In this document: in pieces, positions 1-64,000 of the stretch
Layout: every line of letters begins with the position of its first letter
How positions within the stretch are numbered: position 1 is the first letter of the stretch
DNA from: Lophium mytilinum
Taxonomy: Eukaryota
Length of the DNA: 64,000 nucleotides
Direction of reading: 5' to 3'
NCBI GenBank assembly: GCA_010093605.1
Contig: MU004187.1
Span: 2,098,882 to 2,162,881 of the forward strand
Program-made: the position numbers and the translations under genes
Notes under the pieces: generated by a model
The model's database searches: none
What the model was told of the DNA's origin: nothing
The model's input: the letters and a program-made list of their open reading frames with translations, nothing else

Positions 1-627
1 TCCTTTCAATTTATCACGTTACAATCATTCAACCCCTTCTCCATCTCTCCACGTCCTGAATCCCCTCGCCATAACCCCACAAGCCCCTAGGACGCACTCA
101 CATAGGAGATTTAAAGGATTGTAGAAAGGTTGTGCGACAGAAGCTTCTGGCTCGTTGTTTGGAGTAATCCCTCGTGGACCGCAATTCCAGATCCTACCCC
201 TGTCAATATTCAGAATTTGAAGCCAGCGAAAATGCTCCGGGCCCACCCGACTTATCCCCGTGCGGGCCTACGCCTCCCAGCTATCCCCGAAATAAGGCGT
301 GGGCGTCTAGATGCCCCTCAGTCAGTGGCAACGTATGGACCAATGCTCTCAAGCCTCAAGATCACCACTAGGGCTGTCCTTGGACGACTCGGCTTTCTTT
401 CGGCACAAGAAGCACATTCGTCCCCTTATGTTTTACATGAAAGCATATAAGACTCTCACGGCTGGCTTCGTGTTTCAAGCCTCTCTCTATACCACAAGCA
501 ACCAGCCTACCAAATACCACTAGGCTTAAGTCACAAATCAAAAGTCTTTCACGAATCTACCCTCAGGATTCGGACTCTACTCAGACCTGGTACCACCTCA
601 TAACACACCACCACCACAACAACAACA

Positions 628-912
628 ATGCCTGCCTCAATACCCAGAACGTCAGCAGACCGCCCATCCACATCCACCCAATCCTCCTTCACCAGCCAAC
701 CCGAATTCACATCTTCATCTTCTTCAACAACATCGAAACGAAATCCTCTTCTGAAAGCCCTCAAAGCACCCTTCAAAGGCTGGTCGACATCACTCCTAGC
801 CGCCAAAGATGATCTCGATGACGAGTACAACTTCGCTAGCGGGTCCAGACGGGGAGCGGATTACAATTTCCCTAATGTAGGGAGGAGGGGATCAGAGGAG
901 AGTGGCAACTGA
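628..912 (+). CDS. Small Ser/Thr-rich hypothetical protein (94 aa)
   Basis: ATG in good context (acaacaATG) after a CA-rich leader, purine-rich 3' flank; no recognisable domain. Confidence 0.4.
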   Translation: MPASIPRTSADRPSTSTQSSFTSQPEFTSSSSSTTSKRNPLLKALKAPFKGWSTSLLAAKDDLDDEYNFASGSRRGADYNFPNVGRRGSEESGN

Positions 913-2969
913 TATTTGGCTTCGGATGGATGGAATGGATACACTGAAAATAGACTGGGCCACATGGGAATGTCATGCGGTGAACACACATTCGAAAGTG
1001 TATGTTAGGAAGGATTGAAGAGAGGCTCATGACGGCCAACGAAAGGAAAGAGGTTCACTCCCATCGCTGAAGGAAGCGATGGTACTACGTTGGGACGGGC
1101 GCTCTATACCCCTCTGTATTAAGAAATTACTATTGAATTCTCTTCACCTACGTTTACGTGACGCTTTGCGATGTGCTAGATTGGGCCTCGTTTTGGGGTT
1201 TCCGATCGCTACTTGAAGCTGGTATGTAGGGGCGTAGGTGGGTGGTAACGGGGTGTTTAGAAGGCGGTTGGTACAGTCTGAGGTGTCTCGAATGGGTCGA
1301 AAACTGGACAACATACCTAATGTAAAGGACTGTATTGGGCTAGAGGCTCCTTGGGCCGTTCTCAAAGGGTCCGAAAATAACCCGAAAATTACACCGCAAC
1401 AACGTCTTTTCTCCCCAAAACTTGGCCCCGTTCTTGGACATCCTCTGAGCCTCTTCAGAGCCCACTCTGAACACTGCAATCAAGCCCCAGAAATAGGAAA
1501 CCATTGCCAAGCATTCAAACGACTGGGCTTAGCATCAGCTTCCACCAGGATATTTCTCACACCGACCCAAAGACGCCGAATGGCATGTCGTGCGAGTACT
1601 TCGTACGGAGGAGATACCAAACGTCTTTTAGCCTTCGGACCATGTATGTACCCTTTTGCTACATCCGCGACTCGAAACAAAGCTTCGTCCGATTCCGACG
1701 GCAAGTTACCGTATTTGTACGCTCGTCCACAGACCCCTGAATCTTGACCGGCGAAGACGTGTCTTGCTCCGACTACTTGCTGTGTATTGCAGCAGTAGTC
1801 GGGTACACGGCTACCAACATTCCCAGTCGTCAAAGCACACAACGAATTAGATCAAGAAGGTCGTAGAATGCTAACGGTTGGTTCTTTTCATTGACATGTG
1901 GGAGACTGACGTGCTCTCCGTTCTGTTGTCCTTATCAAGCCGACCAATGGTTTGATACCAACTATTCAAGTTGTTCGTCCAGTCTTTCTCTAATCGAGTT
2001 CAAACCCCGTGTATCCCGGGGGGGACTGGCAAGGTATGTTCGGCATACTCCAGCGATCTACCGCAACCTTCTCCACCACAAGGCCTGTAAAAGCTATGAG
2101 GTTGAACCTGCCGAGGAGCTGGAATAGCAGCTTGCATAGGATCGACACAGGAACCCGAGTCTCGCCCCAACATTGGCCTAGCCTTACCCGGTCGATGACA
2201 GCATCTGGACGCCCTAATTGTCATTTTGCCTCAACCTATCATTGTTGCATGTTTCAAAAACCACAGGCAGTCTATGATATGATTTACTAGCATCTCGGAC
2301 TGACAATATTGCTCCTGAATCAGGAAGTGACGATGCATGACGCTGCCTGGAATCAACTCATGTCCGCCAACTATTACAGCTCTTCAAGATAGGAGGATTT
2401 ACCAGGCAATTCGAGTGACACGGCGTCTCCGATCCCTACGAATACAAGCGCTCCAAATAGTCGCTTTCCCTGCTGATCAGGGAACCAGCTCGAAGATCAC
2501 CGGACCTGATGCATTCTTTACGTATCTATCAGTCCATTCTCATGTTCTCTCGCATCAATTACCAATCCGTCCGAAGGGGGGGGGGGGGAGTCCAAGGCCT
2601 CCATCTAGCTGAGAGGATCACCAAGATGTGGCGGTCTCGCAATAGGCCTCCTTCACCCACGTGGGCCCATTGGCTCGGAACCCCGGAAGGTTCGAGTTCG
2701 TGCGAAGGATCAAGGATCTTGTGCACAGTTTACCGTCCCTTCCGCTACCCGTCAATGTAAATCAATTTAGCGCGTCCTTATTTCGACATTCTTTGACCGA
2801 AAGTAAACATATGTCCACAACGGTCATCACGTCACAAACGACGGAGCAGTCTCCATATAGACGCTGGATTTATCATATAAATTGAGGAAGCGGTCAAAGA
2901 CCTTCAACATTCGGTATCAAGTTCAAGATGAGTTGCTTGTCCTTCCTTCACTTGCCAAAGACGAACAAG

Positions 2970-4349
2970 ATGGAAAAGCTCGCTGCTGAGGTGAAGACAA
3001 TTGCTAGCACCGCCAATGATGTCGAGAGAAGAAAGATTATCGACTCTCTCAGAGAGCTGCAGTACTCTGTGGAGTCGCCGCACGATACACTAAACAGAAC
3101 CATCTACTACGTAAATACCACTTTTCTAATACAACTCTCGGATATGTTTCTTTGAGCTATGAGTAACAACAGATCGATAGAACCTCCGTCTTGCAATAGC
3201 CAGAGTAGCTATGGATATGAAGCTATTCGAAACGCTCGTTGAAAGCGCTCCTGTCCCATTGACCGTCTCCAAACTTGCAAAGCAGACGGGTGCTTCTCCA
3301 GTGCTTCTTGGTTAGACCAACGTCCCACCCGGCTATCGATATAAAATTTACTCACAGTCTTCTAGGCCGCCTCCTCCGGTTTCTCGCTGCTTTCTCCATG
3401 GTTAAAGAAGTCGGTGTCGATACGTTCACCGCAAACCATATCACCAAGTCGATGTCAGAAGAAGGCTTCCAAGCTGGTGCTCACCATTAGTACATGCCAC
3501 GTTCTTTCCCCCCGCTTATGTCCCACTAACCCGACTCCTAGCTTCGATAACCTTAACAAAGTCTTCCAAGCCGCCCCAGATTTCCTCGCCGCTCGCAAAT
3601 ACCAAGATATCACCGACCCTAAAGATACACCCTTCCGGGCCGCCTACAACACCGACCTCACCATCTTCGCCTGGGCCCAAGGCCAACCAAGTTTCCTCTC
3701 TTACTTCGGAAAGTACCTGGCATATGACCGCACTGGCCGAAAGATCTGGCTGGACGTCTATCCATTTGCTCAGGAGTGTGCCGAGCAGCCCATCACCGAG
3801 AAAGACGTCCTCCTCGTCGACGTCGGCGGTGGAATCGGTGATCAAGTAATCGCACTGAAGACACGCCACCCCACCATCGCAGGACGCGTGATTCTGCAGG
3901 ACATCCCCGAGACGCTCAACGGCGCCATCCCACACGATGGAATTGAAACGATGGCACATGACTTCTTTCAGCCGCAGACCATCAAGGGTATGCATCAGAC
4001 CTCCCCCCTCACCACCCCTATTCTAACCGCCAAGACAGGCGCCAAGTACTACTACCTCCGCAACATCCTCCATGACTGGCCCGACGCCGCCTCCATCACT
4101 ATCTTGGACCATCTTACCGAGGCCATGTCTTCTAGCTCCATTCTCTTGATTGATGAGATAGTCCTCCCAGACTCCGGCGTCCCCTGGCAAGCGGTGCAGC
4201 TGGACATGGTCATGATGTGCTGCCTCGGCGCCATGGAGCGTACGCGTGAGCAGTGGCGCGTCCTGCTGGAGGGGCGCGGGCTTAGGATCCTTGGGGTTTG
4301 GACGTATGGGTCTGTTGGGGAGAGCGTGGTGGCTTGTGAGCTCAAGTGA
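2970..4349 (+). CDS. SAM-dependent O-methyltransferase (Methyltransf_2 family), multi-exon
   Basis: MEKLAAEVK start, N-terminal dimerisation-like region, LVDVGGGIG SAM-binding motif, ILQD, HDFF and LRNILHDWPD motifs; GT-AG introns at about 3111-3180, 3311-3365, 3490-3541 and 3988-4038. Confidence 0.9.
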
Positions 4350-4704
4350 ACTGCGATGGGATGAGCAATAGTCTGATTGGCGCTGCCTGGAACTTGACAA
4401 CGCGCTTAGATGTTGGAAATCGTACGGGGGTACCCCAAGCAGTGGTAAATGGGTGTGAGCTCAAGTGTGAACTGCGTTTAGCAATAGTTGGACTGGGTTG
4501 AACATGAAGTACGCTCAGGGTATGATGTGAAGTTTTTCGCGCTTTCATTCAAGCTGGCCTTTCAAACCGCTGGCCTGTACTGGTCTGGCACTGTCTGGGT
4601 GCGCCAACAGGGTACAGAATCGTAAGGATTCACGCAGCTGTTCACACAAAACCTCCCTCCGCTCGCGTCTCACCTCCCACCCATCCCTTCATCATTCCAA
4701 CCCC

Positions 4705-5829
4705 TCAACACGCCGAATTCGTCTGCGTAAGAAGCCCCAGCCTCCACGGCAGCGAATTATAGTCCCCACTCGCACTCGGACTAACCCCCTGATACAAATA
4801 CCTCAGATTGCACGGACTAATCGCCATTGTCTGATTCGCATCCGTCCGCACCATCTCCCCATGGCTAATACTCTGCGTCCACGCCGTGCCCTCAAACGCC
4901 ACATTGCTCGCCCTCGCAAACGGATTCGCCTCGGTATCCGCCAGCCCAGTCCACGGGCCCGCGATGCTGCTCGCCGTCCACGAGCGGAAGTACCGCTTGC
5001 CGTCGCTGCCGATGGCTTCGACGAGGAGGAGATACTTGCCGTCGCCGACGCTGTACACGTTGGACGCCTCGAAGAGGGCGTTTTTGGCGTCGGATAGCGC
5101 GATGACGGGCTCGGTCATGCCGGCGGGGAAGCTGCTGAGGGGTGTCTGCGAGCGGTATAGGTGGCCGTTGTCGTCGCTGCTGAAGAGGTGGCAGTTGGAG
5201 GCGTCGCAGATTACCCACATGTCGACCCAGTAGCCGCTGCCGATGTTGGCGGTGACGGTGCTGGGCGTGCCGCTGTAGAAGTGCTTCGGGGCGCTCCAGC
5301 CGGAGGGGTTGCTGATGTCTTTGTTGGTTGAGTAGGCGGCGTTGCCGTCTTGGAATACGAGACTACATGGTGTGACAGGTTAGATACTTGTCGGTCGTAC
5401 GTATGTTGGGGTTGTGACTTACTACCAGAGGCTCTGCGGTTCGAAGTAGAAGACCTGGGGAGCAGCGCGGTACCCAGAGCCGATGGGTGTCTGATCGAGG
5501 TAGTTGAAGGTAGCAGAGTTTGCTTGAGAGAAGTCCGTGAAGCTCAAGTAGACTAGATTGTAACCCGAAGACTGGGCGGTGCTGGCGAAGACGTGATATT
5601 TGCCGTCGTGGAAGACGATAGAAGGGTCTTTGATTCCAGCAATGTTCCGACTATCGCTCTTCGGGCTGATGAGTATTCCGCTCGAGCTCCATTTGAAGCT
5701 ACTAGGCAGGCTGCCTGTTTGCCTAGTCGTCAAGGCATTGACGCGACCGGAGGTTGGCTCGTCCGGTACGAATAAGGGGCTGGCGACCGCAGCAGCAATC
5801 GCTGTTGCAAGGACAATGAGTGATCGCAT
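4705..5829 (-). CDS. Secreted alpha-L-arabinofuranosidase, glycoside hydrolase family 62
   Basis: Signal peptide MRSLIVLATAIAAAVA; IKDPSIV, AAPQVFYF, VDMWVICD, LFEASNVY and SISHGEMVR motifs; one intron at about 5363-5422 restores W-Y-L-V-F-Q. Confidence 0.95.
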
Positions 5830-5875
5830 CTTTCGAGCACTCTTGATACATTTTGTTGCTATGTCGCCCATCAGC

Positions 5876-6005
5876 TTTATACCCAAGGACTAGGACAGCT
5901 TGTCCCGAGAAAACACAATAGCCGCCCGGCTAAAGAAGTTGTCATGCCGGCAGTGAAACATGATGAAAGCTTGTATAGCGGAGAAGATCCTTATTAAAAG
6001 CGGGG
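5876..6005 (-). promoter_or_regulatory. GH62 promoter: TATA box, XlnR-type site and CreA-type sites
   Basis: TATAAA on minus strand 5876-5881; CGGCTAAA at 5927-5934; SYGGRG at 5978-5983 and 6000-6005. Confidence 0.5.
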
Positions 6006-6429
6006 GAAGGTGCTTGTGGGGTTCCAAGGAAAGTAACCGGAGAGTAGGAGGACATTTCTAGATTAGTAGCCTTTGGTTGAACGACTGCGTTGGTTGCGGA
6101 TAGTCGTTCCGGGATCATATAAAGGAAGTCTGTTTGGGATTAATCTGGCGAATTTAGTTTGTCACTTCGCTAGGGTCTTCCCTGGCACTATAGTATCTGC
6201 CTCAATACATCCTAGTCCACCAATAAGCTGATTGCCGACAAAAGCATTACAAGCGAGCATGACTTTCAATGTGACTTACTTTTCAGAAGTTTCTAGTAGG
6301 CTCCCCGAATCTGAACTGCCAGGTCAACACCAGGTGGGGCTGTTCAAAGTGTTTATACGGATTTATGGCCGGTCACTGTAGAATCTGGTGGAAGGTGAAC
6401 TGAACAATCTAATCTCTAATTCCCTATCT

Positions 6430-8045
6430 CTATTTGCCTATCTCTGCATCTTTTGACCCCAATACTCCATCACTGTCGTTCTGTTGGCTTTTTATAGCCT
6501 CCAGAACATCCATACCCATCCCAGTCCTGGGCCCGGTGAAGTTCTTTCGTCCGTCGACGAACCATTGGACAGTGCTGATAATGAGAATGATGGTGAAGGC
6601 GACTATGCAATAATCTGGGCGCGTTAGAACCGATATTCCATGTGATTATAATCAAACTTACTCATATTACTGCCTGTAACAGGAAGCTCCGGTGGGAAGA
6701 CGAATAGAACGGTTGTGACAATTACGTAGGCAATGCCAATTAAATTTGCAGTCCATCCAAACCAGGTGGGAAGCACGAAAGCCCGTGGCGGAAGTTTGTT
6801 TCGTCCCTGTAGACAATTCACCGCGATTGGCATGGCGTAGCTGACGCCGAGGGCCACAACTGAAGCGGAGATGATGGCGTTGAATGCGCTGCTAGATCCA
6901 AGGAAGATGCAGCCAAAAATGACAACCAGTGCAGTCGTCAAGTAAAGCGCGTTGAGGGGAAGATCCAGCTTTGGATGCACCTTAGCGAAGAATCTCGAAT
7001 AAGGGAGACCGCCGTCGCGAGCGAATGCGTACGACATCCTTGACGACGTCGTCATGATCGAGGTGGTAGCGAACAACAAGCAAACGAGTGGGAACATCAG
7101 AAGGCAAATAGCTCCCGCGTGGCTTTGAGTCGCGTTGTAAAGGATTTGGAGAAGAGGGCCTGCCGCTGAGGTAGTGACCGTCTGTACGTCACCAGCGACA
7201 AACAAGAGCACGGTCAGGAAGATGAAGCCGGTGAACATTCCAATAGCAACGCAAGCAATCATGATCTTTGGCCCCTCTGTGGCAGCGTTTGGAATCTCTT
7301 CAATCATGTGGGCCACAGCATCGAAGCCGGTTAGGCCAAGACCACCTTGGAGCAATCCTAACAACCAGGCGATTCCATCGGGCCAGCCAGTCTCGTTGAT
7401 GAATTGCCGGAAGACGAAATAGCCAGAGGAGTAGTTCGGGGATGCGCAGGCTAGGCATGTAATCGAAATGATACAGAATCCGGCAATAGACCATGTGATG
7501 GCGGCTTTGTTGACATACGGGAGAGACGAGTTTAGGAATGCGTTTACAACGAAGGCGAAGACGTTGTAGCCGATATAGATGAGGAATTGATGCCATCTCT
7601 GGGGAGAGTAGCTCGGGTTCATTAGGGATATAACGCCCACAATCAGCTGGGAGCCCAGAAGGCCACCTGATGCGACCAGCGCGATCCACCCAGACACGTT
7701 GATCCAGCCAGTAATCCAAGAGAGAATCGGAACATATCGTTTCCAGCTGATGACGGCCACCCAATGATACTGGCCCCCGGCTGTGGGATATGCAGAAAGA
7801 AACTCGGCGAGAGACGCGGCGAGGCAGAGATTGCATATGCCTGCAGTCACGAGCCCCCAGATCACACTCGTTGATCCACCGGAGGGCAGGGCCAGAGATA
7901 GAGAGGCGGAGAGAGCAGTCCACGAGTTGAGAATTGCGAAAGCCAGGCCAAGCATGGAGAGAGGGGAGAAGTTTCTCTTCAATTCTCCCTTGTGGCCGAG
8001 AGCCTCGAGCTGAAGCTCATCGTTGGTTCCCTGTGGTTCACCCAT
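6430..8045 (-). CDS. APC-superfamily amino acid/choline/GABA permease (HNM1/UGA4-like)
   Basis: About 12 hydrophobic segments; LKRNFSPLSMLGLAF, YPTAGGQYHW, FDAVAHMIEE and SRMSYAFARDGGLP motifs; final intron at about 6615-6662 gives GSNMNYCIVAF...KDAEIGK*. Confidence 0.93.
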
Positions 8046-9112
8046 GGTTAGGATTGGAACAAAATTAAAGTTGTTATTAAATGCAAGAGAATTCGCAACG
8101 AGCAATGAGATAGATATATATTAGCAGCGATGCAGTCTGAGCTATGGGCACCCTAAGAGCCCGATGGAGTCCGTCGGAGGATGGGGTCAGCCAGATAAGA
8201 AGATGGTACGGCTCCTTCTCCTCACCATGGCTCTGGGCCATCCATCAGAGCGGCGTGGAGGTTACACCGGGTTCTCCGAGACGTCATCGCGTGCTGGATC
8301 CACCCGGAAGCACGAGAGGGGGGACGGTGCCGATCTGACCAAGCCGTTGCGGGCAAGAACACGCAGGCGCCGTTTGCTGACAAGGAGGGATGCCCTGGTG
8401 AGCATGCGCTCATGAGGCATAGGAATGCGCGCTACGCTGTCCAGCGTGGGATAGAGTAAGAGCGACGTCGGTCTCCGTAATGAGAACTTGTCATCCGAGG
8501 CTAGGAAGGGCTTGCGCGACAGCCTCTGTGGCCTCACGCGAGCAAGATATGAGAGTAACATATTTACCTGATCGTCCGCATTGTAGGCCTCCTCTGAGAC
8601 TAGTATCGAAGGGTTAGCATAAGGTTTCTTCCTAAAGATCCGAAGTGTGCCCATACTGCTCCCGCGGGCGTGAAGTGGCGGCTCATCAAAGGCTTCGAAA
8701 GCTTCTAGCGCCGTGTACCTGACCGTGCGATGGGGTGATCTGTCCCTCATGCCTCACTTCCATCCCGTGTATCAGAATACCTGCGGGTCTTAGTGCAAAC
8801 TCGAGATGCAACCGTGGGGTAGAAGGAGAGGATGTTACGACAAGCTCCTGAAGATGCTTGGCACGGCTCGGCATTCACTGCCCGCTTCTCGACCCCTCGA
8901 TGTGTCGACAGCGCCCAGTCTTACAGCTTCTTCGCGAAACTATCTCAGTCTCTCTCGGCTACGAAGAACAACAGCAAAGCCCTTATAACCTGTCAGAGTG
9001 CCCAGAGCGCTACTTCTCTCATGTGACCAGCATGACGGTGCACTTTTGTTCCACCTAATCCAGTACCGGACCACCGCATCGACTCTGCAAAGCTGCGATA
9101 CGGCGCGCAACG

Positions 9113-10681
9113 ATGACTCGGATGACCCGGCTGTGGAACCGCATATCTGCATCTCGCGCCCAGCGTTACGACAGACTACCATTAGGAGAACATGAACCCG
9201 AAAGTGCTCTGAAGAAACGACCCTCTCCCTACGCTGTCATTTGGCCATGGGCAATAGTCCTCACCGGTATTGCTTTCATTTTCTGGGCCTTTTCAAGGTA
9301 TTTCATCTCAAACTTCCCATTTCCTGTACTCATGAACAATAGGGTATACTCCATCGAGCCCCTAGAACCTTCGAAACCATGCGACTCGATCGATGAAGGC
9401 TATCGTTGCAGTCCCAACATCTCGCACTTCTGGGGCCAGTACTCGCTCTACTTCAGCGTCCCCTCCGATATACCTCCAGAACCTCCTAAAGGCTGTTCCA
9501 TCACCTTTGCCCAGATACTCTCAAGACATGGAGGCCGAGATCCAACGTTTGGGAAGAGTATCTGGTATAATTACACGATAAACAAGATACAGCAGAATAC
9601 CAAGGAATACAATAATGAGTTTGCGATCTTAGCCGACTATGAGTACACCCTCGGCGCAGATCAGCTTACAGCGGCCGGGAGACAACAGATGGTCAACTCC
9701 GGTATACGCTTTTACCGATTCTATGAAGCATTGGCGAGTAAGCATGTGCCATTTGTCCGGTCATCAGGGCAACATCGGGTCATTGAGTCTGGAGAAAAGT
9801 GGCTCGAAGGGTTTGGAAAAGCTAAGAATGATGGGAAGCCAGCACCAGATATGGTCATAATCAGCGAGGATGAGGGCTCGAACAACACCTTGAGCCATGG
9901 TCTGTGCACGGCTTTCGAAGACTCCCACACTGGCAGTGCTGCACAGGCTGCGTGGGCGGGGATATTCATTCCACCGATCCAGAAAAACGTCAACACCCAC
10001 CTTGTAGGCGCAGATCTTACACAGTCGGAGGTGATATACCTCATGGACCTTTGCCCCTTCGAGACAGTTGCACATCCCACAGCCAAGTTGTCTGGCATAT
10101 GCGGTCTCTTCAGTGAAAAGGAGTGGCAACAATACGACTACTACCAGTCACTAGGAAAGTACTACGGCTATGCGGACGGAAACCCTCTTGGTGCTACGCA
10201 AGGCGCGGGCTTTGTGAACGAACTGATTGCTCGGATGACGGGAAATCCAGTCGAAGACAAGACGTGTACGAACCACACCTTGAACTCAGATTCGAAGACA
10301 TTCCCATTAGACAGGCGACTATATGCAGACTTCAGCCACGACAACGACATGGCGAGCATATTTAGTGCTTTTGGTCTCCACAATAGCACGTCACCATTAT
10401 CAAACACAACTCTAGAAACCGTCAAGGATACGAGAGGCTATGCTGCCTCGTGGACTGTCCCGTTTGCAGCGCGGGCATACTTCGAGAAGATGATGTGCGA
10501 GGGGGAAGACGAGGAGTTTGTCAGAATCATCGTCAACGATCGTGTGGTACCGCTGAGCTATTGCGATGGAGACGAGCATGGTCGATGCAAGTTGAGTAGG
10601 TTTGTTGAGAGTATGGCATTCTCACAGGCCGGTGGACACTGGGACCAGTGTTTTGTGAAGGAGCAGGAGCTACATAATTGA
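9113..10681 (+). CDS. Histidine acid phosphatase / 3-phytase (PhyA-like) with N-terminal membrane anchor
   Basis: RHGGRDP catalytic motif, FSHDND proton-donor motif, WGQYS, SLGKYYGY and conserved Cys pattern; hydrophobic helix at residues ~42-60. Confidence 0.93.
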   Translation: MTRMTRLWNRISASRAQRYDRLPLGEHEPESALKKRPSPYAVIWPWAIVLTGIAFIFWAFSRYFISNFPFPVLMNNRVYSIEPLEPSKPCDSIDEGYRCSPNISHFWGQYSLYFSVPSDIPPEPPKGCSITFAQILSRHGGRDPTFGKSIWYNYTINKIQQNTKEYNNEFAILADYEYTLGADQLTAAGRQQMVNSGIRFYRFYEALASKHVPFVRSSGQHRVIESGEKWLEGFGKAKNDGKPAPDMVIISEDEGSNNTLSHGLCTAFEDSHTGSAAQAAWAGIFIPPIQKNVNTHLVGADLTQSEVIYLMDLCPFETVAHPTAKLSGICGLFSEKEWQQYDYYQSLGKYYGYADGNPLGATQGAGFVNELIARMTGNPVEDKTCTNHTLNSDSKTFPLDRRLYADFSHDNDMASIFSAFGLHNSTSPLSNTTLETVKDTRGYAASWTVPFAARAYFEKMMCEGEDEEFVRIIVNDRVVPLSYCDGDEHGRCKLSRFVESMAFSQAGGHWDQCFVKEQELHN

Positions 10682-11114
10682 GACCACATAGTTGATACCA
10701 CACAATCGATACCCTTTTCAAAATTGCATTCTTTCATCCGCATCTCAAATGTCACTGTATTCAGAATTATCATCTAGTGAATCAGGTCGCCCTGGTCATA
10801 GTCCCGATGGCTTCCGTGATGTCCAAAACACCAGCGGGATTGATGGAGCCAACAGCATCTCGATATATATCGGGACTCGGCACCAAAGCACGGGAGCGTA
10901 CAACGCACTGTAATTGGCCCACCATTCGCTCGGGTTGGCCTTCCGTCTTCCTCCGACCAAAATTTGTTGCTAGTCTCGCCAAGAGGTCTCTGCTCCGACG
11001 GCTCAGAGGAGCTTTGCCAGGAAAACATCCTCCAAGTTCCTAGCACCACCCATCACCACCTCAGCTTGCCCTCTCCACTCACTTCGTCATATTCACACGC
11101 CCACATCCACCACA

Positions 11115-12336
11115 ATGTCGGCTCCTCCTACATCCACCGGCTCGACAAAGCTCGATGCCATTAAGCAGAACGTTGCCGCCGCCGAACCCGGAAAACTCAC
11201 CGGCCTCCAACTGTATTCGCGATTCGCTTTTGCCGGTGCCGTCTGCTGTTCGGTCACTCATGGCGGCCTCACCCCCGTGGACGTGTAAGTTACTTTTGCC
11301 AATTTGGAGGTTATCGCTGGCTTCAATGAACGGTGTCGCATTCCCGAGACCCGCCTTGGTTTTCTCGGTACCTCAATGAAAAAGCGGCTAACACAACACC
11401 CACAGAGTCAAGACACGAATCCAACTCGACCCCGTCAAGTACAACAAGGGCCTCATCGGCGGCTTCAGGCAAGTCATCGCGTCTGAGGGAGCGGGCGCGG
11501 TATGGACTGGGTTTGGCCCGACCGCTGCAGGATACTTCCTTCAGGGCGCATTCAAGTTCGGCGGATACGAATTCTTCAAGCAACAGAGCATCAACCTCCT
11601 CGGATATGAGACCGCCTCGAACAACCGAACGGCTGTCTACCTGGCCTCCGCCGCCTGCGCTGAATTCTTCGCCGATATTGCGCTCTGCCCCCTAGAAGCC
11701 ACCCGTATCCGTCTCGTTTCGGAGCCCACCTTTGCCAATGGTCTCATTGGAGGCTTTGGAAAGATTGCGAAGACCGAGGGCTTCGGCGCTTTCTACTCTG
11801 GTTTCGGTCCCATCCTGTTCAAGCAGTAAGTTTTCCCTGGGGCCACCCAGCCCAAACCGGCTATTTCCGCAAACTCTGTGCTCATCATCAACCAGAGTAC
11901 CGTACACCATGGCCAAGTTCGTCGTCTACGAGAAGGTCTCGGAATTGATCTACAAGCAAGTTGACAAGTCCACTGCCTCCGGAGGAACCCAGACCGCCAT
12001 CAACCTCGGTTCTGGTCTTATTGCCGGTCTGGCCGCCGCCGTCGTGTCTCAACCCGCCGATACCATGCTCAGCAAGATCAACAAGACCAAGGGCCTTCCC
12101 GGAGAAGGTACCACCAGCCGCTTGATCAAGATCGCCAAGGAACTTGGTCTCAGGGGCTCGTACGCTGGTATTGGAGCTCGTCTATTCATGGGTAAATCTC
12201 TCTGCCCTCTCCCCGACCTCGAATCCCGTTTGTTGACCTCTTTACAGTTGGATCGCTTACGGCGGGACAATTTGCGATCTACGGCGATATCAAGAAGGCA
12301 ATTGGTGCTACGGGTGGTGTTGAGATCGCCAAGTAA
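11115..12336 (+). CDS. MIR1: Mitochondrial phosphate carrier (SLC25), 4 exons
   Basis: [66 protein letters not shown]; introns at about 11285-11406, 11826-11894 and 12192-12248. Confidence 0.95.
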
Positions 12337-13017
12337 ATATGACAACGCAAACAGCGGACGGAACGACGATTATGCAACCGCGGCTATGACAGGGCGTTCT
12401 TTTCTCAAGGGGAAAAGCAGGTCTGTCTTCGTTTTTGCATATCGGGCATTATTCGGGATTTTTCTTTTTTGCTTCCTCTACTACCCTTTTGGGTTGTTAT
12501 GTTATAGAGAAGAAGGTATATGTCCTGCTTGCGGTGGCAGGATCTGTAACAGTACGCCCTTAGTTAGTCTCACAGCAATAGACGGTGCGATTTTAATACC
12601 TCATGCATACTCCACCAGTTACGCAGGATTCCTCACTCAAACATGCCCTCACGATCGTGACATCACATTTCAGCCATCAGTCAACGCTGGAGCGCTGCCT
12701 CCTCATTTCCGGAAACGTGAGGAGGTTCGGCGAGCGAGTCCGTCTCACGGCACGCGAGTAAAGTTGACGTTGCCCGGACACCTCAGGAGCTTTGAACCTG
12801 TCAAACAGTGTTGCCCATGTCAAAATATGAGAGTCGACAGCTTGAACTCTCTTTCCTATACTATAGAGACTGTGGGTTGCGAAGTTCTCCTTTCCCGCGA
12901 GCGCACGTGATCCCTCCGCTCAATGTCATATATGATTGGCCGATGCTCCTCCGCACTTTTTGGTGTTTACTTGCCCCAAACAACCCCACCTCAACCCACC
13001 AGCCAGCTCCATTCACA

Positions 13018-14774
13018 ATGGAAACGACACAGCAATTCAAAAGTTAGCATCCTTCCAATCTCGACTACATATACCTAAACACTAATTCTTCCAATCCAGC
13101 AACCAACCACCCCGTCCCCTCCCCCGACTCCCGCCACATCGCATCCCTAAACGGCGCCCGCCTCCAAATCCGCTGCACCACTACCCTCGACCTTGTGCGC
13201 AGCTTTCCCCTCCCCACCGATTTCAATCCACGCGGTGCCCTCATCCGCTGGGCACCCGTCGCCCCTCGCAATGACAGAAAAACCTCCACAATTTCGCGCC
13301 GTGTGCTTGTCGCCGACGACGACGGCGCGCGCGTTTGGGACTTGAACGATGAAAAATGGAGCGCCGTAATCAGTAACGGCAGCGGAGGCATGGGAAAGAT
13401 TGCGCACGCGGAGTTTGGGCGAGACGGGGAAGAGGTGCTGCTGTGGAATGACTTCGGAGCTAAAGTCACCGTGTGGTGTCTCAAGACGGGACGCAGTGTC
13501 GAGATCAAGGATCCAAAGTTTGTGGGATGGAGAGGGTGTGCAAGCAGGCTGACATCTGGGGGAGAGGGTGAGGGGGTGGGCGTAATGGCGCTTTTGAGTA
13601 GGCCGGCTGGTCAGGATGTGGTTACGCTGCATGCGCCCAGGACGTATTTCGTGGTCAAGACGGTTGCGGTGCCGAGTGTGGATGCGCAGGGAATTAAGTG
13701 GAGTCCGGACGGGAGGTGGTTTGTGATGTGGGATGCTGCGAGCGCGGGGTATAAGCTGTTTGTGTACACCGCGGACGGGCATCTATATAGGATGTACGGT
13801 GGGGAGCTGGCGGAGGGCGATGTGTGCGGGCTAGGAGTCAGGGGCGTAGAGTGGACGCCTGACGGGAAGTACTTAGCGGTCGCTGGCTGGGATAAGAGGG
13901 TTACGCTTCTGAGTACAAGAACTGTGAGTTCGGCTTCGTATCTATCAAATTTGGAGTCCAAGAAGACTGATGACAACAGTTCTCACCCGTCGTATTCCTC
14001 GACCACACACCTTCGATTCATATAAGCACTGGTACTGTGTGGACCGAAATGGTCTCCGCCCTCTCTTCACGAAGCTACGCTGTTACAGCGCAACCGGTCT
14101 CCCCTCCCAAGGTTGCCTCACCACCAAACGACCCTAAGCTTGGAATATCGTTAACAACATCCAACGCTGATGGCACAATGATGGCTACGCGAGATGAGTC
14201 CACGCCCACAACGGTTTGGATATGGGATCTTAGCCAACTTGCGCCAAAAACCGTCATAATACAACATGCTCCCGTCAAAAATCTCCTTTGGCATCCTACA
14301 AGGCCAGACCTCCTGCTCATTCAATGCACACAAGACGATTCGATAATATATCTCTGGTCCGCATCTGGCGATGGGCCAGAAATCATCACCTTAGGCCTCC
14401 AAAAACCCTCAGGAACCGCTCCAGCCCGGCTAGAAGCTCGCTGGCTCAACACTCCCAGCGACAAGAAACCGACACTACTATACGGACACTCTCAAGGCTA
14501 CATTCTCCTCTGGCCGAATGGCCGAGACCCGATCTTACGGTTCGAACGCGACAGAGACGAGAGGGAGAGTACGCCCACCGGAGACGACGATAGTGAGGAC
14601 TCGCTATACGACATCCTAACCGGGCGGACTCCGATACCGAGGCTAGATGATACCATGAGCAATTACGAGAATGACGACGACGATGACGATACTGGGAGGT
14701 TGGAGGATACGTTTCGAGAGAAAAAGAAAAGGGGGGGAGGTATGGATGATTCCGGGTTGGATGAAATGTTTTGA
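13018..14774 (+). CDS. WD40 repeat protein, WDR8/WRAP73-like
   Basis: Spliced METTQQFK.. / PSPDSRHIASL..; IKWSPDGRW, VEWTPDGKYLAVAGWD, TTVWIWDL and LLWHP repeats; EIKDPK motif; introns near 13043-13098 and 13924-13978. Confidence 0.75.
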
Positions 14775-14820
14775 ATGCTGGTGGCTCTTGAACATGTCGG
14801 TCTTTTTGGCGTATTTGGGG

Positions 14821-14926
14821 CTGCCACTGCTTGGAGTACTTCAACAAGTTTCCAGATAGCCCAAAGCAATCTTATTGGTGTCTCTAAGATTGTATTGAAG
14901 CACCCCAAACAGCGGCAGACAGGTGT
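14821..14926. mobile_element. MITE-like inverted-repeat element, copy A (left arm truncated)
   Basis: ctgccactgcttggagtacttcaa (14821-14844) pairs with ttgaagcaccccaaacagcggcag (14895-14918); homologous to 45089-45211. Confidence 0.55.
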
Positions 14927-14946
14927 ATGCCCCACATGGAGACGTC

Positions 14947-14999
14947 GGTGATCCGGAGCGGTGGCAGGTGATTCGGAGCGGTGTAACCTGAGTATATAA
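14947..14999 (+). promoter_or_regulatory. 17-bp direct repeat containing CGG triplets, followed by a TATA box, upstream of the PAP2 gene
   Basis: ggtgatccggagcggtg (14947-14963) and ggtgattcggagcggtg (14967-14983); TATATAA at 14993-14999. Confidence 0.45.
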
Positions 15000-15412
15000 G
15001 AGGCCTACCTGACGCCTCTACACCCTTCCTTCTACACTCAACTTTTTCTAAAGCTCATTGGCGACACTCTGACGGCGCTGAACAAGTGGCAAAGACAGCG
15101 TCGTCGCCACCCCAACTCCATGGCACTTTCTCCATCTATTTGGCACTGAGTCGTTCTCCACGCTCTTACCAGTGCCCGACATGCCCGGCATGGCTTTCCT
15201 CATGTCTTCACCGCTGCTTTCCACACCTCTTCACCACGTCATGCCTTCCTCAACTCTTTCAACAGGTGTCAAAACACTTCCCTCCGTGGGCTGGCTCCGA
15301 CTCTTCTTCCACATCAGCCATCCAACATCATCAATCCGCACCCATACTCTCATCACTATCCTGTTAGCCTTCAAATCACTCCATACCGGCGTCAATCCTT
15401 CCGCACTCCATA

Positions 15413-16487
15413 ATGAGTGATAGCACCCTCGCCACCGTCAACAACCGCGCAGATGTCGAGGCCGGAAAGCCCGAATCCGGCTTCTTCCCGGACTGGCCAG
15501 GATTCCGTCACTTCTTCCGCAACTCACCACTGCACGCCGCCATAGAAATGTGGACTGTCTGGCTTGTAGGCGCCGTGTCCCTTTATCTATTTCTTCAACC
15601 TCCAGCCTTCCTACGGCCGCCGCTTTTTCAAGTATATCCAGACGGAACGGTCCCAGGTGACATTACCGTCCCTTATACTCCCGAAATCATCTCGACCATT
15701 GCGTCCGCCGGCATCGCGACGGGTGTCCCCCTCCTGGTGATAGTTCTCGTTGAATTCACCTGGATTCGAAGCTTTCGTAGCTTGATGGCTGCTGTACGTA
15801 CCCCCTTTGCGTTACTCTTCATACGTCACGTCCCTTTCTTACTGACAATGCGTATAGATACGGGGACTCCAAATGGCCCTACTCTACACCACTTTCGCCA
15901 CTGTTGTGATCAAGACGACTTTTGGTAGCCTTCGCCCACACTTCGTCGACGTCTGCGCCCCTCTGCCTCCTCTAAGTGGGACTGGTTTTGACAAAGACTG
16001 GTATAACGCCACAGTCTGTACCGGAAACGACGCTTCGCGTATCCGAGATGCCCAGCAATCATTCCCGTCAGGACACGCATCGAGCGCTTTCGCTGCCGCG
16101 ACGTACCTCATTCTGTGGCTTAATGCAGTCTTGAAAGTCTATGGCCCCTACCAAACGCCCGAGTGGAAGTTCCTCGCACTCCTAGGACCACTGCTCGGCG
16201 CCACCCTGATTGCACTGAGCAAAGTGGCTGATAGCTACCACCACGCGTCGGATGTTGTTGCTGGTGCCGCCATTGGGACCATTATCGCACTAGTGGCGTA
16301 CCGGGGTGCACATGCGAGTATTTTTGACTGGAGGTACGCATCTTCCACTCTTTTTCCAGCTTTGGTGGTTGCTAATACTGCTTGTTCGCGAAGATACAAC
16401 CACATGCCGCTGAGCCCGAGCAAGCCTTTCGACTACGAGACCGACTACGTCGACGTCCGCGACCTCCGCTTTGGAACCTCAGCGTGA
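15413..16487 (+). CDS. PAP2-family lipid phosphate phosphatase (DPP1/LPP-like), 3 exons
   Basis: KTTFGSLRPHF (C1), SFPSGHAS (C2), SKVADSYHHASDV (C3); hydrophobic helices; introns at about 15794-15858 and 16333-16393. Confidence 0.88.
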
Positions 16488-16703
16488 TTCTCCGGCCTAA
16501 ATGGAAGATGATCGAGTTGGAGGGTCGGAAGCGTGGTGTTCTGGATGGCTATTGTTCCTTTTTCTCACCAGGCGCCGTGATGATCGCCTTTCCGTTTCCT
16601 AGTTCAAAGACCTCGATGAAGGCGCCTTAATGCTCAGACCGTACCCATTTTTTCCTCAACATTAGACTTTGCGTGACCACATCAGGGAATACTTATAACG
16701 GTG

Positions 16704-16969
16704 ATGGCCCCCTCTATGTCGTTAAATATGTAACAATGCCTAGACTTGTAACGTAAGTGTAAGTAATCTCTAGATGTAATGGCCCCCTCTACGTCGTTGA
16801 ATATGTGAACAATGCCCACAATTACTACGTAAGTGTAAGTAACCTCTGCATGCAATGGGCCCTCTACGTGGTTAAATATGTAAACAATTCCTAGACTTGC
16901 AATATAAGTGTAAGTAACCACTGCACGTAACGGCCCCCTCTACGTAGTTGATTGTATAAACAATACCTA
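16704..16969. repeat. Tandem array of about 3.5 copies of a 75-76 bp unit
   Basis: Units start at 16704, 16779, 16855 and 16930 (atggccccctctacgt...aacaatgcctagacttg...taagtgtaagtaa). Confidence 0.9.
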
Positions 16970-17013
16970 CCGAAGCTAGCACGTTCTTATTTTAGGTAGG
17001 TGTCTACCAGTTC

Positions 17014-17418
17014 TTGCTTGCTCAACGCCACCGTCAGGGGTGCCCCCATTAGCAAGTGCCAACTACGCCAAAAGGTAGTCGAAAACTCCGTTCCGTCAGG
17101 GGCGCCCCCACTGTGAGGTGTTTGGCACCGTCTGAAGTCCTCTGGCGCTGCCAACATTGGGAGATAGGATGTCAAAATTCAGGAGGTTCAGATCGTATTG
17201 CGTTGACGTGGGTGGGTCCAGTGTATGTTTGCTGCCGTCTGAAGGCCTCTAAAGGTGCGAAAAATTGCCGACTTCATCAAATGATAGTTCAATTTCTATT
17301 ACATTGACCTTCACATTGGGCACACAGGCACGAGTGTTTGCTCGCTCAACACCACTGTAAGGGTGGCCCCCATTAGCAAGTGCCGACTACGCCAAAAGGT
17401 AGTCTAAATCTCGTTTCC
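17014..17418. repeat. Pair of ~80-bp direct repeats (17014-17094, 17338-17418)
   Basis: Shared core cccccattagcaagtgcc(a/g)actacgccaaaaggtagtc with one mismatch. Confidence 0.85.
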
Positions 17419-17428
17419 TTGGCCAACA

Positions 17429-20400
17429 CTACTGTACGCGGACCTTCGAAGTGACATCCCTAACCCGCTCTCCCCTGAAGAACACGCTGACTACCAGCGC
17501 CGGGAACGTAATCTCAATCTCATACTCAACGAGATACCAAATCCCCTGATCATTCCTAAACTTCCGAAACTCGGCATCCGGATTTCTTCTCGTGAAATCC
17601 GTTCTGATCTCCGCGGCACACTGGACGATACATTGCTGAGAGCCTTGAGGGTAATACAAGTATGGATTCGGTGTGCCCCACTCAAGCGTCGGCAACCCGC
17701 GATCGTCCTCGAACAGGTAGATTTTCCCGGACGGGTCCAGCGTCAGGTTTGCATCAGCTGCCCACAGCTTATCCACCAGCACGAACGGGTCGACGTGGTC
17801 GAACTTGACCATTTTGGACGTCGGAATGCGTATTTTGTGGCCTGATTGGAGTGGCGCGCCGGCACTGAGTACTATGCAGACACAGTTGTTGCAGCGGTCT
17901 TGGTCGGGGCACCTCATTCGGAAGCGTTCGGGGTGCACGCCGGGGATGAAAAAGTCGGCGACCGAGAGGTAGTAGCTCTGCTGAGAGTATGCGCTGGCTT
18001 TCGGCAGGATGTCGGAGCTGAAGTTAGTCAGTCTGTCTGTGAGTCCGGCAGTGACCAGGCCCTTGACGACCGTTGCTTCGCTATCCATCGGTCGCACAAC
18101 GGTGCAATAGTTCCGTGGCATACGCTTTTTGATTTGCTGGAAGAGGTACTCGTTGGCCCCGAAAGAGCCGCAAATTAGCACGTACTGTTGTTGAAAACTT
18201 AGATAGTCGCTGACAGAGAGGGCTTGGACTTGTACGTTACCTGCAGATTGATGTTGCATGCTTGGACGGCGATGACTTGATTATTGATCAACTCTAAAAT
18301 CCTCTCGATGACAGGAGTGAAGCATCCCAGTATCTCTTCGTTGGTGAACGTCATGTATCCATCATCGATGTCTGCTTCCACATAGTCGCGCTCGATCCCG
18401 ACGTCGGTCGCCCACTTCTGGCCATTGTTCCTAAAATCGTCCCTGATACGGCTATCGAACTCTATGATGCTCTTTGCGTACACCCTGCCTGCAGTTTTAG
18501 ATCCATCTGGCAATTTCATTTTACGGACCTTGCTTCGCAGGATGTTGGCGAAGTTGCGATCCACCGCGGTATGTCTAGATGAAATATGTGTTAATAAACG
18601 GCTTGTGCTGCTAGGGTCGATTTACTCACCCGCAAGCATCACCACTACTGCCCGTACATTTCCGGACCTTGAAAGGAGAATTGCTGCGCACTTCGAGCGC
18701 AACAAGGTCCACAAAACTCTTACCGCAATCTACGATCAATATTCCGTCGTGATTCTTCGAATCGAGTAGCCCGGATCTGGTACAATAATGTGCTGACGCT
18801 TCCGGGCCTGGGATGAGAGTCACTCGGGGATCGTGAACATCTTGCACGTATCCAGCCTGTACGATAGCTTTCTTGAAAGCCGTTTTTGCACCTTCTGTCC
18901 ATATTGGAGGATGAGAAAAGTAGTATCGAACGATTGATGCATCGTTAGGAATTCGTGGACCGAGCGATTTCATTAAGGCGACCAGAGCGGCTTCGCGCAG
19001 GCGGGAAAGATAGTCGCCGACTAGATCTACAGCCGACTTTCCAGCTGGAAGGGGCGGTAAGGATTTGGCGTCGAGGTACGGATTTCCACCTTCCAGCTGC
19101 ATATACACGTGTAACCATTCTGCTTTAGTTGTTCCAATTTTGGGCTGTCCATTTGGGCCGAGAGCGTCGGCAGTGTCCAAGCCCCAACCTACAACATTCG
19201 AGGAAATATCGTAATATATTGACGATGGAACCCTGGGCTATTGATTCGTTAGCTAAAATGTGCTAGACAACAAGGAAGCCGTCAGAGCCTACTTTCGTAA
19301 TTAACCCAGCTCCTGGCCATTCCGTTATGATGTCTTCTCTAGCTTCAGTGTCAGTTGCATATGCAAAAGCAACCGACGAGTGCGTGGCCCCAAAGTCGAT
19401 ACCAATTATCAAGTGGGCGTTTGACTTGGCTGACGAGCTTTGATAAATCTGTGGAGCCGATGCAGGTTGATTTGAAGTCGTGCTTCCGTCATTCTTTGTG
19501 ACCCAAGGCATCGCCGCTGGCGCTACTACCTGCGATACTGGTGAAGGTCGATTCGATGACGCGTTCCGGTCGTTCTTTGTGACCCACTGTATTGGTGACT
19601 TGATGGGTGACGGCAGCTGTGAGGAGTTTGGCGAAGCGGTACCCGGCGAATAATGCGATGCAGGTCGCGTAGATGGCCGAGGATCATTGGGCTGGCTCAA
19701 GAGGAAATCTGCGGCCAGTTCCTCGTTCTTGTCGAAATTGAAATAAGCCTGGATCACGGGATCTAGCTCGAAACCGAGGCCACGTAGCTAGAGATATTAG
19801 AGATCAAAAAGAGTAAGAAAGGGAATAGTGAACTGACTCGCTCGATGGCGACCCGTTCCTCTTCTGTCACACTGATGGTGTGTGATCCAGGAGGGAGCTC
19901 GGCGACCTCGTCGATATCTTCAGCAAGAAGCTGGAGGAATTGCTCTGGGTTAGCGGCAATGAGTTTTGCCAGCTGAGGGTTTACGGTGGCTGTTTGCTGC
20001 AGAATCGGCTCTAACATATGGGGCTGTTGCTGAACAACTCGACAAAACTGCTGGAAGTGAGGATCGCTGCGGAGGAACTCGATGCTGCTACCACCAAGCG
20101 CTTGAGAAGTCGTAGAACCAGCCTCGAATGGATTTACAGGGTTTTTTGAGAGCACGGCCGACGGAGTATTTGTAGCGGATGGCGAACGTGTATGTGAATT
20201 GTATGGATTATTGATGTGAGGATTAGGAGATGACGATGGTGTTGAAGCGGATGGCGATCGTACATGGGGGCTGCTTGGATTTAGGTAAGGATTAGTAGAA
20301 GACGATGGCTTTCGGGACTGGATCTGTGCAGGGTTTGAACTGCCAAAAGGCGTAAGGGATGAGCTAGGCTGCTTATATCCTGGTCGGGCAGGCTGAGATT

Positions 20401-22158
20401 GAACTGATCTGGCTGGTGAGGGTTGACGAGGAGGAGGAGATGTTGGCCCTGTTGATCTTATAGATGTTGAATCTGGGGTGTGAACGGTACCGTCCCAGCG
20501 CTTTCCGGGGGACTCTGCAAGGGGACTATTTGCGGGAGGTAGCCCTAGACGGCTGCGGAGAGGATTTCCCGGCTCCTGGACTGACGGAACCAGGAAGTTT
20601 CCTGCTGCACTGGTCGTGTCAGAAACAATGTCCTCGTGGACTAGATCGCGCAAAGGCCTTGCTAAGTATTGGAGAAACCCAGCGTCAACCTCGACGTCGT
20701 ACTTTGCAGGTAAGAAGCCACGGCAGCCCTCAGCTTCAGCCATGTCACCCTTTCTTTCGTGAATGAGCGCGAGAAGTGCCATGGATTCGTGAAATGGTGC
20801 ACTTTCTTTGCCCCCAAGCCTCCGTCTCCCCATCAGCGCCTTCTTACAGTATCGGATAGCGGCATCATGTGCGTCGCCTTGAAGCTTTAGAAGAGCTAAG
20901 GCATGGAGACCGTCATATGCCAGCGGCTCCTTGACCTTTTTAAGGGTAGTGAGGCTAGCAAGAACATTTTCGGCATCTCTCCATCGCGCTTGTTTGCCGT
21001 ACGCGTATGCTTGCATCAACCTGATTTTGGAGACCCCACCTGGCAAGTCGTCTGTTGAACGGCTCACGACTTTGCATAGGAATCTCTCGGCATTCGGATA
21101 GTCTCCGGCTGTGAAACTTGATATAGCGAGGTCATTGAAGTTCTTCACAAAGTCTCTCTCCATATCGGAGTCCGGATCGGAGTCTTCTAGCTCGACATCT
21201 TCGGTCGTACCGCTAACTGATTCATTGGCTTCTGTGCCTTCTTCTTCGATTGTAGGAGGAGGTATCCAGTTTTCAATGCGCTGGGCCTGATCATCGCTCA
21301 AAGGATCGCCGTAAACAGAACCGCCCCATATCGTACCCTCGCCTACAACTGTGCTGGCACTGGAATGGAATGATTCTGCAACACGAACGAATTGTCTCAA
21401 GTTGCGTGAGATGCGTTCGTTATCCTCTTGCACGTCGGAAGATGGCGGCTCGGAAGAATCGTTTCGAGACCTAACCGCAACTTCTACTCTGCCAATTTGG
21501 GTTTTAAGATCACCAAGAACCCGGGACATTGATTCTTGGGACGAGCCGCTTCTTAGCAACAAGAGTCTAGAATGATGTGAGCACTCCCCGAATGAAAATA
21601 TACGCATACATATGAGACGACGGCAATCAAAGAGCTTACACGTTGATCATTTGGAAGGCGGATTGCATTGCACTGTTATGGGAATGTACCTGCTGCCGGA
21701 AGGCCGTGATATCTTTCATCATCATGTTCAACTTTATCGACATTGTCGGCTTCCGGAGGAACCCTCTCCCCAGGAAGCTGGTCTTCTGCACCTCTACGAG
21801 CCGCTTGTCCAATTTCCCTAGCGTAATCTGGCAGTCGTCCAGCGACCCTCGGACTGTGATCCATAGATCCCGATCTCCAGTTTTCTGAGTAGTCGCAAGA
21901 AGCGGATTCTGCTTCCAGGAGTGGCCGACTGCATTGAGGGCGCGTTGAAGACCATTTATCTCTTCGCATAGGCCAGCTACACTATCGTCTACGCCTCGGG
22001 CATCGTCTATGAAGGTGTAAAGTATCCCTGAGACCTTTTCACTGCGAATCAGTCTGACGCTCGATACGCTGGACACTCCAGCACCTCGGGTGGGTACTGA
22101 CCTTGATACAGAGGCCAGCGATGCCTGCGGCGGACGATGCAATGGACAAGGGATCCAT
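17429..22158 (-). CDS. Chimeric 1457-aa protein: HeLo-like fungal N-terminal domain + TPR-like repeats + Ser/Pro linker + Rad23-type XPC-binding/UBA + HSPA12-type Hsp70 domain
   Basis: Exons 22158-22102, 22034-21640, 21566-19838, 19787-19293, 19237-18630, 18574-18241, 18184-17429. All six introns are GT-AG (50-73 nt) with compatible phases; total 4374 nt with no internal stop. Markers: MDPLSIASSAAGIAGLCIK start; LEPILQQ..NPQLAKLI..VTEEERVAIERLRGLGF..VIQAYF..DKNEELAADFL; IIGIDFG..EDIITEWPGAG..GYMTFTNEEIL. Confidence 0.85.
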
Positions 22159-22483
22159 CGCAGCATTTTACCGGCAAAGCTTCTGGCGGAGGACAAGTTG
22201 TCCATGAAGTGACTGCGAGAGCCGCCTTCCACGGGCGCCATGAGGGGCGCTTCCAGATCGCGAGGCTGAGTTCTCGGTTGTCTTCTGCATTTCGAGTTAG
22301 GATAGTTCTAAACCTTGGAAGCTGGGATATTCACGTGATGCTGCTCTACGGCATACTCCATGAGTTCCCCCGCTGCAGCATCCCGTACCAACGCGTCTTG
22401 CATCGCGTTCTTGGAAACTTTTCTACAGCACGCCCGAGATACTCAATCTCTGGGCACTCAACCTCTTATTGTCCCCGTTCGCG

Positions 22484-25303
22484 ATGATTCAGAAGCCATT
22501 TAGACCACCGCTGCTGACCAGGAAGCCGGCCGAAGCTCCCCGACCAGAGTTCAATCACGCAGCAGATACAGAACCGCCCTCCAAAAAGCGACGCATCTCC
22601 TCCAACGATGACGATAGCCAGTTCGATGCTGTCACTACAACTCTTTCAAAACCACATAACCACGTCAACACAGCCCGAAAGCCATTGGTTCCGGTCCGCA
22701 ATCCTTCGAGCTTGAGCAGCGCTCCAGCAAAACCGTCTGGAGGAGTAGAGGGATACTATGTAGTCTTGTGGCGCAAGTTCACGATGAAGAAAAACAAAAC
22801 CTGGGACGGTGACGGAGTCCTTGCCGTGTTCAACGGATACGCATATCTCCAAGATATCTCCGGAAGGGAGCTTGGGAAGACCGCCTGCACCTCGCCATTA
22901 CTACCAGGCTCCACCCTTTCCGTGGGAGGAAAAGATGTCGAGGTTGACTCTTTAATCTCGAAGGAAGACTTCCTCGCTGGCAAGCCCTTTTTGGGCAAAA
23001 TGTCGACTGCTGCAGCGCCAGCGCCAGTGTCAGACCCAGAACGCAGACCACTTCCAAAACCCAAGCTTAAAGTGAAAGAGGAGAAGATAGCAGCCCGCCA
23101 AGTAGAGGTTCTGAATGTTGCCGCCCCAGCCAGCAAAGCTACCCAGAGCAAGTTCAAGAATCCTTTGCTATCCAATACTGTCATGACCAAGCCTGTCGAC
23201 AAAGAGACTCCCCTTCCCCGGCATGATCCAACTACAGAAAACGCCCTCGTCATGAAAAGACCGACTATACGTCCGCAGGGCAAGCAAATTGTGGACGTGG
23301 TAGTAGATCCTGTTCTCTCCAAGCATCTCCGGGACCATCAACGTGAAGGCGTCCAGTTCCTGTACGAGTGTGTGATGGGCATGAGATCTAACGGCGAAGG
23401 GGCCATACTTGCGGATGAGATGGGCCTAGGAAAGACTTTGCAAACCATCGCGCTACTCTGGACTCTACTCAAGCAGAATCCAATCTACCAAGAAGGTCCC
23501 GTGGTGAAAAAGGCACTCATTGTGTGTCCCGCTGGACTTCTGAACAATTGGCGAAGAGAGTTTAGAAAGTGGCTTGGAAATGAAAGAATTGGAGTCTTCG
23601 TTGTTGAAGGGAAGAACGTTCGCCTGGCTGACTTCACTAAAGGAAAAGCCTACAGCGTTATGATCATTGGCTATGAAATGCTTCGTAACGTGCAGGAACA
23701 ACTCAAGAAGGGTAGCGGGATCGATATTGTCATCGCTGATGAAGGCCATCGACTTAAGACCGCGAACAACAAGGCAATGCTAGCAATACAGTCCCTTAAC
23801 ACGGACCGAAGGATCATACTTTCAGGGACCCCGCTGCAGAACGATTTGAGCGAGTTCTACACGGCTATCGACTTCGTCAATCCAGGCTTATTAGGAAAGC
23901 GGAACGTGTTCAAGAAGGAATTTGAGAACCCAATCATGCGAGGTCGGCAACCAGAGGCAACCGCAAAGGATCACGAAAAAGGTGAAGCCCGATGGCAGGA
24001 ACTCGTCTCGATTGCAGGCCAATTTATGATCCGCCGCACTGCCGATGTGCTGGCGAAGTATCTGCCGCCCAAGAGCGAGTACATCTTGTTCTGCAAACCA
24101 ACACCTGTTCAGTCAACCGTTTACACGAACGTGCTAAAGTCTCCGTTTTTCTCCGCAGCTCTTGGGAACACTGAAACCGCTCTGCAACTCATCAACATCT
24201 TGAAGAAGGTGTGCAACAGCCCGACGCTTCTCAAAGCTAAAAATCCCGACGATGCTCCTTCAGAGATGCTAGCGAGCTTCACAGCTGCCATTGCACCTTC
24301 AGTACTCTCATCCAATCGGTGCAGCTCCAAAATCAGGGTTCTCGACGCCTTGCTACATCGCATCCATACGAACACCGATGAGAAGGTTGTCATAGTCTCG
24401 AATTACACGTCCACACTAGATATCATCGGTCGCCTCCTTTCTTCTCTGGACTATGCGTTCCTCCGGCTGGACGGCTCCACTCCAGCGTCGAAACGCCAGG
24501 ATCTTGTGGAACGCTTCAATAGGACTAGCCAGAAGAGTTGTTTCGCTTTCCTGCTCTCCGCCAAATCCGGCGGTGTTGGCCTTAATCTGATTGGCGCCTC
24601 CCGACTCGTTCTATTCGACTTAGACTGGAATCCCGCCACCGACCTTCAAGCCATGGCGAGGATACATCGCGATGGACAGAAGAAACCATGCAAAATCTAT
24701 CGTTTGCTTGTGCAAGGCGCTTTAGACGAGAAGATCTTCCAGCGACAGGTCACCAAGCAGGGTCTCGCGGACGCTGTTGTCGACAAAAAGGCCAGCGCCG
24801 CCAGTTTCTCCCACGAGGAGCTAAGAGACTTGTTCAGCTTGGACGAAAAGGATCACTGCCAGACACATGACCTGATTGGATGCACATGCGAGGGTAAAGG
24901 TCATGATGCCCCTATCGTACCCATCACTTCCGCGGAACTGGTCTTAGACACCGAACCTACAGATGTGGTTGATAGCGATGAGGAACTTCCAGACCTACCA
25001 ACTCTGCTGAGAGCATCTCAGGTCAACATGGAAGAGCAAGAGCAGCGACTGAAAGAGCAAAGAGAGGCGAGAACCAAGCTAACAACCGACGGAAAGCCAA
25101 AATTGAGGTCTCTCATGCAGTACCAGCACCTGGATCCGCGCTACCTGTCCCCCACGAGAGCAGAATCAGAGTCGGAAGGAGCTGTTCGAGAAGACCATGT
25201 CGACATCGAGACGCTTATGGATGATGACATTTTGCTTGATATTCTGAAAGCAGGAGATGAGCATTGCAGCATCGGCTTCGTTTTTGCGAAGATGTCGTCT
25301 TGA
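22484..25303 (+). CDS. RDH54: SNF2-family DNA translocase Rdh54/Tid1 (RAD54B-like)
   Basis: LADEMGLGKTLQ, DEGH, SGTPLQN, LSAKSGGVGLNL and QAMARIHRDGQ motifs; N-terminal WRKFTMKKNKTWDGDG motif typical of Rdh54/Rad54B. Confidence 0.9.
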   Translation: MIQKPFRPPLLTRKPAEAPRPEFNHAADTEPPSKKRRISSNDDDSQFDAVTTTLSKPHNHVNTARKPLVPVRNPSSLSSAPAKPSGGVEGYYVVLWRKFTMKKNKTWDGDGVLAVFNGYAYLQDISGRELGKTACTSPLLPGSTLSVGGKDVEVDSLISKEDFLAGKPFLGKMSTAAAPAPVSDPERRPLPKPKLKVKEEKIAARQVEVLNVAAPASKATQSKFKNPLLSNTVMTKPVDKETPLPRHDPTTENALVMKRPTIRPQGKQIVDVVVDPVLSKHLRDHQREGVQFLYECVMGMRSNGEGAILADEMGLGKTLQTIALLWTLLKQNPIYQEGPVVKKALIVCPAGLLNNWRREFRKWLGNERIGVFVVEGKNVRLADFTKGKAYSVMIIGYEMLRNVQEQLKKGSGIDIVIADEGHRLKTANNKAMLAIQSLNTDRRIILSGTPLQNDLSEFYTAIDFVNPGLLGKRNVFKKEFENPIMRGRQPEATAKDHEKGEARWQELVSIAGQFMIRRTADVLAKYLPPKSEYILFCKPTPVQSTVYTNVLKSPFFSAALGNTETALQLINILKKVCNSPTLLKAKNPDDAPSEMLASFTAAIAPSVLSSNRCSSKIRVLDALLHRIHTNTDEKVVIVSNYTSTLDIIGRLLSSLDYAFLRLDGSTPASKRQDLVERFNRTSQKSCFAFLLSAKSGGVGLNLIGASRLVLFDLDWNPATDLQAMARIHRDGQKKPCKIYRLLVQGALDEKIFQRQVTKQGLADAVVDKKASAASFSHEELRDLFSLDEKDHCQTHDLIGCTCEGKGHDAPIVPITSAELVLDTEPTDVVDSDEELPDLPTLLRASQVNMEEQEQRLKEQREARTKLTTDGKPKLRSLMQYQHLDPRYLSPTRAESESEGAVREDHVDIETLMDDDILLDILKAGDEHCSIGFVFAKMSS

Positions 25304-25868
25304 CATAGTTGCGTTATGATCAAGGCAAGTTCAGCGTTCAATATGTTCTATAGCCTGGGAGCGGTGAACGGCCAGCATTTTGTTCACGGCGTATACGAGT
25401 CCATATATATCTAATACCCTATAAATAGAGCAATGCAGTATATACAGTGATAGGAGCTAGGTTTGTGAAAACTTTTTCCGTCGAGGGTCTGATGTACTTT
25501 CCCCCCTCATCTGCCACCATCAGTCATGCTTCGGAGCATTATCAAGCATCCAGACGATTTATCTTTCCCCCCTTCTTTGTACACAGTTCTGCTACCGTCA
25601 GACATGCTTCGAGGCATTATCAGAAATCCAAACGAACAGCCCACCAACCATTTTGACCAATCTCATACCTCCAGGAGCCACCTCCAACGTCACCATCCAC
25701 TTCCCAAAACGATGGTCACCACCAACCCACACGAGAAAGCGCACACAGACCCCACGATAGCAGGCGCACCTCTCCCGTGGCCATCAACACCTCCAATCTC
25801 TAGCCTCCCTAACTCCCGCACCATCTCCCACTCCCGCCGCCTCTCAGCAGCACACAAAGGGAGCCATG

Positions 25869-25918
25869 NNNNNNNNNNNNNNNNNNNNNNNNNNNNNNNN
25901 NNNNNNNNNNNNNNNNNN
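25869..25918. other. Assembly gap (50 N) flanked by an identical 47-bp sequence
   Basis: catctcccactcccgccgcctctcagcagcacacaaagggagccatg occurs at 25822-25868 and at 25919-25965. Confidence 0.95.
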
Positions 25919-25962
25919 CATCTCCCACTCCCGCCGCCTCTCAGCAGCACACAAAGGGAGCC

Positions 25963-26762
25963 ATGGGCCCCCCAGAAAAGCCCCCCGAGCCCGCCGCGAA
26001 GAAGCCCAAGAAGAGCCAACTATACGCCAGAACACCCACCTACGCCGGCCCCCCTCGCGTGGAAGGCACCCCCAAAACCGACAGCGCGCAGCCCACCCCT
26101 TCGAAATCCACTCTTCCCACCACCGCCGCCCCCACCGCGTCCGGCAACAGCCCCTTGAAGCGCACCTATACCGAGCGCGACGCGCATTCCTCCTCCTCCT
26201 CCGCCGTCGGCGACGCCAGCGACAGCGACACGGGCACCCACCGCTCCCGCGCCGAGCTGACCGCGCTGTCGAAGCTCCAGTTGGTCGAGCTGGTGTGGCA
26301 GCTGCAGCAGGATGCGCGGCGGATGGCGGCCGAGCTGCGGGCGGCGCGCAGGCCGGGGCCATCGGGCGCGGGCGGGCTCAGGGGGGAAGTGGAGCAGCTG
26401 CGGGCGGTGATACGGGACGGGATCTTGGAGCAGATGGATGTGAGGGCGTTCTCCATGGTGTTTGCCTTCGTTTGGGGGCGTTGCCAAGTTGGCTGACTGA
26501 CTGACTGGGGACAAACAAGCAGTTTCCGGTGCCGTTCGGAGATGCAGTGTGGCGGGTTGAGGGGATTGTGGGGAGAAGGCAGGTGTGGATGCAGGCGTTT
26601 GGGCCGGCGCAGGAGGGGTTTGAGCCGCTTAAGAGGTTTGTGATGGGGATTGTGGTGAAGAGGAAGGAGGGGGTGTTGACGGTTATTGAGAGGGGGTTTA
26701 GGGTGCTGTGGAGGGAGGGGGAGGGGAGGTATGTGATTAGGGGGAATTATGCCCTGGTTTAG
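25963..26762 (+). CDS. Hypothetical protein, 2 exons (5' end uncertain because of the gap)
   Basis: MGPPEKPP...ILEQMD | gtgagg intron ending caagcag | FPVPFGDAVW...NYALV*; coiled-coil-like middle; strong codon bias. Confidence 0.6.
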
Positions 26763-27120
26763 CCTGGGGAGGAGTAGAGTTGGGGGAGGGAGGGAGGGTT
26801 GTGAGGGCGCGCAGGATTGGGGGATTGAGTTTATGAAATTGGCGATGCATTCATTTTAGACCGTACATGCCTTTAGCACTCTGTGGAGTCCTCTAGCGTG
26901 TTCCACAGTCCTAGATGGGATGTAACGTACTCAATGTCGCGATTCAGGTCGGATGTCATAACTTACTGTGTAAAGACGTTTGCCGCTGTTTGAAGTCCTT
27001 CAGTTTGGTGTCACAAACAGAATTCTGATGTAAAGTTCAGAGCGACGCGATTCAGGCCGGCTGCCATCAATAACTACGTACATGGGGTTGCTACTGCGTG
27101 AAGTTCCCCAGCAGGTCCAT

Positions 27121-28253
27121 CTACAGAGATGATTTAATGCCCTCCGTATCCGCAATACGGAAGACGTACTTCACAGCACTTGCCTTGCCCTCCTTCAGGT
27201 TCTTCAGAGCCCACTCCACACCCCCAAGACCGCCAGGCACGACCTCCGTGGGATGCCCAGTGAACCATCCCTCGTCAAGCCCACGGGCGAGGTACCTGAA
27301 GTATACGAATGCGAAATCTTTATCGTCTTCATGAGCAGACCCCACACTTGTCAATGTCTGCTTCACTGTCTTGGGGATCTCTGGGTACTCCTTGCCCGGC
27401 AGCACAAGCGTGATGGTTCCATGGGGGTCGAGTACTTTGGCGATGTTCACGTAGCTCCCATTGTCAGACACGGCATCGAAGGCATAGCTGGCTTTCGCGC
27501 CTTTCAAGGCTTCTTTGATGCCGGATACGACCGCGTCGTCGCCCTTTCGGTAGTCGACGATCGTGTCTCCTTTGCTTCGGTCGATCAGCGTTTCCACGTA
27601 TTTTGAGCCACCTCCGGCTACCACTATCAGAGGATGGATGTTTGCATGACTTGCGATTTTCAGCGCAAACGCTCCGACGGCGGAAGAACCTCCGTAGACT
27701 ATGAGAGGGATCGGTTCCTTGGTCGCCAGCCAGGGCTCTGGGAGACCGAGTCGCACATGCAGGCCGATTGCCGCTGTCATGGCGGCCAAGGGCACAGTGG
27801 ATGCCTCTACACATCCATTCTAGTCAGTGCACCTTTTCAATTTTGAGACTTGGTACTAGTCTTACCTTCAAAAGATGTCTTCTTCGGGATATGAAATGTT
27901 GTATGCTGCCACCCTAGAGCATATTCAGCGTAGCTTCCTCCAGGCGTTCGCATTTCGTGAAAGGAAGCAACCCGGTCTCCAGGCTTGAATTCGTATACAT
28001 TCTCTCCAACGGAATGGACAATTCCAGCGATGTCGTCGCCTGTGTTCGCGCTTGTGTTGAACCAATGTCCCATCTTCCTAGATCGGGATCAGCTTGGCAA
28101 TGCAATTGGTATCTTATGTAGAAATTCGCACCAGTCCTTGGGGTTAGAGCCGCTAACGACGACTTGGATAACGAGCTGGTCGGGACCAGGTTCCGGAATG
28201 GGAGTGTCAACAATCTCGACCTTGGGGCCGGGGTGCACAATTGCGTCCTTCAT
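27121..28253 (-). CDS. MDR-family (zinc-binding dehydrogenase / enoyl reductase-like) oxidoreductase, 3 exons
   Basis: MKDAIVHPGP..SGSNPKDW, GDDIAGIV, FKPGDRV, GSYAEY, YGGSSAVG nucleotide-binding loop, ASAVKYVFRI. Confidence 0.92.
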
Positions 28254-29082
28254 ACTGAGTCAGGATTCGTTGGTTCGATGTAGGGTAGGAAGATGCGAAA
28301 CTGAGTAAGGAGTGTGGTAAGTATGTGTAGCTATAGCTTTCTGAAAGATGGGTTGCCATCATGCGATGGCGTCATTGGATTTTAAATTCACATTGGATTT
28401 CAAATTCACCGAGACAAGGTGCGGCGGGGTAATTGGAAACTTCCCTTTGAGTCGCGAGCGTGATGTGGAGTATTCGAGGAACCGAACAGCCGAAGCCTAG
28501 CATTGTTATACCCGTAGTCTAACTCCGTTGCATCCACGCTCCATGAATGCCGATGTCAACAAAATCTTTCATCAGGTGACGTCTGCAGTAAAGTCGGGCG
28601 AACCGGTAGGAATATGCTCGAGGACAGATGGTAACAAACTGGGCCTTGCCGTTTGATCTCAGCTCCGCAGATTGGGTTCACTGTCACATACCAACGAATG
28701 TTCCAACATAACGGAACAAATCTTCTTCTCGTGCGTGCATCCTCTACCAACCCCTGCTACTTCAAACGCTTCATACATCCAATCCATCACCCATCAGGCT
28801 CAGTTCAACGCTAATGCAACAACCGGAATCAGCAAGCGAGGGTATCGGTATGCACAGGATAGAATAGAAAGTCGCAAGCAAGAAAGCGGCCTCTCTAGGG
28901 CATCAACCCGTCACAATAAACTGCTGTCGCACCTCAACACGTATCAACATCCAGGGACCAAGAAGAAAAAATGAAAATCCCCCTCTTCATTCGCTTCGGA
29001 TCAGACTCGGGAAACTCGTAGACAGCGTTTTGGCAATCGAATCAAAAACTACTTCGTCATTACACCTATACATGCCACCGCT

Positions 29083-32000
29083 TTACGTGCTGTATACGGG
29101 CGCCTTCATCAATATACTCTTGCCGCGGATTTGTACAGCGAAACCGACAGCCAATCGCACCCTGGGCGGAATTTGCTCCTCCTTTGGCCCATTCGAGCTG
29201 CCAGGAGGCTGTTGGGAAAGGCTTACCTGGCTGCTTCCCGCGCCGCTGGCGGTCGGCTGCTGCTTTCCAAGCTGAGCTGGAGAAGCTGGACCCTTCTTGG
29301 GATTGCCCATCAGGCTACCAAACATGCCTCGCTTGCCCCTATTGTCGCCAAGATCCTTGTTGTTAATGTTCCCCTGGCCTTGCTGACCTTGGGCCTGGAC
29401 CTGTGCCGCTTGCGTCTCCTGCTCCGTCACTGATGAAGTAGCAGAGTCGCGGAGGTCAGACGCCGTGCTTTTTAGCGATGCTTTGTCTGCGTCGGCGTTT
29501 GGATCGTGAATAGGATTTGTCAGAGCAGGGATGCCCGTTTCCATTTTCATGAAATCGGGCGCAAGGCTGTGTCCTGGGTGGAAGTACTCAATGTGGACTT
29601 CTCGGCTCTCTAATGGAACGTGCTGGGCTATGTTTATCGCGAGCTCGACAATCATAGGAATACCCCCGGCGAGATCTGGCGGAGCAGGATCTTGGAGATA
29701 CATTTGCACGGTGGCGATGAGCTTTTCGTTCAGCTGGTCGGTGAGACGTTGTCGGTTTGTAGCACATTGCGGGGTACGAAGAGTCTCCGCGAGGCCTTCG
29801 AGAGTGGCCAATCGCCAATTGATAACCTTGGTAACAAGGGCATCTTCCTCCTCGCCGGACTGTGACGTGGGAGCGAATTTCCGGATGTTGAGTTGAATTA
29901 TTTTCAATTGGGTGGAAAGCGTAGGCTCAAGGTCTGGGTGGAACACTCGCTCAAAGATTTCATCAACAAGCCAAGACGAGATGAAAGCGCGTCCGACAGC
30001 AGTCATCTCTTGTTTCCCTGTTTCGACCGCAGTTTTGTTGACCACGGGTTGCAGCCATGGCGGGATTGCCTTCCAGTCCTTGCGAATTGCGAAAGACAGC
30101 TGAGCAATAAGACCGTCTAGCCGATTGAATCGCGTAGAGTACTCGGTATCATCCCATGACGTACGAGAGAGTGACAAACGTTGGTGCGCAAGGGTGTTCT
30201 GAAGCTGGTGCACTTGGGTCTGCTGTTCAAAGAAGTATCGCTTTACCTTCTGGTATTTCTCACCTATCATACCATAGTCAGCACAAAAACATTAGGTCAG
30301 TTTCTGCCCTGCACTTACGGAGAACTTCATGTTCTTTCACCAATTGCTGCACCTCTTCATCCGTCATATCATTAGGAGGGGCACGGGGAGGTGGTGTTGC
30401 CCTGCCTACGTCTGTTTCCTGGCCTGGCTGGCCTGGCTTGCTCGCTCCACGATAAGGTTGCCCTTGAGAGCCTGCGGGTACAACATTAGCTCCAAACGAT
30501 TGTAGCCCTGGTGTTGGTGGCTGTGGCGGACCCTGACCTTGCTGCGGTGGCTGAATGAGGGACGATTCGCGGGATGGCGCACCCGGTACATTCTGCTGGT
30601 TCCCCTCACCCTTTCGCAAGGTGTTTCGGTTCGAAGGGGGGCCAGGAGGTGGCATCGTGCTACCTTGTTGAGGAAGGCTGTTTGCAGCGTTATCAGAGCC
30701 TTGCGGTTGCTGACCCTGCTGACCGTCGTAAGCTTGGTATTGTGGGGCAAGCGGTGACGGTGGCGCGAATTGCTGCTGAGACGGAGGGCGCAGCTGTTGA
30801 ACGTGCTGGCTGTCTTCCTGCTGAGGGTCTTGCTGCTGGACTATCTGAGGTAATTGATGAACAGCCTGAGGTTGGTGAATCTCTTGTTGATGGGGTGGGG
30901 GTTGCGGTGCTGACAGCGACTGTCCGCGTTGGAGTTGCGGCAAGTCTTGCGGAGTTGACTGCAGCGAGCTTGGCGTCGATATCTGTTGTTGATACTGGAC
31001 GTTCCCCTGCTGGCCCTGTCCTAATTGCTGCTGCTGTTGCTGGTGGTAGAAAATTTGCTGTGCGAGATCCTGTTGCTGCAAGTTGTTGCCGGGATGGGGA
31101 CTAGTGGTGGGATTAAAGGCCTGGTATTGGTGAGGATGTTGACCTGCGTCTGCGGGCTGCTGTGGTTGTTGATAGGGTTGGTACTGCGGAGGTTGTTGAT
31201 GTCCGCTGTGTTGTTCCGGGCTGTAGTGGTCAGCCCCGCCCTGCGTGTGATAGCTTGTCTCAGTGTTGACCCTGGCAAGTGGGGGCCGATATTGTTCCTG
31301 GTGCTGGTTGGGCGCGAATTGCTGGTGATAGCCGTCCTTTGGCGGAACGAGGGGGTGGGGAGAGGGCTGGTCGTCTTGCTGCAGGAATGGATCCAGATTG
31401 GACTCGTCTTCTTCTTCCGAGGTGGGTAGATGCGGACTGGACCCTTCTTGTCGCTGCCACTGCTGTCCCTGAAGCCGCTGGGGGTCGTTTGGCTGGCTCT
31501 GGAACTTGTCCGTGGGACTCGGCTCGCTCTTCCTGACCGACACGCGTCGACCAATTCCACCACTGTTCTTGGACGAGTTCGAGCGCGCGGGGTCCTCGTC
31601 CTTGTGCGAGTGCCCTAGACCTAGACGGCTGCGGAGAGACTTCTTGGGCTCTTGCACGTAGGGCACCGGGGAATTTGTAGGCGGGGCCTGCTGGTACGAG
31701 TATCGCTGGTCCTGAGCACGCTCAGCGTTATTGTTGCTCGGCGGCGACTGCTGGTCGGCGGCGTGGACGGGTGCGTTTCCAGGAGGGCGCTCCAGTGACA
31801 GGTTGGACGAATGGCGGTGGCTCTGGGTGCGGGCTGGTGTAGGGAAGACCTGGCGATATGGGCCCTGGGGACCTTGCTGGACTTGGGGGCCTTGAGGCGA
31901 CTGCTGCTGCTGCTGCTGCTGCTGTTGTTGGAGCTGCTGGTCGTCGGGCTGAGGATATCGTTGCGTGGCGGCGTCGTGGTTCACTGCTGGCGCGCGCTGC

Positions 32001-32140
32001 TCAGCCTCATACAGCGTCGACGGGGGCCGGGTCGCGGGCTTACCAGCGGGCAGCGAGTTTGAATGGTCGGACGAGCTGCCTACGGACGAGTGCGAGCGAT
32101 TCGACTTGGACCAGGGCGCAGAGAATTTGGGAGTCGGCAT
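29083..32140 (-). CDS. Conserved fungal protein with Gln/Pro-rich disordered N-terminus, coiled coil and helical C-terminal domain; 2 exons
   Basis: Two long ORFs joined by an intron at about 30264-30317 (KEHEVL-R-EKYQKVKRYFFE); SRTSWDDTEYSTRFNRLDG segment. Confidence 0.85.
31901..31930. repeat. (CTG)n/(TTG)n microsatellite encoding polyglutamine on the minus strand
   Basis: ctgctgctgctgctgctgctgctgttgttg. Confidence 0.9.
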
Positions 32141-34706
32141 CGCAGTGTTGAAGGGCCAAGAGCTTCGTCGCAGCGAAAAGCTTACAGCTCGACGAGTCGG
32201 GAGGGCGGGGCGGAGGAGCTGAGGGCAGATGCCCAGCTAAGAATAACGTTGCGATCGCCCGGGGGCCTTGAGGGGGCCGGTCAGGGTGGGATTCAAGCCG
32301 CGGGCGCCCCTTTCGAGCCTGTGTGCGGCGGCATAGCAATTGAGGCGAGACTGAGGATATGAAGGGTGAGGACAGTGTACCTAGAGTCTCCATCGCGATG
32401 CCTCCCCAGCCGCACGTGAGTGAGCCCAGGCTGACTGACAGCTGCGAGCCGCACCCTTCCAAGAGCCCTCCAAGAGCCCTCCAAGACGCATCGCGACACT
32501 CTGCCGACGCGAGGGGAGCGGGCCCCGCGAACTGCCATATCGAGGGCGGTGGCAGTGCACCGCTTGTTGCGTCGTGGTGGGCTATTCTTGCATGCCCGCC
32601 GAAACGCTCACCATTCACGATTCAGACCGACTTGCCATTTGCGGCTTCGACCACTCCTCGCCCTCTCACGCCCCACTTTGTATCGCGCTGTCCAGCTGCT
32701 GGAGCCGTATGGGGAGACACAGGTGTAATCCTTCTCGCGATCCACCGCCTTCAGCCTCCTGCATGCCAGCCGCGTGCATATGAGGCGGCCATGTAGCCGT
32801 CCAGACATAGTCGACATGCCACGGCCTCTTGGTCTTGTCAATGCTTGTCGCAGCCCCTGGTAGCCAGCATTCGTGGCCTCACTTGATACACTCTGCGTTG
32901 TAGACTGATATTTGGGAGGGTCGTTGAGAGCATGGCTTCTAGCTCCAAGACTCTTGCATGAGAGTGTTTTCTCAGCTTTATCTATTTTTGGAACATTGAA
33001 AGCATCCAGGGACGCCGCTAGGCACGCCGTGCATACTGCTCACTACATGATTGAAGGCTTTTCTCCGTGTCATGGTCCAGAAGCTCACCCAACACCACCG
33101 CCTGCTGTAGTGGTTGCAGGCATTGGGAAAAGCAATACATCGACCACTCTGGAAGACGGCCTACATACGATGCGGTAGTGCCAGCGTACGCACCTGCAGA
33201 GCCCGATATGTGCAATCTCGGCCTTCCATCCGTCGTATCCGAGATGATCCTGCAATATCAAGACTCCCTCACACCGTAGACCCAAGACTACGTCTTCTGT
33301 GCTAGTAGGATACAGACCTACATGTGTGCTCAAACTATCTCACGAATACACTTCGAAGCCCCAGCGAGAGACACTTGCCAAAGATCTATCTGATCATCTC
33401 AGAGTCACATTACCCTTGAATGCCCGGAGCTCATCAAGCCTTGGGAGTAAGCTCGTACAGACCAAAGTCAAGGTAGAGCGAGATTTGGAGAGTGTAGTTT
33501 CATAGTGAATACTTCAGGCTGATAACCACCTACTCTGGTCTTTTTTTTTTCTCTCGATCCTTCCTGTCACACTCATCACGTGTTGAGTCCTGTTTTCAAA
33601 TATCCTTTCAAACTTCTTTCTCGGCATGCCATAGATCACGGAAGAGATCCTATGAATTTAGAGAGACTCATCCGAAGGTAGTGCTGGATTTGATCTTTAC
33701 GGTTAGTTGCATGCTTGACGCTCTTGCTGAAATTAGAAGCCTGTCGCATTATCTACCGTCCATGTATGTACAATCATCTCCAGTGCAAACTTTCCTAATC
33801 TGGCTTGTCACTGGATCTGCGCCGGAATTCGCGATCGCGGTTCGCACAGCATGACTCATGCCTCCGAAGGCTTCCGTCCAGCATCTACACCCTCTCAAAG
33901 TTATCGCGCAAACACCATCTCGGAGGCAGAAGCGTAGGCGACCGCAACACGTATCTTCGCTGACTCCACATTGACCCGCTTGGAAGACATCGGTGCCGAC
34001 ATCGGGCCCCAACACACTTTACATCACGCCCTCTTGTCATCGACGATGCCTACGACTACACAGCCGAGTTCATAGCGGTCATTTGAGCTGCAGACTGACC
34101 AGGCGGCGATGGAGAGAGACACTTGCAGTCTTCAGATGACCTGCATCGAGCTCTCTTCGCGAAGCACGGACGTAGTTGTCGAGGCAGAGCCCTGTTTGCC
34201 TCAGGCCTGGCCTCGTTGACGCCTCACGAACGACTGTCCTCTTGTCCTTGTGACATGGGAGCACAGCCGCCTGGAACACTTTGGTTGAACTTCAAGCGGC
34301 GATAGCTGTACAGATAGCAGCAGACATTGCGAAGCCACACTTGGCTGTTGCGGCACATGGCGCTTCAGCTTAGCAAACGACCAGCATCAGCGAAATCTCT
34401 AAGATATTTGGAATTGATTGGACAAAGAGTGCGTGTACAGGGACCGCGTGGAGAAAGTTTGGTGTTCTGGTTCCTGAGTGTGCCGACTTCGCCACACAAT
34501 TGCGCACGGGCCCCTTCTCGATCTAGTCACACATCATCGACGACACGTTTGCGGGATGAGTCACTTCGTGTTCTGACTGTTTCCCATGGCGTGATTGCTC
34601 CTATAAAGACTGCCGACAGGTACCTTTCCGTAAGTCCCCCACATTCAGTTGTCTTGTCTTCGCCATTGGCGACGACTTTCTCGCTCTCCTACACCATTCC
34701 ATCATC

Positions 34707-35063
34707 ATGGGCCAAAGACGAAATAGAAAGCGGACCAGGAGTCGGCCGCGTCACCGAGACGCCGGCAAAGCACGCTCACTACACTCTCGCATGAACTCGC
34801 TCGATACCAACTCAACCTATTCCGCATCTTCTCAATCATATTTCCAGCCTTCCGCCGGTCCTCTCGCGAGCCGACCGGCAGATCATTGGCATCAAACGTA
34901 TACTGCATGGCAGGACCGCCTCCGTCAGCAGGAGGTGTCTTTGGAAGCTCAACGGCTTCGCTTCTTCGGAGGCGAAGCCGGTGATGAAGTAAGCCTGTTC
35001 GAACCTATGTTGAAGGTTGTCACGGATCTCTTCGATGGTCACACCGACTACGTCGATCCGTGA
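34707..35063 (+). CDS. Small hypothetical protein with basic N-terminus (118 aa)
   Basis: TATAAA at about 34602; ATG in context tcatcATGG; MGQRRNRKRTRSRPR (NLS-like) and an ordered C-terminus RLRFFGGEAGDEVSL..DLFDG. Confidence 0.55.
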   Translation: MGQRRNRKRTRSRPRHRDAGKARSLHSRMNSLDTNSTYSASSQSYFQPSAGPLASRPADHWHQTYTAWQDRLRQQEVSLEAQRLRFFGGEAGDEVSLFEPMLKVVTDLFDGHTDYVDP

Positions 35064-36424
35064 CAGGTCCCCATCCCTTCATCATGTTCCCACTTCACTC
35101 CACTCCCCACTCTTTGCCCTGCTGGCGGAAGACAAGACGACACCCATCTCTGAGCGAGCCAAGCTTATAACTTTGCGCGTCTTACGCAGGTTGATGCTCC
35201 ATCCCTGCGACTCTCGACGACTGCTAGCGCTGGGCACCTGTCCATAGCAATACATCACTCTCCTTCGCTTCGCACCCGGCCGGCGCGCGCGTGCAAGCAT
35301 CTCCGATTCGTTTGAAGTGGTGACGTCGCCGTGATTTGGATTCACATCCTCAATCTTCACAGTTTTGGTGACTCTGGGAGCCATGTCGAAGGCGTGGGAC
35401 AAACAGGGCCAGGACTCGTAGCAGTGAAGGCACTGTGCTCTCGGCTCGGCTGGGTCGAGAGATACGGTGTCGGATCGGTCCAGCAGGCCCGACCCTAGGA
35501 CTTCGGCTTTGCGCATGTGCGGAGGATAGTAGGGCAAAATCTGTGTCGCTGCGGCTCGATGCACACACGTCTAGGTTCTGTTGCTCGAGCTGATCACTCG
35601 TAGCTAGACCTGGCTGTGTTTGAGCGTCGCCGTCTTTTGGAAAGGGAAAGGGCATGCGCAACCGGTGGAGGAGTCACCAAACCTACATTCGCCTATCTTC
35701 TTCCTCAACGGGCTGTTTACAGCAAAATTTCCGGGGGACGTTTTGAAGACTTGCATGTTGGAAAATTATCTTTGAAGGGGTTCTATTAGCGATGGTTTTG
35801 TTTCTTTATATACCCCATATTTATCAACAATCTAGTTTTTGAGATCCTAGTCTTATCGTGATTTGAGAAGGCGAAAGCTTGAAACATATATGCAATGACT
35901 GTAAGGTTGTGTTCGGTGGTGATGTGAATGAAAGCTGATGTAGGGTGACTTGAACAGTTTATATAAAGGATCACGTGCTGACATATTGCGGGACTAGCGC
36001 CGATCGATCGATCCAACTACTTACAAGGCACGCGTTTCCGCGTCACTGCATTCCACCACCACCACCACCGTGCTCTCACAACACCGGCCCAACATCTACG
36101 CACGGCTTTATCGCTCTTCCTAGCTGTTCGCTCGTAATACCGTCCGCTGCAGCATTCATCTGTCGCTCGTTGGAAGACCTCGCAGCCTATCTCATTGTTC
36201 TTCACAATGAGAATCACGATCAACCGATCCCAAGAACACCGCGACCTTCACACCTTGCTGTAACAAAACGTCGAAGTTCGAAGGTTTAATAACGAAGAGA
36301 CTCTATATTTACTCGCCCTGTCAACATTTGCTGCTTCAAACTCACCCCGTACTCACCTTCTACAAGAATCCCACCACAACCACGAACCGAAATTTCGGAC
36401 CCAGCTCTGAGTTGCACAAACAAC

Positions 36425-37216
36425 ATGTCAGTGGGTACACCATTTGGCGCTCCGCGCCCGTCAGGCGAGTGCAACCAGCCAGAGATTCTAGCAGTCCGCT
36501 TCTCATTCGGACAACGACCTGAGGCTCCTTCGAACGGTGTTCCGCCAGCCTCGTGGGGCAACCCGGACAACGAACCCTCTACCTACAATGCTCGACTCAA
36601 TACTACGGACCTTCAACGCGAGTCTTTTCGGCAACGACGATTCAAAGGCTGCAATCTCACCCTTTATCACCGACTGGAGTGCGGTCATCGAGTCCGGACG
36701 AACTTGGTTGAAGACTGCAAGTCGAACTGCTTGGAAGCGGTGCCGGGCCAGCCATTCTACTGCCAAGATTGCGTCAATGTCCAGAACGACAAAGTATGGA
36801 AGGAGACTCAAGCGCAACATGACGCCGCATATCCGCCCATTAGCGGCATGTCCCAAGAGCAGTACAACCAATGGTACGATGAAGACCGCCAGCTGCGAAC
36901 CCTCCACACAGCGAACCTCGCCAACTACGTCGCGCAGCTCAGGACACAGTGCATAGAAACAGAGAGTTGTGGTGGCCCAGACCTGACACCCGAGGACCTA
37001 GAACTAGCTGCTGGATTAGACACACTGGGTCTGTCGGCGCAGTCATCCCACCAGGAGCTTTCCAATCTCGCCCATCAACAGCGAAACCTCCCCGGGGACA
37101 CTGCGGAACAGTTACATTGGGCGTTTGGACAGCTTTCCTGCGGCCAGCAGACCTCACACCCTGATCAAGCGCTGAGATGGGTACAGACGATGCCTGAAGA
37201 CGACGAGGAGCTATGA
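36425..37216 (+). CDS. Hypothetical protein with Cys/His-rich putative metal-binding segment (263 aa)
   Basis: caacATG start; C-x5-H-x3-C-x-H..C-x3-C..C-x2-C cluster followed by a helical region. Confidence 0.65.
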   Translation: MSVGTPFGAPRPSGECNQPEILAVRFSFGQRPEAPSNGVPPASWGNPDNEPSTYNARLNTTDLQRESFRQRRFKGCNLTLYHRLECGHRVRTNLVEDCKSNCLEAVPGQPFYCQDCVNVQNDKVWKETQAQHDAAYPPISGMSQEQYNQWYDEDRQLRTLHTANLANYVAQLRTQCIETESCGGPDLTPEDLELAAGLDTLGLSAQSSHQELSNLAHQQRNLPGDTAEQLHWAFGQLSCGQQTSHPDQALRWVQTMPEDDEEL

Positions 37217-37514
37217 AATGCTTGCTTCTATTGATACCCCACAATCAAATTCCAATATTCTATATTCCTCTCTTTCCCATGTGATCCACATTTGAGCCCA
37301 CGCTAGGCATGGAAAAAGTATCGTAACCCCCTAGAATGAAAGAGCGAGAATATACGTTTTGGAACAGTTGTCAAAAGGATGGGGTAAGCGTGATGCCGAA
37401 TCTGTAGGTCTGGTCTGAAGGGTCAGGAACGTGACCGCGCGTTGCTGAGATTTCGCACCCGCGTGAGGCGTCTGCAGGCGTATCATACCCCGCAGTAAGG
37501 AAGGACGAGAATAT

Positions 37515-37612
37515 ACGACGTAGAGGGGTTGGAAAAAGAATGGGTCATTACGTGCAGAGGATACTTACACTTTTGTTGCAAGTCTAGGCATTGTTCACAT
37601 ATTCAACCACGT
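37515..37612 (-). repeat. Dispersed inverted copy of the 75-bp unit from the 16704-16969 array
   Basis: cattacgtgcagaggatacttacacttttgttgcaagtctaggcattgttcacatattcaaccacgt is the near reverse complement of the array unit; acgacgtagagggg (37515-37528) matches the unit start. Confidence 0.85.
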
Positions 37613-38085
37613 GTGGCTTACTATCCATATATTCGTAAGACTGCAATTTGGAGATGAAGCTGTATTAGACTAACGTATGTACAACGACTCGTCAACGGAA
37701 CCAATCAAAGTCACGCACACCCTTCCCCAAACCGCCGTCTGGCGAAGTTGCTTTCCCGCCCAGACTTTCCTCTAGGGAACCGAAGGAATTCAGACAGTGG
37801 GTCTTTACGAGAGAAACGTCATGATCTCATTATATCCTAATCCGTACCATCTAAAACGTTTACCGCCCATATGCAAGAGTTTACAGTACAAGTGCAAGAG
37901 AAAACGGGAGTTTGTATGCTGTTACCAGAAATTTCCTATCCAAAAAATCTCATGATAACACCGATTCCAATGCTAGAGCTAAAGCGCAAGACTCGCGTGA
38001 AAGAACAGGAAAGATGACAGATCAATAGCAGCTACAATAGCCGAAAGAGATGGTTCGATATTTACGGCAACGTTGTTGTAGTTGG

Positions 38086-38936
38086 TCAGTGGGGACTAAC
38101 GATGGATGTTCTACGCATTCCCGCCTTCCCCGAATCTGGCGTGGCCGCCTGCAACTCCACCTTGGGTAGGTTTGGCGAGTCCGCCTCGTCCTTCGGCGTT
38201 GGCACCTGTGTCACTGGCTCCGTGAGGACCTCTTCGTGTGCGTCCATCGGGGAAAACGCCTCCAGCGGGCCAATCGGCTCGTCGAGATGCGACCTGTTAA
38301 GCGCGAGCTCGAGGTCCTCAGGCGAGAAAGCCGCCTCGCCCGCCTTCGTACTGGCACTCCCGCGGCCAGTCCGCGGGCGGGATTGCGAGCGACGGCCACC
38401 GACGCTGGAATGGCGGGGCCGCAGGGATGATTCGTGCGTGTGTGTGCGGGAGAGGCCGACTACAATTGAAAACACCACACGTTAGCCAACGAACACTTTT
38501 TATGCAGCCATGAAACGTGACTTTTTGAGGCATTTTTTCTTTGCTACACACCATTCGTCACGTCCCCCTCCTCCTCGCTGCCCTCCCGTACGCCGCCTTC
38601 CTCCCCTTTCGCCATGCTGATTCGCGGCGCTTGCATGCTCAGCCGGCTGGTTTGGAAGCTTTTCCGCGTCGCGGTGCTGTTCCGCCGACTTGGCATCCGC
38701 GACCCCATCGGCGAGTACTGGCTGGACCCGCTCTTCCGCCGCCACGCGCGCGCGAAGCTGAAGGCTTCCAGCTTCTCTTTGTGCTCGGGGGCGACGGGCC
38801 GCCGGTACTTCATGGGCGGCATCTTCTCGCCGGGCTGGTAGACATTGGGGTCGGGCTTGGATTTGGAGAGGTGAGGGTTGTCGGAGGAGGTGCTGGAGCG
38901 CGTGAGGGCACGCTTGATGCGTTGGCGTATAGGCAT
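38086..38936 (-). CDS. Conserved fungal hypothetical protein, 2 exons
   Basis: NVYQPGEKMPPMKYRRPVAPEHKEKLEAFSF..YSPMGSRMPSRRNS; intron at about 38460-38550 joins to VGLSRTHTHES. Confidence 0.75.
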
Positions 38937-40380
38937 GGTGGGAGGTTGGAATGGGCGTGATTTTTTCTTCCAGCGGGTTTAGGGGGGTGGTGTAGTCGGG
39001 ATTCGGGGGTGAGATGTGGAGTGGAGCGGCGGTAGGTACGGAGCGGACAGGGCGGAGATAAGGTGCAGAGGTGAGGGAGCAATGCCACAGCGCTGTAGCG
39101 GGCGTCGCAGAGGGAGAGGTTAAAGGGAGGTCATCTGGGGTCCATCCGGAGTAATAAGGCCAAGGTGGAGTGAGGGAAGTGAGGCGGGTGGGATTTCCGG
39201 ACGTCGACGATGGACGTTGAGCTGCGACTCGATCTGGCTTGCCGCGACCGGCAGGCATGGCTGGGATGGCTGTTTGGCGTTAGCCGGTGCATCAACGGGA
39301 TCTGTTGCGTGTTGCGCTTGAGGCGGGATGGCCTGGCCAATTGCGCGGCGCGGGTTGGCTGCTTTTGAGGCTTTTTTCGACACTGAGGGCGGAGGAGCGG
39401 GTGCGTGAAGGGCAGGTCGGGGATGGGCAAGTGGTGAGCGCTGCCGTCCTCCGGGTCTGGCCATACGGAGCGCTCTAGGACGACAAGCATTGCGTGGCAC
39501 TCTGGGCGGTTGAGGCTCTTCCAGGACCTCGTCCTGCGCCTTGTGGGATTTCGACACGGCGTTATAGAGTAGCTGGTATGTATACACGATGCTTATATTG
39601 ACCGCACTACCTACCTCTAGGCAGGTATCTACTTTCTGGATTGGCCCGCTAAGTATCCCGAGAGCCCGCTGTACGTGTACGACGATGTCACGAGCGGCTT
39701 CAAGTAGAGGGAGCGTATCGAAACACCAAAACAGTGACAAATAGGTTGGTATTCCCTAGCTCGCAATCACCCCACTCAACACCACGCCCGGAGACATCCC
39801 ACTCGCGATGCATGCTTCCAGAACTCAACCGGACCCTGAGACGGTTCCAGTGTGGCGGTGCGTCACGCGCCACTTCTCTGCTCTTTTGAATTGTGGGGTA
39901 ACCTGATCGGCGCATCAACTGCGTCATGGAGTACAAGAGGGACGACGTGCCGGTTTGTGTGAATTCCATCACCACTCACCGCCGCTCCATGACCCCGCTA
40001 CTGCACCACGCGGCAGCAGATGCTGCAAGTATTGGAAGGCCAGTCTAGGCTCGACCAGATATCGACCGTGAACGCAGCAAGTAGCCACTGACGGGACAGA
40101 ATTGACATCGAAGCTTGCCGCAACTAGCTAATCCCAACGCCATGGAGCGTGCTCGAGTGCCCCTCTTCCCAGATGTGAAGTCCCGTGGCTGCTGGTGATG
40201 CCTTTCTGGCAATGGCGCTACCCATGCATGAGGTCATTGCTATAAGAGACAGCCTACTTTCACCACCTGCGCCCAGACTACTAATACCCACCTCCCACCT
40301 AGTTCTGTGGCTCAGTACACTCTTCCCGTTCTCCTTGTCCTTGTCTCACTCTCCAATTCGAGCCCGAGAACCTTGTCACC

Positions 40381-43300
40381 ATGGACAAGCTCAAGAAGAT
40401 CCTGTAAGGCGGCAGCTCCCAGTCCCTGCCTCCCTGCTAATCCCCCACAGCTCCCCCAGCCAAAAACATGACGATCAAGTCTCTGGTCAAGGAGAGCCTG
40501 CCACTGCGGGCGCACATCACCCGCCCGGCGTCACTGGTGCATTGACCGGAGAGGGAAGCCATCTGGGAGCTGCAAAGGGTTCAGAAATCGAGCAGTAAGA
40601 CAGCCTCACATCTTGATCTTAGACTTCTTTTAATCACAAACTAACCACAGTCAAAGCCCCATCTACGATCAGTTCACCCATAACACGACTGGCCCAAACA
40701 CGACTACTTCGACCACGACTGGCACGACTACTTCGACCTCCTCACACCCGACTTCTACTGGCGGCAGTCTGCAGCCCGAAAGTCTGTCAAGGCCCGGAGC
40801 TGCCGACCAGGCGAGCACTATTGGCGTCAAGGACGGCATAATGGGACACCCTACTCAGGAGTCGACTATTCTTCCTGATCGCACTGCAAAGAGGTAGAAA
40901 AGCCTCGAGATATATATCAAGATCTCAACATGCTGACTTCGACAGTGGTAACGATAGCTGGCTCTCGAACACTTCGGGGCGTCAGACCTCCAACGACGGC
41001 CTCACTGGTGACCGTGCCTTCCCATTGGCAGGAGGTGTATCCTCCACCGGCCAGTCCTCTTCCACTCAGCCTAGCCACGGATACCTTTCCAACACCGAAG
41101 CCCGCAGGGGCGAGCAGAAGCCTGACTTGGCAACAGCCGCTGCGCAGACTGCTTACAACGAGCATGACCACGAACATGCCGGCCATGGCCATACTTTCAA
41201 AGGAGACCCATGCTCGGCGGATGAGCACCATGCTACTGTCATCCCCGGTCCACACGGAACAGACACCGCGAACAGACTCGATCCTCATGTTCCAGGTGCC
41301 TTTCCCGACGCCACGCCGGCTGATGAGCGTGAAGAGCCGGGATTCACGTCCGGCTCGCAACAGCGTGGTGCTGGTCTGGAATCCGCGGGAGTAGGACATG
41401 GCCGAGGAATCCACGAATCCGACCGCGAGCCAGGTACGGCGCTCTCTTCGGATACGCGCCAAGCGCCTACTTCGTCTGAACATCATTATGGACGTGACGC
41501 AGCACTCGTTGGAGGGGGGGCAGCGGGTGCAGGTGGACTCTATGAGGCTACTAAGCACCACAATGACCGGGCCACGCCATCGTCCCAGGACCAGTCCTTC
41601 TCCCAGGGCCAACAGCCAATTTCTGAAGCCCCACAACCTCATGCTCTGGCGCAGGAGTCAATTCCTCAAAGCCAGGATCCTTCCTCCCAGCATCACTATG
41701 GCCGTGATGCAGGACTTGTAGGAGGTGGAGCTGCTGCAACCGGTGGTCTCTACGAAGCTAACAAGCACCACAACGAATCTGCAGTGCCTACTTCTCAGAG
41801 TCAGCCTCTTTCCCAGAGCCAGCAGTACCAAGAGCCCCTTTCTCGTAGCCAGGACCCTCTCTCCCAGCGAGAAGAGCCATCCTCGCAACATCACTATGGC
41901 CGCGATGCCGCGCTTGTAGGAGGAGGAGCTGCCGGCGCTGGAGGCCTTTACGAAGCCAATAAGCACCATAACGAAAGTGCCCCATTTGGCTCTCAAAACG
42001 AGCCTCTCTCGCAGACCCAACAGTCCCAAGAGCCCCTTTCTCGAAGCCAGGAGCCTCTATCCCAGCGAGAAGATCCATCCTCGCAACATCACTACGGCCG
42101 CGATGCCGCGCTTGGAGGAGGAGCAGCTGCCGGCGCTGGAGGGCTTTACGAAGCCAACAAGCATCATCACGACAATGCCGCACCCACCTCTCAGAACCAG
42201 CCTCTCTCACAGAGCCAACAGCCGCTTTCCCAGGCCCATGAGCCTCTGTCCCAGCAAGAAGAGCCTACTTCCCAGCACCACTATGGCAGGGATGCTGCGC
42301 TTGTAGGAGGAGGAGCTGCTGGTGCTGGCGGTCTCTACGAAGCAAACAAGCATCGTGACGAGACTGTCGCTCCAGGATATCAAGACAACAAGAGCCTTGA
42401 GAAGGAGACGAAGAAAGTGGAGAAGCAGCATGAGAAAGAGCAGAAGAAGCTTGACAGGGAGTACAAGAAGGACGAAAAGAAGTATGAGAAGGAGCAGAGC
42501 AAGGATGAGAAGAAGTATGAGAAGGAGCAAGACAAGAAGAGTGGAGGCGGACTGCTCGGATTTCTTCATCGTGACAAGAAGGATAAGACATCTGACGAGC
42601 TTGCCCAGGAGGAGAAAGACTCTAAAGACCACCACTATGGTCGAGATGCTGCTGTAGTGGGAGGTGCCGGAGCTCTAGGAGCTGGAGCCTACGAAGCCAA
42701 TCGCGAGCGTCAGGATACGGGCCCAGCCTCGAAGACGATCGGACCCCATGACAGCAACGCTGCTAACATTCTTGACCCGAGGGTGCAACCCGAGCCTGAG
42801 AAGATGAAAGATCGTACCACTGCCGGACCTCACGACTCCAACATCGCGAACAAGCTAGATCCCCGCGTCAAGTCCGATCCTGCTAAAGCAGAGGAGAACA
42901 CCGCAGGCCAGCATCACTATGGCCGCGATGCCGCGGTCGCTGGTGGCGCCGGAGCTGCAGGCGTCGGAGCCTATGAGGCGGGAAAGCATCATGGCGATGA
43001 CCAACGTTATGACCCCTCAGCCACATCTGGTACCGGTGCCCAGAACACAGGTAGTCCAGAGCAACACCAGCTCCGCCATACTGGCCAGCTTGGTGCCGGT
43101 CAGGGCGGTGACGAGGCTCTGAAACAGCACACCGGTCCCCAGGACACTACCCAGTCATCCGACCATCACTACGGTCGCGATGCCGCTTTGGCTGGCGGTG
43201 CTGGAGCTGTTGGTGCCGGAGAATATGAAGCCAACAAGCATTCAGGTGGCCAAACCCAGATCCGACGCGACGACCCGAGCGCTTTCGGTGGGGCCGCCTT

Positions 43301-44890
43301 CTCTTCTCCTACCTCTACCACTTCTCCCACCTCTCCCACGGGTGCTGGTGATTCACTCCGATCCTCAGCTGCTCAGCGCGCCATTGAGCAGCACCGTGAA
43401 GCTGCCGCAGGCGCCCACCAGCCCTACGAATCTGCCATCCGCGAAGGAGGCATTGGAGGCTCCCCTCGCTCCTCTGAGCACCACGGCCGTGACGCAGCTC
43501 TAGGCGCCGGCGCTATTGGTGCTGGAGGTCTTGGTGCCCACGAATACGATCAACATCGCAACACGCAGCCCTCTTCTTCCGTCGGCGAGCAGCGTTACGA
43601 CCCGTCGTCCACTCGAGCCCAGGACTCTACCCAGCAGCACCATTACGGCCGGGATGCCGCACTCGTCGGCGGCGCTGGAGCAACGGGTCTCGGCGCCGAT
43701 GAGGCCTACAAACACTATGGCGACCAAGTCGTGGGTGGACCCGAGGCCGGAAATACTACCCAGTCAACTCAACAGCAGCCGCACGACTCCCACTTGGGCC
43801 GTGACGCTGCTCTAGGGGGAGGTGCCCTTGGTGCTGGTGCGGTCGGTGCTCACGAGCTCTCCAAACACGATGAGGAGAAGAAACACGGCCTATTTTCCCA
43901 CAAGGACAAGACCGCTGCCGAGCCTTCTCAGTCTACCCAGCAGGCCGGATACGGGGACAGGCACTCCCACACTCACGATACCACTGAGCCCCGCTCACAC
44001 AAAGGCGAGTACGCTGCTGCGGGCGCTGGTGTTGGTGCTGCAGGCGTTGGCGCGCACGAGCTCTCGAAGCACGACAACACCACGCAGGAGAAGGGTGGGT
44101 TGTTCCATCACAAAGACCAGGACACAACCGCCACACCCACCCACCACGAATATGCCACCACAGGCGTCGTAGGCGGCATGGGCTCCGCCGGCTTGGCTGA
44201 GAAGCACAACCACGGCCAGCAAGGTACCGCCGACCTTAGCGACCCGAAAGCGTATGACCAGAAACTGCTCGATCGGGATGCTAAGCACCGCGAGGAGGCG
44301 TTGGCTGCGAAGCGCGAGATGGAGGAGAAGGAGGCGGAGAAGCAGCGGAAGAAGGAGTCCAAGGGCGGGCTATTCGGCTTCTTGCATCGCGACAAGGACA
44401 AGCACGCTGGCGAGACTACCGATGAGAGCAGGAGATCGGGCGAGTACGGCGCGGCCGGCGCTGGTGTGGGTGCAGCGGGGATTGGAGCTGGCGCCTACGA
44501 AGCTGATAAGAGCGGACGCAACAAGCTCCACAAAGACCCGCCGGCTAACCATCCTGCGGCGCAGGCTGGGGAGGGCTACGGAGCCACCGGGCAGTCGACT
44601 GGCTTGGGTTCTGATTCGTAAGTTACTATACCCATCTACAACCCCCCTAAAAGTTGAAGCGAGCTGACGAATGTTGTGTTAGATCTGAAATGCACCCTGG
44701 ATACGGCAACTCCGCCAACCAAGGCGTCGTGACGGAGCCGCACACCGGCCTTCCCATGAACGTGGGCAAGTACGGCGACGGCGCGGGCGGCACGGATGGG
44801 AACACAAACATCGCTGGTGCGACTGCGCATCAGGGTGGCGAGAGGGGTGCGGACTGGGAGGGTATCAAGAAGGCGAATACGCCTTATTAG
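40381..44890 (+). CDS. Large Gly/His-rich hydrophilic repeat protein with fungal dehydrin-like DPR motifs (~1400 aa), 5 exons
   Basis: Introns at about 40404-40450, 40595-40650, 40893-40945 and 44618-44682; GPHDSNAANILDPRV, GPHDSNIANKLDPRV and GPHGTDTANRLDPHV motifs; 11 (H)HYGRDA-type repeats. Confidence 0.85.
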
Positions 44891-45088
44891 ATGCGTTTGA
44901 GGGGTGCTGAGTTATCGGGGAAACGGGGCCTAGGTAGTGAACTTTCTTCTTCTCTTGTGAGTATGGAGTATGGATGGCGACCTGTTTTCGTGTATTATAT
45001 ATGATGAATGAGGGATGATGGGATGGAAAAGTATACGAGATAATGGGATTCTTTTATACACTAAACTTCCACGTTGTTTCATAAGCTG

Positions 45089-45211
45089 CACCTGTCTGCC
45101 ACTGCCTGAAGCGCCTCATCACGTTTTCCACATAGCCAAAAGCTAAGAGTTCCTGTCCCTTTCCTCTTGTTGCAAATACGTTGAGGCACCCCAAGCAGCG
45201 GCAGACAGGTG
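45089..45211. mobile_element. MITE-like inverted-repeat element, copy B (~30-bp imperfect TIRs)
   Basis: cacctgtctgccactgcctgaagcgcctca (45089-45118) pairs with tgaggcaccccaagcagcggcagacaggtg (45182-45211). Confidence 0.6.
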
Positions 45212-46085
45212 TGCGCAAGGGAGCACGGTTTGCAGAGTGTGCCCGCCTCTTTCGTGTTCAACGTGGTCCCATGCTCCTTATCGTGTGCCTGTCACATGCT
45301 TCTATGGCTTGGCGCTAGATTTCTCCTACAAAAGACTGGCCGCCGCCGGTCATGACCGTCTTTCTTTCTTCAGGGCAGTTGGGGATCGAGTGGTTTCAAT
45401 TAGGAGATGCGAGCACTGCGATGGAGTGGGGGGGAGCGGAGGGGATCAAAATTACCTTTTTCTTAAGCCTCCATGGAGACTGTGACTCGGCCCGGGGTTG
45501 GTGGAGGCTGATACGGTGAAGCAATGATGATAGAGAGTGAAATCAGGTGCTAAAGAAGAAGTGTAGCAAGCTGCGTAGATGGTGGAGATTGGTATCACGG
45601 ATCTATGTGGTCTGCACCCGTTAGCAAGTACTGACGATGGGAAACTGCGGCAAGGATAGCTTAGCAGTCTTAGGGTCCTTCAAACGCCGACATCGACGTG
45701 GCAAACGGTTCCAATCATCATGCGATTTGAGATTTGCTTTCAGCTCTGCAAAAAGGGAACCCAATCTACAGTCCTAGGTCAGTGGCATTCATATTCTCGT
45801 TCACCATGGTATAAGGCGCTTCAACATGTTTTCCAAGGGTCCAAAGCTCTTTTTAGCCTTTAGTCTGGATGGCAGAACTGTATGCCATGGTATCCTGACC
45901 ACCAATTTGCCCTCGCATTCTAAACGTTTTGCAACTGCTTTACCACTGCATGTGGTTGCTCGGGTCTAGCATCTCGCTCAACTGTAGCTCAGGTCCCTCG
46001 TGCCGCGGGTATCACCTCCCCACAATCCTCGTAAATTTTTCGCCCTCAAGGCTGTCGCAAAAGCACATATCCTATTGCACATCTC

Positions 46086-46660
46086 TCAATCGTCGTCGTC
46101 GGCGTTCAGGAACGGGTTCGCGATCTCTTCTTTGCCATCGATCGGGGAAATGAGGACTAGGAGCGTGCCGCGGGCGACTAGTAGACCTAGATCTCTCGAG
46201 CCCTCATTGCCCTCATCATCTAAGAAACCATCAGCTTCGTCCACGACCTAAGAGGACACAGAAAAGCCCCGTCCAACCCACCTCTCGTAATCTCCTTTGC
46301 CTCATCCAACACCAGATTCATAAGCTGATCATGCCCCTTCAGGATCCCAGTAACTGCGACCCATTAGCACCACCGAAAAACCGCACTGCCATCCCAATCC
46401 CCCCCCCTCACTCCTCCAACACTCGAAATCGCAGAACGCGCATGAGAAAACCATTCAATCTTACCTTCCCGCCCCCCCGAGAACTTCACCGTGATCGGCT
46501 TGTCCATGTACTTGTTGAGATCGAGGATGTTCTCCTTCTTGGGCCGTTCCGTCGTTGCGGCAGCTCCTCCGCCCCGAGCTCCACCCCTGCCGCCGCGGTG
46601 GTGCTCCCCGCCGCCGCGACCACCGCCGCGCCCGCCTCGGAATGCGCCGCGGTCTGACAT
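46086..46660 (-). CDS. LSM7: Sm-like protein LSm7, 3 exons
   Basis: RGG-rich N-terminus, ERPKKENILDLNKYMDK..VKFSGGRE / VTGILKGHDQLMNLVLDE / LGLLVARGTLLVLISPIDGKEEIANPF. Confidence 0.96.
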
Positions 46661-48222
46661 TGGGTTTGGAGAGGAGAGGTGGGAGCTATGGGGGTTTGTC
46701 GTGAGGTTGAGTGGATGTTGGGTGCTGGGTAGGCGTTTTCGTGTTGATGTTTGTGGGACGCGGTTGAAGTCGAGGTGCAGAGCGGGATGGTGGGGCTGAA
46801 GATTTGAGGCACGTGACCGGTGGCGCTTGGCGGAAATGGGAGAGGTCTGCGGGTTTGCACAGCGGCGAAGCATTCAGCAACTTGAACACTTTCAACTGCA
46901 CTGAGAAACTTGTGAGAGCGCTGTTTGGACAAGTCAAGTTAGATTGGACCAATAGGATCCTATTTCAGCATTCCAAAAGCTGAGTGAATTTCTACGCCCA
47001 GAAGAGTTGGGGAAAACTTGCGCCGCACATAGCATCAGATGTTTTCAACCTCCCCAATCATCTCTCAAGTTGAAGCTGTGCTCTTCGCGATGTTCCCCTC
47101 CTCAAACAATCGAGTCTAGAAGGACCTTGTGCATACTAGAGTTGTCGTCAGTCCCCCTCCCGACTGGTCGGAGCACATCTCCGTAGGCCGGAGCGGAAGT
47201 GGAGCATTTGGGGAGTCGTTCCGCCTTCATGTGAGAGTGCTGCACGACGGGGGTTTGGCATCACAGCCCGGCACGGTTGGCGTCCTGCGCCGTGCGGCGA
47301 GTTGGTGTGAGGGATTTCCGCAATGCTGGCCGGCGGACCCCGCGGGAGACAGGGTTCGATTGGCCGGAGAGAAGGCCTCCGCTGGCTAGTACAGCGGGTA
47401 CGGTGGACTGGAGAGGAGGTGGGCGAGTTGGTATCGGAGCGTGGGAGGCTTCGAGAACACTTCCAAGAATTACAACGATAAGATGTACCCTCACACAAAT
47501 TTGATGCTAGAGCTGTAGAGATAGACTAGGGCTTCCTAATGAGCATGCAACATATATCGCGCGGTAGTGTATGCTGATGTTGTATGAGTAGAACACACCG
47601 TGGAGTGTTGCGGCGAACCAGAAGCAATCTTCTACAACTAGACTGTACTAGATTCTTGGGTGAAAATCACGATTCCTGTTAAATCTATGAGCTCTTATCA
47701 AGCCTATGGCGTTTGCTAAGACAGTACTTTGAGAGATAATAATTTTCAGTTCTGCAGCTGTTAGTCTATTTGTGCTCCGCGCTTCGATGGACGGATATAT
47801 CCTCTCCCACGTACAGTCGACCGTACTGCTCCGCTGGCCAGCAGCGGTTCTTTGTCGCAAACTTCCGGCCTCCTCTCCTCCCCCTAGTTTGCAGTCTGGA
47901 ACTCCTCCCTCCACCACTCTCCGTGGACAATTGCCGTTAATCCGCCCAAAATCACGCCCGGCTCGCTGTGCTACTGGCCAGACCATTCTGCCGCCGCTGC
48001 ACGCCTGCCGAGGTGCATCGCATGGTGTGGGAGGATTGAGCGAACTGCTCTTTCGGGCGACGCGTCCTGCGTCCCGCTCAATTCCCGCGAGCCGTCTCCA
48101 CCCTTCTAGATTCCTGACCCTGCCGCACACCACCACCACCCAGAAACCACTCCGGACGGCGTCGTCCCCCCTCCCTTCGCCCTTCCGTGTGTTCTCTAAC
48201 CTCCGCTGCCCTCATCCTCGCC

Positions 48223-50051
48223 ATGAGCAACGTCGATACTGCCACGCAGAGCGAGACTCTGACCATGAACGACCTCAAGCGCAAGCGCAGTCCGTCCCAC
48301 GACCAGCTGCATCCGCCGCTGCACAAAGCGGCCAAGACCCACAACCACCTCCAGATCAACTACCTGGCCCGCCACTGCAACGACGACCTGCCGCTGATTA
48401 CCAACGACGACACGCTTCCCAACATTCTCACGCTCTTGAACGACTACCAGGGCGTCCTCGACCGCCATGAGTCCATGGCATGCAACCTCGGTGCCCGTCC
48501 ACTCGGCCCAATTCTGATCAAGCGCTTTGAGAGGCTGTTCGACGGGCCACCACGGGTCCTGAAGTCGCATGGGAAGGATGGGACGACAGTGTCATGGCTT
48601 GACGTCGTCGAATTCGCGCGGAACAAGCCTGAGCAATTCCAACTGGGCCAGATGAGCGAGGGCATTCGCGTCTGCCAGTTCTACACGAAGCAATGTCGCG
48701 TGCAAATCTCCGAGGAGGACTTTGTCTTGATATCGTCAGGAATCCCACAGAAGATGATCCCGCCACAGCCCATCACCGAAGACGAAGAGAAGGAATTAGG
48801 AACGTTGGAGATACTGGAGAAAAACTTGGCGCAGATATGTCAATTGGCGGATCAAGGTACGGAAAGCCTATATCCTCCCTATGTAGTTGCTAACTATGTT
48901 CAGTCGCTGCGCGAACAAGACAGCTCAACCACCGCCTCAAAGGCCGCAAGCAAGCAATTCTAGACCGAAGAGCAACTGCCAGTCCTGCGCCCCCCATCCG
49001 TGCCACAAGCCCCTCTAACGTCGCCCTAATGAACGGCGCAGCCCAGGCCGCCAGCTCCACCCTTGCCAGTCTCCTCTCGCAACCCTCCCAAGGCTTTGTC
49101 GCCGTAAATGCTCGCCCACCAGCCGACCAAAACGGCCCCAACGCCGAATCCTCCCGCAGCGGCGCCTCCACTACCACCCGCCAGGACCTCCTCAACAAGT
49201 TCTTCACCCTCAGCGACCGCCGGCCCTCTCAACCCTCAAACGGTGAAGCCCGCCGCACATCCTCGGGCCCGCAACCCTCCTCCCACCCCGCAACCCCTGG
49301 CCAATCAACAAAAACCACAGTCAAATCCAGCAGCTCGCAGCCCCCCTCCGTAACCCCCTCAACCATCCCACCAACCACCCAAATGACGGACGCCGAAATC
49401 GCCCAACTCCTCCTGCAAAACAACTCCCCCGTCCCCATCCCCGGCACCCCCGCCTCCCTGCTCCCTGCGCCCACCCCGCGCGGCGCCCCACCCACGGAAA
49501 AGGACGACGGCGGGCCCTTCAAAGCCGAGATGGTGCACCGCATGGAAACCCTCGCCAAAGGCGAACGCATCCTACCCCCCTGCGACCGCTGCCGGCGCCT
49601 GCACATGGACTGCCTCAAGAACCTTACGGCGTGCATGGGCTGCACGAAGAAGCACGCAAAGTGCAGCTGGAAGGAGGTCCGCGAGGGCGAGCTGCGCGGT
49701 ATGGGCCTCGGGCTGGCGGGGCTGAGCGTGGGATCCGGGTCTGGCGTCGGCGGCTTAAGCGGTGGGGTGGCGAGCGAAGACGAGGGGTTCGAGGCTGCGA
49801 GTACCGGGAGCCCGCCGCGCGAGCAGCGCTACTCGGGGAGTCCTGGGAGGCTGTTGGGCAGCGATGAGGAGGAGCGGGAGGGGCGGAGAGTGCGGGAGCA
49901 GTTGCAGGAGGCGGCGAAGGCGAGCATGGCGCAGGCGAAGCTGGATCAGCAGCGCAGTTTGCAGATTGAGCGGGAGCGCGAACTGGAACGCGAGCGGGAG
50001 AGCGGAGGTCGTGAACGCGAGGGGGTGGGATATCAGGCGATGGTCGCTTGA
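48223..50051 (+). CDS. Zn(II)2Cys6-cluster-containing protein, 2 exons
   Basis: CDRCRRLHMDCLKNLTACMGCTKKHAKC (Cx2Cx6Cx6Cx2Cx6C) at 49581-49664; ordered N-terminal region HESMACNLGARPLGPILIKRFERLFDGPP; intron at about 48857-48903. Confidence 0.85.
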
Positions 50052-50868
50052 TGAAATCTTTCTCGTCGGTGGGTGTTCGGTTACGTGTGTGGGTGATCAT
50101 GTCTGGAGCGGTGCTTTTTGTTGCGGTTCTTTCCTGCGAGATATCCTGCCGACAGCTAGCTAGGCGTAGCGAGTTCGTGTGTTGCCGCTTTTGGGCTTTT
50201 TTCTTCTTGATACCTACCTATTCATCTTCTTGTTCATCACTTTTCTTCGCGCAAGCTTCTCGGGCTCCTGACGGTCGGGTCGCCTAGGTACTTACATACA
50301 TAGATGTTTATACCCACTCGCTTGCTGATAGAATCCCCATACACTCGATTACCACTGCTTGAGGCACCTCACAGAATTTTCAGCATTCTGAATACGGCAT
50401 TTTGAACCACTAGTAAACTCACGAGGCCCCTCTAGATAGTGGCAACATGTTGTACACAGATTGAGAGTGTGATGGAAGGAGAGTTGAAGTTATATACTCG
50501 CAGCCCTCTACAAAGCCCGCCCATGCCTCCCGCAACGCAATAAACAGCCCCCCTCCCCAGCCGCACCCAGCATTCCCAAACCAAACCCAACATCTCCCTC
50601 ACCCCATCCATCCCGCCGCTCTGCGCAGGGGGGCGCGTTCCGCAACTCCGAAAAAATGATACCATGGTGCTGAAAAAGGGGGGGGGCATGTAGTCTTCGG
50701 TGTCTGAAACGCATCAATCGCCTGCAAATGCTTCAAATTCAATACCAAGAAAACCGAAAAGAAAGGGAGAAAAGAACATTGCGGAGTCTGCTGCTGGACG
50801 CTGACGGGCATAACCGGACCCGATTCCAAGCAGTTCATCGTGGATGTTCCCGAAGCGACAAGGAGCCG

Positions 50869-53016
50869 TTACCGCCCGTACCCGTTTGAGCTTGATGGGG
50901 AAGGTTTCCAACTGCGCGGGTTCGTTAGTCAGGTTTGACAATCGTGGGGAAATGGGAAAATTGGGGGATATTCTTACATTCGCACTTTCTTGTCATCGCC
51001 CGCAGATGCAAACACCCTCGGGTCTGTAGGATGCCACGCGACCGCGTTCACGCATCCACCAGGGTGCGCGTCCAGTTTCTCGACGAGATGGCCGTTCGTT
51101 CGCCAAATGTAGACTCGAGAATCTATCTTCAGTTAGCACCTCTCAAAAATCAATAGCGGTGTGTGATCGATGCCATACCTTCACTCCCCGAGACGACGAA
51201 ATTCTCATTCGCGCCCCCAAACGAGCTCCGGATGATATAGATCGTCTGCGTCTGCCCCGTGAACGTCTGCCTCACGTCGCCGGTGTCGATGTCCATGAGG
51301 CGGATCTTGTTGTCGTTCATGCTGATGAGCATGTGGCGGGAGTCCTGGCTGATGTTCACCGAGGTCAGTTTGACGTCGTCGAGAGCCCATTCGCACAGTT
51401 TCTCGCGGGTGACGAAGTCATATACCAGGATGCGGTGCTCAAGGAGAACCACGAGACGCTGTCCGTCGGGGGACACCGCGAGATCGTGCACGCGGAGGCT
51501 GCCTTCGGTCCATTCGAAGAGCTTCTCGCCTTGCACGTTCCAGAGGCAGAGCCCGTGAGCCGTGTCTTGGGAGCCGACTACGAAGGATTCGCCGTTGGGA
51601 GCCCATGCTGCGGACGTGACCGGATATGAGAATTCGGTGATGGTGGTGAGTAACCTGCCGTTCTATTCATTTATTAGCAATACCCTGCGGCAATACTGGC
51701 GTTAAATTACACACCTTAGTATCCCATATTCGCGCAGTGTTATCCTGAGCTTGTGCGCACGTGATGAGCTTAGTGTCGTCCGGACTCCAGGCAACGTAGC
51801 ATACACCGCTCTCGTGAGCGGTCAGCCTGTGAAGAACTTTGTATGTTGTTGTTTCATAGATAATGACAGTAGCATCTTTACTTGTCGTGGCTAATTTCGT
51901 CCCGTCATGAGAGAACCGTAAGAACCACACCTCGTCGGTATGATGCCGCAGTTCTAAGACAGTCTTCAAGGGGAGATCATCGCGCTCACAAGTATGGTCA
52001 ACATACAACGAAGGAGGAGTCGCGGTATTGTGGTAAAGACAATCCGATATCCAGCTGGTTTTTAGTTGATCTAGAAGGATTGCTAGTCGATGTTCGGGTA
52101 TCATTACGCTGGGTGATATTGACTCTGTGAACTGTCAGCAAGAGAATTGACGTGGTTTAGGATCTATATCGTACTTGAAAGCTCTGAGAGAAGTACTGAT
52201 CTTGATTCTCCTCCTGCACCATCCCATTGCGCTTGATATTTGAGGTCATCGGCAGACTGGCACATCATGAGACTACTCGTGTTAGTACAGTTCACTGTTT
52301 CGCAGAAATTGATAGTTTTACCTTGAAAGGGCGTGGAGCCGCCCCTCGTCTTGATGCAGAGGTGTTAATTCCTGCCTCAAAACCATCAGAGCACTTCCTA
52401 GATCTCGCGTTTCGAGAAGTTCCAGATATTTCTGCTGCCTCATCCAGAACTTCATCTCATTCTCATTCGCGCCCTCCGCAAGCGTCAACCCACCGGTTTG
52501 CCGTGATGGTGACCACGAAGAATCCCGGGGCGCCTTTCCGTGTGATTTGCCGCCAAAAGTCGCCCCTCCACCTGCACCACGCAACCCCACACCGCCCCCG
52601 CTGTCGTAAGAGTGGGTGCCAAATAATAACGCCTCCGCTTCAGCCCAATCGCCTTGTAGAACTGCACTCCGAAATGCGGCAACGGTCGGTCCCTCAACCT
52701 CGAAACCACTCTCCTGGCTCAACGCACCGGCGGCACCATGATATCCCAAGTCCGTCAAACTCTGTATCAGTATCCGCGTGAGCTCCCCTCGATCATGGCC
52801 GTAGAACGACGGGGCTAATTGCGACGGCCGGCCGTTTGACACCGCGTTTCCATTGGTATACGACGCTGCCGAGCCGTTGCTCTCGGACTTGATGTGGGGG
52901 TTTCCGTTCGCAATCTTGCCCAGACTCACCCGCGAACCAGGCGAGCGAGTCGAGCCGTTGGAGTAGGTCTGTGAAGGGGACTGGGACGGTTTTGTCGTTT
53001 CGGAATCAAGGCGCAT
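50869..53016 (-). CDS. GID7: LisH-CTLH-WD40 protein, GID7/WDR26-like subunit of the GID/CTLH E3 ligase (first in-frame ATG given)
   Basis: LisH ELTRILIQSLTDLGY..LSQESG; CTLH FRSAVLQGDW, QQKYLELLE; MIPEHRLAILL; WD repeats HTDEVWFLRFSHDG, IIRSSFGGANENFVVSGSED, VNAVAWHP; last exon IWKPSPSSSNGYGR*. Confidence 0.88.
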
Positions 53017-54377
53017 TGTCCCGTCAGCTCGGCGCCTACGCTTCGACTCGTGATTTGAGGGCCTGCCTCTGTTTGCAGTCCCGTCGGCACTGTCCGAGTT
53101 CTCTGAGCTGCTGGAAAGACTACGCCGGCGCTTGGGAGCTGGTGTAGGTATTGCCGGGGTTGTACGGTGGGTGCCTGGAACGCCGGAGGCACTGGGTATA
53201 GATGTATTATGTTGGAGGGCTGGTTGGGCAGAGATTCGATGGGAAGTAGAAGTTCGGGAGGTCGAAATGGATGGGTGGTCGGAAGTGAATGGGGTAGGAA
53301 GGTTCGGGGGAGTTTCGTCGGCCAGGACGAAGTGCTGAAGAGGGTCTTCCGCGAAACTGCGGACGTGGGTGCTAGTCAACGGGGTACCGCGCTGGCAACC
53401 TTGGGTCAGAGCAGCCGCATTCGTAGGTCCTGGAGCACGGTGTAGCTGGACGTGAGGGTCCCGGCGGTTCAGGTGGGCCTTCGGAGGTATGTTCGGCCTG
53501 CGGTGAGCTCTCGGGCGGTTGGAGGGTCTGGACTGATGGATGAGAGCACTTGGACAGCCCGCGGGTGGCGGAGAGAAGTGGCAAGGCAAGATGCTGGTGG
53601 CTCGATAGCAGGTCGCAAACTCCAGGCTTAGGGGACTCCAAGACTACGTGCTCGGGAATCTGGGGCTGTGGCGGGGAGGATGGCAGGTTGGCTTGACGTT
53701 GAGCTCGCGGTAATGTTGTAGTACGCCGATGCCCGTGGGCCTCTAGACGCTTCCGGCAAGGGCAATAAACCAGCTTTGAGCCCGGGGACAACGCACGAGA
53801 AAGGCCGACGAAGCAGACACGAGGCAGCGCAGTGAAAGGCAGGCGGAGCACGCAGGAGAAGAACAGTGCACTCGTTCGGGTGTCCAGCGCTGCAGTTCAC
53901 GTGTAGAAGTATGCTCCCTACCTACGGGACGGCGGGCATGATGGCTGCATCATGGGCTAGCGGGGGGCTGTCCGATAAGAAACAACCGCCTTCACGCACC
54001 TGACATGCATCCAACAAGACGGCAGCGTGCGCAGTAGTCAGTAGTCGCTCAGCACGCTGGCGTCAGTCTCAGTCATACAGCGCCGCGTCGTGGTGAGGTG
54101 CGTGCAAACGTGAAGCTGACGAAGTACCCTGTCTCACCCGCTCCCCAGCTCTGGCTCGAGGGATCCATGGACAAGATGCCTGCAGCAACTGCAAGCACGC
54201 ATGATGCCATCGGCACATCATCCCTAGCTTTGTTGGCTGTTGAGAGACCCTAGTAGACCAGAAACAGGGCCCGCAGTGCTTTAGTGGGATCAACTCTTCA
54301 TGTTGATTATACATCTATTACTACTATATATGTACAACAAATGCTGCCCCCCCCCGCACTCTTTGTCTCATACGCGT

Positions 54378-56242
54378 CTACATCAACCTCATTGTCGAGT
54401 TGCTAGACTCGGTGTGCTCTTTGAACCAGTTCAGTAGCTGGAACATGCTCGCCTTTGGTGTTCTTGTCAGGTCTGTGTAGTTCACATATTGCAGCCCAAA
54501 ACGGACACTAGTGCCGGATCCCCATTCAAAGTTGTCGACTGCTCGAGTTAGCTGCACCGCTATTGAATGTGAGCTGCGAATGGTGGGAACTCACAGATTG
54601 CCCAAGCCCACGCGCCCGTCACATTAACTTTGTCGTACACAATAGATGCGAGGATGTTATCTAGATAATTCTGGTAATAGTCAGCACGGCGAAGATCCCA
54701 CAGTATCTGGTTCAGATTCGTGAGCTGAGACTCAAATGGCTCCGCGAAGCCAAACTCCGTGATCACGATGTCAGGAATCGTCGGGAACAGCTCCGTCGTG
54801 AGATACTTCAAGAACCTGCGGATGCCGGTAGGCGTGTCATAGAGCCAGGACAATGCAGCATCTGCTGCCGGTCCAATAGGGAAGCCGTCGGGATCCGTCG
54901 AAGCACTGCCAGCACATTCGGGGTACGCTGGGCTCGAACTGTTGGACGCGCATGCCTCAACACCGCCTTCAACCTCGAACGCGTAGAAAGAAGAATACCC
55001 ATCGATGGCATAGAAATCGCAAGATCCTTTGATCAAAGCCTTCTCCTTGGATGAAAACGTCGGTAACAAGTCTCCTAGAGTATCTTTCAGGCTCTTTGGG
55101 TAGTCGCCGTCCGTCCAAGGCCCTCCAAACCACCCTACGGCGAAGTCAAAATTCCTCTGCCTGGCTACTTCGTCGGCCTTGGACGTTGAATTGGCTTCGT
55201 AGTAGTTGCCCGAGTTCTTGAAGGTGATGCGGCCTTTTCCCTTGAATTCTTCGTGGTACCATTTCGCTACCTTTGCGTGCGCCAGAAGCGTGTAATGGCC
55301 GCACAGAAAACGCGCTTTCAACCCTCCCGTCACGCCGTTGTATGCCGGGTAGTATTTGCCGGCCGGGTAATAGCTGTACTGCCAATTACAGTATTGAGGC
55401 TCGTTTATCGTGTACCATGTATCAACGTACTTGTCGTATCGGCTGATGATGAACTTTGCGTAGTTGAAGAAGTCGTCAACGATATGCGGATTTGTCCATG
55501 CACCGTACTCGTTGAAGAGAGCTAGCGGAGTATCCCAATGGAACAGCGTCACAGCGGGGGAAATGCCGTTCTTGACTAGTTCGTCGATAACATCGTCGTA
55601 GTGATTGACGCCTGCTTCGTTCACAGGGCCTTTGCCGAAGGGGAAAATGCGTGGCCAGCTTATGCTCGGGCTAAAGCCCGTGACGCCGAAACTTTTCAAC
55701 CGGGCAAAGTCTTGTTTGTAGAGATAGTAGTGCTCGGCCACAACATCGGCAGTGGTGTTGTCGGCTACCTGGTTCGGCACACGATGAGCAAGTAGGTCCC
55801 ATATTGAAGGCCCTTTTCCTTCGTCTTTTGCAGCGCCTTCGATTTGGTATGCCGAGGATGCGATTCCCCACTTGAAGTTCTTTGGCAGCTTGACTCCGTC
55901 CAGACTTTTGTCACTTGAAGCAACCAGTGGGTGCATGACTCCAGGAGTAGGATAGACCGAAGGTTCAGGTGTCGGCGAAATAGTAGTAGTAACTGGTCCA
56001 GTAGCTACGGGTCCAACCTGATCCCAGAGAAATGCAAGCGCCTGGTCAGAGAAGTCTCGGTTGACCGAGGTAGCTGTTGGGGCTGCTGAGGCATTGTAGA
56101 CCTTGGAGCTGTATCCTGATGCTATTCCGAAATTCAAGACACCAGCATTGTTATGAGAAGCAGCTAGAGACAAGGAAGCTAAAGCCATTTGGACAGTATA
56201 GAAGAGCAAGCCATGCTGAGCGCAGAAGCCTAGGAGAGCCAT
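54378..56242 (-). CDS. Glycoside hydrolase family 1 beta-glucosidase, probably secreted; 2 exons
   Basis: [36 protein letters not shown] (acid/base), ITEFG (nucleophile); intron at about 54539-54595 gives [14 protein letters not shown]. Confidence 0.95.
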
Positions 56243-57085
56243 GCTGTGGACGGTGAAGAAGAAGAGCAAAGACTGGGAGAAAGAAGGGGAGGCTTCGGCA
56301 ATATGACTTCGGCAATATGACTTTATTCGCTGTGGATTCCAGAACGACCAAACCTTTCGATCAACTCATTTATTGTTTCTAGGGACACGCATTTGGGCAC
56401 TTTATGTAGCATGGCTAACGCGGGGAAGATGTTCCAGAACAGAGGAACAGCTGCAAGGGCAGCTCCGAGGCTAGGGCTGTGATAGGATGAGGATATTGTG
56501 CTGTGGGGGAGCATGGTCTCGGTAGGACCGCCGAGCAAACATGAGATTGGCAAGCTATGACGAGATCTGAGATTTAGTGGGGAGATATCGCGGGTGAACA
56601 GTGTCTCGAGTGCTAAATCTTGGATAAATCTACGTTCGCGGAGATGACTCGCGTGGTTCCGTGTCCGATTTGGGTAGACCGCGCCCAGAGATCAGGTATA
56701 GGTTCGAGGAGTATGTCGCCCATGCATCTTGTCGCTGACTGGCATGAACGGGTCAGGCCGCCGTCTTTCCTGCAGATCAACTGGCTTGTTTACCAGAATC
56801 GACGGACTTGTAGCCTGTATTGGTGGAGTATTTTGACATGCGTTGTTGGGATGCATCCAAGCGATTCTCGGCTTGTAGACCTCCGAAGCCACGACTCATC
56901 CAAATGCTAGAAGGGAAAGTTCACATCAGAAAGGCTGCGCGGAGAGATGGTAAAGAAGGGCTACATTCAGGGCAGTTCACTTGATGGCAACACGTGCGCG
57001 TGCTTGGGAATCTCAGTATCGTTATCTAGGTGGAGCAGATACCTACCCAGTCTGAAGTGTAATTATACGTACTTACTACGCCAAA

Positions 57086-58300
57086 TCAATGGCGGAAAGC
57101 ACCAAGCTCCCGTCTCCTGCAATCTGTTAGCCACTTTGATAACAGGTTTGCTATCCTGCCATGCTCACCACCAGGTCCTAAAGCCCACAGTACCGACATC
57201 GATCCCAAGCTCCTTGAGAGCACCAGTATCAAGATGACAGTCATATGGCCGCTTAACGCCATCCTGCTGCTCCTCGTTGGGCTTGAATGACTCCATGTTC
57301 TCGAGCGGCAGCCCTAGAATGTCCGCAAACTCCTGCACAATCTCCCATTTTGTCATCTTATCCTCAGACGAGAATTGTAGTATATTGGGGAGATCCATCT
57401 TGTCTCCTGGCTCCAGATAGAGCTTGCTAACGTCCAGGCAGACGCGGGCCACATCCTGCGTGTTTGTGGGGAAGCGCTGAGCATAGTCGTCGACTTTGAT
57501 CTTGGGATCGGTGGGGCTTAGCTCTTGCGAAGACCAAATCTGCTTCATGAGGATGTTCACGGCACTCTCTGATGGCTCGCAGGACCCGTACAGTATTGGG
57601 ACACGGAGAACCACGCTGGGAACCGTGATGCCGCCATGTGTGTCCTTTGCAGTTATCTTGTTTGTAGCTTCTAATACAGCTTTCTCGCCGTCGAGCTTCG
57701 TCTGGCCGTAGACGTTGGGAGGATCGGGCTTGGAGGTGGGCTTGTAAGGCGCCTCGCCAGGAGCCCCGGAGAAAACGTAGTCGGTGGAGATGTAGATGAG
57801 GAAGATACCGCGGGAGGAGGTCGCTGTCGCCAGGTCGCTCGAGGCCGTCACATTGAGAGCGCGGGCCGCATCAGGATCGGAGGTACAGGAGTCAGGGAAA
57901 CGATTCGCTGCGCCTGAGATAGCATAGAGTCAGCTATAGCATCTCTAGGGCCTGTTGATGGCAGAGCGTCACGTTGCGAAGGGGGAGGAGGAACGGCTCA
58001 CAGTGGACAACGACATCTGGCCTTGGAGACAGACAGGTTAGCCGGCGACCATCAGTCTCTTGGGCATCACATACTTGACTTCATCTAGAACTCTCTCGAC
58101 ATCGCCTTTGCTGAGGATGTCAAGCTTCACGATGGCGGGCGGGTTCGCTCGTGTGAGCCCCGTGCCTACAGCCTGCCAGCCATCGCGATTGAAGGCTTCG
58201 AGGACCTTGCGGCCCAGCAGGCCCGAAGCTTTGCGGCATCAGTAGAGTGACGACAGCGTGTTCGAAGGTACGTACCGCCGGTGATGAGCGCAGTCTTCAT
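57086..58300 (-). CDS. RmlD-like NAD(P)-dependent reductase (dTDP-4-dehydrorhamnose reductase / MAT2B family), multi-exon
   Basis: MKTALITG-ASGLLG Rossmann motif across an intron, AANRFPD, YISTDYVF, YGQTK (YxxxK), LRVPILYG, RPYDCHL; last exon RRELGAFRH*. Confidence 0.92.
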
Positions 58301-58780
58301 GTTGGATGTCTTTACTTCGTGTACGCCGGACCCGCGATGATTTTCATTAAGCGGCATCAACAGCGAGACTCAAACGTCATCAGAACATTGGAATGTTCGC
58401 AGCGAAAGGCTGCTCTCTTCTTCAAAGTCCCGCACAAGGCGAGAGCATCAATGAAAAGATGGGTTGAGGAGATATCTCACTCGAAGTGTGTTTCCAAAAA
58501 TTCCCTGCCGATCCGAAGACCAACAGGAGCGGTCATAGTTGTAGTTTTCAACTAGCAAAAACACGGTCTCGGACGAATCCTCACTGACACGCGTATGCCC
58601 TTGCTGCGAAGACGTTAACAGATGAAGTGGTGGTGATTATTTGGGGTTGAGGGAGAAACTTACCACTAGGATGAGGAAAGAAGAAGGACGCGGGCGAGCT
58701 GGCCTTTTATTCTGAAAATGCGCCAAGCCTTTTAGCGTCTCGGAGGCTGCCTGGCCGAAAGCTCCGGCTGGTGCCTGCAG

Positions 58781-58804
58781 CACGTGAGTCAGGGCGAGCA
58801 CGTG
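58781..58804. promoter_or_regulatory. Two CACGTG E-boxes with an overlapping TGAGTCA (AP-1/Gcn4-type) site in a divergent promoter
   Basis: cacgtgagtcagggcgagcacgtg. Confidence 0.35.
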
Positions 58805-59057
58805 CTATTCCTAGACCTCACTGCCTGCCACTCAACCATGTTTCACTCAATGAAACTCCACTCTACCAGACATGACTCTACCAAACGCCATCCAGGGAAT
58901 TGATGCACTAAAATGATATGAGCCCATCCAGGTTCCAATCCAATCTATCCCAACCGTCAAGCAAGGGAGCCCCACCACCTCCTCGGAATGTGCCTTGTAG
59001 GTCACTACAATACCTAGAGATGCACTTCGCTATCCTCTGTCTTACGTTCCGTTGACA

Positions 59058-60074
59058 ATGCTGCGCTCTCACGTATCCTGTCATGTATGCGGAATCACAG
59101 ACCACCTTTCCCAATGCGAAAACTGTAAACTCGTTTACTACTGCGGGTCATATCATCGGATGCAAGACGAGGTCGACGGCGGACACGTCCGATTATGCTT
59201 TCGGATCAAGAATGCTCAGTATCTGATCGATCTGGCAAGCGGAAAGAAAAGGCTCACTATCGGCCGGCTCAAGCTCGTCGTTCCGGCTCTCGTTGAAATC
59301 GGTAGCTTCGCAGCCGTGGAGATTGCTGTGGACCTATCTCTGGACTTTCTTCGCTCGCACTCGTCCGTTAATGAGTTCACCCGAGCTCTCCTTCCTTTCC
59401 AGTTCTTGCGATCAGGCAGAGATCAGGAGTGCTACGACTTCATCACGTGGACTCTCGACAGGGACCCCGATGTTAGGCTTGATTATAGCCGCGCGGTCGA
59501 ACACAAGGGCTCCAACGTCTTCGAGTCGATCGACATATTTGATTGGACACCCGATGAATCTTACCAGCATATCCGCCCTCCACGAATAAGCGAGTTGATA
59601 TGCGTCATCCTCATCAAAATTAAGGTTTTGCTAGACTTGGAAGCTCTACAAAACTCTCAGATAATCGCAGCCAAGGTTCCCCAAGAGCTTCTAGACTGCA
59701 TCCGTGGCTACCTTGTGAACTCGAACCTAGTCGCCAAAAACAAAGCTGTTATGGACAAAACAGATCTGGCGGGTTTGATGGAGGACACCCGATCTCAAAT
59801 AATCCACTTGCACGACCTTATTCGAGAAGAGAACTGGTACTTTTGGCCGGCTTTCTTTCATCCAGATACAGCATTAGCTGCGAAACTTGACCAAAACAAG
59901 CTTTTTGTCTGGGGTTCTCCGAACAATATGCAATGGGTCCTCCAACGCTGCTACAAATTGTGGAAAGCGACCCCTGGTGCTATCACATTAATGCATGACA
60001 TAATCATTGGTCATATTGACTTCCTGGCGAGCGCTTTTGCCTTTGAGGAGGGAGTGGAGGAGGGAGTGATGTAG
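59058..60074 (+). CDS. MYND-type zinc-finger protein
   Basis: CHVC..CENCKLVYYCGSYH..HVRLC; FLRSGRDQECYDFITW and LIKIKVLLDL segments typical of fungal MYND proteins. Confidence 0.8.
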   Translation: MLRSHVSCHVCGITDHLSQCENCKLVYYCGSYHRMQDEVDGGHVRLCFRIKNAQYLIDLASGKKRLTIGRLKLVVPALVEIGSFAAVEIAVDLSLDFLRSHSSVNEFTRALLPFQFLRSGRDQECYDFITWTLDRDPDVRLDYSRAVEHKGSNVFESIDIFDWTPDESYQHIRPPRISELICVILIKIKVLLDLEALQNSQIIAAKVPQELLDCIRGYLVNSNLVAKNKAVMDKTDLAGLMEDTRSQIIHLHDLIREENWYFWPAFFHPDTALAAKLDQNKLFVWGSPNNMQWVLQRCYKLWKATPGAITLMHDIIIGHIDFLASAFAFEEGVEEGVM

Positions 60075-60778
60075 GGAGAAGGCAATGCCAGCGATTTCGA
60101 AATTAGCCGGAGTAAAAAGGATGCAGCAGGGTGGAGGTCAAAGCATGAGGATCGGTGAAGCTTCCACGCAGACTTTGATTTGGTCCAAGGAAATTTCCAT
60201 GAATTGCGTATGCGAGGTAGAGAACCTTTTCGACAACGGATCGAGGCTACTTTGCGATGGTGCCATGCCAATCCCTATCATGCGATTCCGTCGTCCTGCT
60301 GGCGGGCGTGAATTATCCGTTCGTCATGCGCAGAGACGGCGAGATGTGGCGCATGGTTGGACCTGCCTACGTGCATGGAATAATGCAAGGTGAACTGTGG
60401 GATGAGGCGCGCACGCAAAGATTTGTAGTTCACTGATGTCGATGTACGAAAGATTGAGGGCTCTTTGAGGAGGATATTCAGATCAAAATTTCATCAGCTT
60501 CGTGTGCCTGCGGGGCGCTTTGTGGCTTCGCGATCGCTCCGGTTTGGAAGGTTATCATGCATGCGTCATGACCTACTGCATTGGTTTCTACGGATTCGGC
60601 ATGCAGCTAAGTGTGTGGCATTATCACCTCGCGTTGTCGTGCATGTCATTGATGGATATATTTACGGACTACGCGTGAGCGCTTACAAATCAGAACCAGT
60701 GCGAGATATCGTAAACTCTACCATCACTACCGTAGACTTGACTATCGATGTCCAGTCTCCCGCCTTGTTTCTTCACCA

Positions 60779-61564
60779 TTACCGGGTGACAGGTTCTTCT
60801 AGCGGCCATGTTCCGAGAGCTTTGTCCCTACCATTAGGTTGATAGTCCAGCTTCTGCGACTCCAGGACGCGCTTCTTCGTCTCCTGGTCAACTTTCACTT
60901 TCCAAGGCTGAGTGAGATTGTACCAATGGAGCTCTCGAAGAGAAGGTAGGAACTGTACGTCTCCAGCACAATAGGCGATGATGTCTTCCGATAACGGACG
61001 CGCATTGAAGACTTCGTACGAGCCTCCATTCGCAGGTTTGAAGAGCCGCTCCCCTTTCTCTTTCGCTAGTCGCCAGGACTGTCGCACTTGGGGTTCTAGG
61101 CCGTGGCTGTCAAGCTCAATGCATTTGGCAAGACCGCTCAAGAACTTCCGGGACCCGAAGCTCCGTGACGCATTCTCCATGAGCTGGACGTCTTCGATCC
61201 CCTGCAAACTGACGTTGAATTGGGCGTATAGAGCGTCAGAATCGTTGCGGACATCGAAGAATACTTTCGGAATATCCGGCGACTCTAATATACCCTTCAA
61301 GGTCATCCCATCTTTCCCGGGGGTGCTGAACGCAAGGCTACCGAGAGATTGGACGTCGATGAGGAATACGCGGTTCGGGGCTCTGGTCGCTTGCACCAAG
61401 AGCGTCACAAGGGAAATGGTCCCTTCACGGCAGAGATTGACCCCTTCGAGGTCGATGTATAAGGATGGCGGGCTTGTTGGTAATGTAAGGAGCTGGTCTA
61501 CAAGATTGGATACTCCAGCCGTAGAATCGATAAGGGTCGTTGAAGGAGCTGGAGCTGTTTGCAT
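60779..61564 (-). CDS. DEDDy 3'-5' exonuclease (DNA_pol_A_exo1 / EXD1-Egalitarian-like)
   Basis: YIDLEG (ExoI), KVFFDVRNDSDALY (ExoII), DVQLME, RPL..IIAYCAGDV (ExoIII); no introns. Confidence 0.9.
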   Translation of the reverse strand: MQTAPAPSTTLIDSTAGVSNLVDQLLTLPTSPPSLYIDLEGVNLCREGTISLVTLLVQATRAPNRVFLIDVQSLGSLAFSTPGKDGMTLKGILESPDIPKVFFDVRNDSDALYAQFNVSLQGIEDVQLMENASRSFGSRKFLSGLAKCIELDSHGLEPQVRQSWRLAKEKGERLFKPANGGSYEVFNARPLSEDIIAYCAGDVQFLPSLRELHWYNLTQPWKVKVDQETKKRVLESQKLDYQPNGRDKALGTWPLEEPVTR

Positions 61565-61926
61565 GTTAGGAATGTCGTGGGAGGTAGAGGTGACGACGAC
61601 TTACGAGATGCCATTACTTGAACTCAAAGATCCAGTAGGCCCTCTCAAACCTTGAACGTATGAAGAGCGTAGCCAAAATCCATCTAGGGATTGAGAAGTA
61701 AGTGATATACATGATAAGTTGCTGCTGCTGCCTGGTGCACAGATTTCTTGCACAAAGACCGCGCCGCACCAGCCACTTCAAACGTAAAGAAGTCTCTCCG
61801 GATCTTCTGACGTTCGCAACGATCGCGATATTTTCATGGAGCCCGGGGTTTCCCTTCCTCTTCCATTTCCATCTCAAGCCTCATTATTACTTTTAATGTT
61901 TCATCCCTTCATTCTCGGCTGTCTTG

Positions 61927-62780
61927 ATGGATCCTCTCAGCATCACGGCCTCGGTGGTGGGGTTGTTGATGGCTGCGGGGGTCGTCACAGCCTTCACGTC
62001 AAACGTACACGATGCACCACGGCTCGCACATGCAGTTCTCTGCGATGTAAATGATGTTCAAACCGCATCGAAAACCCTTCCTCAATTTCTTGTCCGCGTG
62101 GAGTCCGCACCCGAGAACCGAACCGCCCTTGTTCAGCTTGACCAGCTCATCACCTTGACGGAAGCTGTCTTCACATTTTCAAAGCTAGAGACTCTTGTGA
62201 TATCATTAACCATCTCGGTTTTCTCATCTCTGTCTGTTGTTTATACAGGCTCGCTTCAACCCTGCACCCCAAAGCGGCCCAACCCGCGAGCAACAAGCAC
62301 AGCCACCCTAAAAGGCTGACGATCGACAACCGCCATGCTCCTGGTTGCGTCTAGAGACGCAAATTAAGATGGTTTCCGAGGGGTATGAAACAAATCCTTC
62401 TCATTCTTTGGGTGGGTTTTGTTTCCTGCTCGTCTACATTCTCGATGTGAGTGCCGCCACACGAGATCGCTGACCGTCAAACAGACATCATGGTCATGAC
62501 TCCTTCCGAATCCGGCAACTAGCTCCAGGTCAATGGTATCGATTCTACATCTCCTGATCCTTACAGAAAACCTGTTCGAGGTCTGTCGGTAATGGACAGG
62601 TACGGTGCCCATCAGCGCGCCTGGAAAGCTCAGCGGGGACCGTTGCCGCGGCGTATGAAACGCGAATTTGATGTCATTACAGCGAGTTTGGTCGTGGTCA
62701 AAGAGTGCAGGATCTTGAAGCTACACTAGCACGCTGACGATCGTTAGGCACCGTAGTTCATTATGGTTCTGTTTTTAGTA
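61927..62780 (+). pseudogene. Truncated or degenerate HeLo-like fungal N-terminal-domain gene
   Basis: MDPLSITASVVGLL..DAPRLAHAVLCDVNDV..RTALVQLDQLITLTEAVFTFSKLE; ORF stops at 62319 and downstream frames are broken; 3' limit approximate. Confidence 0.55.
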
Positions 62781-63307
62781 AACCGCACCAACAGCCAAGC
62801 ACCTGCCAAGGACCCGCGCCAACAGCCAAGGACGTCGGATCAACGCCTTGCTAGAAACTGAGCACGGTTTGTTGGTTCTCGTGCCTGAAAGCTGATGTTC
62901 GATAGTTGCCGTGACACTGCTCGCTTCCGTATACAGTGAATAGTGATAAGTGCCAAGCGCTATGAAACGCTTTATATCCCATAAATCTAGGGATACTACG
63001 GAGGATGCTTGTCACGATCTGGCTGGTAGGAGTTCAAGCCTTTGCATTATCCCCATTTGCGATGTTGATCCTGGTGCAACTGAGAAAAGACTCGTCCTGG
63101 ATATCTACAAAGGAGATTATGGGGCCATCGAGTTCAAAGTAGGAGAGAGTTCAAATAAATGAGAACTATTTTTAACTTCAGAAGGGAAGATAAAAAGGGT
63201 TCACTTTACGTCGGTTTTGTTCCTCACAAAGTCGACCTCCTTTCTTATCTTTCTCCCCATCCTTCAGTAGCCATCCGCTCTTTGGCCTCTCCGTAAAGCC
63301 ATTCACC

Positions 63308-64000
63308 ATGTTATTGCTCGCCCCAATTGTACTCGGACTGTCCTTCTTCCGGCCTGTGTCGTCTGCTGAGATAACACCTACCCTCGACGACTGTATAACG
63401 GACGATCTTGGCCTGGCTGTAACCTATCCAATCCTCTTTACCCCGATCACAAACTATTGTGCTATGCAATTTAATCAAGGGCAACTCATTAATCGTCTCG
63501 AAGTTTGGAGCTCTGACCACCATGTCCGTGGCTTTCGAGTACATTACACCAACGGCGATACCACGACAATTGGAACCCAAACGAATGATTACCACGACTT
63601 AATCTGGGATGTCAATCAAGTATCCATACTAAGAGCCATCGGACAACAAGCTGGTGAAGAGTCTGGGCTGTACATCAAATTGACAGATGGGCGGGATTTG
63701 AAGGCAGGAGTTCCATCTAATTGGAAGGACGACAACGCCGGCACGCAGAGTCATGGCGCGCTGATTGGGCTTGGGGCCAAATTTGATGATGACAAGCCTT
63801 GGATTAAAGCGATCACTATCCAAACGCTCAAAGAGACATCCACGAATTCCCGTATCCACGACGTCGTATTTCACCCCTCAGTGGATGAGCTGAATGGTCG
63901 TAGTACCAACGCGTATGCTATCTATTCCGTCCACCAGATGCTCTAACCTTGGGCTGACATGGCACGTTACAGAGATCGAGGACTGGACCCACAAGCTCTC
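63308..64000 (+). CDS. Secreted protein with a jacalin-like beta-prism domain, possibly aerolysin/Dln1-like; runs off the window
   Basis: Signal peptide MLLLAPIVLGLSFFRPVSSA; INRLEVW..VRGFRVHYTNGDTTTIG..GLYIKLTDGRDLKAG..HGALIGLGA; intron 63913-63972, then frame open (ADRGLDPQAL). Confidence 0.6.

Follow-up and report, generated by a model that had tools for sequence, protein, structure and literature searches.

The window, the 64,000-nucleotide stretch of Lophium mytilinum DNA analyzed here, carries on its minus strand a gene of seven exons that encodes a multidomain protein (Table 1). Scripted joining of the exons gives 4374 nt, corresponding to 1457 codons and a single terminal stop. The introns are 67, 73, 50, 55, 55 and 56 nt long in order, and all six are bounded by GT and AG. 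The spliced product is letter-identical to NCBI KAF2497271.1 (P0159), a 1457 aa hypothetical protein of L. mytilinum.

Table 1. Features of the Lophium gene, with positions numbered within the window
Feature	Position	Strand	Details
Whole coding region	17429..22158	minus	7 exons, 1457 codons plus TAG stop at 17429-17431
Exon 1	22102..22158	minus	aa 1-19, MDPLS... start
Intron 1	22035-22101	minus	67 nt, GT..AG
Exon 2	21640..22034	minus	aa 20-150
PigL_N / HeLo-like domain	exons 1 and 2	minus	Pfam PF17111, aa 1-151
Exon 3	19838..21566	minus	aa 151-727; mid region, TPRs, Ser/Pro linker, XPC-binding, start of UBA2
TPR domain	20720..21175	minus	about aa 282-433; kinesin-light-chain / LGN type
Rad23-derived block	19680..20146	minus	about aa 625-763; interrupted by intron 3
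XPC-binding	19916-20080	minus	aa 647-701; Pfam PF09280, 69.1 bits
Intron 3	19788-19837	minus	50 nt; splits Rad23-derived block
UBA2	19701-19849	minus	aa 724-756; Pfam PF00627, 29 bits
Exon 4	19293..19787	minus	UBA2 and start of Hsp70-like domain
Tandem duplication in UBA2-to-Hsp70-like linker	19461..19586	minus	81 nt; WVTKND... twice
Hsp70/actin-fold nucleotide-binding-like domain	18026..19415	minus	about aa 852-1259; exons 4-7
Exon 5	18630..19237	minus	
Exon 6	18241..18574	minus	
Exon 7	17429..18184	minus	
Introns 4-6	19238-19292, 18575-18629, 18185-18240	minus	within Hsp70-like domain
C-terminal region, ~200 aa	17432..18025	minus	aa 1260-1457; strand-rich

The splicing pattern can be compared with a transcript-type contig of 4759 letters, which aligns to 17000-22017 with 0 mismatched letters. 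It contains five joints that skip 56, 55, 55, 50 and 73 nt, at exactly the predicted borders of introns 6, 5, 4, 3 and 2. Both borders of exon 3 are thus matched, and the contig bridges the TPR, Rad23-like and Hsp70-like parts. The run from which it came is only tentatively taken to be RNA, but intron-free joints are the pattern expected from a spliced transcript. The contig is assembled, so it does not prove a single molecule and is compatible with shorter isoforms. It ends at 22017, covering introns 2-6 and leaving out exon 1 and intron 1, whose placement relies on an alignment to homologous N-termini that is colinear and has no gaps. We conclude that one spliced gene joins all the parts. 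The initial annotation had proposed just this, with six canonical introns yielding one 1457 aa frame and with both fusions lying inside exons. These points all hold, and the transcript-type contig bears out five of the six introns.

Could the gene model or the assembly have fused separate genes? Some public Rad23 models have clearly been merged with neighboring genes (P0131, and the five long matches discussed below), and the Mytilinidion orthologue is annotated solely as a 454 aa partial protein. Yet both fusion junctions lie inside single open exons, TPR with Rad23-like in the stop-free exon 3 (21566-19838) and Rad23-like with Hsp70-like in exon 4 (19787-19293). A single contig without mismatch spans all the parts with five exact intron removals, and an independent annotation arrived at the identical 1457 aa. 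We consider an artefact extremely improbable.

The N-terminus matches PF17111 with 30.4 bits against a cut-off of 27.2, i.e. about 3 bits above it, in agreement with the earlier suggestion that it is HeLo-like; PigL_N is the current name of Helo_like_N. The orthologue P0009 scores 35.1 bits, and the match is present in 24 of 28 aligned family members. An AF2 model of an orthologue with 94% identity has four long N-terminal helices (residues 3-30, 36-61, 74-108 and 125-157). Foldseek and VIA searches with this model as a whole gave lists filled by TPR matches, so the HeLo-like fold of the N-terminus is putative. Pfam found no NACHT or NB-ARC domain in the Lophium protein at E ≤ 0.1, nor in the 28 aligned members at E ≤ 0.001. 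In fungal NLRs and their partner effectors, the HeLo-like domain is described as resembling MLKL, with four helices and of pore-forming type (PMC9815663).

The TPRs match those of kinesin light chain at E = 8e-17 in a family profile search. In the structural comparison by VIA, model residues 286-443 superpose on the Pins/LGN TPR with Z = 17.3 and rmsd = 3.1 Å over 156 residues. Pfam TPR_12 falls below its cut-off on the Lophium protein. The model also superposes on Sti1 TPR2B, Sgt2 and STUB1 with Z = 11.8-13.2, values that are usual for any helical repeat. An effector-type N-terminal domain and a repeat domain are therefore both present, as judged by Pfam, profile and structure. The duplication in the linker beyond the UBA consists of two 45 nt copies, 78% identical and 81 nt apart, and is young. 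Given this and its Ser/Pro-rich composition, the linker appears to tolerate insertions.

Between the TPRs and the Hsp70-like domain lies a block related to Rad23. Its XPC-binding and UBA domains both exceed the Pfam cut-offs, and RAD23 chains in the PDB match it by sequence down to E = 5e-24, the top match being an entry whose title names a Vpr-RAD23A fusion. The block aligns with residues 268-390 of Lophium's own Rad23 (P0166, 393 aa), colinear throughout and with no gap, with 90 of 123 residues identical (73%). Upstream of this, PVNPFEA in the block aligns with PVNLFEA in Rad23, and the Gly-rich stretch has been deleted. The block differs from Rad23 in having no such spacer and in lying in the middle of a 1457 aa protein. 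It also lacks a UBL and a UBA1; Pfam finds only XPC-binding and one UBA, and the alignment begins at residue 268. It is thus a paralogous fragment of Rad23, not a Rad23.

Among 1192 short matches to the block, Lophium's own Rad23 is the best, at 73%. Identity is 71-74% to the 12 Rad23 proteins nearest Lophium's, 69-70% to those of Bipolaris and Parastagonospora and 62-69% to the other 12, while 11 close orthologues of Lophium Rad23 share 93-96% identity with it. This gradient, set against such conserved orthologues, fits a copy made within the lineage that then diverged fast. The changes are not evenly spread. Of the 70 columns in which 26 Rad23 proteins do not vary, the block retains 59, compared with 31 of the 53 variable columns (Fisher p = 0.0019). 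With 11 of the 70 invariant positions altered, the block may no longer bind the partners of Rad23. Its reading frame and intron 3 are intact, and it is retained in the spliced contig.

The block is absent from the relative P0010 (70% identical), in which the TPRs lead through the linker to the start of the Hsp70-like domain, and none of 158 other proteins examined (P0001-P0158) combines the core with a Rad23 match. Only five proteins of 801-2550 aa match the block. Four carry the Rad23 UBL (PF00240) and the fifth has PF04934 with UBA and XPC-binding; given these domain sets, all five look like canonical Rad23 merged with a neighbor. So far a single species shows the insert in this setting; the 94% identical Mytilinidion model stops at residue 454, short of it. 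Sequence comparison supports the view that the block is a young, lineage-specific and variably present partial copy of a host gene; a decoy role is possible. One mark of an integrated decoy, as defined for plant NLRs, is a host-protein copy variably present among orthologues; the Rad23 block has this character, and the Hsp70-like domain does not. The definition further asks for an established immune receptor as carrier and for a parent protein that an antagonist's effector attacks.

The Hsp70-like domain is recognizable by structure. Residues 1-411 of its AF2 model have block pLDDT values mostly of 80-96, falling to 51-66 for blocks 21-50. Foldseek matched the nucleotide-binding domains (NBDs) of Ssz1, DnaK and BiP at E = 1e-15 to 3.5e-18; TM by target is 0.69-0.75 for NBD-only chains, and identity to Hsp70 NBDs is 13-17%. 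The nearest Atlas clusters are fungal 'Hsp70 protein domain-containing' proteins of 575-626 aa (score 0.97) and chordate HSPA12A. Pfam HSP70 (PF00012) gave no match at E ≤ 0.1 with either the whole protein or single exons, and neither sequence nor family profile searches found Hsp70 chains in the PDB. The phosphate 1 loop, GIDFGATHS, looks near-canonical. The canonical phosphate 2 motif of Hsp70 is D-x-G-G-G-T-x-D; the corresponding DCGKSFVD lacks the Gly-Gly-Thr. CGGG is retained in 3 of 15 aligned homologues, the loop being degenerate in the other 12. Because of this degeneracy the domain is possibly a pseudo-ATPase. At 13-17% identity to true Hsp70s, we take it to be an old module of the family and not an integrated copy. 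In the C-terminal region pLDDT is below 50, and exon 7 has no Pfam match. This region is conserved in P0001, where the match reaches residue 1142 of 1147.

PigL_N, TPR and Hsp70-like domains together form a recurring architecture in other ascomycetes. NCBI relatives are roughly 1000-1300 aa long and include one called 'heat shock 70 kDa protein 12B'. A search with exon 3 gave eight long matches covering the core, all fungal and of 1011-2128 aa; PF17111 is present in six and PF09280 in none, according to precomputed Pfam annotation. The core is combined with a match to the Hsp70-like domain in 23 proteins among P0001-P0158. Of the C-terminal modules in the family, the Hsp70-like one is met with most often, occurring in several ascomycete groups and at three separate places in the core tree. 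Other relatives end in RanBP1, ankyrin or beta-propeller modules, so homologues of the core do carry swapped ends, a point that the initial annotation had suggested checking. Lepidopterella palustris has two PigL_N-TPR-RanBP1 paralogues (OCK76734.1 and OCK73352.1) that form their own clade in the tree, with RanBP1 matching a solved RanBP1 at E = 2e-33. Judged from these comparisons, the core family is undescribed yet recurrent in fungi. The initial annotation knew of no protein with the Lophium architecture. That remains true of the Rad23 block, which is confined to one lineage, but not of the core with its Hsp70-like end.

The reading that we favor, with a probability of about 0.7, is that the locus is an expressed chimeric gene of a Mytilinidiales-type ascomycete, in which a Rad23 insert has entered, in frame, a family backbone of PigL_N, mid region, TPR, linker and Hsp70-like domain. 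The backbone comprises the PigL_N/HeLo-like domain, a conserved helical mid region, kinesin-light-chain-type TPRs, a Ser/Pro linker that is disordered, and a divergent domain of Hsp70 fold and HSPA12-like kind. The linker has received a copy of the 3' third of the resident RAD23 gene, whether by DNA-level duplication or as a retro-copy, which brought XPC-binding (STI1-like) and UBA2 domains while leaving behind UBL, UBA1 and the last three residues. The evidence above establishes the splicing, the domains and the family, as well as where the insert came from and that it is specific to this lineage. As for function, the HeLo-like N-terminus would be an output module of membrane-targeting or cell-death type, restrained by the TPRs and variable C-terminal modules, which might also sense something. 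The Rad23 block could add a binding surface of the ubiquitin, Rad4 or Png1 type, serving either for recruitment to ubiquitin/proteasome traffic or to bait factors directed against Rad23. An old regulatory or sensor module, and not a recently integrated decoy, is what we take the Hsp70-like domain to be.

The insertion might be an accident of exon shuffling without function, the Rad23 fragment being merely carried along by a disordered linker that tolerates it. In favor of this are its restriction to one lineage, the Ser/Pro-rich composition of the linker with its young 81 nt duplication, and a divergence of the block much quicker than that of Rad23 itself (73% compared with 93-96% between orthologues). 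Against this, its substitutions avoid the Rad23-invariant positions, no gap has arisen over 123 residues, and the frame, the internal intron and the presence of the block in the spliced contig have all been preserved. We regard an accident as rather unlikely. A wider role for the core is also conceivable, as a platform for death or immunity that has no NOD and has repeatedly integrated host-protein baits, such as the C-terminal third of Rad23 in Lophium and RanBP1 in the two Lepidopterella paralogues. In this scheme a conformational switch, normally the STAND NTPase, would be provided by the degenerate domain of Hsp70 fold. We hold this general form to be unlikely.

The initial annotation proposed a NOD-less immune or cell-death receptor in fungi carrying two integrated baits, Rad23 and Hsp70, both proteostasis proteins targeted by pathogens. 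Several observations are in keeping with it: the HeLo-like N-terminus with a type of TPR common in fungal NLRs; a core that swaps its ends, two L. palustris paralogues bearing a true RanBP1, another housekeeping protein; and a Rad23 block that is a recent, partial and variably present copy of a host gene. HIV Vpr targets Rad23, as does the phytoplasma effector SAP54 in plants, and the Vpr-RAD23A fusion as top PDB match fits such targeting. Parts of one source also propose putative integrated decoys for NLRs of Sordariales (PMC12258605). On the other side, the Hsp70-like part has no PF00012 match, is 13-17% identical to Hsp70 NBDs and is the commonest end in the family, found in three separate clades. 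There is no NOD, and the insert comes from one genome. Of the two supposed copies, that of Rad23 stands and that of Hsp70 falls, the latter being the usual module of the family and not a copy of a housekeeping Hsp70. The two-bait receptor is not supported, and we think it improbable. 'NTPase-less' was correct with respect to NACHT and NB-ARC in the 28 members, but too strong as a description of a protein with an ATPase-like domain of actin/Hsp70 fold, albeit with a degenerate phosphate 2 loop. The protein might instead be an adaptor in proteostasis, with TPR, STI1-like XPC-binding, UBA and Hsp70-like modules that together connect a chaperone-type ATPase with clients that are misfolded or carry ubiquitin, similar in action to ubiquilin or the Rad23 shuttle factors. 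All four modules are of classes used by co-chaperones and ubiquitin shuttles, and the TPRs superpose on TPRs that bind Hsp70/Hsp90 peptides, if only with Z-scores in the range common to helical repeats. Yet PigL_N is not a chaperone module, the phosphate 2 loop is degenerate in the Lophium protein and in 12 of 15 aligned homologues, and the UBL, which docks Rad23 to the proteasome, is missing. The exchange of the C-terminus for RanBP1, ankyrin or propeller in relatives argues against a dedicated chaperone function of the core. An adaptor of this kind seems very doubtful.

Our preferred reading of a family backbone with a Rad23 insert can be set beside known systems. We know of no NLR with an Hsp70-fold domain at this position, and HeLo-like plus Hsp70 as one architecture was not found in the literature searched. 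The Lophium protein shares PF17111, the MDPLS-type start, kinesin-light-chain-type TPRs, the modular build and a variable sensor-like end with the HeLo-like NLRs of fungi, as portions of two sources describe them (PMC9815663, PMC12258605). It differs in that NACHT and NB-ARC are absent from 28 of 28 family members, and in that its TPRs directly follow the N-terminal region. With the HSPA12-like atypical Hsp70s, or 'actin-like ATPase domain' proteins, of fungi and animals it has the NBD fold of Hsp70 in common; in Lophium this domain is fused behind PigL_N-TPR, has the DCGKSFVD loop and gives no Pfam HSP70 match. The integrated decoys of plant NLRs are similarly partial copies of host proteins fused into a modular protein of death or immune type, present in one lineage and missing from close relatives, but here the carrier has no NOD and the block would be a decoy by inference only. 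Among fungal NLRs, those of Sordariales include a PKinase copied from CHK-2, according to part of one account of putative decoys (PMC12258605). The L. palustris proteins resemble the Lophium protein in the N-terminal, mid and TPR core and in having an end copied from a housekeeping protein, although RanBP1 replaces the Hsp70-like end and is not inserted in the linker. The Rad23 of L. palustris is among those nearest to that of Lophium.

Research on immunity and cell death in fungi has centered on NLRs with NACHT or NB-ARC domains, and to our knowledge integrated baits in fungi have so far been merely suggested. Together with its relatives, the gene represents an architecture not studied before, with a HeLo-like N-terminus, TPRs and interchangeable ends but no NOD. 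If the core does act as a platform that repeatedly integrates baits, it would be the first system of integrated-decoy type in fungi outside the NLRs, and Rad23 and proteins of the Ran cycle would be predicted targets of effectors from mycoparasites or mycoviruses. In the Lophium gene, part of a ubiquitin/repair adaptor of the host was captured in an event that can be dated, which provides a concrete and cheap test system. The Rad23 piece might serve as a bait or as a new binding module. Even without a decoy role, it is a clean natural example of how a new multidomain protein can arise through insertion of a fragment into a disordered linker.

The gene on the minus strand at 17429-22158 was modeled from the stop-to-stop open reading frames of that strand between 17429 and 22307 together with the sequence itself. 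Spliced in silico, its seven exons give 4374 nt, comprising 1457 codons and a single terminal stop. The lengths of introns 1 to 6 are 67, 73, 50, 55, 55 and 56 nt, and all six are bounded by GT..AG. The spliced product is letter for letter the NCBI protein KAF2497271.1, so an independent annotation pipeline arrived at the same gene model. The protein is therefore already in the databases, as 'hypothetical protein BU16DRAFT_484929 [Lophium mytilinum]' at NCBI and as 'UBA domain-containing protein' in UniRef. The coordinates of the exons, domains and neighboring genes are collected in the table.

Features of the gene, its protein product and the upstream part of the window and divergent neighbor
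Feature	Position	Strand	Basis
Exon 1	22158-22102	-	19 codons
Exon 2	22034-21640	-	ORF/sequence model
Exon 3	21566-19838	-	ORF/sequence model
Exon 4	19787-19293	-	ORF/sequence model
Exon 5	19237-18630	-	ORF/sequence model
Exon 6	18574-18241	-	ORF/sequence model
Exon 7	18184-17429	-	ORF/sequence model
PigL_N (PF17111, formerly Helo_like_N)	aa 1-151		Pfam, whole protein, 30.4 bits (cut-off 27.2)
XPC-binding	aa 647-701		Pfam, whole protein, 69.1 bits (cut-off 26.4)
UBA	aa 724-756		Pfam, whole protein, 29 bits (cut-off 22.4)
Divergent neighbor, 979-codon open frame	22364-25303	+	Pfam, SNF2-related E 5e-74, Helicase_C E 4e-21
Histidine phosphatase branch-2 protein	9059-10678	+	Pfam on open frames, upstream
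Mitochondrial-carrier fragment	11696-12907	+	Pfam on open frames, upstream
WD40-type frames	13048-14771	+	Pfam on open frames, upstream
PAP2 phosphatase	15858-16484	+	Pfam on open frames, upstream

One public sequencing run containing the stretch (X1) was used through its contigs and not its depth; its type, RNA, is only a guess. A contig of 4759 letters maps to 17000-22017 with 0 mismatched letters, and its five joints remove introns 6, 5, 4, 3 and 2 exactly. Such joints are as expected from spliced mRNA, and they place the TPR, Rad23-like and Hsp70-like parts on one contig. Exon 1 and intron 1 lie beyond its end at 22017 and are supported instead by the GT..AG signals and by the N-termini of homologues, which are colinear without gaps. 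The initial annotation had proposed a single gene with both fusion junctions inside single exons. The seven-exon frame, the identical NCBI protein and the spliced contig bear out the first proposal, and the open reading frames and exon-wise domain scans the second.

The HeLo-like N-terminus that had been claimed is present as PigL_N, scoring above its Pfam cut-off. On the whole protein Pfam found no HSP70, NACHT or NB-ARC match, in keeping with the earlier view that there is no NOD, and TPR matches fell under their cut-offs. A family profile (A1) searched against PDB sequences matched the kinesin-light-chain TPRs at E 8e-17, returning TPR proteins only and no Hsp70, and a model of a 94% identical orthologue superimposes on the LGN/Pins TPRs with Z = 17.3 and rmsd 3.1 Å over 156 residues. 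The TPR region is therefore real, as first proposed, despite its sub-cut-off Pfam scores. Foldseek and VIA-wide searches with the model of the N-terminus plus TPR gave TPR matches only, none of them on the N-terminal bundle.

Hsp70 was not found when exons 5-7 were scanned with Pfam or when exon 5 was searched against PDB sequences; the sole exon-5 PDB match was lactate dehydrogenase at E 0.21, dismissed as chance. The fold was therefore shown by modeling, using the C-terminal 609 residues with 15 homologues. Block pLDDT over model residues 1-411 is mostly 80-96, dipping to 51-66 in blocks 21-50; the final ~200 residues are poorly modeled, and exon 7 has no Pfam match. On structure comparison the model matched Ssz1 at E 3.5e-18, and the nucleotide-binding domains of DnaK, BiP, mortalin and Ssb1 with TM by target of 0.69-0.75 and an identity of just 13-17%. 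Its neighbors at 0.97 in a protein-language-model atlas are fungal 'Hsp70 protein domain-containing' clusters of 575-626 aa and a chordate HSPA12A cluster. The C-terminal end thus has the Hsp70 fold that had been proposed. At such low identity, however, the further suggestion that a housekeeping chaperone was copied and integrated here does not hold; the domain is instead the usual end of a family built of PigL_N, a conserved helical 'mid' region and TPRs. The phosphate-1 stretch reads GIDFGATHS and the phosphate-2 loop DCGKSFVD, where the canonical Hsp70 form of the latter is D-x-G-G-G-T-x-D. Given this loop and the retention of CGGG in only three of 15 aligned homologues, ATPase activity is doubtful in much of this subfamily. 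The description 'NTPase-less' therefore stands for NACHT and NB-ARC, but not for the presence of an ATPase-type (Hsp70-fold) domain.

Exon 3 used as query against proteins of 1009-2880 aa gave eight matches, all fungal and of 1011-2128 aa, spanning the N-terminal 52-70% of the query. A precomputed list assigns PF17111 to six of them, PF13424 to five and PF09280 to none; the match from Diplogelasinospora grovesii bears the name 'heat shock 70 kDa protein 12B'. From the 1134 proteins at E ≤ 0.001 in an exhaustive representative search we took the best 150, and the Lophium protein was split into six parts, each run locally against the 158 proteins gathered for comparison (P0001-P0158). At least 23 of these, several being fragments, match both the Hsp70-like part and the core (PigL_N, mid region and TPRs), while among the matches listed none (0/158) combines the core with Rad23. 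Named members of the family come from Fusarium, Chaetomium, Cylindrodendrum, Dactylonectria, Cosmosporella, Mariannaea and Coniochaeta. The architecture had been thought new as a whole. PigL_N + TPR + Hsp70-like is in fact in the databases across several ascomycete groups, unnamed or misnamed, and it is the Rad23 block that is unique among everything examined. No description of the HeLo-like + Hsp70 architecture was found in the open-access literature searched, where HSPA12 returned unrelated animal or medical papers only, and the family appears to be undescribed there.

The Rad23-derived XPC-binding and UBA block recognized by the initial annotation is well supported by its Pfam scores and by comparison with the organism's own Rad23 (P0166, 393 aa). 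BLASTP aligns residues 641-763 with Rad23 268-390 as a single gapless block with 90/123 identical, and homology continues upstream, where PVNPFEA of the insert corresponds to PVNLFEA of Rad23 and the insert has lost the Gly-rich spacer. What was copied is thus the final third of Rad23, comprising the XPC-binding domain, spacer and UBA2 and ending three residues short of the Rad23 terminus, without UBL or UBA1. Lophium Rad23 is the top of 1192 short matches to the insert, by a small margin since scores of 69-74% are common among Dothideomycete Rad23 proteins. Within the block, Lophium Rad23 shares 93-96% identity with 11 close orthologues. For the insert, identity is 71-74% to the 12 Rad23 proteins nearest to that of Lophium, 69-70% to those of Bipolaris and Parastagonospora, and 62-69% to the remaining 12 compared. 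These values fit an insert that arose within the Lophium lineage and then diverged fast. It retains 59/70 of the columns invariant in 26 Rad23 proteins vs 31/53 of the variable columns (Fisher p = 0.0019), the non-random pattern of a domain apparently still under fold-preserving constraint.

A contig product that is 70% identical over the core (P0010) lacks the block: its TPR is followed by a homologous Ser/Pro linker that leads directly to the Hsp70-like start. The model from Mytilinidion resinicola, at 94% identity, is a 454-aa partial that ends before the linker. Only five proteins of 801-2550 aa match the block. With the Rad23 UBL (PF00240) in four, and PF04934 combined with UBA and XPC-binding in the fifth, each has the look of a Rad23 model run together with a neighbor. 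A metagenome scan with exon 3 reduced 123 pattern matches to one tblastn-confirmed locus, a 35% match confined to the low-complexity linker (L001), and yielded neither an orthologue nor genomic DNA of RAD23. By the comparisons with P0010 and with proteins of 801-2550 aa the block appears specific to the Lophium lineage, and its capture is unique among everything examined.

Like the five long matches, P0131 is a public fungal model fusing canonical Rad23 to an adjacent gene, which in one case is Med6 (PF04934). Such fusions are probably annotation read-through, and counsel caution in searching for XPC-binding + UBA architectures. In the linker that leads from UBA2 to the Hsp70-like domain there is a young 81-nt tandem duplication (19461-19586; 45-nt cores 78% identical) that yields the peptide motif WVTKND... 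twice, so this linker tolerates insertions.

The core homologues do carry different C-termini, as the initial annotation had suggested checking. Two Lepidopterella palustris paralogues (P0046 and P0094; OCK76734.1 and OCK73352.1) have a genuine RanBP1 end in place of the Hsp70-like domain (PF00638, E about 1e-35; solved RanBP1, E 2e-33). Their UniRef label, 'Ran-specific GTPase-activating protein', masks the N-terminal death-type domain. An ankyrin-repeat end is found in at least two core-bearing representatives among the matches listed. In the Zopfia rhizophila protein KAF2186889.1 (P0055) residues about 600-978, which have no Pfam match at E ≤ 0.001, form a seven-bladed beta-propeller in the Atlas's own model, with TM about 0.6 to lactonase/WD40-type propellers. 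Several core-bearing proteins carry long tails with no domain assignment. The core region was also used for a quick maximum-likelihood tree (26 rows, some from truncated models; SH-aLRT only; unrooted), in which the Hsp70-like-bearing members occupy three separate places with other end types between. This suggests that the Hsp70-like end is old and was replaced or lost several times, a direction of change taken from an unrooted tree. In the Fusarium proteins P0002-P0008 the low-complexity linker contains a conserved stretch of ~50 residues (GLRAIGWTDDLIKENQQTIIDYFKF; about residues 590-640 of P0002) that has no Pfam match and may be another small inserted domain. A decayed UBA was considered for it, and phmmer with the Rad23 block gave no match at E ≤ 1e-3 in these proteins.

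By domain content the divergent neighbor is a Rad54-type chromatin/repair helicase. The opening of its frame and the start codon of the studied gene are about 200 bp apart, and a second X1 contig spans 22413-22600. A repair helicase next to a gene with a Rad23 fragment may be coincidence. The genes that Pfam recognizes on open frames over 9059-16484 are of ordinary housekeeping kind, and neither an NLR nor a transposon signal appears among them. A 75-bp tandem repeat (16704-16969; 3.5 copies, 80% matches) some 460 bp downstream of the stop codon accounts for odd repeated short ORFs.

Beyond the anatomy and history of the protein, we infer the following mechanism. HeLo-like PF17111 domains are described in PMC9815663 as MLKL-like four-helix modules of pore-forming type, found at fungal NLR N-termini and in their partner effectors, and PMC7082219 counts PF17111, alongside NACHT and HeLo, among the families related to heterokaryon incompatibility. 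The N-terminal domain would accordingly be the output module, with regulation or sensing falling to the TPR and the interchangeable C-terminal domains. The Hsp70-fold domain could serve as a conformational switch that responds to a nucleotide or ligand; a distant analogy is offered by HSP70 proteins, which PMC7159879 proposes as substitutes for STAND NTPases in some conflict systems of prokaryotes. The initial annotation offered two baits as one of two readings, and of these baits only the Rad23 block remains as a copy of a host protein, the Hsp70-like part being the family's usual end. The block would add a Rad23-type binding surface, which might either place the protein in ubiquitin/proteasome traffic or act as bait. 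In Rad23 the corresponding surface binds Rad4/XPC, Png1 and ubiquitin. A putative bait role is made somewhat more plausible by the paralogues with RanBP1 ends in a related fungus and by the putative integrated decoys proposed for Sordariales NLRs in PMC12258605. We rate the protein as a modular fungal HeLo-like protein of death/immune type, of putative function, into which a fragment of a host protein has been integrated. With its interchangeable ends, the family makes it possible to test directly for decoy-type sensing in fungi without NLRs.

Follow-up and report, generated by a model that had tools for sequence, protein, structure and literature searches.

Evidence that a fungal PigL_N-TPR-Hsp70-like gene has captured the intron-bearing 3' half of RAD23

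RAD23 (Rhp23, hHR23) is a shuttle protein with the domain order UBL-UBA1-XPC-binding-UBA2, and the locus described here raises the question of how its C-terminal half came to lie in a stretch of DNA that encodes neither of the first two domains, and what it might do there. The window, by which we mean the whole 64,000-nucleotide stretch of Lophium mytilinum contig MU004187.1 that was analysed, had been given a first-pass annotation in which a captured C-terminal part of RAD23 was recognised and, by implication, treated as a gene of its own. The RAD23 origin holds but the separate gene does not, since the piece makes up residues ~628-764 of a 1457-aa protein of PigL_N-TPR-HSPA12-like type, encoded by a spliced gene, and is thus an internal module and not a stand-alone protein. 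We are confident that this is a lineage-specific chimeric gene, in which the genomic 3' half of a Dothideomycete-type RAD23 has been inserted in frame into the disordered Ser/Pro linker of the host. Taken as a whole, capture combined with a role in recruitment is the explanation that we consider best, and on balance it is probably correct.

The minus strand of the window from 19680 to 20143 codes for an XPC-binding domain and a UBA2 of RAD23 type, with a 50-nt intron between the two coding parts (Table 1). Pfam recognises both domains (PF09280 and PF00627), the peptide aligns with residues ~226-387 of the 390 of fungal RAD23 at 73-75% identity across the conserved part, and the intron is removed from a contig of sequencing run X3, so that peptide, coordinates and intron are all as first annotated. 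It was also correctly supposed that the piece derives from RAD23 and is without UBL and UBA1, both of which are absent from the whole 64 kb: when full-length RAD23 (P0002) is used as a tblastn query it matches the module only, with its residues 257-387. The proteasome-docking ubiquitin-like domain (PF00240) is found by Pfam in no exon, and the sole UBA match in the exons aligns to UBA2, with UBA1 found neither by Pfam nor by alignment nor by tblastn. Compared with RAD23, the module shares the XPC-binding domain and UBA2, their order, the intron site and the C-terminal tail, but it lacks UBL and UBA1, has lost ~26 aa of Gly/Ala linker, and is internal where the native segment is C-terminal.

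Table 1. Positions within the window of the chimeric gene and its parts.
Feature	Positions	Strand	Basis or remark
Chimeric gene, coding part: 4374 nt CDS in 7 exons, 1457 aa	17429..22158	minus	Gene model from sequence and contigs
Exons	22158-22102, 22034-21640, 21566-19838, 19787-19293, 19237-18630, 18574-18241, 18184-17429	minus	
N-terminal helical domain of PigL_N (PF17111) type, exons 1-2, with 67-nt intron 22035-22101	21640..22158	minus	Pfam
TPR region, part of the middle segment (aa 152-480) whose conservation defines the host family	20729..21019	minus	Pfam TPR_12 and TPR_16, both weak
Linker 1, rich in Ser and Pro (aa 481-625), on the upstream side of the insertion	20144..20578	minus	S 22%, P 20%
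RAD23 module part 1, end of exon 3	19838..20143	minus	Alignment to RAD23 P0001, P0002 and P0008; Pfam
Content of part 1: RAD23 inter-domain linker remnant; XPC-binding four-helix domain; start of UBA2	XPC-binding 19916-20080; UBA2 start 19838-19861	minus	PF09280 match at 19916-20080, E 9.5e-20, 70.5 bits (cut-off 26.4)
Intron inside UBA2, 50 nt, phase 0	19788..19837	minus	Exactly absent from the X3 contig
RAD23 module part 2, start of exon 4: rest of UBA2 (19701-19787) and RAD23 C-terminal tail	19680..19787	minus	PF00627 match from 19787, E ~1.2e-5 to 1.3e-5, 25.4 bits (cut-off 22.4)
Linker 2, rich in Ser and Pro (aa 765-850), on the downstream side of the insertion, with two WVTKN motifs	19419..19676	minus	Aligns collinearly with residues 11-97 of P0121
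HSPA12-like Hsp70 nucleotide-binding (actin-fold) domain, aa ~851-1260, exons 4-7	18023..19418	minus	73% identity to P0121
C-terminal region, ~200 aa	17432..18022	minus	No Pfam match; low confidence in the P0121 model

The origin of the module can be followed both in its protein sequence and in its intron. Its best matches, with 73-75% identity, are Dothideomycete RAD23 proteins, and the UBL domain that it lacks is present in 119 of the 120 RAD23 matches listed. The intron, which has GT..AG ends and a CTAAT branch site, lies at a codon boundary (after …AIER and before L…) that is identical, as is the phase, in 26 of 80 native fungal RAD23 loci, and the RAD23 gene model P0056 from ENA runs on into intron sequence at this very place. 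Because this site is shared with native RAD23, the fragment was captured from genomic DNA, as the first-pass annotation had suggested from the presence of an intron. In a tree of the 36 of these 120 proteins that are labelled by taxon (the other 84 being omitted), the module clusters with the Dothideomycete sequences, its own branch being very long, and the tree places it no more precisely than within the Dothideomycetes. The captured segment extends from the linker behind UBA1, via the XPC-binding domain and the intron-bearing UBA2, to 3 codons short of the stop, which is where the alignments with native RAD23 end. Its landing site was the Ser/Pro-rich linker separating the TPR region from the HSPA12-like Hsp70 ATPase domain in an older PigL_N-TPR-Hsp70-like gene.

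The chimera is expressed as one mRNA from which all six introns are spliced. The gene model consists of one open frame interrupted by six GT..AG introns of 50-73 nt each, and a single 4759-nt contig of run X3, which comes from a sample and a study other than those of run X1, the probable source of the window, spans 17200-22017 with 0 mismatches to the window and joins exons 2-7. From this contig 18185-18240, 18575-18629, 19238-19292, 19788-19837 and 21567-21639 (introns 2-6) are exactly missing, and none of its splice joints occurs in the DNA run X1. The run is labelled 'RNA? (a guess)', no run containing the region being recorded as RNA, and we take it to be RNA-derived because its contig lacks five introns that are kept in X1. 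Run X4 represents a relative whose listed contig pieces each differ from the window at 2.5-9.4% of their nucleotides, and in the X4 contigs introns 1, 2 and 6 are removed and the donor at 19838 is the same; the exon 1/2 junction is moreover identical in P0122, a database protein of 94% identity. Across the module the X4 contigs cover 19899-20159, a gap-free stretch of 261 nt that contains 23 differences, and no single contig among those listed for X4 links the module to both flanks.

From the N- to the C-terminus the protein comprises a PigL_N/HeLo-like N-terminus, the TPR region, a Ser/Pro linker, the RAD23 piece, a second Ser/Pro linker, the HSPA12-like Hsp70 ATPase domain and a C-terminal region. 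When exon 2 of the window is taken alone, the Pfam match to PF17111 (E 1.1e-3, 18.9 bits) stays below the cut-off of 27.2 bits, which is exceeded by the full N-terminus of the 94% identical P0122 (35.1 bits), and PF17111 is found in 16 of the 36 family members scanned. The middle region of the host (aa 152-486) matches 505 library proteins at E<=1e-3 and 57 at E<=1e-30, the closest being 94% and 84% identical.

Comparison with this family shows that the module is a derived insertion into a host architecture that exists elsewhere without the RAD23 piece. The closest database ortholog, P0121 of Mytilinidion resinicola, has a length of 703 aa, of which 693 can be aligned without gaps at 73% identity; its residues 1-10 match the 10 residues preceding the module and from residue 11 on it matches the sequence directly after the module, this empty site being known from the annotated protein and not from M. 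resinicola DNA. Similarly, P0123 (84% identical in the TPR part), P0125 and P0127 pass from the TPRs through a Ser/Pro linker directly to the start of the Hsp70-like domain. Among the best 150 of the 505 family proteins the module occurs in none, the Hsp70-like domain in 25 and the N-terminal domain in 33. The C-terminal ends of the family vary, with ankyrin repeats in P0152 and RanBP1 domains in P0159 and P0193, and Pfam finds no NACHT or NB-ARC domain in the window exons, in the 36 family members or in P0121. A set of 5.8 billion proteins held no protein of 1099-3135 aa matching the module, which is weak evidence; the metagenome scan was built on a 3-row alignment with search patterns that are absent from the module, so that orthologs of the fusion could not appear in it, and the searches for module homologues took in proteins of 344 aa or more. 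A literature search limited to fungal HeLo-like/TPR/Hsp70 and XPC-binding/Hsp70 fusions returned no published description of the architecture.

The Hsp70-like domain is recognised by structure. In the AF2 model of P0121 the core residues ~200-500 mostly have a pLDDT of 80-94, and when this model was compared with known structures using Foldseek the top 50 listed matches were all nucleotide-binding domains of the Hsp70 family (E ~1e-15, TM by target <=0.76); the nearest clusters in the ESM Atlas are HSP70/HSPA12A-like, with a TM of 0.81 to the HSP70 cluster. The assignment of the fold rests on structure because sequence searches gave nothing solid, Pfam HSP70 being silent on the Hsp70-like exons of the window and on P0121 even at E<=10, and the PDB sequence search yielding one chance-level match for exon 5 and none for P0121. 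The motifs of the ATPase read IIGIDFGATHSS at phosphate-1, LIVDCGKSFVD at phosphate-2 and VLICGSFGANEY at the adenosine site. Canonical Hsp70s have a Gly-rich loop at the phosphate-2 motif and, given DCGKSFVD at this point, the ATPase may have little or no activity. The host gene is thus, by its middle/TPR region and by the Hsp70 nucleotide-binding fold of the ortholog model, a member of the fungal PigL_N-TPR-Hsp70-like family and akin to the atypical Hsp70s HSPA12A/B, but it differs in carrying the RAD23 module, in its apparently degenerate phosphate-2 motif and in the missing Pfam HSP70 score. The C-terminal region is matched in the database search by P0121 only and by none of the 150 family representatives.

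Since its capture the module has changed considerably. Its end branch measures 1.76 changes per column, which is ~18 times the length typical of the C-termini of native RAD23, where the median is 0.098. Nevertheless, 49 of the 57 RAD23 columns that are conserved at >=90% are unchanged, the Gly-Phe loop of UBA2 included; the remaining 8 are altered, with the stretches LRQ changed to FCR and VGAG to TATV. The fold is probably kept, because so many conserved columns are intact and both domains score above their Pfam cut-offs, whereas the long branch and the altered positions indicate that constraint has been relaxed or altered, and binding of partners by the module may have been lost. Against the 10 native loci compared, out of 80, dS of the module is saturated or undefined, so that dN/dS carries no information on selection or age, and the open frame provides no evidence for module function because a stop at this point would also remove the downstream Hsp70-like domain.

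We tentatively propose that the module is a recruitment handle on a flexible tether, it being understood that we infer every binding activity and cellular role in this proposal. Its UBA2 would bind (poly)ubiquitin and its XPC-binding four-helix domain the usual helical partners, of Rad4/XPC or Png1 type, such that ubiquitylated proteins or these partners would be brought to the TPR/atypical-Hsp70 scaffold. As there is no UBL there would be no docking to the proteasome, and the chimera would therefore hold its clients or pass them on, and not shuttle them to degradation. A similar combination of an STI1-like helical domain, a UBA, TPRs and an Hsp70-type ATPase is provided by ubiquilin/Dsk2 (UBL-STI1-UBA) together with Hop/Sti1 (TPR and DP/STI1, which work with Hsp70), and the XPC-binding domain and STI1 are structurally akin. 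However, the chimera has all the parts on one polypeptide and no UBL, and its exons contain neither an STI1 nor a UBL match to Pfam; the likeness is in logic only.

A less probable reading, though one to be taken seriously, is that the RAD23 piece is a neutral passenger, which sits in a disordered linker that tolerates insertions, leaves the host undisturbed and has no function of its own. This would be in keeping with the insertion site, which lies within ~230 aa of Ser/Pro-rich low-complexity linker, with the very long branch of the module, and with its restriction to L. mytilinum and a close relative, as it is missing from all 150 family representatives and from P0121; selection on the downstream domain would maintain the frame in any case. 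It is harder to reconcile with the retention of the 49 strongly conserved positions at an overall identity of only ~73%, with XPC-binding and UBA scores that still exceed the Pfam cut-offs, with an intron that is still cleanly spliced, and with 261 nt of module that are gap-free in the contig of the X4 relative.

More doubtful is the idea of an integrated decoy, in which the RAD23 C-half would mimic real RAD23 as a bait in a non-NLR, immune-like and domain-shuffling fungal protein. By analogy with immune receptors, a factor that seizes RAD23, whether of a mycovirus or of a bacterial or fungal antagonist, might engage the bait and so switch on the HeLo-like/PigL_N N-terminal domain. Domains of the PigL_N type, to which the N-terminus of this protein probably belongs, are linked to fungal STAND/NLR proteins, the family swaps its C-terminal ends (RanBP1, like RAD23, being a housekeeping domain), and fast evolution of the module would suit a bait. 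Housekeeping fragments are likewise fused into multidomain proteins among immune receptors with integrated domains, such as plant NLR-IDs and the Sordariales NLRs for which putative decoys copied from the CHK-2 kinase gene are reported (PMC12258605), and the UBA2 of plant RAD23 is an effector target bound by phytoplasma phyllogens (PMC10799209). However, neither the protein nor the 36 scanned family members have a NACHT or NB-ARC domain to serve as NOD, the domain order is unlike that of an NLR, with the RAD23 piece in mid-protein and not terminal, and no trigger or cell-death output is known for it. We also know of no effector that targets fungal RAD23, which counts against a decoy.

It had also been suggested that UBA2 might act in cis as a stabiliser, keeping the proteasome from degrading this linker-rich protein just as it does for Rad23, and this we now regard as very improbable. 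The Gly-Phe loop, which contributes to the protective effect (PMC3105319), is intact, and the long unstructured linkers could be sites at which degradation initiates, but protection needs a C-terminal UBA2 and disappears once an unstructured extension of at least 20 residues is added (PMC3105319). In the chimera ~690 residues follow UBA2, namely the disordered 86-aa Ser/Pro linker and ~600 more. Finally, there is next to no likelihood of a truncated RAD23 paralogue with its own gene, which is contradicted by a frame continuous into both flanks with neither a start nor a stop codon near the piece, or of an assembly artefact joining unrelated DNA, since one spliced transcript contig runs over both junctions, the region is present in runs from three studies and the junction-spanning check that the first-pass annotation had called for finds both crossed by contigs of independent runs, which excludes misassembly.

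Capture followed by recruitment, our preferred explanation, would place a predicted ubiquitin- and Rad4/Png1-binding unit beside an atypical Hsp70. The family of this Hsp70 is poorly understood and shares its type of N-terminal domain with fungal immune-like proteins, and the chimera would thus offer a handle on whether the role of the family lies in protein quality control or in surveillance. The locus is a clean and datable case of the birth of a multidomain protein in fungi, in which an intron-bearing fragment of an essential housekeeping gene lies in frame in a disordered linker and is expressed, while the ortholog is continuous over the point of insertion and the insert is present in a close relative. 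Were the module a mere passenger, disordered linkers would still be shown to be landing sites for domain capture. If, on the other hand, the decoy reading were true, the integrated-decoy principle would reach a new class of receptor, in which an Hsp70-type ATPase replaces the NOD.

The piece of RAD23 at 19680-20143 on the minus strand comprises the XPC-binding domain and UBA2. When it was compared with 5.8 billion proteins, restricted to lengths of 344-1098 aa, 348 of 653 candidates matched at E<=0.001, and the best 120 listed are all fungal RAD23, headed by Dothideomycetes (Glonium, Lophium, Zopfia and Cenococcum) at 73-75% identity. A UBL domain is present in 119 of these 120, the exception (P0056) being a RAD23 model that runs into an intron right after ...AIER. 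By BLASTP the module covers RAD23 residues about 226-387 of 390, beginning in the linker behind UBA1 and ending three residues ahead of the RAD23 stop, and it lacks about 26 Gly/Ala-linker residues. Of the 57 positions that show at least 90% conservation across RAD23 proteins, 49 are unchanged, including the UBA2 Gly-Phe loop. No further RAD23-like piece was found in the 64-kb window. The peptide, coordinates and intron read by the first-pass annotation proved correct to the base (Pfam, BLASTP, splice signals), and the lack of UBL and UBA1 that it claimed was borne out. Whereas the module sequence is RAD23-derived, the chimera misses three of the four features of the RAD23 family, namely the UBL, UBA1 and a terminal UBA2.

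The frame is open, with no stop, from the module into both flanks, and we modelled a gene of seven exons from 22158 to 17429 (minus strand) encoding 1457 aa, with introns of 67, 73, 50, 55, 55 and 56 nt in order. The module's own intron (19837-19788) is 50 nt long, GT..AG, in phase 0, with a CTAAT branch site. In X3, a run from another sample and study than X1, the probable source run, a single 4759-nt contig with zero mismatches consists of the pieces 17200-18184, 18241-18574, 18630-19237, 19293-19787, 19838-21566 and 21640-22017, which match the exon borders, so that five predicted introns are excised exactly. The same five are all retained in the DNA run X1, and the X3 contig is therefore RNA-derived, the run's own label being a guess. 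The chimera is thus transcribed and spliced, one message linking the N-terminal domain, the TPR region, the RAD23 piece and the Hsp70-like part, and the idea of a separate RAD23 gene does not hold. In X4, a run of a relative differing by 2.5-9.4% of nucleotides per listed piece, introns 1 (22035-22101), 2 and 6 are spliced out and a joint lies at the same donor, 19838; the module part 19899-20159 is covered gaplessly, 23 of its 261 nt being different, and none of the X4 contigs listed spans the module plus both flanks. The exon 1/2 junction is identical in a database protein, P0122 (94% identical).

Features of the chimeric protein, its RAD23 domains and its surroundings
Feature	Position	Strand	Remarks
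PigL_N (PF17111) type domain	aa 1-150		weak Pfam match in window; above cut-off in P0122
Conserved middle part with TPRs	aa 152-480
Ser/Pro linker upstream of module	aa 481-625
RAD23 module	aa 628-764		Pfam and BLASTP
XPC-binding domain PF09280	20080-19916	-	Pfam E 9.5e-20, 70.5 bits, cut-off 26.4
UBA domain PF00627	from 19787	-	Pfam E 1.3e-5, 25.4 bits, cut-off 22.4
Ser/Pro linker downstream of module	aa 765-850
Hsp70-type nucleotide-binding domain	about aa 851-1260		structure of ortholog P0121
C-terminal region without assigned family	aa 1261-1457
SNF2-related + Helicase_C (RAD54-like helicase)	22364-25303	+	979-codon open frame
Tandem repeat, 3.5 copies of 75-nt unit	16704-16969		80% matches; just downstream of chimeric gene

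The Hsp70 relationship was undetected by sequence methods and emerged from structure. P0121, the Mytilinidion resinicola ortholog, is 73% identical across 693 residues, gapless, and its AlphaFold model has a mean pLDDT of 63, with core residues about 200-500 mostly at 80-94. The best 50 listed Foldseek matches to this model are all Hsp70-family nucleotide-binding domains (DnaK, BiP, mortalin, Ssz1; E about 1e-15), and its ESM Atlas neighbours are HSP70/HSPA12A-like clusters (feature score 0.98, TM 0.81). The phosphate-2 motif, DCGKSFVD at aa 1059-1071 (exon 5, about 18700-18740, minus strand) and DCGASFVD in P0121, is presumably degenerate compared with canonical Hsp70s; the sequence suggests that the ATPase of this subfamily may be weakened or lost. 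In the linker behind the module (19419-19676, minus strand), two WVTKN motifs, spaced by about 45 residues, form a short internal repeat that the M. resinicola ortholog has conserved.

The host is a member of a fungal PigL_N-TPR-Hsp70-like family, of which HMMER, run against the full library with residues 152-486 as the query, found 505 proteins at E<=0.001. Among the best 150 representatives, the middle part is found in 150, the N-terminal domain in 33 and the Hsp70-like domain in 25; the RAD23 module and the last 200 residues are each found in 0 of 150. In P0123, whose TPR part is 84% identical, and in P0125 and P0127 the TPRs pass through a Ser/Pro-rich linker directly to the Hsp70-like start. 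Residues 1-10 of P0121 align to the ten residues immediately upstream of the module and residue 11 onward to the sequence immediately downstream, so that this annotated M. resinicola protein spans the empty site. A search for module-bearing proteins of 1099-3135 aa found none, which is weak evidence. Judged from these alignments, the host architecture is older than the module, which was inserted into it.

Capture at the DNA level rather than by retroposition, as first annotated, is upheld by the intron. A metagenome scan that used RAD23 C-termini as queries gave 80 loci, all canonical RAD23, and 26 carry a GT..AG intron of about 40-90 nt at exactly the module's site, directly behind ...AIER and in phase 0; 24 look genomic from other alignment breaks and lack it there (e.g., L001, a 19-kb contig), and 30 align unbroken (cDNA-like or intronless). 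This is a common RAD23 intron, probably old and lost in some lineages, and its retention in the module shows that the copy came from genomic DNA, not processed mRNA. A maximum-likelihood tree was built from the module and the C-termini of 36 of the 120 RAD23 proteins, those with a named taxon. It excludes the module from the Eurotiomycete/Lecanoromycete clade (support 83/91) and puts it within an unresolved Dothideomycete group, nearest Cenococcum and Glonium, the lineage to which the closest ortholog of the host gene also belongs. The terminal branch of the module measures 1.76 changes per column, where the median is 0.098. Against 10 native loci dN is 0.17-0.27 and dS is saturated, so that these comparisons yield no estimate of age or selection. 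Separately, similar Dothideomycete-like genomic contigs, with C-termini 87-98% identical, differ in the presence of the UBA2 intron (L001, L026, L033/L034 versus L066, L079, L010), a patchiness that points to repeated or recent loss in that group.

The neighbours are ordinary: a histidine phosphatase, a PAP2 protein, an amino-acid permease and the SNF2/RAD54-like helicase, which is divergent from the chimeric gene with starts about 200-300 nt apart. A DNA-repair-type helicase beside a RAD23 fragment looks like coincidence. In the 3' flank (17200-17412) the 75-nt stretch 17338-17412 is repeated about 213 nt away, a recurrence that shows up in X1 and X3 alike as a 'goes back' joint; a small repeat element may thus lie within the 3' UTR or close to it.

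We tentatively propose, as the likeliest of the readings, that the module is a recruitment handle, a role that we regard as possible rather than probable. Held on a flexible tether between the TPR region and the atypical Hsp70, the module would engage ubiquitin chains through UBA2 and Rad4/Png1-type partners through the four-helix XPC-binding domain, so that ubiquitylated clients or such partners would be brought to the scaffold; both domains still score above their Pfam cut-offs. With the UBL missing, RAD23-style docking to the proteasome would not occur. A neutral passenger in an insertion-tolerant linker would fit the long branch and narrow distribution of the module, but the retained core RAD23 positions speak against it, and we consider it rather unlikely. 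An integrated decoy is improbable, as the NOD domain is absent, even though it is favoured by the domain swapping of the host family, by the putative decoys published for fungal NLRs (PMC12258605) and by UBA2 being targeted by an effector in plants (PMC10799209). Protection of the chimera from degradation by UBA2, a role raised in the first-pass annotation, is disfavoured and very doubtful, since the published effect requires a C-terminal UBA2 and is abolished once 20 or more unstructured residues extend beyond it (PMC3105319). A separate gene or misassembly is hardly credible, being contradicted by the spliced X3 contig, which crosses both junctions, and by the presence of the region in three studies.

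The component parts are all of known kinds; the architecture and its documented capture are new, and a literature search for this domain combination found no description. In some members of the host family, alternative C-terminal ends, namely ankyrin repeats (P0152) or RanBP1 (P0159, P0193), replace the Hsp70-like domain, variation which indicates that the scaffold swaps domains. The PigL_N-TPR scaffold thus seems, on these predicted architectures, to have repeatedly acquired foreign C-terminal domains.

Follow-up and report, generated by a model that had tools for sequence, protein, structure and literature searches.

A HeLo-like, TPR, Rad23-like and Hsp70-like fusion protein in Lophium mytilinum with a probable pseudo-ATPase module

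Gene structure and domain layout

The window, meaning the whole 64,000-nucleotide stretch of Lophium mytilinum DNA analysed here (contig MU004187.1, positions 2,098,882 to 2,162,881), carries on its minus strand an open reading frame of seven exons and 1457 residues, with GT..AG borders at six of six introns and no internal stop after splicing (Table 1). The encoded domains follow in the order HeLo-like/PigL_N, TPR, Ser/Pro-rich linker, Rad23-like XPC-binding domain and UBA, and finally an Hsp70-like module that begins at LIIGIDFG and takes up the final 605 codons. Three introns of 55, 55 and 56 nt, each GT..AG, lie within the module, and a tblastn search of the window with P0006-P0008 as queries returned this copy only.

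Table 1. Positions of the fusion gene and its features within the window
Feature	Positions	Strand	Content
Whole coding region	17429..22158	-	7 exons, 1457 codons; stop 17429-17431
Exon 1	22102..22158	-	19 codons from MDPLSIASS; HeLo-like/PigL_N start
Exon 2	21640..22034	-	remainder of HeLo-like/PigL_N domain
Exon 3	19838..21566	-	TPR region (about 20669-21151), Ser/Pro-rich linker, XPC-binding (Rad23-type) domain (19901-20065)
Exon 4	19293..19787	-	UBA (19698-19787), linker, NBD start
Two WVTKND repeats	19563-19586, 19482-19505	-	exon 4 linker
Phosphate loop 1, GIDFGAT	19383-19403	-	exon 4; Hsp70-like NBD start
Exon 5	18630..19237	-	NBD lobes I/II
His at Lys71 position	within 19103-19120	-	exon 5
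SHPPIW	18899-18916	-	exon 5
GPEASA	18791-18808	-	exon 5
DCGKSFVD	18707-18730	-	exon 5
Exon 6	18241..18574	-	NBD lobe IIB; parent-like KMKLPDGSKTAGRVYAK at 18472-18522
Arg at Lys271 position	within 18433-18453	-	exon 6
Exon 7	17429..18184	-	NBD end (to about 18035), SBD-beta-like C-terminal domain (17432-18034), stop codon
Adenosine motif, CGSFG	18158-18172	-	exon 7
Hsp70-like module	19787-19293, 19237-18630, 18574-18241, 18184-17429	-	exons in frame and stop-free (splice model)

The N-terminal assignment draws on both the window and its relatives. Exon 2 alone gives a weak Pfam match to PF17111 (E 0.0015); the 94%-identical orthologue P0277, a Mytilinidion resinicola gene model that shares all 19 of the first residues encoded by exon 1, passes the PF17111 cutoff at E 1.1e-8 (35.1 bits vs 27.2). 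In exon 3 Pfam detects the XPC-binding domain (E 9.5e-20) and, short of the cutoff for that family, TPR_12 (E 2.8e-4); the product of the exon and P0032 are collinear, with 41% identity between them (E 1e-59). The UBA of exon 4 (E 1.3e-5, Pfam) runs into the nucleotide-binding domain (NBD) in one continuous open frame. A stand-alone Hsp70 gene is ruled out, since one unbroken frame leads out of the UBA exon and a contig from the public run X3 joins the exons.

Transcript evidence

That contig, 4759 nt long and intron-less, spans 17300-22017 with 0 mismatches; it lacks five of the six introns exactly, contains the exon junction 19838/19787, and connects the exons for the HeLo-like, TPR/XPC, UBA and Hsp70-like parts. 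For these five introns the confirmation comes from the organism of the window itself; intron 1 (22101-22035) has its support from a spliced contig of a related organism (run X4). None of the runs listed with this sequence is recorded as RNA, and X3 is taken as RNA by guess only, so that transcription is read from the exact removal of the introns; on this basis the gene is transcribed and correctly spliced. The sequence-only reading had given the module about 600 codons, three introns and an intact frame, all of which agrees with the 605 codons and the introns skipped in X3. The sample and study of X3 differ from those of the probable source run, yet the letters are identical, and sequencing error is therefore an unlikely cause of the motif changes described below.

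Nucleotide-site motifs

Five motif changes (GIDFGAT, SHPPIW, GPEASA, DCGKSFVD and CGSFG) had been reported against a family consensus. All five are present on the minus strand, and that consensus agrees with 150 relatives (152 in the alignments used for motif frequencies), which rules out a mistaken consensus as their explanation. The A of GIDFGAT is T in 77/101 relatives and A in 3/101; SHPPIW stands against a family T (114/140), V (92/139) and A (93/139); the G of GPEASA, shared by 14/137, is E in 103/137; the KSF of DCGKSFVD replaces G (105/138), G (105/138) and T (100/138); and CGSFG departs from V (79/105) and a second G (81/107). Two residues of the nucleotide site outside the five reported motifs are altered as well: the equivalent of the catalytic Lys71 is His (K in 101/132), and that of the ribose-contacting Lys271 is Arg, K being invariant among 58 intact members. 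In Hsc70 numbering the changes are T13A, K71H, E175G, G202K, G203S, T204F and G339S, together with K271R. Residues were mapped onto DnaK and Hsc70 by matching the family profile to the PDB (121 Hsp70 sequences matched, best E 3.7e-20), the profile being needed because P0006, the orthologue treated below, gave 0 matches to PDB sequences as a single query (phmmer, E up to 1).

Seven of 14 key residues (D10, G12, T13, T14, K71, E175, D199, G201-G203, T204, D206, G338, G339) are retained in the window protein, and all 14 in 58 of 96 well-aligned representatives. What survives is the minimal actin-fold signature: D-x-G in both phosphate loops, with Thr14, Asp199, Asp206 and Gly338. In Hsc70 the backbone of Gly202, Gly203 and Thr204 cradles the gamma-phosphate, and Lys71 is indispensable to hydrolysis; it is from the known roles of the changed residues in Hsc70 and DnaK that a loss of hydrolysis is predicted for the module. 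As read from the alignments, the catalytic machinery is lost, including the equivalents of Lys71, Glu175, Gly202, Gly203 and Thr204. Independently of this mapping, G12-Y15, G201-G203, K271 and G338-S340 have been published as residues of Hsc70 that bind nucleotide (PMC2940730).

An active ATPase with unusual motifs, in which other residues perform the catalysis, is very unlikely: only the fold and the two phosphate-loop Asp residues speak for it, whereas the Lys71 and Glu175 equivalents and the Gly-Gly-Thr of loop 2 are all gone, each of the 14 residues is kept in 58 of 58 intact family members, and the K71M mutant of the indispensable lysine (1kax) is among the structural matches. The module also escapes the Pfam HSP70 model, PF00012 giving no match in exons 4-7 (E up to 0.1) or in P0006 (E up to 1). 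Other profile searches gave 0 matches with PADLOC for P0006, P0009, P0032 and P0051, and 0 with NCBIfam for P0006 and exon 5. Exon 5 alone, as query, found just 3 matches among 1958 candidates.

Relatives and the fusion class

The module probably derives from the "Hsp70-like protein" family of filamentous ascomycetes, which is HSPA12-like; the intact proteins nearest to it form a highly conserved orthogroup of Pezizomycotina (P0010, P0167; "Hsp70-like protein / Heat shock 70 kDa protein 12A-like") with the same layout of NBD and beta domain. Unlike the window protein, the orthogroup has all 14 key residues and a Pfam HSP70 match (7/7 members tested); P0007, P0009, P0010, P0012, P0021 and P0167 are the intact relatives that match PF00012. 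Its members begin with a Gly/Pro-rich N-terminus, where the window protein instead has HeLo-like, TPR and Rad23-like domains. A likeness to animal HSPA12A/B is suggested by the names under which databases list the fungal relatives ("Heat shock 70 kDa protein 12A/12B"); the animal proteins are described as atypical Hsp70s that have no helical lid, whose function is unknown and which tend to expand in a lineage-specific manner (PMC13580251).

Eight other proteins from various fungi (P0279, P0281, P0285, P0287, P0291, P0032, P0036 and P0073) combine HeLo-like, TPR and Hsp70-like parts, 8/8 with non-canonical motifs, and 0/8 reach Pfam HSP70 at E cut-offs of 0.001 or 0.01. Residues 1-454 of the window protein are collinear with P0281, P0285, P0287, P0036, P0291, P0032 and P0073 at 40-51% identity, and the C-terminal modules of the window protein and the fusion relatives are 32-45% identical. 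The same architecture is found in distant fungi (Fusarium, Madurella, Glonium), and by these comparisons the degenerate-motif fusion is a recurrent class, within which the Rad23 fragment appears as a feature of the window lineage.

The trees place the window protein and P0006 among the degenerate/fusion proteins (support 92 in FastTree and 84 in IQ-TREE, neither of them starred); a tree that instead joins the two to the intact orthogroup is not rejected either (p-AU 0.254). Branch lengths are 0.013-0.2 in the intact orthogroup and 0.2-0.35 for the window protein and its stem.

Pocket and remainder of the module

The sequence-only reading had described a nucleotide pocket lost and a surface retained. 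Its near-consensus stretches are indeed parent-like: KMKLPDGSKTAGRVYAK, GYMTFTNEEIL and VVRPMDS, shared with the nearest intact relatives, are identical in P0010, and DFRNNGQKW is identical in P0167 of the intact orthogroup. Such stretches are restricted to lobe II, however, and residues 928-1007 and the C-terminal domain have been remodelled; over 928-1007 the window protein is 38-45% like the parent and 85-88% identical to P0006, and the whole module is only 47% identical (298/635) to the intact parent-like orthogroup. Eight of the 15 columns in the pocket set are changed; of conserved columns, 7/15 are kept in the pocket and catalytic set vs 29/43 elsewhere (columns conserved at 90% or more), a difference that falls short of significance (Fisher p 0.22). 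Pocket substitutions are more radical by BLOSUM62, as a trend only (p 0.13). A loss significantly concentrated in the pocket is consequently not supported by the column counts, and the contrast of pocket with surface is not borne out.

Orthologue and selection

The module's orthologue in Mytilinidion resinicola, P0006, is collinear and 73% identical over 693 residues, with motifs that are the same as those of the window protein or changed further; Lys271 is Arg in both. The N-terminal region is 94% identical over 454 residues between the two species. Agreement between the window protein and P0006 is higher at family-conserved columns (81/97) than at variable ones (241/335; Fisher p 0.024), though by entropy the columns at which the two differ were not significantly more variable in the family (Mann-Whitney p 0.18).

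Copies evolved neutrally in simulation to 73% identity carried a mean of 7.8 stops, and 0/2000 were stop-free. A partial dN/dS of 0.39 was obtained from 24 of the 27 differences from a related transcript, over 306 codons; it covers the 24 listed differences in exons 6-7 only. Over the motif-bearing exon 5 (18630-19046) the X4 contig has 39 further differences, which do not enter the estimate. Ten of the scored differences are synonymous, vs 22% expected (binomial p 0.026).

A pseudogene in decay, or an appendage evolving neutrally that has so far escaped a stop, would account for a module that has diverged to 73% while the N-terminal region stays at 94%, and for the change of one third of the family-invariant positions outside the pocket. 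Against it stand the stop-free frame, matched by none of the simulated copies, the partial dN/dS of exons 6-7, the exactly spliced transcript, the confident fold of the orthologue, and an architecture that persists in Fusarium, Madurella and Glonium, and we find this explanation scarcely credible. On the simulations and the partial dN/dS, neutral decay is rejected, and the module is most likely under relaxed but real purifying selection; a dN/dS near 1, which the earlier reading had named as the mark of neutral decay, is not what these exons give.

Predicted fold

The structure was predicted for P0006, which stands in for the window module as its collinear, 73%-identical orthologue. The model (pLDDT 82.8, pTM 0.77) has a closed NBD with pLDDT >90 through the loops. 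Against Hsp70 NBDs, residues 98-503 of the model score Z 33 (rmsd 3.1-3.7 A, about 350 residues compared); Hsc70(1-554) (chain 4-503) aligns with residues 98-700, and full-length DnaK and BiP are matched over about 633-640 columns, the rmsd being high (about 10.7 A) if the two domains are superposed as one. A two-lobed actin-like NBD followed by a beta-sandwich substrate-binding domain (SBD), as in the Hsp70 superfamily, is found in the model, which ends after the beta domain with no helical lid. The orthologue is thus predicted, with confidence, to keep an intact Hsp70 NBD and SBD-beta, and the module would be a full Hsp70-type unit of actin-fold NBD and beta-sandwich SBD, lacking the lid. 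Among the fold matches are structures of Ssz1 and Sse1 (5mb9, 4gni, 2qxl), 4gni being the Ssz1 ATPase domain with ATP-Mg (Z 32.6).

That match bears on whether the pocket is empty. Binding of nucleotide without turnover has been reported for Ssz1 and Hsp110, and in the module, likewise, ATP or ADP might stabilise the structure as a cofactor or act as a switch of conformation. ATP binding is possible because the minimal D-x-G phosphate loops survive, along with Thr14, Asp199, Asp206 and Gly338, and the closed, well-predicted NBD of the orthologue and its resemblance to ATP-Mg-bound Ssz1 fit such a role. The replacement of Gly202, Gly203 and Thr204 by the side chains Lys/Ala/Ile, Ser and Phe argues the other way, as do the change of Lys271 to Arg in both orthologues and the variation among the window protein, P0006 and P0025 at the equivalents of Gly202 (K/A/I), Thr13 (A/P) and Gly339 (S/T), which suggests relaxed constraint at the loops. 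A retained nucleotide is possible, then, but on balance unlikely.

Comparison with known systems

Ssz1/HSPA14 and Hsp110 are non-canonical Hsp70s that act without the normal ATPase cycle, and in them the Hsp70 fold serves as a scaffold or binds partners, as is proposed here for the module. These proteins bind ATP, however (by the title of 4gni), and work in the chaperone network, whereas the loop glycines of the module are replaced and it is fused to HeLo-like, TPR and UBA domains.

HeLo-like (PF17111) proteins and the fungal NLR-type cell-death proteins resemble the window protein in their PF17111 N-terminus and TPR, and in the pairing of a conserved N-terminus with a fast C-terminal module (94% vs 73%). 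PF17111 is the HeLo-like domain, which is aligned with the MLKL executioner domain in an NLR effector-domain survey (PMC9815663); the terms "Hsp70" and "actin-like" have 0 occurrences in that survey. Fungal NLR/STAND proteins differ in having NACHT or NB-ARC, both absent by Pfam from every exon translation of the window protein and from the fusion relatives, and the TPR of the window protein precedes the nucleotide-binding-type domain rather than following it. The XPC-binding domain and UBA stand in the order of the C-terminal half of Rad23, but the ubiquitin-like domain and first UBA of Rad23 were not found in the window exons (Pfam), and the pair forms an insert within another protein. The literature search returned no description of a HeLo-like–TPR–Rad23-like–Hsp70-like architecture.

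Interpretation

We think it probable, from the sequence comparisons, that the module is a pseudo-ATPase, a domain without Hsp70-type ATP hydrolysis that is kept for non-catalytic binding or regulation. Such a pseudoenzyme would have lost its catalytic residues and kept its fold in a gene under selection, which is the combination seen here, with the fold taken from the orthologue model and inactivity predicted. The module may bind a ligand or partner and control or localise the HeLo-like domain at the N-terminus.

The sequence-only reading had offered "pseudo-ATPase" and "decoy" together. The first has gained ground, the catalytic residues being gone, the orthologue sharing the losses and the fold being predicted intact; the second stays conjecture. 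As an integrated sensor or decoy, the dead module would be a fast-evolving copy of the highly conserved HSPA12-like protein of fungi, and the TPR together with a Rad23-like insert that binds ubiquitin would tether it to a HeLo-like domain that attacks membranes. Once a foreign or altered-self ligand had bound the decoy, the cell-death domain at the N-terminus would be set free, and the protein would amount to an immune receptor of NLR type with an Hsp70 fold in place of NACHT or NB-ARC. We hold this specific form of the idea to be distinctly improbable.

Proteins of the Hsp70 fold are usually regarded as ATP-driven machines. The gene described here points to a recurrent, expressed class of fungal proteins in which that fold is kept, the catalytic residues are gone, and the whole is wired to a HeLo-like cell-death domain and TPR, joined in the window lineage by a ubiquitin-binding Rad23 fragment. 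Were the module merely a passive scaffold, it would be a well-documented case of a pseudoenzyme, of modest interest; if it senses ligands or acts as a decoy, it would represent a new type of sensor for fungal cell-death and non-self systems, and would offer a handle on the function of the conserved HSPA12-like family.

Gene structure and transcription

The C-terminal, Hsp70-like module of WIN, the window's protein of 1457 codons, carries other residues where Hsc70 positions and activates the gamma-phosphate, and its fold, expression and selection persist. Frame reading and splicing by coordinates identify the span 17429-19415 as the 3' portion of an intron-bearing minus-strand gene. Upstream extension of the splice model gives a full ORF of seven exons, with six introns of 50-73 nt, all GT..AG (6/6); the module is its final 605 codons. 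In a Pfam search of the translated exons, a Rad23-type XPC-binding domain (E 9.5e-20) and a UBA domain (E 1.3e-5) were identified, along with weak TPR matches and a weak match to PF17111, the HeLo-like domain known from cell-death proteins of fungi (PMC9815663); PF17111 is firm (E 1.1e-8) in P0277, the 94% identical orthologue of the N-terminal part. No NACHT or NB-ARC domain was found by Pfam in these translations. The short motif WVTKND occurs twice in the linker directly before the nucleotide-binding domain (NBD), both copies being kept in P0006, the orthologue of the module in Mytilinidion resinicola; it may be a short linear binding motif.

Directly downstream of the stop codon a 75-nt unit is repeated three times in tandem, and a dispersed 89-nt repeat occurs twice, the copies being 84% identical and the second one lying within the transcribed 3' end, where contigs of the public sequencing runs X1 and X3 have loose ends. 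The neighbouring genes, for a PAP2-family phosphatase and an SNF2-family helicase, have no evident link to the WIN gene.

Features of the WIN gene and its surroundings (window positions)
Feature	Position	Strand	Remarks
PAP2-family phosphatase	15858-16487	+	E 2.3e-25
75-nt unit, tandem copies	16709-16934		
89-nt repeat, first copy	17006-17094		
89-nt repeat, second copy	17330-17418		
Hsp70-like part, four exons	19787-19293, 19237-18630, 18574-18241, 18184-17429	minus	in frame, stop-free
Segments absent from X3 contig	18185-18240, 18575-18629, 19238-19292, 19788-19837, 21567-21639		
X4 comparison, exons 6-7	17587-18564		
X4 comparison, exon 5	18630-19046		
WIN residues 928-1007	about 18893-19132		
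WVTKND copies	19482-19505, 19563-19586	minus	
Rad23-like XPC-binding + UBA insert	19698-20065	minus	
Start of ORF	22158	minus	
SNF2-family helicase	22700-24200	+	E 7.1e-72
50-N run	25869-25918		assembly gap

Four public runs contain the WIN stretch, and their contigs were compared over 17300-22400. There X3, whose sample and study differ from those of the probable source run and whose RNA label is a guess only, gives a single 4759-nt contig with 0 mismatches to the window, lacking five segments that are exactly the predicted introns. Spliced mRNA is the best explanation of such an intron-less but otherwise identical copy; it follows that the gene is transcribed and the module's three introns are real, with the HeLo-like, TPR/XPC, UBA and Hsp70-like exons joined in one transcript contig. 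Support for the first intron comes only from the related organism of run X4 (90-97% nucleotide identity), whose spliced contigs also show the XPC-to-UBA exon junction. The X4 contigs differ from the window at 39/417 nt over exon 5 and at only 27/922 nt over exons 6-7, the reverse of M. resinicola, where exon 5 is better conserved; the X4 contig over exon 5 may derive from a paralogue.

Motif losses in the Hsp70-like module

Searching 1.84 billion representatives with P0006 yielded 2543 relatives at E <= 0.001, the best 150 of which were used in a family alignment of 153 rows, WIN included. Its consensus (DFGTT, TVPAIW, EPEAAA, DCGGGTVD, VGGFG) agrees with the one given in the sequence-only reading, and the substitutions reported there for WIN are present and rare at the family columns: WIN's residue is shared by 3/101 relatives at the T13 position (A), 14/137 at E175 (G) and 3/107 at G339 (S), while its K, S and F in phosphate loop 2 occur in 5, 4 and 4 of 138. 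A profile built from 79 members of the family aligns with DnaK and Hsc70 NBDs (121 PDB sequences, best E 3.7e-20) with the motifs in register, which fixes the mapping of the WIN positions. Two changes were absent from the earlier reading: the catalytic Lys71 position is His (K in 101/132 of the family) and the Lys271 position is Arg (K invariant in the 58 intact members). WIN keeps 7/14 key positions; of the 96 representatives in which 12 or more of these are aligned, 58 are intact, 15 have 1-2 changes and 23 have at least 3.

Orthologues, intact relatives and the fusion class

P0006, an uncharacterised protein of 703 residues, is the only close named orthologue among the matches listed, and is collinear with WIN at 73% identity over 693 residues. 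Its motifs (DLGPAT, SHPPIW, GPEASA, DCGASFVD and GGTFG, with His at Lys71 too) and the DCGISFVD of P0025, a 160-residue fragment, are degenerate as in WIN, and the losses are therefore older than the lineage split, though the residues at lost positions differ among these lineages (K/A/I, A/P, S/T). In M. resinicola the N-terminal part (P0277, marked "partial") and the module (P0006) are annotated as two proteins, and the Ser/Pro-rich, XPC and UBA stretch has no annotation.

The next-nearest relatives form a plateau: 477 proteins, P0006 included, lie at E <= 1e-20, and among the best 120 listed all 119 besides P0006 carry Pfam HSP70, at 45-56% identity. These belong to Trichoderma, Fusarium, Aspergillus, Alternaria, dermatophytes, lichens and other fungi, with the source names Hsp70-like or HSP 12A/12B. 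This conserved orthogroup, with 14/14 key residues kept, very short tree branches and Pfam HSP70 matches in all members examined (7/7), is the likeliest "intact parent" of the module. Several of its members (P0009, P0211, P0229, P0238, P0246, others) are annotated as C-terminal thaumatin fusions; the thaumatin domain may be truly fused, or may belong to a conserved neighbouring gene that gene prediction joined on.

The N-terminal 454 residues of WIN, 94% identical to P0277, are also collinear, at 40-58% identity, with the N-terminal regions of proteins of Glonium stellatum, Fusarium albosuccineum, Madurella mycetomatis and other sources, whose C-termini are Hsp70-like. The fusion proteins examined all have non-canonical motifs (8/8; loop 2 e.g. 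GPET, GTET, GKGV, GKAT, SITT, GNTA), and none of the eight matches Pfam HSP70 at E cut-offs of 0.001 and 0.01. The Rad23-like insert, between the TPR region and the module, is matched in 0/8 other fusion relatives (WIN residues ~604-849 unmatched). In trees built without the key columns WIN and P0006 are sisters (support 100), nested in a purely degenerate and fusion group beside the intact orthogroup (support 92 and 84). This grouping is not decisive; placing WIN with the intact orthogroup instead was unrejected by the AU test (p 0.254). The shared N-terminal architecture is a stronger argument for common descent than the trees. A second degenerate clade (P0046, P0047, P0052, P0053, P0082, P0099; support 100), with T13 to A/G, E175 to G and loop 2 GGH/GGQ/GGD as common changes, is independent of the fusion group.

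Pocket, surface and selection

That the pocket was lost and the surface retained, as first proposed, is not borne out: where intact members show at least 90% conservation of a column, 7/15 pocket or catalytic and 29/43 other residues are kept in WIN (p 0.22), pocket substitutions being more radical than those elsewhere as a trend only, and the surface has seemingly been remodelled. Compared with the parent-like P0010, an intact orthogroup member, WIN shows 60-78% identity in lobe II (residues 1088-1247), 38-45% over residues 928-1047 and 8-30% in the C-terminal domain. Over residues 928-1007, around the sites where Lys71 and TVPAIW were lost, WIN shares 85-88% identity with P0006 and only 38-45% with the intact orthogroup; from these comparisons the region looks like a surface that changed on the stem lineage and was conserved afterwards, not one kept from the parent.

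The intact frame of the original reading stands. When unconstrained substitution of the 605 codons was simulated until 73% identity remained, the copies carried 7.8 stops on average, with 0/2000 runs stop-free, and the module's 605 codons have none. Against the X4 transcript, for exons 6-7 only (306 codons; 24 of 27 differences listed), 10 synonymous and 14 non-synonymous changes give a dN/dS of 0.39 (binomial p 0.026). WIN and P0006 agree at 81/97 family-conserved versus 241/335 variable columns (p 0.024); an entropy test on the pair gave a non-significant p of 0.18. Between WIN and M. resinicola, conservation is much lower in the module than in the N-terminus (73% versus 94%). Because of the stop simulations, dN/dS, column agreement and these identities, constraint on the module is real but relaxed.

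Fold and possible function

The fold was modelled on P0006, standing in for WIN (AlphaFold2, 79-row alignment; pLDDT 82.8, pTM 0.77), and is confident over residues 92-703 except 615-632. Using Foldseek, the model matches full-length ATP-state DnaK, BiP and Sse1 (E about 1e-20); using VIA-align, residues 98-503 match Hsp70 NBDs (Z 33) and residues 98-700 align with Hsc70(1-554). The module is thus predicted to be a lid-less unit of NBD and substrate-binding SBD-beta. In Hsp70, Lys71 is essential and mutants of Glu175, Thr204 and Thr13 are impaired; because of this enzymology of the replaced residues, ATP hydrolysis by the module should be abolished. Nucleotide binding is uncertain, since D-x-G is kept in both loops. 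Mutant structures, by title, are among the PDB matches (1kax, 2bup, 1ngf/1ngg/1ngj), and nucleotide-contact residues are listed in PMC2940730.

The function of HSPA12 is called unknown in reviews (PMC13580251), and prokaryotic conflict systems include Hsp70-family proteins (PMC7159879). Neither a HeLo-like–TPR–Hsp70-like architecture nor a fungal pseudo-Hsp70 was found described in the literature searched, of which coverage was incomplete. WIN resembles immune-type receptors in its fast-evolving tail and conserved head, but differs from them in that Pfam NACHT/NB-ARC was not found. The module is probably a non-catalytic partner- or ligand-binding domain serving a protein with a HeLo-like N-terminus.
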